A stretch of 54,625 nt of DNA from Octopus bimaculoides (Eukaryota), in assembly GCF_001194135.2 (NCBI RefSeq), contig NC_068990.1, positions 5,591,593 to 5,646,217 of the forward strand. Reading direction: 5' to 3'. Of this stretch, positions 1 through 54,625 are shown piece by piece. The notes beneath the pieces were generated by a model, which made no database searches, was not told the origin of the DNA, and worked only from the letters and a program-made list of their open reading frames with translations. Position 1 is the stretch's first letter. Every line of letters starts with the position of its first letter. The position numbers were made by a program, and so were the translations under genes.

Positions 1-1132
1 GATAAAGTTGCTGTTTCTTTTCAGATTTCATCAGAAAAAGGTAAATGAAATTCATTAAAATGACACATTTATCGGACTTTCAAAGAGGTCAAATTGCTGG
101 TGCTCATATGGCAGGCGCTAGCGTAACGAAAACAGCTGAAATGTTTGTTACATCAAGAAGTACTGTCTCGAAAATAATGACAGCCTTTGAGAAAGAGGGG
201 AAAACTTCCTTGTCGACACAAAACTCCGGAAGAAAACCAAAACTTTCAGATAGGGACCGTCGGACTCTTACGCGAATTGTTAGAAAGGATCCCAAAAGTA
301 CAGCTCCCAGAATTACTGCAGAGCTTAATGACAACCTCGAGAACCCAGTTTCCACAAAAGACTGTTCGCCGGGAGCTGCACAATGCTGGATTTCACGAGA
401 GGGCTGCAATCAGAAAACCACTACTTTCAAAAACAAACGTTGCAAAGCATTTAGAGTGAAGTAAAAACCTAATTGGTCCCTAGAGTAGTGGAAGAATGTT
501 ATTTTCTCGGACGAGTCATCATTTACCTTATTCCCGACCACCGGCCGAGTATACGTGTGGAGACAGCCAAAAGAAGCATTTGACCCAGCTTCCTTCTTCC
601 AGCTGTTAAAAATGGAGGAAGATCTGTGATGATCTGGGGGGCTATGTCTTGGAAATCCGCCGACCCAATGGTTTCCCTTCATGGCAGAATTAATAGTCAA
701 GACTTTTTAAACATTTTATCTGATCAAATCCATCCTATGGTTGCAGAACTGTTTCCGGAGGGAAATGCAGTCTTTCAGGATGAAAATATACCAATTCACA
801 CAACTAAATTGGTACTGAATGGCACGGGGAACATTCTAATGAAGTTGAACATCTTATCTGGCCACCACATTTCCCAGATCTCAATATTATAAAAAGATTA
901 TGGTGCATTTTAGTAAAACAAGAGTCGATATCCTCCACCATCATAAATACAAAAACTGGAGACTGATTTAGCTGAAGAATGGACAAAAATTCCTTTGGAA
1001 ACAACTGAAACTTTGTACGAGTCCACACCTCGTAGAATTGAAGCTGTAATTACTGCCAAAACGGTCGTACCCCATATTACAATAAATTTGTTTGAAATTT
1101 TCAGGTGTTTCCATTATTTTGTCCAACCACTG
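1..1132 (+). mobile_element. Tc1-family DNA transposon, decayed; left end lies outside the window
   Basis: Frameshifted transposase: paired-like HTH (LSDFQRGQIAGAHMAG...GRKPKLSDRDRR), WKNVIFSDESSF (~490-525), VMIWGAMS, FQDENIPIH and a WPP..PDLNII-like motif. AATAAA at 1081. Right TIR-like end ...ggtgtttccattattttgtccaaccactg followed by TA (1133-1134). Confidence 0.93.
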
Positions 1133-1338
1133 TATATAGTTGTCTAAAGATCCGTAACTCAGAAAAGCAAGTTACTCAATGTATTGGTTGATAGAAAAGG
1201 CTTATCCTTATTAATAAAATAGAATATATATTTTTGTATCAGTCATTTTACCACTTTACAAATCGTTTTTATAACAGGAGTTGGCATGAAAGACGAATTT
1301 CTATTCCTTTCAGCCTATAAGAATAACAAATTTGGCAC

Positions 1339-1515
1339 AGTTCTATATTTAAGAAATCAGGAATTATGTACATTATTTACATTTGACGGATATTTGTCCT
1401 CATCTTGCTTGTTGTTAACACAACGTTTCGACTGGAGGGTATATCAGAAGAAACGTTGTGTTAACAACAAACGATGAGGACAAATATCCGTCAAATGTAA
1501 ATAATGTAAATAATG
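1339..1515. mobile_element. Palindromic non-autonomous element, centre-deleted copy of the family at 51262-51493
   Basis: Inverted arms ~1365-1430 and ~1450-1514. Clear similarity to 51262-51493. Identical 14-bp flanking direct repeat aacaaatttggcac at 1325-1338 and 1516-1529. Confidence 0.85.
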
Positions 1516-1966
1516 AACAAATTTGGCACTTATCAAACTTATCATATATTCATATTTTGAGTCCTGCCTTTCCTGCTAGCATCAAGATAGCCGAGCGCGC
1601 GCGCATGTGTGTGTGAAATATGTCCGATGTACGAGGTCCAATGTTTATAACCAATTTCGATAGCCTCGTGTTAACCAATATTTTTATAAGTGAAACTACG
1701 GTGACGGAAACTACGAAGAAGCTCATCGAAATGATTGTATCGGCGACTCAAAATGCACAACCTTATCACACACTGTGTGTCGCTGATTCCGCAAGCGAAT
1801 TACATTTTGGTTTCACGTGCCTTTTGAATCGTCATTCCTTTACACGTTAATTCAGAAGGAGACATTTCAGTCAGTCAAACAATCGAATCCTCATCAGCAA
1901 ATGACAGGTATCCACCTTCACAGAAATCAAAGAATACAGCAATACATAGGTTATGTAGTGTCTATA

Positions 1967-2545
1967 TTGGGTTGGCCGGAAAGTTCGTGCCGATTTATAG
2001 TAGCTTACCTTTCGACTTATTTTAGAACATGGTTGAACATGGTTGAGTCCATAAAATAGGATTTGACTACACCTCCATTTAGAGTTTAAGCTACCTTTTC
2101 GTGGAAGAAGGTTTATGTTCCTATAACCTGTGTTAATTCTGTGACCCTTTAAAATGGAAGATAAGAAAGTTCATTTTCGGCACTTGATGCTTTTCTTTTT
2201 CCGTAAAGGGAAAATGCTTCACAAGCAACCAAAGAAATATGCGCAGTTTACGGTGATGTTTCTTTATCCGAAAGAACTGTACGGAAGTGGTTCGCAAGGT
2301 TCCGAGCTGGAGATTGTAGCCTTATTGATAAAGAGCGATCAGACAGACCAACCACTACAGATGATGACGAAATCAAGACATTAATTGAGAATAACTCACA
2401 TTGCACAACCCGAGAATTGGCGGAATGCCTCAACCTATCAAAATCCGCCGTTCATGAGCACCTGGTAAAGCTTGGGTACACAAATCGCTACGATGTTTGA
2501 GTACCACATGAGTTGAGTGAGAAGAATCTTATCTGTGCCTGCATT
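1967..2545 (+). mobile_element. mariner transposon 5' fragment (TIR plus transposase N-terminus)
   Basis: TA followed by ttgggttggccggaaagttcgtgccgattt (TIR-like). Frameshifted ORF from 2154: MEDKKVHFRHLMLFFFRKG...KEICAVYGD..SERTVRKWFARFR.G...V.HELSE. DDD catalytic region not seen. Confidence 0.88.
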
Positions 2546-3937
2546 TGAAGATAACATCATATAACATTATACAGAATATATGCTTCGGATACCTGGAGAC
2601 TGTGCCTCTAAATGCTTCATGTTCTTGCAGGTTATGGGAGGAAAAACAGAGAAAACGTATAAAAGAAACTAAACAACATTTGGTTAAAATTTTCCTGAAG
2701 GAATTGGATCGAAATGGAAAAGAAACATTAAGAAATGCGGTAGGAAATTTAAGAATGATAATAATATTAAAAGAATGGAAAATAGAAAGAAATTTTTTGT
2801 TCGAAAACGAAGTTGGTTAGTTGAAATATTTAAAGGTAATTGAAATTGCCTTTGTACGCTTTACAGGAATTGTGGTTGTATGTTTACGTGTGAAGGCAAT
2901 CCATCACACAAATAATACAAAGATGAAACTGCCATTATCAATTACTTAGTATAACAGGCAAAAATGAAATTGTTTCTGTTTGAACAAAGAGACGAAGGAA
3001 TGTTAAAGGATTACTCTTCTCCACAAAAGAAAAAAGAATAAGAATGAGTTGTATTCAAAGTTTTAGTCTCACTGCCCTCTTTTTATATATTTATATATGT
3101 ATTTGTTTAAATGTTTCGTTGAAAATGAAAATCCTTTTGATTAGTCATGGCTGGAGGAACATCTAGTAATGTGTGATTGGAGAAGTGTTTTCTTCATGAC
3201 TAGTACATTAAGGACTTCACAACGAAGTCTTCGGGTACGTATATATATATGAAATAGATTTCTATAATAAATTATTGACGTAGTAGTAACAGTAATCTTG
3301 TAAATAACGATGAGAATTCTAATAGTCTGCGGAATTCATTTTAAAATCATATCTGAGAAAAAGTTATCCACAATAAATTCCGAGGAAATTACTGTTCTTC
3401 TGAGTCAGCAAATATTTCGTTTAAATTCATTATGAAGTGGAATATGTTAATTAGCTCTTAGGAAGAAGAAAAAAACTTGACATTTTAGACAAAGCCTTTT
3501 TGACGGAGACGACGCTAATTTCCAAATATTTATTGAAGATCCAATGTGCTTTTTTATATTGAGAAGCGATTGTTATTTCTGGAATTTCAAATCTGAAATA
3601 TTCGCTGGAAGGTATATATTCCCAACCGAAATTAGCAGAAGTTGTACTGTAGTTAGATTCGTCACAAGCCTGAACTTCACTTTATAATGAGTTATGTATA
3701 CAAGTGTGCAAAAAAACCATATTCATCAACCAACTAGAAAATATGCATAACGTAAATTTTCAAGAAACAATTATATCAACTAGCAGAAAGAATGTGCTCC
3801 GGGCTGTTTTCTACTACCCACTTGATAATATTTTCACATTTGATTCCCAATTCTAATTATTCTAATAATGATAATAATTAATAAGCAGCCTACTCCATTA
3901 TAATAAAGATAGATTCCATTATAGGGTTTCAACTAGT

Positions 3938-4210
3938 GAAAGCGCGTGGCCTAGTAATTGAGCTTACTCTGATGATTATTTTAAGGTCACGGGTTCAATT
4001 CCTAACAGGACAGGATATAGTGTCCCTGATTAGATCAAGATAATTTGATGTTGCTCCAACTCTAATGGGCACTAGGTTTACTGGTGCAGCCTTTTTTTTT
4101 TAACTGTCATAATCCACGCGATCTACTGGGCCAAGTGCGAAAAGTGCGACAGGACATATCTCTTCCTGACTAACCGGGCACCTAAACCAGTAAGCAAGCG
4201 TATGGTTCAT
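3938..4210 (+). mobile_element. Degenerate tRNA-derived SINE
   Basis: A-box-like tggcctagtaa and B-box-like gggttcaattcc. Head resembles 37250-37365 (minus) and 54208. Confidence 0.55.
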
Positions 4211-4441
4211 TTTACCAAAACCTACGTGCGTGTGTGACAACCGACCAGTCATTTGCCTATCGCTCTGTCAGTATGCTGGTTGGCTGGTTAGTTGGTTTGT
4301 TGGCTTGTCTGTTCATTCACCGTTTGTTGTTTCGTTCGTCTGTTTGTCCGTCTCTTCGTTCGTCCGACTGTTCTTTCGTTTCATCTTTTGTCTGTTTATC
4401 CATCCATCTTTTTCGTAGACCGTACGTCCTGATGCCCGTCG

Positions 4442-4472
<31 letters not shown>

Positions 4473-5084
4473 NNNNNNNNNNATATATTTGTATGTATGT
4501 TTTTATGTGTATATATATAGGTTGAATTATCTCTATCAGATTGGTGTGTGTGTGTGCAACGAAACTGGCACTACAGTGTTTGTTATTCTGATTCAAAAGC
4601 AACCACCATCTTCGATTTCCAAACCAGCTTTATCTGAGAGTAGCTGATTTCTTAATTGAATGTAGTTTCGACATTGTCCTTTCTTAAATAAAACAACTAT
4701 AATCATTATCATCTAATCATTTCAGGCCATTTTTGCTTTAAAACGATGTTTATTATCATCGAAGCTGAAAGATTGTAATATTATTATAGATGTTTGCTTA
4801 TCGTTTTAAAATAGCTTTAGACGTTAATGCTCCAGTCTCACATTCTGAATACTATTTCAATGCACACAATGTCGGCCTGCCATTCTTTCAGTTATTTTCT
4901 TCATTGAACAACTTCTGAAGGTTTCGATGTTGAAATACACTTATTCTATTACATATGCCTTTGTTATATCGGTGACGACATTGTTAATGCTAATTCTATT
5001 ACGTTCCTTGTGTCAAAGCATATTTTATACTGGTCAGTTGATCTGCTAGAAATAGCAACCAAATACTCTTCAAATCATAATCCT

Positions 5085-5848
5085 CTACTTAGGAATATTC
5101 AAGAGTATACTGGATAATGTAACCTGAGATAAGCCGTCTGGAAACACTATAGTCACGGCTAGAATATTTTTGGCCAACTGCTGTAGCCTTACCATTATTC
5201 TGTCGTAGATTGCCTTTTGCCCATCTGTCACGTCACCATTAGTTTTATTGTCTTCTTCCAAACCATCAATATATCTCTCATTGAGCAAGCTATCATTGTT
5301 CCTTTCCTGTGTTTTATTAGAGATTTCACCTCTGTTTTCTTCTATGAGATTACTTTTATCAGTAGGAACTGTATTTCTCATCGTTTCCTCTGCTGCTGTT
5401 TTCCAATACCCGTCTTTTGCTAGCTTCGAGCTCTACTTCTGTGAACCAATGATTCTTCTTATTGCTCTAGCTTGATCACATAATCTATGTTCTGTGAGTT
5501 GAAACAATCCTCTTTCTCTCCATTGATCATACATACGTTGTCGGTATGCCCTGAGATGCACACCATTTTCGTCTACGGGGTTGCATTGATATGTTTGTTC
5601 CATCTAACGCCTTGTGTGCTGGTCCCTAGTTGGATAACGACTCAGTATGTCTGAGCTTGCCGGGTGTAACAGATTTACCATCAAGGGCTTCAGTTTCATT
5701 ACCACTGTTATTCACGATGTTTTGTTTGTTCATTGTCACTCATATGAGATAGCGATTATCAAATTGCGCAATTACCAATGTTTTTATTGTGACACCATCA
5801 CTTAATGTATCATCAATGAGAGTATAGGGAGATTCCAACCGCTTCCTT

Positions 5849-5850
<2 letters not shown>
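5085..5850 (-). mobile_element. R4/Dong-like non-LTR retrotransposon 5' fragment (5' UTR plus ORF N-terminus, 3'-truncated)
   Basis: Minus-strand relic from ATG 5733, with a stop and frameshifts: RWNKH...NP...AYRQRMYDQWRERGLFQLTEHRLCDQARAIR.NHWFTEVELE. This matches the N-terminal motif typical of R4/Dong ORFs (recognised from memory). The 5' end abuts a (TAA)n array. Confidence 0.7.
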
Positions 5851-5927
<77 letters not shown>

Positions 5928-5935
5928 CATCATCA
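5851..5935. repeat. (ATT)n microsatellite
   Basis: Read directly from the sequence. Confidence 0.98.
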
Positions 5936-6384
5936 CTGATATTATTTTCATTTTTTACTACTATTTGTCATTGTTAGAATTTCCTCTGATCCGACATGAG
6001 TTTTGGCTAAATTATTATTATTATTATTACCATCATTATTATAATTTCCATTTATTATCTAAAGGCATTATTGAATGTTGTTTAGTTTCAACGATCAGCT
6101 TTAAAAACTTTAGTATCTGCAACTTATGTGAATACCCGTCCTTTCCTTTCTTCCCGAGTATTCGAAGATGTAAACATCCTCTTTCTTCTAAGAACACTAC
6201 AATTTTCTTTGTTTGGACAAACCAAAGATCATCTCTAGTAAATTTTAAAACATTAATATCTACAATTTTCTGCGAAAATTTTACCCTCTTTCTCTTTCCT
6301 TTCTTTTCTTCCTGAGTATTCAAAAATATAAGCATCCTTTTCAGTTATTATTATTATTATTGTTATTATGAGCTGGAAAACTCA

Positions 6385-6520
6385 TTAACACACCAGGTAA
6401 AACACTTAACAGCATTTCGTCCGTCTTAACTTTCTGAGTTGAAATTCCACTGGGGCCGTTTTAATCGATTTACTCCTTGTCTCCAAATTACTGAACTTAT
6501 GCCAAAATTTGAAACCAATC
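6385..6520 (+). mobile_element. SINE family A, internally deleted copy
   Basis: cacttaacagcatttcgtccgtc...ctgagttgaaattcc...ccaaaatttgaaaccaat; homologous to 26608-26826. Confidence 0.7.
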
Positions 6521-6535
6521 GAGTCACGCGATATA

Positions 6536-7105
6536 TTATATGCCCTGATGTAGTACCAGGCAGTGGCTCTCATGGCTTTTGATCTGTACTGATTTGAAGT
6601 GTTATTATGTACATTGTTTTCTCTTGGTATAAAAGATGATCTACAGCAAATACTCTGCTCAATAGCACTGATTTGCTTTTCAATTGTTTAACCTTATCCA
6701 GTTGGGCATGTCCCTTAGTGGCTGACTTTATGTGCATCTCTGATCACGAGCAGAAGTTGTTGGGGAGCATCATAGCCGAGTTTTGAAAGGAATCCTTTGG
6801 GATTTGAAAAATTCACCTTTCGAAACATGAGTGTTTTGTTAATCATCCTTAAAACAAACCTTATTCAGGGACCTTTTGAGCAGAATGGGCTACTCGATCT
6901 GAAGAAAATTCTATCTGGACCCCACCTGCAAGGTCATGTGCTGCTTATCGTGAGATGAGATTACCATGTCGGGCACAAATGGTTGTGGTGCATGTACCTG
7001 GTGTACTCTTATCAGATGGGCAGTCATGATGAGTATATTGGACTTCATATATTTGTACCCCTGTGTCAATTTGATGGCATGCGCTGCTCACTCACTCGTC
7101 AATAA
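6536..7105 (+). mobile_element. Interspersed repeat, probably a non-LTR-derived or non-autonomous element
   Basis: More GC-balanced block from tgccctgatgtagtaccaggc to gctgctcactcactc, followed by an AAT/AAC/CAG-rich tail. Resembles a high-copy octopus repeat recalled from memory. No ORF. Confidence 0.45.
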
Positions 7106-7829
7106 CAACAAGAACAGCAGCAGCAACAAATAACAGTTGGAACAATAACATCAATAACTACAGTGACATTGATGAAAATTGTGTTTCAGTATTATTTTGA
7201 CAGGAAAAACACTGGCAACGAAATAATTGCAGATCATGTGACAACAGCATCAAATTATACTTGTCATTACATTTTCTTGCTACAACCCACACAATGTCTG
7301 ACAATAAATATATAGTCTGCTTTTAAAACAAGTTCAAAAAAAAAAATTGAAGAAACCCATTGAAAAAATAAAACGTCTTTCCTGCAAGAAGCCTTTTAAA
7401 AATATGCTGTATCCGTCTTAAGAAAGTATCTCTTATAGACGCTTGGAGTAAACAAAAGAAAAAAAAAAGATATCAACAACAGGCGAAGTTCGCCCAACAT
7501 TGTTGGTGGAAATGATGCATCCGAACTTCTGCTTGTTAGTTTTTTCAGTAGCAAATATCCACATCACCCTCTTCCCAGAATTGGGGTGGTTTCATGGCAA
7601 ATAAGTCGAAAGGTAAGCTGCTACAAATCTGCACGAACTTTCAGGACAACCCAATATGAATAAATTAGAATTTCCTTCATTTGCGAATAAGTGTCGAGAA
7701 TAATAGAGATGTAACCCTTGTTAATATTAGTCCTAAGCAAGCCTTGACTTATCAAAAGACGTTTTAGTTTTGACCATTCCGTTTTCCCTTATTGATGTTG
7801 AGTATCGCGGACACTCTCGAGCCATTCGA

Positions 7830-8007
7830 GGGAGGGTGTACGTCGATTACATCGATCCCAGTGTTTTGCTGGCACTTAATCTATCGACCGGAAAAGATGA
7901 AAGGCAAAGTCGACCTCGACAGAATTTGAACTCAGAACATAAGGGCGGACGAAATGCTGCTAAGCATTTTGCCCAGCGTGTTAACGGTTCTGCCAGCTCG
8001 CTGCCTT
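7830..8007 (-). mobile_element. SINE family A
   Basis: Reverse complement begins aaggcagcgagctggcagaaccgttaac...ttctgagttcaaattctgtcgaggtcgactttgcc. Confidence 0.85.
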
Positions 8008-8085
8008 AGTATCAAGGACAATATTTTTCAATGAATCGTTCTTGTATCAGGCGGTAAAGAATGATTTGCAGATTTTTTTTATTTG

Positions 8086-8238
8086 AGAAGAGGGGCAAGT
8101 ACCCGACTAGTACTTATTTTATCCACCCGAAAGGATGAAAGGAAAAGTCGAATTCGGTAGAATTTTAGTTCGGATCATAAACACACTCAAAGTACCGCTA
8201 AGCATTGCGTGTTAAAAATTCTACCAGCTCGCTGCCTT
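8086..8238 (-). mobile_element. SINE family A, diverged
   Basis: Same head (aaggcagcgagctggtagaa) and the gactttt/cctttcatcctttcggg block. Confidence 0.75.
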
Positions 8239-10513
8239 AGGAATAATAATATTAAATTAGAATATCCTTCATTTGCGAACAAGGGTCAAGAATAATAATT
8301 CTAGCCGGTGAAACGAACACAGAAAGGTTCCAAATTCGAAGATGTATTAGATTGGAAGAAATTGAATTCTTTGTAGCTGTCCTAATTTCGATATATTTTG
8401 AATAAGATTTTAATAGAAAAGTTGCATTATATGCATAGGAACTGTTAAGATCACTTACTATATATTGATCAAATCCGTGATTTGATACTCTTTAGTTTGG
8501 AATTAACTCGTGTCACATTATCGCCATTAGAGTAATTTACTTCACTTCACATACTAAATACGCCGTATTCTAACTGAATTTAGTGGAATTTTAGCATAAA
8601 CCAACCATGAAAATAAAACGTGTGATGACCAGTATCAACTTAATTGATTATGAGTCCAAATTAACATTATCAACTGAACATTTCCTCGTGGTTCTAGCAA
8701 GTCTTAACCAAGCTAATTAGGACATCAAAAGGTATTATGTCTCTTCTAGACCTCTTTATAAAACTATAGTTTTAAAAAGATGTACTTAATTTCTTAATTT
8801 GATAATTTCTATGCATTGAGATAAGAGATCCAACCAGCTAAAGCACCAAAATTATAAATTTTTCAAGTAAACATGATTGGAACAATGCATTTCTAGAATA
8901 CATATCACAAGCTGATATAAATGGAATTTTAACAATGATGAATTACTCGAAATATGTTATTGAATCTAAGGCGGTTTTATTTGTAAAATAATAAAAGAAA
9001 ATGTTTCACGAAATACCACAAATGAAAGTATTAGATGCACATTTAAGTTATATGAAAGCTATACAAAGTGAGAGTGTTATAAAGTAATCATTAGATATTT
9101 TTAGGTTTGAATTTTACAATAATATATTCAACACCACATTCGTAGCCAAGAAGGAAAATTCTATATTAAGAAGCACGATATATATTAACATAGTATATGA
9201 CAATCTTCGTAAACTATAAATTAATTTCAAGCAGTAGAAATGGTATTAATATTGTTTCTATATCGTTTCTAATAAACAGAAAGAAATGAAGATATTCAAT
9301 CAGAGTAGCCGATACTTTTTTTAAGCGTAGCAGTATGAAGACGTCAAATCTACGATGGATTTTAATCGGCATCTTAAATGGAATTATGTAAACAGGTTCT
9401 TTAATATGCAAATCATATTAAATTTGCAACTAATTATCTGAAGACTGCGACTACTACTGATTACGAGAAATTAATGTTCGTCCTAATCAAACACAACTTC
9501 AGCTGCAGAAGTATACCCCTTGTTCATATGTTATACACATCGACACTTTTCCTGTAGGAGTTTTTCTTTAATCGCGGTGTTTACTTTAATTCACTCTTAT
9601 ATTCAGATATGTTGATAATCGCGGCTTTAGCAACTATCACCCGCAAAGCTACCTGTCAGAACTTCAAGAATATAAAAAATTATAGCAAAGTGCAAAATCT
9701 CTCTTTAATTTAAATATTACATACCGCCACGTTAAATCTTCGTAAAACTTACTCGGACATACTTCATATCGGACAACTTGTAAAACAGCTAATACTAGTG
9801 ACTCTTCATTTAAAATTCAAATCAATTTTGCAACATATCGTGGTCCAAAATATTATTTTGATATACCAGTAAATACTAGTATCAAAATTATACCATTATG
9901 GTATTCGAGGTATTACAAAGAAGAATTGTAGATGTTAAGAAGCAGATAAAATATATTTAGTTTTAAGTACCGCCACAACTACGGCAATTAATTGTAGCAC
10001 AATCTTCGTCTAGTTTCTAGTGTTTGGACAACCTCAGTAACGTTGTGCTTAACGTTCCACTTAAACGATATGCATGCAACACGAAAATTAAGCTCCATCA
10101 TATAATAAAACAGATCCAATACATAGATACTACAATACCGTGTCACGTTTTTTTTTATGCATAAATAATAACGTTAAGTGTGCACACAACATGTTAATGT
10201 AATCAACTAAAAAGACAAAATTCCTTCATTTTGAACTCAGTTACGTTCATCGCTATTCCCTTGTGCAGCCACATCTAAATTAAGATGCATTCTAGCTCGA
10301 GGAACTGTGAGCAAATTGGTGTGAACCGAACAATCGCATTATGTATGAAGAAAATATATTAGACACAGTGCGTGACTGATAAATTCTGTATTTGTATATG
10401 CATTTGATTTATATATTTGACAAAACAATACTGCTTGAAACCGATGCTGTGATAAAAAATGTAAATTTAGTCACTTCATAAATACACGTCGATCTATATC
10501 TATCTGTATATAT

Positions 10514-10552
<39 letters not shown>

Positions 10553-11126
10553 NNNNNNNNNNNNNNNNNNNNNNNNNNNNNNNNNNNNNNNNNNNNNNNN
10601 NNNNNNNNNNNNNNNNNNNNNNNNNNNNNNNNNNNNNNNNNNNNNNNNNNNNNNNNNNNNNNNNNNNNNNNNNNNNNNNNNNNNNNNNNNNNNNNNNNNN
10701 NNNNNNNNNNNNNNNNNNNNNNNNNNNNNNNNNNNNNNNNNNNNNNNNNNNNNNNNNNNNNNNNNNNNNNNNNNNNNNNNNNNNNNNNNNNNNNNNNNNN
10801 NNNNNNNNNNNNNNNNNNNNNNNNNNNNNNNNNNNNNNNNNNNNNNNNNNNNNNNNNNNNNNNNNNNNNNNNNNNNNNNNNNNNNNNNNNNNNNNNNNNN
10901 NNNNNNNNNNNNNNNNNNNNNNNNNNNNNNNNNNNNNNNNNNNNNNNNNNNNNNNNNNNNNNNNNNNNNNNNNNNNNNNNNNNNNNNNNNNNNNNNNNNN
11001 NNNNNNNNNNNNNNNNNNNNNNNNNNNNNNNNNNNNNNNNNNNNNNNNNNNNNNNNNNNNNNNNNNNNNNNNNNNNNNNNNNNNNNNNNTCATCCATACC
11101 TTAGGGTAAATTAAGTTAACGGTTAC

Positions 11127-11545
11127 TCAAAATTCATTCCCACTGCATTGTGTGAAAGTACATTTATATGCGTGTGGGTATCTCGAGAGTCGTTCAGAAA
11201 TTCTATTAATTATCTTCTCTTTAGTCCACAGAATAGACAGGGATTCCTCAGAGCAGAGACAGCATCTTCTGGAAATTATATTGTATGATTTCGTATACCT
11301 TACTATGGACCAATTAATGCTGTACTTCGTTTTATCCCCCTTCAGTCACCATGCAAAATCTGCCAAAGATGTTGAATGTCTCTTATTGATTGTCTTAAAG
11401 TTGGCAACATGTTACGATAACGATTCTTAAATAAATCAGCCGTCTGCCCAATGTAAGCATAGGGCCCTCCCCTTCTGTGCACGATACATTTATATACAAG
11501 ATTTGTACTCATACAGAGATTCATCAGCTTCTTTCTCAAACTAAC
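11127..11545 (-). pseudogene. Penelope-like element (PLE) C-terminal GIY-YIG endonuclease fragment
   Basis: CMSTNLVYKCIV...YAYIGQTADLFKNRYRN, then after a frameshift HVANFK...HSTSLADFAW*LK...YSINWSIVRYTKSYNIISRRCCLCSEE...INRISERLSRYPH. Has the VY...YIG motif and the Cys-rich PLE C-terminal pattern. Confidence 0.85.
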
Positions 11546-11564
11546 ATTTGAATGTACTTAAATA

Positions 11565-11650
11565 TTGGGTAGGTGCATAATTATTGCGGCTTTTTTTCAA
11601 CAAATTTTATTCAACACAATCAGTAACAATATTTAATTAAAACATCTTTA
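11565..11650 (-). mobile_element. mariner terminal fragment (TIR)
   Basis: tattgggtaggtgcataattattgcggc is mariner-TIR-like; AATAAA on the minus strand just inside it. Confidence 0.6.
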
Positions 11651-11800
11651 AAATGACGGTCTGACCGTCTGTCAAGTAAATGAGAAGCAGTAATTGAAGT
11701 AGATGGTGAATATGCTCTGGAATAATCATCTAATGGTCCTGAAAGAGTAGAAAACTGGATTATTTCCGATGCAACAGCTCAAACCAGGCTCAAGGATATC

Positions 11801-12214
11801 TTTTATATTTTAACTTGGTCCACTCATTAGATTACGGCCATGCTGGGTACTACCTTGAAGAATTTTTAGCCAAATGAATCGACACCATTACTTTTAGTTT
11901 CAAGTCTGGAACTTATTCCATCAGTCACATTTGCCGAACTGCTAAGTTCCGGGGACGTAAACACTAAAACCGGTTGTCAAGCGGTGATGCGGAACAAGCA
12001 CAGCCACAAAGGCACACATACACAAACACACGCACGCACATATACATCTACGACGAGCTTCATCCCGTTTCCGTCTACCAAATCTACATACAAGGTTTTG
12101 TTTGGTTCGAGGCTATGGTTGAAGACACTTGCCCAAGGTGTTAGGCAGTGGGACCGAACCTGGAACCATGTGGTTAAAAAGCAAACTCCTTACCACACAA
12201 TCATCCCTATGCCT
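11801..12214 (-). mobile_element. SINE family B (tRNA head, CORE-like block, internal microsatellite)
   Basis: Minus strand: aggcatagg...gtgtggtaagg...ggttccaggttcggtccc...ttgggcaagtgtcttc. Homologous to the copies at 12418, 14720, 17743 and 50870. Confidence 0.85.
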
Positions 12215-12417
12215 ATCTACACTTTGAACTGATGTTTCAAGATAGAAATTCTGTTGGAGCAGGAAACACAGGTATCACACTGGAAAATCCCATTTGTTGG
12301 TATAGCCAAGAGCAGCATAAATAAAGAGACATTAAAGATGTGCGCTAAGTTATTTCTTTGTCTTTCTCTTTGGAATGTTTGTGTGTATGTATGTATGTAT
12401 GTATGTATGTATGTATT

Positions 12418-13227
12418 CTTTTACTATTTTACTTGTTTCAGTCATTTGACTGCAGCCATGCTGGAGCACCGCCTTTATTCAACAAATAGACCCCAGGACT
12501 TATTCTTTGGAAGCCTAGTACTTATTCTATCGGTCTCTTTTGCCGAACCGCTAAGTTACGGGGACGTAAACACACCACCATCGGTTGTCAAGCGATGTTG
12601 GAGAGACAAACAATGACACACAAACATATACCTATATATATATATATATATATATTCGACGGTCTTCTTTCAATTTTCGTCTACCAAATCNNNNNNNNNN
12701 NNNNNNNNNNNNNNNNNNNNNNNNNNNNNNNNNNNNNNNNNNNNNNNNNNNNNNNNNNNNNNNNNNNNNNNNNNNNNNNNNNNNNNNNNNNNNNNNNNNN
12801 NNNNNNNNNNNNNNNNNNNNNNNNNNNNNNNNNNNNNNNNNNNNNNNNNNNNNNNNNNNNNNNNNNNNNNNNNNNNNNNNNNNNNNNNNNNNNNNNNNNN
12901 NNNNNNNNNNNNNNNNNNNNNNNNNNNNNNNNNNNNNNNNNNNNNNNNNNNNNNNNNNNNNNNNNNNNNNNNNNNNNNNNNNNNNNNNNNNNNNNNNNNN
13001 NNNNNNNNNNNNNNNNNNNNNNNNNNNNNNNNNNNNNNNNNNNNNNNNNNNNNNNNNNNNNNNNNNNNNNNNNNNNNNNNNNNNNNNNNNNNNNNNNNNN
13101 NNNNNNNNNNNNNNNNNNNNNNNNNNNNNNNNNNNNNNNNNNNNNNNNNNNNNNNNNNNNNNNNNNNNNNNNNNNNNNNNNNNNNNNNNNNNNNNNNNNN
13201 NNNNNNNNNNNNNNNNNNNNNNNNNNN

Positions 13228-13264
<37 letters not shown>

Positions 13265-13419
13265 CGACAGGCGTCTGTCACTTTCCTTCTACCAAATCAA
13301 CTTTGGTCAGCCCGAGCCTATAGTAAAAGACACTTGCCCAAGGTCCCGCGCAGAGTAACTGAACCCAGAACCATATGGTTGGGAAGCAAGCTTGCTACCA
13401 CACAGCCACACCTGCGCCT
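12418..13419 (-). mobile_element. SINE family B, one or two copies split by an N-gap
   Basis: Tail and body at 12418-12690, head at 13262-13419. The gac...ctaccaaatc segment occurs on both sides of the gap, so this is either two copies or an assembly duplication. Confidence 0.8.
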
Positions 13420-14719
13420 ATATATGTGTGTGTGAGTATGTGTGCATGTATTTGTATGTGTTGCTCATTTGTATATACACATATATGTTTGCATGTATAC
13501 TGAAACATTTAATTCTCTTTTATTTTCCATTGTTTTGTATATATGTGTTCTTGAAAATATAATATATTATAATAATGCAGGAATAGTATATAACAGTATC
13601 GGAGAATACAAAACAAATGAATGTAACAATAAAAACGTGTTTAAATGTCAGATGTGAGTCTTTCACGATATAAATGTTCCAGCCTGAACACGCAATAACG
13701 GATCGAGTTACTTGTCAAACAAATACAATTCTCAGAGCATTTGTGGTAAACAAAACGAAATGAGAGATGGTCTACCGTCATTGCATGATGTATCTTTAGC
13801 ATTGCTACTCCTAGCAGTACTGTTTCAAAACAGTGCAATGTGTTTATCTGAGAAATATTTCATCTTAAAGACTCCACCTCTCCCCCGGGTGGTCTATATT
13901 GAGATATTTAACACCGCCTCTGATCTCTTGGCTGCTTTTTGTGAAGATCACTGTGTTACAACCGTTCGGGTTGAGAAGGAACAAACAGAGAAGGGGGAAA
14001 ACAAAATTGTATTACTGACGTCAATATTAATGGCTTATGACGATGATGATCATGATGACAGCGATGATGATGATGACGACGACGACGACGATGATGATTA
14101 TGATGGGCAGGGTGGATGGGGATACTGATGGTGGTGTACGCTTATGATAACAACAACGAAAACAAAGCAATAATAATTCTATTCGTTCAAAGCGGTGATG
14201 AATGAGACAAGAGTACAATACCGGTAATTAGATAGAAAACAGCCACCGTTTGAGCAGTTGTTTGCCATCCATTGTACAGTCAGTCACGCTCAGAAGCAAC
14301 ATAACTAGCTATGTCTATTTATGCGAGCGTTCTCAATGAAAGGGAAAATGTCATTTTTCATCTGCACGTTAGTTAGTTTGGCAGCCGTGATTGGTGGCGG
14401 AATGGTGTATGCAATGTCTTTACAGTTTGCTGAAAATTCAGTTAAAGTGTAGAAGCGGTTTACAGTTGTCTGTTTCTATTAGACTTTGCTTACACACACG
14501 CACTCTGTTGTTTGTAACTCAATTTCAGCATTCGTCGAACAGAATTAATCGTTTATTGTTAATTTTTACTACTTTCAGTTATCGGACTGTGGTTGTGCTG
14601 GGGCATCGCCTTAAAGGGTTTAGTCGAACATACTGACCCCAGTATTTATGTTTGGTGAGAGCTAATCTGGGACTAAACAACTGCGGTGAAAATTAATTTG
14701 AAAAGATAAGATCGAACCT

Positions 14720-15032
14720 AAGGTTCAAACATGAGCGTGTCCCGAAGAAGCTTGCTTTGCAGCCACTTAGTATCGGGTTCAACCCCACCGCGCTGTACAT
14801 TGGTGAAGTGTCTTTTATTATATTCTCGGGGTAACCAATACCTTGCGAATGAATTTGCCAGACGGAAACTGTGTGGAAGCCCATTGTGTATATATGTATA
14901 CATACATGTGTGTGTATGTATCTATGTACACGTTTACACACATATATATATATGTGCCTGTGTGAGTGTGTGGGTGTGCAGGTATATGTGTATGTATCGA
15001 TGTACACGTGTATGTATGTGTGTATGTATGTA

Positions 15033-15084
<52 letters not shown>

Positions 15085-15305
15085 AATTATGTGTGTACGC
15101 CTTTGTCTCCTTGTTTATTCTCCAACACTGCTTGAAATGGTGTTGGTTTGATTATGTTGCCACGACTTAGCGCTTATGCAAAAAGAGATAGAATGAATAC
15201 GAGACATAAAAAAAATGTGTAGTGAGGGCGATTTATTCGATTAAACCCGTCAAGGTGGTGCCCCATCTTGACCGCAACTGAATGACTAAAGCATGAAAAA
15301 AGCAA
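14720..15305 (+). mobile_element. SINE family B, diverged, with (TG)n expansion
   Basis: gggttcaacccc B box, gaagtgtcttttatta CORE-like block, gacggaaactgtgtggaagccc, and tail gaatgactaaagc. Confidence 0.75.
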
Positions 15306-16272
15306 AGCAGAAGTGTACATGTGCAATATACTACATAGTTAGTCGTCATCTTTAACCCTTCGCTGTTCCTCGATTTACTGGAAATAGAAGACATGAATAT
15401 AGACATTTACTAGAAAGAGTGGATAAGAATATGCAGATGCATTTTCAGTCTTGCGGAGGCCTGGACAACTTTCCTTCAGAAGATTGGTGTTTACCTATGC
15501 GTGCATGCAAATCGCCTCCTTCTTTAGTTCTTTCTTTCTTATTCTCTTTCCCCCTCTCTCTCCCTCTCTCTCTCTCTCTCCCTCTTTCTCTCTCTCTCTC
15601 TCCCTCTTTCTCTCTTTCTCTCTCTCTGCTAATTTTCTTCCAAAGTCGCCAATTTGAGCCCATGCACCACGGCGTTAATTTTGTCCTTTGTATCACGTGA
15701 CACACATAGTTCAACGTGTCTTTTTATGAAGACGCTATCGTGTTATTTAGTCCTTTGCTTTTCCTGATACACTGGACAGTGAAAGAGTTAAAGAACACGC
15801 TATAGTTTTGATAAAAAGACATGTTGTACAATGCAGTCTTAGATATGTGAATAGACAAATTGGCCAAGGCTAAAATGGATGTGTTTAATGGTCTATTCTA
15901 TCAGGAATGAGCTGCGACTATACAAAAGAAGGGACAGCTAAGTGTAATTTCTTTTCTTTGTTTTACAGCAATGGAAGCAAATCATTAAGAATCTGAAAAT
16001 AAATTCATCTGTGAATTATTTTAGCTCTTCGTGGAATAATTAAGATCAAGTAATGTCAAAAATTATACCAGTATTAGTTTAATACTAGCAACATTTTATA
16101 AAACCAAAGTTAAAAGCGCATGCGCTATATCATCCATCCACCCATTCATACATGAATACATCGATATATACATTCATAAACAAACATATCAGTTAATCCT
16201 TTTTTATAAAGTTATCTATAGATACACAGATATACAAAAATACAGCACCTCATCTCTAGCTGTTATCAATCC

Positions 16273-16335
<63 letters not shown>

Positions 16336-16568
16336 NNNNNNNNNNNNNNNNNNNNNNNNNNNNNNNNNNNNNNNNNNNNNNNNNNNNNNNNNNNNNNNNN
16401 NNNNNNNNNNNNNNNNNNNNNNNNNNNNNNNNNNNNNNNNNNNNNNNNNNNNNNNNNNNNNNNNNNNNNNNNNNNNNNNNNNNNNNNNNNNNNNNNNNNN
16501 NNNNNNNNNNNNNNNNNNNNNNNNNNNNNNNNNNNNNNNNNNNNNNNNNNNNNNNNNNNNNNNNNNNN

Positions 16569-16604
<36 letters not shown>

Positions 16605-17650
16605 CTATACATACATTCAACCTACATACAAGTAGGTGAGAAAGTTGAATACTAAGATTCGACTTCCAGCAACATCAACTACATCACTCTCAAGCCACCA
16701 CGTATTACCACTTTAAAGAAAAAAGGACATTGCACATTGTAGATCTGAATACACAAAAGACATTGGTTAGACATTTTTGGCTACATTTCTGTTGTTCAGC
16801 GATAACTTGTGGTGAAACAAGATACAACATTTAAGAGCTAGATTCGGGAAATCGAGAATAGAATATCAAGAAATCAAGAATACTAGATTGCATTTTGTGA
16901 TGTAATAAAGGTTTTATACGCAGCATAGCTTTTTCCCATGGTAGAATGTTAACGTATGTTTTCCTAGACATTGAAAAACATTAATCTGATTACTAGCTTG
17001 GTAGTATCAGTAAATTCTTTATTACATGTATTGTAATGTAATATATTGTTAAAGTAAGCAGATTCTTGAAAACCGAGTTTATCTAATACAAAATAAATCT
17101 AGCATATAACATTTAAAGCCAAATTCAAAACAACGATTTTAGCATTTAAAACACTTAAGTAGATATCAATGAAAGAAACAGGTTTTGGAAAACCATTTCT
17201 CACAAAGCAACAGTATACAAATTAAAAGAAATGAAATCCAAAGTGAAGGGCAATGACAACAATCCAATAAAGATAGCTTGGAAGCCTTAAGAAAGAAAAG
17301 GATATATAATACATTAAGTAGTAATTAATGTATACAATCCTTGAAGAAAGTGACGCAAAGGAAACACAAAACAATTCTGATATATTAGAACAGTGGGAAA
17401 TGTTTGAAAAGGAAAGAAGAACAGAACGAGTTCTCTACAGCCCCAAATAGAGAATAATGTATAACCAAAATAAAAATGCTAAGGAACCTTAAAAGTGATC
17501 AATATTTCTGTGAATTCTCCTTCAAATTCTATTTCATCGTCTTAAATAAGTAACAAGAAACACTAAACAGCGTCGTCCATATAAAAAGCTAGTCACAATC
17601 CTGCTCAATCTAGAAGGTTGACGATAAAAATAGCATATAGGAAAGATCTC

Positions 17651-17723
<73 letters not shown>

Positions 17724-17742
17724 TCACACATATACACTTTTA

Positions 17743-18120
17743 CCTTTTATATGTTTCAGGCAATAGACTGTGGCCATCCTGGGACACGACCTTGAAAAAT
17801 TTTAGTAGAGCGAATCGACCTGGTACTTATTTTATGCATTCCTTTTGCCGAACCGCTAAGTTATGGATACATAAACATACCGACATCATTTGTCAAGCGG
17901 TGGTAGAGGACAGACACAAAGACTCACGCGCGTGCACGCACATACACACGCACACATATATGACGGGCTTCTTTCAGTTTCCATCAACCAAATCCACTCA
18001 CAAGACTTTGGTAGGCCCGAAGCTATAGTAGAAGACACTTGCCCAAAGTGCCAGGCAGTAACACTGAACCCGGAACCATGTGGTTGGTAACCAATCTTCT
18101 CACCACACAGTCACGACTGC

Positions 18121-18121
<1 letters not shown>
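17743..18121 (-). mobile_element. SINE family B
   Basis: Collinear with 11801-12214 (gccgaaccgctaagtt, tgtcaagcgg, agaagacacttgccc, gaaccatgtggtt). Confidence 0.85.
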
Positions 18122-18167
<46 letters not shown>

Positions 18168-19073
18168 GAGAGAGACAGAGAGACAGAGACAGACAGACAG
18201 AGACAGAGACAGAAAGAGAGAGAGAAAGAGAGAAAGAGAAGGAGATAAGAGAGATAGATCTAGATATATATATATATATATATATAAATCAATTCTATAG
18301 TTGTTATTATCGTCGAGCCTCACTCACACTATCTCTCTCTCTTTCTCTCTTTCTCTCTTTCTCTCTCTCTCTCTCTCTCGCTCTCTCGACACACACATCA
18401 ATTAACTGCGAGAAAACAGGATAAGAAAAAAGTCATTCATGAGAATGCGAAATTAATATACAGAACTTAACAAAAACTATTCGGACTCGTGAAAATAAGC
18501 TGAAATACTAAATCAGTAAATCCTTTGAGGATCGGGTTAAAAACAAAACATAACAAACAAGATAAGACAAAAGAAGAATATCCAAAACAATAAATTGTAG
18601 CAAAATCTTCACAGACAGACGATTCGAAAAACAATTTAAGCAATGCATACGGGAAGGGCTTAGTCGATACCATGGAGCCTAGTACTTAAGAGTTACTTGT
18701 TTTATCGGTTCTGAAAGGATGAATGGTTAAATTGATCCAGGCGGGATTTAAAATCACGGAGCAGAAAGTTTATTAAATATAAATGAAAAGAATGAACCAA
18801 ATTAAAATACGTAAATAAGATAGTGTTATATTTCGGGATGGTCTATTTTAAAAAATCTTTGCCAAAAACACACACGCACTCTACATAAACGTAAATAAGA
18901 TAAGCAATATTCGTAGCCACTTCAACATGGCTGTCCGTTCGAACAGACTCTACTCGCTAGTTTGTTGACCGATACCCAAGAGGATATCTATTGTAGCTTG
19001 TTAACGATGCACAGCTGCATCCGATAAAATTGCGAGCAGGGGATCGAGCCCCTATCATCTCCTAGCGACGGGA

Positions 19074-19117
19074 CCAGTACATCAGTCCTGGTTTCGGCTA
19101 TGTCTGCCATTCCTCAG
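19074..19117 (-). ncRNA. Degenerate inverted copy of the 19366 hammerhead, probably inactive
   Basis: Minus strand: CUGAGGA-AU-GGC-AGACAUA-GCC-GAAA-CCAG-GA-CUGA-UG-UACUGG. The triplet is AUG instead of GUC, and the 5' strand of helix I is missing. Confidence 0.75.
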
Positions 19118-19365
19118 CTGTACATCGTTAACGAGCTAGAGGAGATGTCCTCTTGGGGTTAAAAAATCGCAGTAGAGTCCGCTCGAACGAACAACCATGT
19201 TAAAGTGGCTACGAATATTACTTGTCAGTACAACTACTGCGTTGATCTCTCAGAAAATTTAGAACTAGCATTTTTGCTTATTGAAAAATCAGCGTCTTTG
19301 TGTTCGCTTGAAATATAGATATTGCGTGCAGAGCGAGCTGCTATCATCACTAGCAGACGAGGTGT

Positions 19366-19416
19366 CCAGTACTGAGGAGTGGCAGAAATAGACCGAAACC
19401 AGAACTGGTCTACTGG
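19366..19416 (+). ncRNA. Type I hammerhead ribozyme, complete
   Basis: Helix I CCAGUA(19366-71)/UACUGG(19411-16). Core CUGAGGA (19372-78). Imperfect helix II GUGGC-AGAAAUA-GACC. GAAA (19395-98). Helix III ACCAG/CUGGU. GUC cleavage triplet at 19408-10. Confidence 0.85.
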
Positions 19417-19818
19417 TCCCGTCGCTAGGAGATGGTAGGGGTTCGCACCCCTGCTCACAATTTTATTAGATGCTGCTGGGCATCGTTAACCAGATAGAAA
19501 AGATGTCCTCTTGGGGGTTAAAAAATTCGCAGTAGAATCCGCTCGAATAGATAGCCATGTTAAAGTAGCTACGAATATTACTTGTCAGTACAAGTACTGC
19601 ATTGATATTTTAGAGAAATTTTAGAACTAGTAAATAAGATAGACTTCCTAAAATTACAAAACTGGAAATTTCCCAACTGAAGTATAGGAGTTAAGGAACT
19701 AGTATAGAGAGACACCATAGAGTTTTGAACAAATCAGGAAACCAGCACGTCAAGAATTCTGTACATAACAATGGCTGTCGATCATTGAAGTCATGAACAT
19801 ATAAGTAAGTCACGAAAA

Positions 19819-20032
19819 TATAAGGTGTTGAAAAGTTCTTGGCTTTAAGAGTATCGTGAAAGGCCAGGCTGGAGGCCAAACCTTCCTAATTCATTTACTG
19901 GGCTTAGAAAGACTGACGGACTGCTGCAACAAGTGTATGGATTTGAGAGGGGAATATGTTGGATAAAATCATAATTAACCGATACTCTATTTTCTTATAC
20001 CCAAAACCGGGAACATTTTAGCACTCCTCGTA
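19819..20032 (+). mobile_element. Internally deleted mariner derivative (MITE-like)
   Basis: Imperfect TIRs tataaggtgttgaaaagttcttggcttt and aaaaccgggaacattttagcactcctcgta. Internal remnant CNKCMDLRGEYVG* resembles the transposase C-terminus. Confidence 0.75.
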
Positions 20033-20699
20033 AATGTTATAGAAAATTAGAGAACACTAACTGGATCTCCCTGTAGAATACAAATCTTTTGGTAAAACAT
20101 TGTAGTAAGCGCATAAAAGCTTGTCATAAACATAAAAAGAATCTAATAAACCATCCAAATGGATTCCATGGACATTTTACGCATAGTCATACAATGTTGC
20201 TACTACATTCTGCCACGAAGAAGAACATTGCTCATTAGAGACCAATTAATATGTCTCATAAAATGCAACGAACTGTCCGTCATCTATGGGAAAGAGGATT
20301 CATACTGACTTAGTTAAAAATAAGCACAGTTGCTTTCCACAGGGCACAAAGTGCAGCATACAGTTATCTCAAATAACATTCAAATACTCATTTAATGCTC
20401 TCAAAATCCTGGTCAAGTGTCTTCTACTATAACCTTTGGTTGGGCAAGAGCGTGTGAGTGGAATATTGTAGATGGAAACATCACTGTATCCGGTTTGTTT
20501 AAATAAATGCATAAGTAACGAAATAAATAATAAATAGCACGCAGAAATATAAAAAATAATGAAGCACACGTACTTGTGTACTAACATAATACGCCAACAT
20601 ACGACAAATGCAAATTTATCCGGACGCACATTCATATGCGTGGCACATGCACACGTACATATATGCATACATGCTAGCCATAAGCCGTTGGGTGTCTCG

Positions 20700-22270
20700 A
20701 TTAAAGCAACCGATGGTACTTAGCTCTGAAAGGGGCTATTAGATTAGAGTTAATGAGATTAAGTAGAGAAATAATGTTAGAGAATTCTAGAGTACGGAGT
20801 AAGCTAATTAGAAAACTAGAATACTTGCTTAAGAAAGCAAATGCAACTAACGTGCTGGCAATAAAGTTGCCAACAACTGACAAAATACGGGAAGCGATGG
20901 CTGACTGTACAAGGGAGAAATAGCCGAAGCTGAATGCAAGATTTCTTTGATTATGCGAGACATTTGTTAGTCTATTGGCAGATGCCTGTTGCAACTGTTA
21001 GTAGAACAGAAGAATTCCCAATCTTACGGAAACAGGTACAGTAGTACTGCCGAGAAAAGATCCCAACATGGATGTGGTAGTTTAAACAACTTGAAATCCT
21101 TAACTCTGCTAAATGCAGTTGAGAAGATTGGCCAAGATATTAGCTATGTGAGTGGTGCTTGTCGTTGACACTTTGGTAGGTGAGGCACGACCATGTCCCA
21201 TACTAAAGCAGATCTATCCGCGACAAATTCCTCCTCACACGATACATTATAGAAAGGTTAGGTAAAGTATCTCTCTGGTATAGGTGGGACGCTGATTAAC
21301 GTAGATCAATCGAAAGCTTTTGATGGGGTCGACTATCAATAATTCGCAGCTGTCTTCGGGGCAGCTAGTTTCTGATCAAGATTTAAAAATCTGGATCGCT
21401 GCGAAGTACGGTGACACTTCCTCAGAAATCAAAGTAAATGTTCATTATCAGAACCACTCACAATCATGCGTTCAGTCCGTCAAAGCTACTCCTTATCTCA
21501 CTTTCTGTACATAGTAATCCTGGGGCCACTACTGCAGATGTTGAAGGTCTCGATGAGCATCCTGCGAAACTAGGATGCGGAAGATCCGTGTTTGCACATG
21601 CGTGCGACCTCGCCGTAATAGTGTCGAGCACCAAATACACGGAGGTGATCGGTATTACGCTAATCGGAATATGAGCCAGTGACAAGAGCAGAAATTAATT
21701 AGATGTTACATGCAGCTCCACACCTGGTGCGGCAGGTCCATGTCATTGAACAGCGTCATGGTGCCCTGGATGGATGGACCGGTAAATTCCTTGGCATTTC
21801 GTTCGGTCCAGATTGTTAGACAGGAACTGGAAAGAGGTGACGAGCAGGATGGCGTCTCTCACCCAGAAATAGGCCGCAACGTCGGGTGGAAATGGGGAAT
21901 GCATACATTGCATTCTTCATCTATTACTGACTGATCCCCGTGCTTTACCCCGGTTCATGGCTGATCAAAATGAAGTGCTACGTATCCCATTTTCTGTGAA
22001 GCGGACGCATTTCGCTGGTCAGACGGTCTATTTGCTGTTAACATCCGCTGGAGGACTGCGCATACAGTGTCTAATGATGCATGGAATGCGCTGAGGCTAC
22101 GACATCTCTAGCGTTTCCTTGACCGAAGAACAGGCAGTTTTCATCTGTCTGGAGGCTAATGCGAAATAAGTTGTAAACTAGACGCGTCTGAATTGAAGAC
22201 AGACGCTTTCCTTCGAGAGGAAAATGAGGACCGGGAGAAGATGAATGTAATAAGAATAGTCGGATTGAAT
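20700..22270 (+). mobile_element. Tx1/L1-like LINE ORF2 relic (reverse transcriptase region, deleted and frameshifted)
   Basis: Translated remnants: GTVVLPRKDPN, TLLNAVEKI, RSIRDK..LTRYIIE, GGTLINVDQSKAFDGVD, SVRQ, FAHACDLAVIV (degenerate YADD) and WMDGPV..L...FGPD. Confidence 0.85.
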
Positions 22271-22510
22271 TGACCTGTAGATTGAAAAATACAATGGAGA
22301 AACGAACAGATAATGCAATACAGTTATTAGGATGTCTCAAAATATATGGCGTTCATTCACGGCCTCTAGTACGGTGTTTCTGCCCTAGTTATAGTTCTCT
22401 TGACAATTATTATTGTTTTAGTTTGCACGTATTTATGCAAATGCCCACTGTCGTTTGCCTCCCTCCTGTTCTAAATGCTTTTTCTTACGCCTTTTGCCAC
22501 CAATATAGAA

Positions 22511-22587
<77 letters not shown>

Positions 22588-22737
22588 CACATGTAGTTTC
22601 CGCCGAGGTCGACTTTGCGTTTCATTACCTCAGAGTCTAATAAAGATAAAATAAGTACCAATTGGTTACTGGAGTCAATGTAATTGACTATCCCTCTCCT
22701 ACAAAATTTCAGGTCTTGTGACTATAGAAGAAAGGAT

Positions 22738-22790
<53 letters not shown>

Positions 22791-22791
22791 T

Positions 22792-22858
<67 letters not shown>

Positions 22859-22870
22859 TGTTGTTGTTGT
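22511..22870 (+). repeat. (TAT)n array, then a 5'-truncated SINE family A copy (22598-22740), then a compound (TAG)n/(CAG)n/(TTG)n array
   Basis: Read directly; SINE core ttccgccgaggtcgactttgcgtttc. Confidence 0.85.
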
Positions 22871-50128: not shown

Positions 50129-50805
50129 NNNNNNNNNNNNNNNNNNNNNNNNNNNNNNNNNNNNNNNNNNNNNNNNNNNNNNNNNNNNNNNNNNNNNNNN
50201 NNNNNNNNNNNNNNNNNNNNNNNNNNNNNNNNNNNNNNNNNNNNNNNNNNNNNNNNNNNNNNNNNNNNNNNNNNNNNNNNNNNNNNNNNNNNNNNNNNNN
50301 NNNNNNNNNNNNNNNNNNNNNNNNNNNNNNNNNNNNNNNNNNNNNNNNNNNNNNNNNNNNNNNNNNNNNNNNNNNNNNNNNNNNNNNNNNNNNNNNNNNN
50401 NNNNNNNNNNNNNNNNNNNNNNNNNNNNNNNNNNNNNNNNNNNNNNNNNNNNNNNNNNNNNNNNNNNNNNNNNNNNNNNNNNNNNNNNNNNNNNNNNNNN
50501 NNNNNNNNNNNNNNNNNNNNNNNNNNNNNNNNNNNNNNNNNNNNNNNNNNNNNNNNNNNNNNNNNNNNNNNNNNNNNNNNNNNNNNNNNNNNNNNNNNNN
50601 NNNNNNNNNNNNNNNNNNNNNNNNNNNNNNNNNNNNNNNNNNNNNNNNNNNNNNNNNNNNNNNNNNNNNNNNNNNNNNNNNNNNNNNNNNNNNNNNNNNN
50701 NNNNNNNNNNNNNNNNNNNNNNNNNNNNNNNNNNNNNNNNNNNNNNNNNNNNNNNNNNNNNNNNNNNNNNNNNNNNNNNNNNNNNNNNNNNNNNNNNNNN
50801 NNNNN

Positions 50806-50841
<36 letters not shown>

Positions 50842-50869
50842 GAGTATATGCCTATGTGTGTGTGTGTGT

Positions 50870-51085
50870 CTTTGTGTCTGTGTTTGTCCCACCCTCTTCA
50901 TCGCTTGACAACCGCTTTTGGTGTATCTTTGTCTGTGCAACTTAGCACTTCCACGAACGACCGACAGAACAGGTATTAGGCTTTAAAAAAATTGAGTCGT
51001 GGAGTCGATTTATCCAACTAAAACTCGTCAATGCTCTGCCTCAGGATGGCTGCAGTCAAATGACTGAAGCAAGAGAAAGATCAGA
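50870..51085 (+). mobile_element. SINE family B 3' half
   Basis: catcgcttgacaacc...gtcgattt...atggctgcagtcaaatgactgaagcaag. Confidence 0.75.
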
Positions 51086-51099
51086 AGAATAAAATAATC

Positions 51100-51250
51100 A
51101 TTACATTCTGAGTTCAAATTCCGCCGATGTCGACTTTGCGTTTCATTCTTTCGGGGTCGATAAATTAAGTACGAGTTGCGTACTGAGGTCGAGCTAATCG
51201 ACTGGACCCACCCCCAAGAAATGTCGGTTCTTGTGCCCAGAGTAGAAAAG
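51100..51250 (+). mobile_element. SINE family A, 5'-truncated
   Basis: ttctgagttcaaattccgccgatgtcgactttgc...ggggtcgataaattaagtac...agagtagaaaag. Confidence 0.88.
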
Positions 51251-51307
51251 AATAAAATAATTTACATTATTTACATTTGACGGATATTCGTCCTCATCTT
51301 TGTTGTT

Positions 51308-51353
51308 AACACAACGTTTCGGATGATATACTCTCCAGCCTTCGTCAGGTGTC
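51308..51353 (-). ncRNA. Minimal type I hammerhead ribozyme, antisense arm copy
   Basis: Same motif on the minus strand with one helix II mismatch (GGCUG/CAUCC). Confidence 0.72.
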
Positions 51354-51371
51354 TTGGGGAAATTTCCCAAA

Positions 51372-51417
51372 GACACCTGACGAAGGCTGGAGGGTATATC
51401 AGCCGAAACGTTGTGTT
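51372..51417 (+). ncRNA. Minimal type I hammerhead ribozyme
   Basis: GACAC-CUGACGA-A-GGCUG-(10 nt)-CAGCC-GAAA-CG-UU-GUGUU. Helix I GACAC/GUGUU; helix III reduced to the palindrome AACGUU; GUU triplet. Confidence 0.8.
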
Positions 51418-53514
51418 AACAACAAACAAGATGAGGACGAATATCCGTCAAATGTAAATAACGTAAATAATTCCTCATCTCTTAAATATAGAATAAAATA
51501 ATCGTACTTACTTTCGTATATCTTCATATGAGAGGAACTGGCACCAAAATATGTTTAGACCGGACCGTCAAACCAAAGATATACGCAGTTTATTAACGTT
51601 CCCATTCCCCGAAAATATGACCTCGTGCTCCATCGGCTCCCCATATGTCACACCCATTTGCTGAACCACTCTAATTGAAGCTGTTCAAACTCCTTATCTT
51701 TACTATGAGAGCAATAAATAAACTTATTCATCAGGTTAAAATAGTTTGTTACCAGTGCATTCTACCGAGCTCAAACACATTAATACAGCGATGATGATTA
51801 TACGTTTTACTTTAAGTAAATTAGAGTTAATTGAATAGCTCTCGCAAGTGTTAAATATTTAATTAGAGAAATTGTACTTGCTGTATTACATAATTAAGTT
51901 CATAGATGCTTCTTCGGCTGAAGTAATTTATTAATTTTTCCCACTTGGTTGCTACCAAAGTCATGTGACATAGAAGTATTTAAATGTGCAAACATAGGAT
52001 ATACTTACATTTTAATGTTTCGAAAAAAAATAAATAGATAAAACTTATAGAAATGAAATACAAAAGGTATGATCAGATGTATATAATGTTAAATTTCTCA
52101 GACGTTTTACGTGATCTAGCTATTATAGTCATCTCCTGAAAGGTTTAGAAGATGCAAAAGTGTAGACTACAGTATTCGACCGATGTATTTTTTTTAATGA
52201 ATGCAGAGAATTCATTATCATTATTATTGAATGAGAGAGCAGCACGTGCCATCAAAGTGACACTAAGGTACGAATATACACATGGCTATGATGCTCCCTC
52301 CATTTCGACACTTTCGAAGAGCATTTGGTTTATGAAAGATAGTGGAGAAAGCAACCCTACAATAAAATGGTGTGCTCTAGCAATGACAAAAGCTTAAATT
52401 TATCGTAGTAGGCATTATCTGTGTGCAATTGAAAAACTCAAAACCATGATTTCACTGACTGTATCTTTGAACAGGTGAGATGAAATGTTATCGTCTCGTT
52501 TTCATGTTAAAATATTCCCATTTTAAAGTTTGAATCGTTTTGTATACCAGCAGATTTCGGATTGTAAATTGGTGGACACCACAATTGACAGACAGTCATA
52601 TGAATTCATAGAATTAGATTAGTAAGATCAAATTAAGATATTAACTAGTACTACCAAGTTAAATATCGGAGTAACAGCTCCTCAAGAATAGCAGGACCTT
52701 ACGCATAATGAGTGTCATCAAGGACGTGAAGAAATCGCAAAGAAGATTTTAATAATCTTAAACCATGTCATTGTTTATTTTCCTAATATGTCTATCCATC
52801 CAGGCAAATACTGGGTTTGTCATGAGCTTCAAATGCACACTTCCATGCCACAAAATTATACCGGAAGGTTTGGCGCCATCTCGGCTAAACAAAACTTTTG
52901 TTAATTATAGAACACTACGCAATAAGACTGATCACTTAAAAGTAAAAAATTCAAGTAACACGATATATATGCATGCATGCATGCATGAATGTATGTATGT
53001 ATGTATGTATGTATGCATGCATATATGTACGTATGTATGTACAGTGTCAAATGATATAATATACAGCACCAGTAACAAAGGGTAAAGTGAGTACTTTTAT
53101 GTTTTATACAACAAATTAAAAGAAACCAATACATATACGCACACACAAATATATGTAATTGTATACATACGCATATATACATGTATATATATAAATACAC
53201 AAGTGCTCACAACTAAATGTATATATGTATATGTGTATATATTTATGTCCGTGTTTTATATTTAGGTGTAATTAAATATACGCTGTATAAATATGTGGTA
53301 TGTTCCTATGTACGTATATGGTCTGGTTATCAGATTATAATTTACCTTTGTTCCTATCTCCTTTGATATAGCATTGTGATTGATATATTTGGTGTTGTAT
53401 ATCTCAGATAGCAAAAATCTTTTGTGTGATTTCTTCATTGTCTGAGAAAATGGCGTTATCAGCATTTTGAGGCCTTTAGAACATATACATACATACATAC
53501 ATACATACATACAT

Positions 53515-53555
<41 letters not shown>

Positions 53556-54207
53556 NNNNNNNNNNNNNNNNNNNNNNNNNNNNNNNNNNNNNNNNNNNNN
53601 NNNNNNNNNNNNNNNNNNNNNNNNNNNNNNNNNNNNNNNNNNNNNNNNNNNNNNNNNNNNNNNNNNNNNNNNNNNNNNNNNNNNNNNNNNNNNNNNNNNN
53701 NNNNNNNNNNNNNNNNNNNNNNNNNNNNNNNNNNNNNNNNNNNNNNNNNNNNNNNNNNNNNNNNNNNNNNNNNNNNNNNNNNNNNNNNNNNNNNNNNNNN
53801 NNNNNNNNNNNNNNNNNNNNNNNNNNNNNNNNNNNNNNNNNNNNNNNNNNNNNNNNNNNNNNNNNNNNNNNNNNNNNTATATATATATATATATATATAT
53901 ATATCTTAACACAAATAGACACATATACAAATAGACACATATACAAATAGACACACATATAAATACACACACACACACACACACACATACACACGCACGT
54001 ATATATATTTATATATAATTCCTGCTGGTTAGAATAAAGTCTCTATACAAGTTAGAGACAATCGAAGAATTACGTTGGTATAATGGTAAAACGCCGTTCA
54101 TGCTTACTTTGTTTTCATGTCTCGGGGAAACATTCAACTTCTTCTGTCTAAAGGATGTTTAACCTCACATTGAGCGCTATCGTTTATATCTTTGTATTTT
54201 TCAAGAT

Positions 54208-54545
54208 GGTGAAGGCGCATGGCTCAGTGGTTAGAGCGACTAAATTACGACCGTGAGGTTGTGAGTTCGAATCCTGGACTGGGCTGCGTATTGTGTTCTT
54301 GACCAAGACACTTTATTTCACGTTGCTCCAGTTTACTCAGCTGTAGAAAGGAGATGCGATGTTACTGGTGCCAAGCTGTATCGGCCTTTTCCTTTTCCTT
54401 GGATAACATTGGTGGCATGGAGAGGGGAGGCTGGTATGCATGGGCAATTACTGGTCTTCCACAAACAACCTTGCCCAGACTTGTGCCTCGGAGGGTATCT
54501 TTCTCGGTGCAATCCCATGTTCATTTGTCACAGAAGGGGGTCACC
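54208..54545 (+). mobile_element. tRNA-derived CORE-type SINE, near full length
   Basis: A box tggctcagtgg (54220-30), B box gttcgaatcc (54265-74), CORE-like tgtgttcttgaccaagacactttatttcac, and a unique 3' body. Confidence 0.85.
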
Positions 54546-54581
54546 GATTCTTCAAGATCTATCATTCCCAATATATATATA

Positions 54582-54625
<44 letters not shown>

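What the first reader, a model, noticed from the sequence alone, without database searches (positions are those of the whole stretch)
18891..19641. Candidate cephalopod retrozyme: ~360-nt hammerhead monomer in a partial tandem plus inverted array
Seen: the plus strand reads A-D-[S-HHR-C-A-D], where A-D repeats at an offset of 358-362 bp (19117-19268 vs 19476-19630). An inverted HHR-C-A copy (19117 to 18906) precedes it. The 12-mer gtaaataagata flanks the whole array (18891-18902, 19630-19641; a third copy is at 18811). There is no ORF, and the array is CpG/GC-richer than its flanks with many small hairpins (e.g. gtccgttcgaacagac, agccatgttgaagtggct on minus). Established: animal non-LTR retrozymes (newt/axolotl satellite-type, Schistosoma Sm-alpha, coral and mussel examples) are tandem monomers of a few hundred bp with a type I HHR, and are processed to linear and circular RNAs. 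Partial-tandem plus inverted layouts typify PLE-type insertions. Inference: this is a self-cleaving, possibly circRNA-forming, non-autonomous retroelement family. I do not know of one described for octopus, but cannot check the literature.
Basis: partly seen in the sequence, partly recalled or inferred. Interest (0 to 1): 0.9.

Follow-up and report, generated by a model that had tools for sequence, protein, structure and literature searches.

The report
Decayed hammerhead-ribozyme retroelement insertion
This ~740-bp stretch is an old, decayed insertion of a small non-coding mobile element carrying a hammerhead self-cleaving-ribozyme motif, laid down in the layout typical of Penelope-type retrotransposition; it is a probable new example of a known kind, and this copy cannot make RNA circles by itself.

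Summary
The described structure is real. A 362-nt unit (19269-19630) is preceded by a direct partial copy (19117-19268) and an inverted partial copy (18899-19117). An exact 12-bp duplication flanks the whole array. The unit carries the only classical type I hammerhead-like motif in the window (19366-19416, predicted cut 19410/19411). Core nucleotides, a 6-bp helix I and a 4-bp helix III are canonical, but helix II is poor. Rfam gives no significant match. A standard descriptor scan (0/400 simulated windows) and a covariance model built from three validated retrozyme ribozymes (E about 0.005) both single the site out.

The three copies differ by 14-18% in a star-like pattern dominated by G>A and C>T changes, so the insertion looks old. 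Only one complete ribozyme is present and the inverted one is dead, so this locus cannot release a monomer or circle.

I found no other copy in the window or in any reachable database, none of which holds animal genomes. Family size, ribozyme conservation and activity remain untested, and the cephalopod origin is unverified.

Best reading: a fossil, Penelope-style insertion of a retrozyme-type element. It is a new member of a known kind and of modest interest. Two other unrelated hammerhead-bearing insertions lie in the same window.

The parts
18811..18822 (+). Third, upstream copy (T1) of the 12-mer GTAAATAAGATA. With its flanks (18809-18823) it looks like the intact 15-nt target site.
   Evidence: It shares 'AC' on the 5' side with the copy at 18891 and 'G' on the 3' side with the copy at 19630.
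18824..18888 (.). Spacer X of about 66 nt between the first and second copies of the 12-mer. It may be an earlier small insertion at the same site or a PLE-type 'tail'. Its nature is unresolved.
   Evidence: It has no copy elsewhere in the window. PLE tails are described in PMC8557442.
18891..18902 (+). Left target-site duplication (T2), GTAAATAAGATA.
   Evidence: It abuts the array and overlaps the end of the inverted copy by about 4 nt of microhomology.
18899..19117 (-). Inverted partial copy, equivalent to unit positions about 104-318. Its 5'-truncated end meets the direct copies head-to-head at 19117.
   Evidence: 82% identity to 19372-19586; alignment.
19074..19117 (-). Dead hammerhead remnant in the inverted copy. 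It starts at CUGAGGA, lacks the 5' strand of helix I, has A at 10.1 and a C.A mismatch in helix III, and has G at position 17.
   Evidence: Alignment; fold. Not found by the covariance model at E<=10.
19117..19268 (+). Direct partial copy, equivalent to unit positions about 207-362. It carries no hammerhead.
   Evidence: 85% identity to 19475-19630.
19269..19630 (+). Full 362-nt unit.
   Evidence: The circular fold is -99.7 kcal/mol against -87.2 +/- 5.0 for shuffles, z = -2.5.
19321..19460 (+). Long imperfect hairpin in which helix I of the hammerhead is extended outward (GACG/CGUC, CUAGC/GCUAG, CUAUCAUC/GAUGGUAG and further pairs).
   Evidence: MFE folds.
19366..19416 (+). Type I hammerhead-like motif: CCAGUA / CUGAGGA / GU-GGC-AGAAAUA-G(A)CC / GAAA / ACCA-GAAC-UGGU / C | UACUGG. 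The predicted cleavage is between 19410 and 19411.
   Evidence: Descriptor scan. Covariance model R1 built from validated retrozyme hammerheads: 17.9 bits, E 0.0055, second-best hit in the window. Rfam HH9 gives only 13.8 bits.
19630..19641 (+). Right target-site duplication (T3), GTAAATAAGATA.

Best explanation
The region 18891-19641 is one old retrotransposition footprint of a small (~362-nt), non-coding, hammerhead-bearing element of the metazoan non-LTR retrozyme type, integrated by a Penelope-like (PLE) mechanism.

Inferred sequence of events:
1. A source locus elsewhere was transcribed as a multimer. Its type I hammerhead cut after GUC, and unit-length RNA was probably circularised.
2. 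A PLE-type endonuclease made staggered nicks at the two ends of the 12-bp site GTAAATAAGATA, in the A/T-rich tail of a SINE.
3. Reverse transcription primed from the right-hand nick ran more than once around a circular or multimeric template. This gave 1.42 head-to-tail units (19117-19630).
4. A second priming from the opposite nick, about 44 nt upstream on the template, gave the inverted partial copy (18899-19117).
5. The two cDNAs were joined head-to-head at 19117, and gap repair produced the 12-bp duplication.

Shown:
- the architecture and the duplication;
- the hammerhead-like motif with a canonical core and canonical helices I and III;
- the absence of coding capacity;
- the star-like 14-18% divergence of the three copies.

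Inferred:
- the RNA circle;
- the PLE enzyme;
- that a family exists.

Today the locus is a fossil. A + strand transcript could be cut at most once (19410/19411). The inverted ribozyme is dead, so no monomer or circle can come from this locus.
For: - Layout: the repeat layout is confirmed. It matches the published PLE insertion pattern of a partial tandem plus an adjacent inverted 5'-truncated copy (PMC8557442).
- Duplication: an exact 12-bp repeat sits at both array borders and the 12-mer is absent from the rest of the window.
- Hammerhead: this is the only classical type I hammerhead descriptor hit in the window, with 0.035 expected per window at relaxed thresholds and 0 of 400 simulations at the observed stringency. 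It lies inside an array that covers 1.3% of the window.
- Independent model: a covariance model built from the coral, mussel and axolotl retrozyme hammerheads that were shown to cleave (supplement of PMC7229834) ranks the site second in the window at E about 0.005. The next background hit is at E about 1.
- Type of hammerhead: a stable helix III and a 6-bp helix I are the 'classical' retrozyme form, not the minimal PLE form (PMC7761336; PMC4209133).
- Element properties: unit size of 362 nt, GC of 44%, no ORF and a duplication longer than 4 bp fit the retrozyme description.
- Local context: the same window holds PLE-style head-to-head 5'-truncated pairs with minimal hammerheads and their own duplications. 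PLE-type integration has therefore operated in this genome.
- Age: star-like divergence with mostly G>A and C>T changes, including CpG decay, fits copies that were identical at birth and decayed in place.
Against: - No second copy of the unit was found in the other ~50 kb of the window by blastn or nhmmer. None was found in any reachable database. A 'family' is therefore assumed, not shown.
- Rfam hammerhead models do not reach significance.
- Helix II is only GGC/G(A)CC, with two unpaired nucleotides on its 5' side, and both copies share this. The source RNA probably had it too.
- The hammerhead fold is about 7 kcal/mol above the local MFE.
- The whole-unit fold is only moderately better than shuffles (z = -2.5). 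The paired fraction is 0.64 against 0.62.
- Copies differ by 14-18% while the 12-bp duplication is perfect. The chance of that is about 0.14 if the age is equal.
- A third copy of the 12-mer lies 80 nt upstream and is unexplained.
- The junction 19268/19269, which defines the 362-nt 'unit', is seen only once.
Confidence: 0.6

Rival explanations
1. The three pieces are independently 5'-truncated copies of the 3' region (pseudo-LTR) of a longer, possibly autonomous, Penelope-like element. They would not be copies of a dedicated ~360-nt retrozyme. The junction at 19268/19269 would then join two separate cDNAs rather than being a continuous circle or tandem junction.
For: - PLE insertions are typically heavily 5'-truncated, arranged in partial tandems and accompanied by inverted copies, with hammerheads in the pseudo-LTR near the 3' end.
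- Retrozymes and PLE pseudo-LTRs are homologous in Xenopus.
- The D|S junction is seen only once here.
- Unpaired nucleotides at the 5' end of stem II are a PLE-hammerhead trait.
Against: - The hammerhead has a stable 4-bp helix III and a 6-bp helix I. PLE hammerheads are described as minimal forms lacking helix III, with a helix I of 4-5 bp and a long helix II.
- The true minimal form is present elsewhere in the window and looks quite different.
- No RT or GIY-YIG ORF is present in the window.
- In the PLE model the downstream copy of a partial tandem is normally full-length, which would make the element 362 nt long.
Confidence: 0.2
2. This locus is itself an active retrozyme gene that is transcribed, self-cleaves and yields a ~360-nt linear and circular RNA. 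This is the strong form of the first reader's reading.
For: The full unit keeps every core nucleotide, the GUC cleavage triplet and perfect helices I and III. Natural retrozyme hammerheads tolerate short or imperfect stem II, for example a U.U closing pair in axolotl Ax353 (sequences).
Against: - Only one complete hammerhead lies on the + strand, because the upstream partial copy stops short of it.
- The inverted copy has G17 and no helix I 5' strand. Two cuts one unit apart are therefore impossible.
- The locus fails the criterion of at least two consecutive complete hammerheads.
- The ribozyme region diverges as fast as the rest (6 differences in about 45 nt), and stems elsewhere have picked up mismatches. 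There is no sign of selection since insertion.
Confidence: 0.04
3. The structure is a local DNA-level duplication and inversion (or a foldback or TIR element), and a hammerhead-like string occurs in it by chance.
For: The locus is single in the window. Rfam is not significant. Helix II fails.
Against: - Chance expectation for the motif is 0.035 per window at relaxed thresholds and 0 of 400 at the observed stringency. An independent covariance model gives E about 0.005.
- The array termini are not inverted repeats of each other.
- A 12-bp duplication exactly at the borders is not typical of TIR elements.
- Junction microhomologies and variable 5' truncation fit reverse transcription.
Confidence: 0.05

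Closest known systems
Metazoan non-LTR retrozymes (Cervera & de la Pena 2020, PMC7229834), e.g. the Mytilus galloprovincialis ~350-390-bp repeats
   Same: - Non-coding unit of a few hundred bp (362 nt here).
- GC below 50%.
- A type I hammerhead with helix I open into a long self-paired domain.
- A duplication longer than 4 bp.
- A mollusc-like genomic setting with PLE-type hammerheads nearby.
- CUGAGGA is also the core variant of axolotl Ax330.
   Different: - Only 1.42 direct units with a single complete hammerhead, where the known elements form arrays with one per unit.
- Stem II is 3 bp with a bulged A and two unpaired 5' nucleotides.
- No evidence yet of other copies, transcription, cleavage or circles.
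- An inverted partial copy is attached.
Penelope-like element insertions and their pseudo-LTR minimal hammerheads (Cervera & de la Pena 2014, PMC4209133; Craig et al. 2021, PMC8557442)
   Same: - A partial tandem plus an adjacent inverted 5'-truncated copy, bounded by a target duplication.
- Unpaired nucleotide(s) at the 5' end of stem II.
   Different: - No RT/GIY-YIG ORF.
- The hammerhead has a stable helix III, a 6-bp helix I and a short stem II. PLE minimal hammerheads have no helix III, a 4-5-bp helix I and a 6-8-bp stem II.
Schistosoma Sm-alpha and newt satellite 2 (classical animal hammerhead repeats, cited in PMC7229834 and PMC4209133)
   Same: A repeat of about 330-360 nt with a type I hammerhead. 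Loop 2 (AGAAAUA) is A-rich, like loop 2 of the validated coral hammerhead (AGAAA).
   Different: Those hammerheads have a weak helix III and act as dimers. Here helix III is stable (4 bp plus a GAAC loop) and stem II is the weak element. There is no sequence similarity beyond the core.
L1 'twin priming' inversions (my own knowledge: Ostertag & Kazazian 2001)
   Same: An inverted 5' segment joined head-to-head to a direct 3' segment within one target duplication, with microhomology at the junctions.
   Different: In L1 the two segments come from non-overlapping parts of one linear RNA. Here the inverted and direct parts overlap by more than 100 nt and the direct part exceeds one unit, which needs a circular, multimeric or second template.

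Membership tests
Metazoan non-LTR retrozyme | Type I hammerhead with the conserved catalytic core (CUGANGA / GAAA / A15.1-U16.1 / H17) | tested here: met
   19372-19378 CUGAGGA, 19395-19398 GAAA, A15.1-U16.1, GUC then the cut at 19410/19411. A covariance model built from validated retrozyme hammerheads gives E about 0.005.
Metazoan non-LTR retrozyme | Perfect three-helix topology (helices I, II and III all formed) | tested here: inconclusive
   Helix I is 6 bp and helix III is 4 bp, both perfect. Helix II is only GGC/G(A)CC with two unpaired 5' nucleotides, contributing -1.7 kcal/mol. The inverted copy shares this.
Metazoan non-LTR retrozyme | Match to curated hammerhead covariance models (Rfam clan CL00010) at gathering score | tested here: not met
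   No hit at gathering score. The best is HH9 at 13.8 bits against a cut-off of 52, E=7.
Metazoan non-LTR retrozyme | Tandem array with a complete hammerhead in at least two consecutive units (the criterion for an active locus, bioRxiv 10.64898/2026.07.22.740005) | tested here: not met
   There are 1.42 direct units and one complete hammerhead. TRF does not call the array. This rules out an active locus, not descent from the family.
Metazoan non-LTR retrozyme | Non-coding, about 170-400-nt unit, GC below 50%, duplication longer than 4 bp when present | tested here: met
   Unit of 362 nt, GC 0.44, longest ORF 74 aa without homologues, 12-bp duplication.
Metazoan non-LTR retrozyme | Highly self-paired predicted circular RNA | tested here: inconclusive
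   The circular MFE is -99.7 against -87.2 +/- 5.0 kcal/mol (z = -2.5, 2 of 200 shuffles as low), but the paired fraction is 0.64 against 0.62.
Metazoan non-LTR retrozyme | Multi-copy family with a conserved hammerhead in the genome | not testable with these tools
   No other copy in the window. No animal genome collection is reachable. Protein-word, metagenome, viral and prokaryote scans were all empty.
Metazoan non-LTR retrozyme | Self-cleavage, and linear plus circular unit-length RNA in vivo | not testable with these tools
   This needs in vitro transcription, Northern blot or RT-PCR, and RNA-seq.
Penelope-like element (autonomous) | ORF with a telomerase-like RT and a GIY-YIG endonuclease | tested here: not met
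   The array has no ORF longer than 83 codons. Neither the ten long open frames I sent to Pfam nor, by eye, the rest of the 115-frame list showed RT or GIY-YIG.
Penelope-like element (insertion signature) | Partial tandem (pseudo-LTR) plus an adjacent inverted 5'-truncated copy within one insertion | tested here: met
   compared with the description in PMC8557442 section 6.
Penelope-like element (minimal hammerhead) | Minimal hammerhead: no helix III (palindromic), helix I of 4-5 bp, stem II of 6-8 bp, one unpaired nucleotide 5' of stem II | tested here: not met
   Here helix III is a stable 4-bp hairpin, helix I is 6 bp and stem II is 3 bp. Only the unpaired 5' nucleotides are shared. The true minimal form is at 51372-51417.

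The most novel reading that the evidence does not exclude
A living family of ~360-nt retrozymes exists in this (reportedly cephalopod) genome. Its classical type I hammerhead works despite a non-standard stem II (3 bp with two unpaired 5' nucleotides). It yields abundant small circular RNAs and is copied by the host's Penelope elements from a circular template. In that case this locus would record, base by base, a rolling-circle plus twin-primed integration. A side possibility is that PLE-type integration re-cuts its regenerated target, which would explain the target-site triplications seen twice in this window.
Probability: 0.25. Interest if true: 0.45.

Novelty: new member of a known kind. 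Interest (0 to 1): 0.3.

Why it matters
If a genome-wide search confirms a family, retrozymes (small circular RNAs with self-cleaving ribozymes) would extend to a further mollusc lineage. The papers I could search describe neither a cephalopod hammerhead nor a cephalopod retrozyme.

The locus would also give a clean example of how such elements integrate. The direct part is longer than one unit and overlaps the inverted part, all inside one 12-bp duplication. That argues for a circular or multimeric template and priming from both nicks, which supports the proposed dependence of retrozymes on Penelope-like elements.

The stem II variant would be worth a cleavage assay.

On its own, this single decayed copy is an ordinary piece of repeat annotation.

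Tried and rejected
- Rfam: nothing at gathering score over the whole window. At relaxed E-value, 18500-20000 gave only HH9 at 13.8 bits, E=7.
- Other copies in the window: blastn with word size 7 and nhmmer (single unit and a 3-copy profile) against the window found none.
- Protein-word route to other copies: the 74-aa minus-strand ORF and a six-frame concatenated translation of the whole array gave no hit in 5.8 billion proteins.
- Sampling more of the same genome: a concatenated query of the window's Tc1, mariner and zinc-knuckle ORFs gave no hit at E<=1e-10. Exact look-ups of three window ORFs found nothing on record. The organism could therefore not be verified and no further genomic DNA could be sampled.
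- Exact-pattern scans with the two best-conserved 19-25-mers in metagenome, viral and prokaryote collections all returned zero.
- TIR, MITE or foldback reading: rejected. The termini are not inverted repeats and the duplication is 12 bp.
- RNA editing (A-to-I) as the source of copy differences: rejected. Private changes are mainly G>A and C>T, not A>G.
- Sequence kinship between this unit and the two other hammerhead-bearing elements in the window: none beyond the core.
- A second ribozyme class or a minus-strand hammerhead: none.
- Compensatory changes: the three copies show one candidate compensatory pair (G-C to A-U in the GUCYG...CRGAC hairpin), but other stems gained mismatches. Three sequences are too few to argue for a conserved structure.
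Full report

Yes. Direct and inverted repeat searches and a self-BLAST show three related pieces:
- a full unit at 19269-19630 (362 nt);
- a direct partial copy at 19117-19268, which matches 19475-19630 at 85%;
- an inverted partial copy at 18899-19117, which is the reverse complement of 19372-19586 at 82%.

The 12-mer GTAAATAAGATA lies exactly at both borders (18891-18902 and 19630-19641). It occurs a third time at 18811 and nowhere else in 54.6 kb.

The longest ORF is 74 aa (an 83-codon open frame) on the minus strand. GC is 0.44 against 0.35-0.38 in the flanks, and CpG o/e is 0.95 against about 0.76. Both differences are real but modest. Tandem Repeats Finder does not report the array because it holds only 1.42 diverged units.

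**2. The ribozyme motif**

On the + strand, 19366-19416 reads:

CCAGUA-CUGAGGA-GUGGCAGAAAUAGACC-GAAA-CCAGAACUGGU-C|UACUGG

- Every core nucleotide of a type I hammerhead is present.
- Helix I is 6 perfect pairs and continues outward as GACG/CGUC and CUAGC/GCUAG into a long hairpin (19321-19460).
- Helix III is ACCA/UGGU with a GAAC loop.
- The predicted cut follows GUC, between 19410 and 19411.

The weak point is stem II, which is only GGC/G(A)CC with two unpaired nucleotides on its 5' side. It adds just -1.7 kcal/mol, and the hammerhead fold lies about 7 kcal/mol above the local MFE.

Rfam finds nothing at gathering score. Its best relaxed hit is HH9 at 13.8 bits, E=7. Two independent tests nevertheless single the site out:
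- A standard descriptor (core, helix I of at least 4 bp, helix III of at least 3 bp, no demand on helix II) hits only this locus in the window. Simulated windows give 0.035 loci each, and none of 400 reaches the observed helix lengths.
- A covariance model built from the coral, mussel and axolotl retrozyme hammerheads that were shown to cleave (sequences from the supplement of PMC7229834; model) ranks the site second in the window at 17.9 bits, E about 0.005. Background starts at E about 1. These E-values are rough.

Published natural hammerheads tolerate related oddities:
- Axolotl Ax353 has a U.U closing pair.

Activity is therefore uncertain rather than excluded.

**3. Age and state**

In the roughly 112 nt shared by all three copies, pairwise identities are 82-86%. 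Private changes number 8, 5 and 10. This is a star-like pattern dominated by G>A and C>T, including CpG-to-TpA decay. It fits copies that were identical at insertion and then decayed in place. Heterogeneous templates are an alternative, since mussel retrozyme RNAs are heterogeneous.

The ribozyme region has diverged as fast as the rest. The inverted copy has A at 10.1, a C.A mismatch in helix III and G at position 17, and it starts at CUGAGGA, so it lacks the 5' strand of helix I. The direct partial copy stops short of the ribozyme.

The locus therefore holds one possibly functional hammerhead. [quoted passage not shown]

**4. How it most likely arose**

The layout is the textbook footprint of PLE integration: a partial tandem with an inverted 5'-truncated copy abutting its 5' end, all inside one target duplication (PMC8557442 section 6).

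The direct part is longer than one unit (514 nt). It overlaps the inverted part by more than 100 nt of unit coordinates. A single linear monomer cannot give that result, so the template was circular, multimeric or more than one molecule.

I infer the following:
- Reverse transcription was primed at both staggered nicks of the 12-bp target.
- There was microhomology at the outer ends: about 4 nt on the left and 1 nt on the right.
- The two cDNAs were joined head-to-head at 19117, inside the palindrome CAGCTG.

The classical form of the hammerhead (stable helix III, 6-bp helix I) is the form assigned to retrozymes rather than to PLE pseudo-LTRs. A unit of 362 nt without an ORF, GC below 50% and a long duplication fit the retrozyme description. 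The circular unit folds somewhat better than shuffles (z = -2.5), but the paired fraction is hardly higher.

**5. Context in the window**

The window is a repeat-rich eukaryotic assembly:
- 3,880 N;
- many microsatellites;
- Mos1-type mariner and Tc1-like fragments;
- a tRNA-type SINE present in several copies.

It also contains two other, unrelated hammerhead-bearing loci.

*Locus (a): 51256-51472.* This is a near-perfect palindrome made of two head-to-head 5'-truncated copies, each with a minimal PLE-type hammerhead:

ACAC-CUGACGA-A-GGCUG...CAGCC-GAAA-CG-UU|GUGU

It has a palindromic ACGU in place of helix III and an unpaired A before stem II. It is flanked by the 13-bp duplication AGAATAAAATAAT. 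A second, more truncated family member lies at 1356-1514 with a 14-bp duplication.

*Locus (b): 44295-44355.* This is a hammerhead with a 6-bp helix I, a 4-bp stem II plus a long loop, and a palindromic helix III (AUCAUGAU). It is the top hit of my covariance model at E about 8e-4.

Hammerhead-bearing, PLE-style insertions are therefore common in this genome. This agrees with reports that Penelope elements are abundant in octopus genomes (PMC13282606 and PMC8967140), provided the window is indeed from an octopus. I could not verify that.

**6. Search for relatives**

There is no further copy of the unit in the window. None of the reachable collections holds animal genomes:
- protein-word searches with the 74-aa ORF and with a six-frame concatenate found nothing;
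- exact-pattern scans of metagenome, viral and prokaryote contigs found nothing;
- attempts to reach more DNA of the same genome through its transposase ORFs failed.

**7. Comparison and membership**

In how it was made, the locus behaves like a PLE-mobilised, hammerhead-bearing non-autonomous element. Membership in the non-LTR retrozymes breaks down as follows:
- Met: core, helices I and III, size, GC, lack of coding capacity and duplication.
- Inconclusive: stem II and overall self-pairing.
- Not met: Rfam thresholds and the two-hammerhead criterion. The latter excludes an active locus, not descent from the family.
- Untestable here: family size, cleavage and circles.

The main rival is that these are 5'-truncated ends of a longer PLE. 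I rate it at about 0.2, because the hammerhead is not of the minimal PLE form and the downstream copy of a PLE partial tandem is normally full-length.

**8. Novelty and score**

Retrozymes are reported from cnidarians to amphibians and in molluscs (mussel), and 'in many other invertebrate genomes'. I found no paper in the searchable library describing a hammerhead or retrozyme in cephalopods.

At best this is a new member of a known kind, represented here by a single fossil copy. Interest is 0.3.

**9. Left unexplained**

The target site is present three times, not twice, and the same holds at the 51-kb insertion. In both cases the upstream copy carries both original flanks. It is separated from the second copy by another short retro-insert: about 66 nt of unknown origin in one case and a 5'-truncated SINE in the other. 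This could be two nested insertions at the same staggered cut or one complex PLE event. I could not decide between them.

Noticed in passing
window 51256-51472 (hammerhead-like motifs 51372-51417 + and 51317-51348 -): A near-perfect ~217-nt palindrome made of two head-to-head 5'-truncated copies. Each carries a minimal Penelope-type hammerhead (unpaired A before stem II, palindromic ACGU in place of helix III, helix I of 4-5 bp). It is flanked by the 13-bp duplication AGAATAAAATAAT (51249 and 51490), with a 17-nt extension on the right. The minus-strand motif has a mutated stem II. It also draws spurious matches to miRNA hairpin models in Rfam.
   Followed up: partly
window 1356-1514: A second member (about 92% identity) of the same palindromic minimal-hammerhead family, truncated deeper so that the core is lost. 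It has a 14-bp duplication AACAAATTTGGCAC (1325 and 1516) and a ~22-nt extension on the left. The variable truncation point argues for retrotransposition rather than a MITE.
   Followed up: partly
window 44295-44355 (+): A third, unrelated hammerhead-like motif: AUUAUA-CUGACGA-GUAG...CUAC-GAAA-UCAUGAU-C|UAUAAU. It has a 6-bp helix I, a 4-bp stem II with a 22-nt loop and a palindromic helix III. It is the best hit of the covariance model built from validated retrozyme hammerheads (20.7 bits, E about 8e-4) and has no Rfam hit. It lies about 150 nt before an assembly gap, and no repeat structure is visible around it.
   Followed up: partly
window 18809-18823, 18889-18903, 19628-19642; and 51085-51099, 51248-51262, 51489-51503: The target site is triplicated at two of the three hammerhead-type insertions, in the order T1, short insert, T2, hammerhead element, T3. 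T1 keeps both original flanking bases. The short insert is about 66 nt of unknown origin in one case and a 5'-truncated SINE in the other. This could be nested insertions at the same staggered cut or one complex event.
   Followed up: partly
window 51099-51248, 26671-26777, 22598-22739, 7842-7937 (-), 38172-38262 (-); degenerate copy about 18660-18800: A tRNA-type SINE family (B-box-like GAGTTCAAATTCCGCCGAGGTCGA...GGGGTCGATAAATTAAGTACCAG...) is present in at least five copies. Both the array under study and the 51-kb palindrome sit just 3' of a copy, in its A/T-rich tail.
   Followed up: partly
window 45-889, 2207-2497, 38645-39225 (-), 45785-46192, 34024-34362 (-): Decayed DNA-transposon fragments and one other ORF. 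Tc1-like HTH; Mos1-type mariner HTH_48 (E 6e-14 and 1e-11) and Transposase_1 (E 9e-8); and one ORF with a weak CCHC zinc-knuckle match (19.4 bits, below Pfam's 20.8 cut-off). No reverse transcriptase or GIY-YIG domain showed up in the ten long open frames sent to Pfam or, by eye, in the rest of the frame list.
   Followed up: partly
window-wide, e.g. 10553-11080, 12690-13225, 16336-16568, 32910-33530, 34910-35600, 44506-44770, 50100-50805, 53556-53910 (approximate): There are 3,880 N in several assembly gaps, and nearly all are bordered by TA, TC or AC microsatellites. This fits a short-read scaffold assembly in which complex repeat insertions may be under-represented.
   Followed up: no
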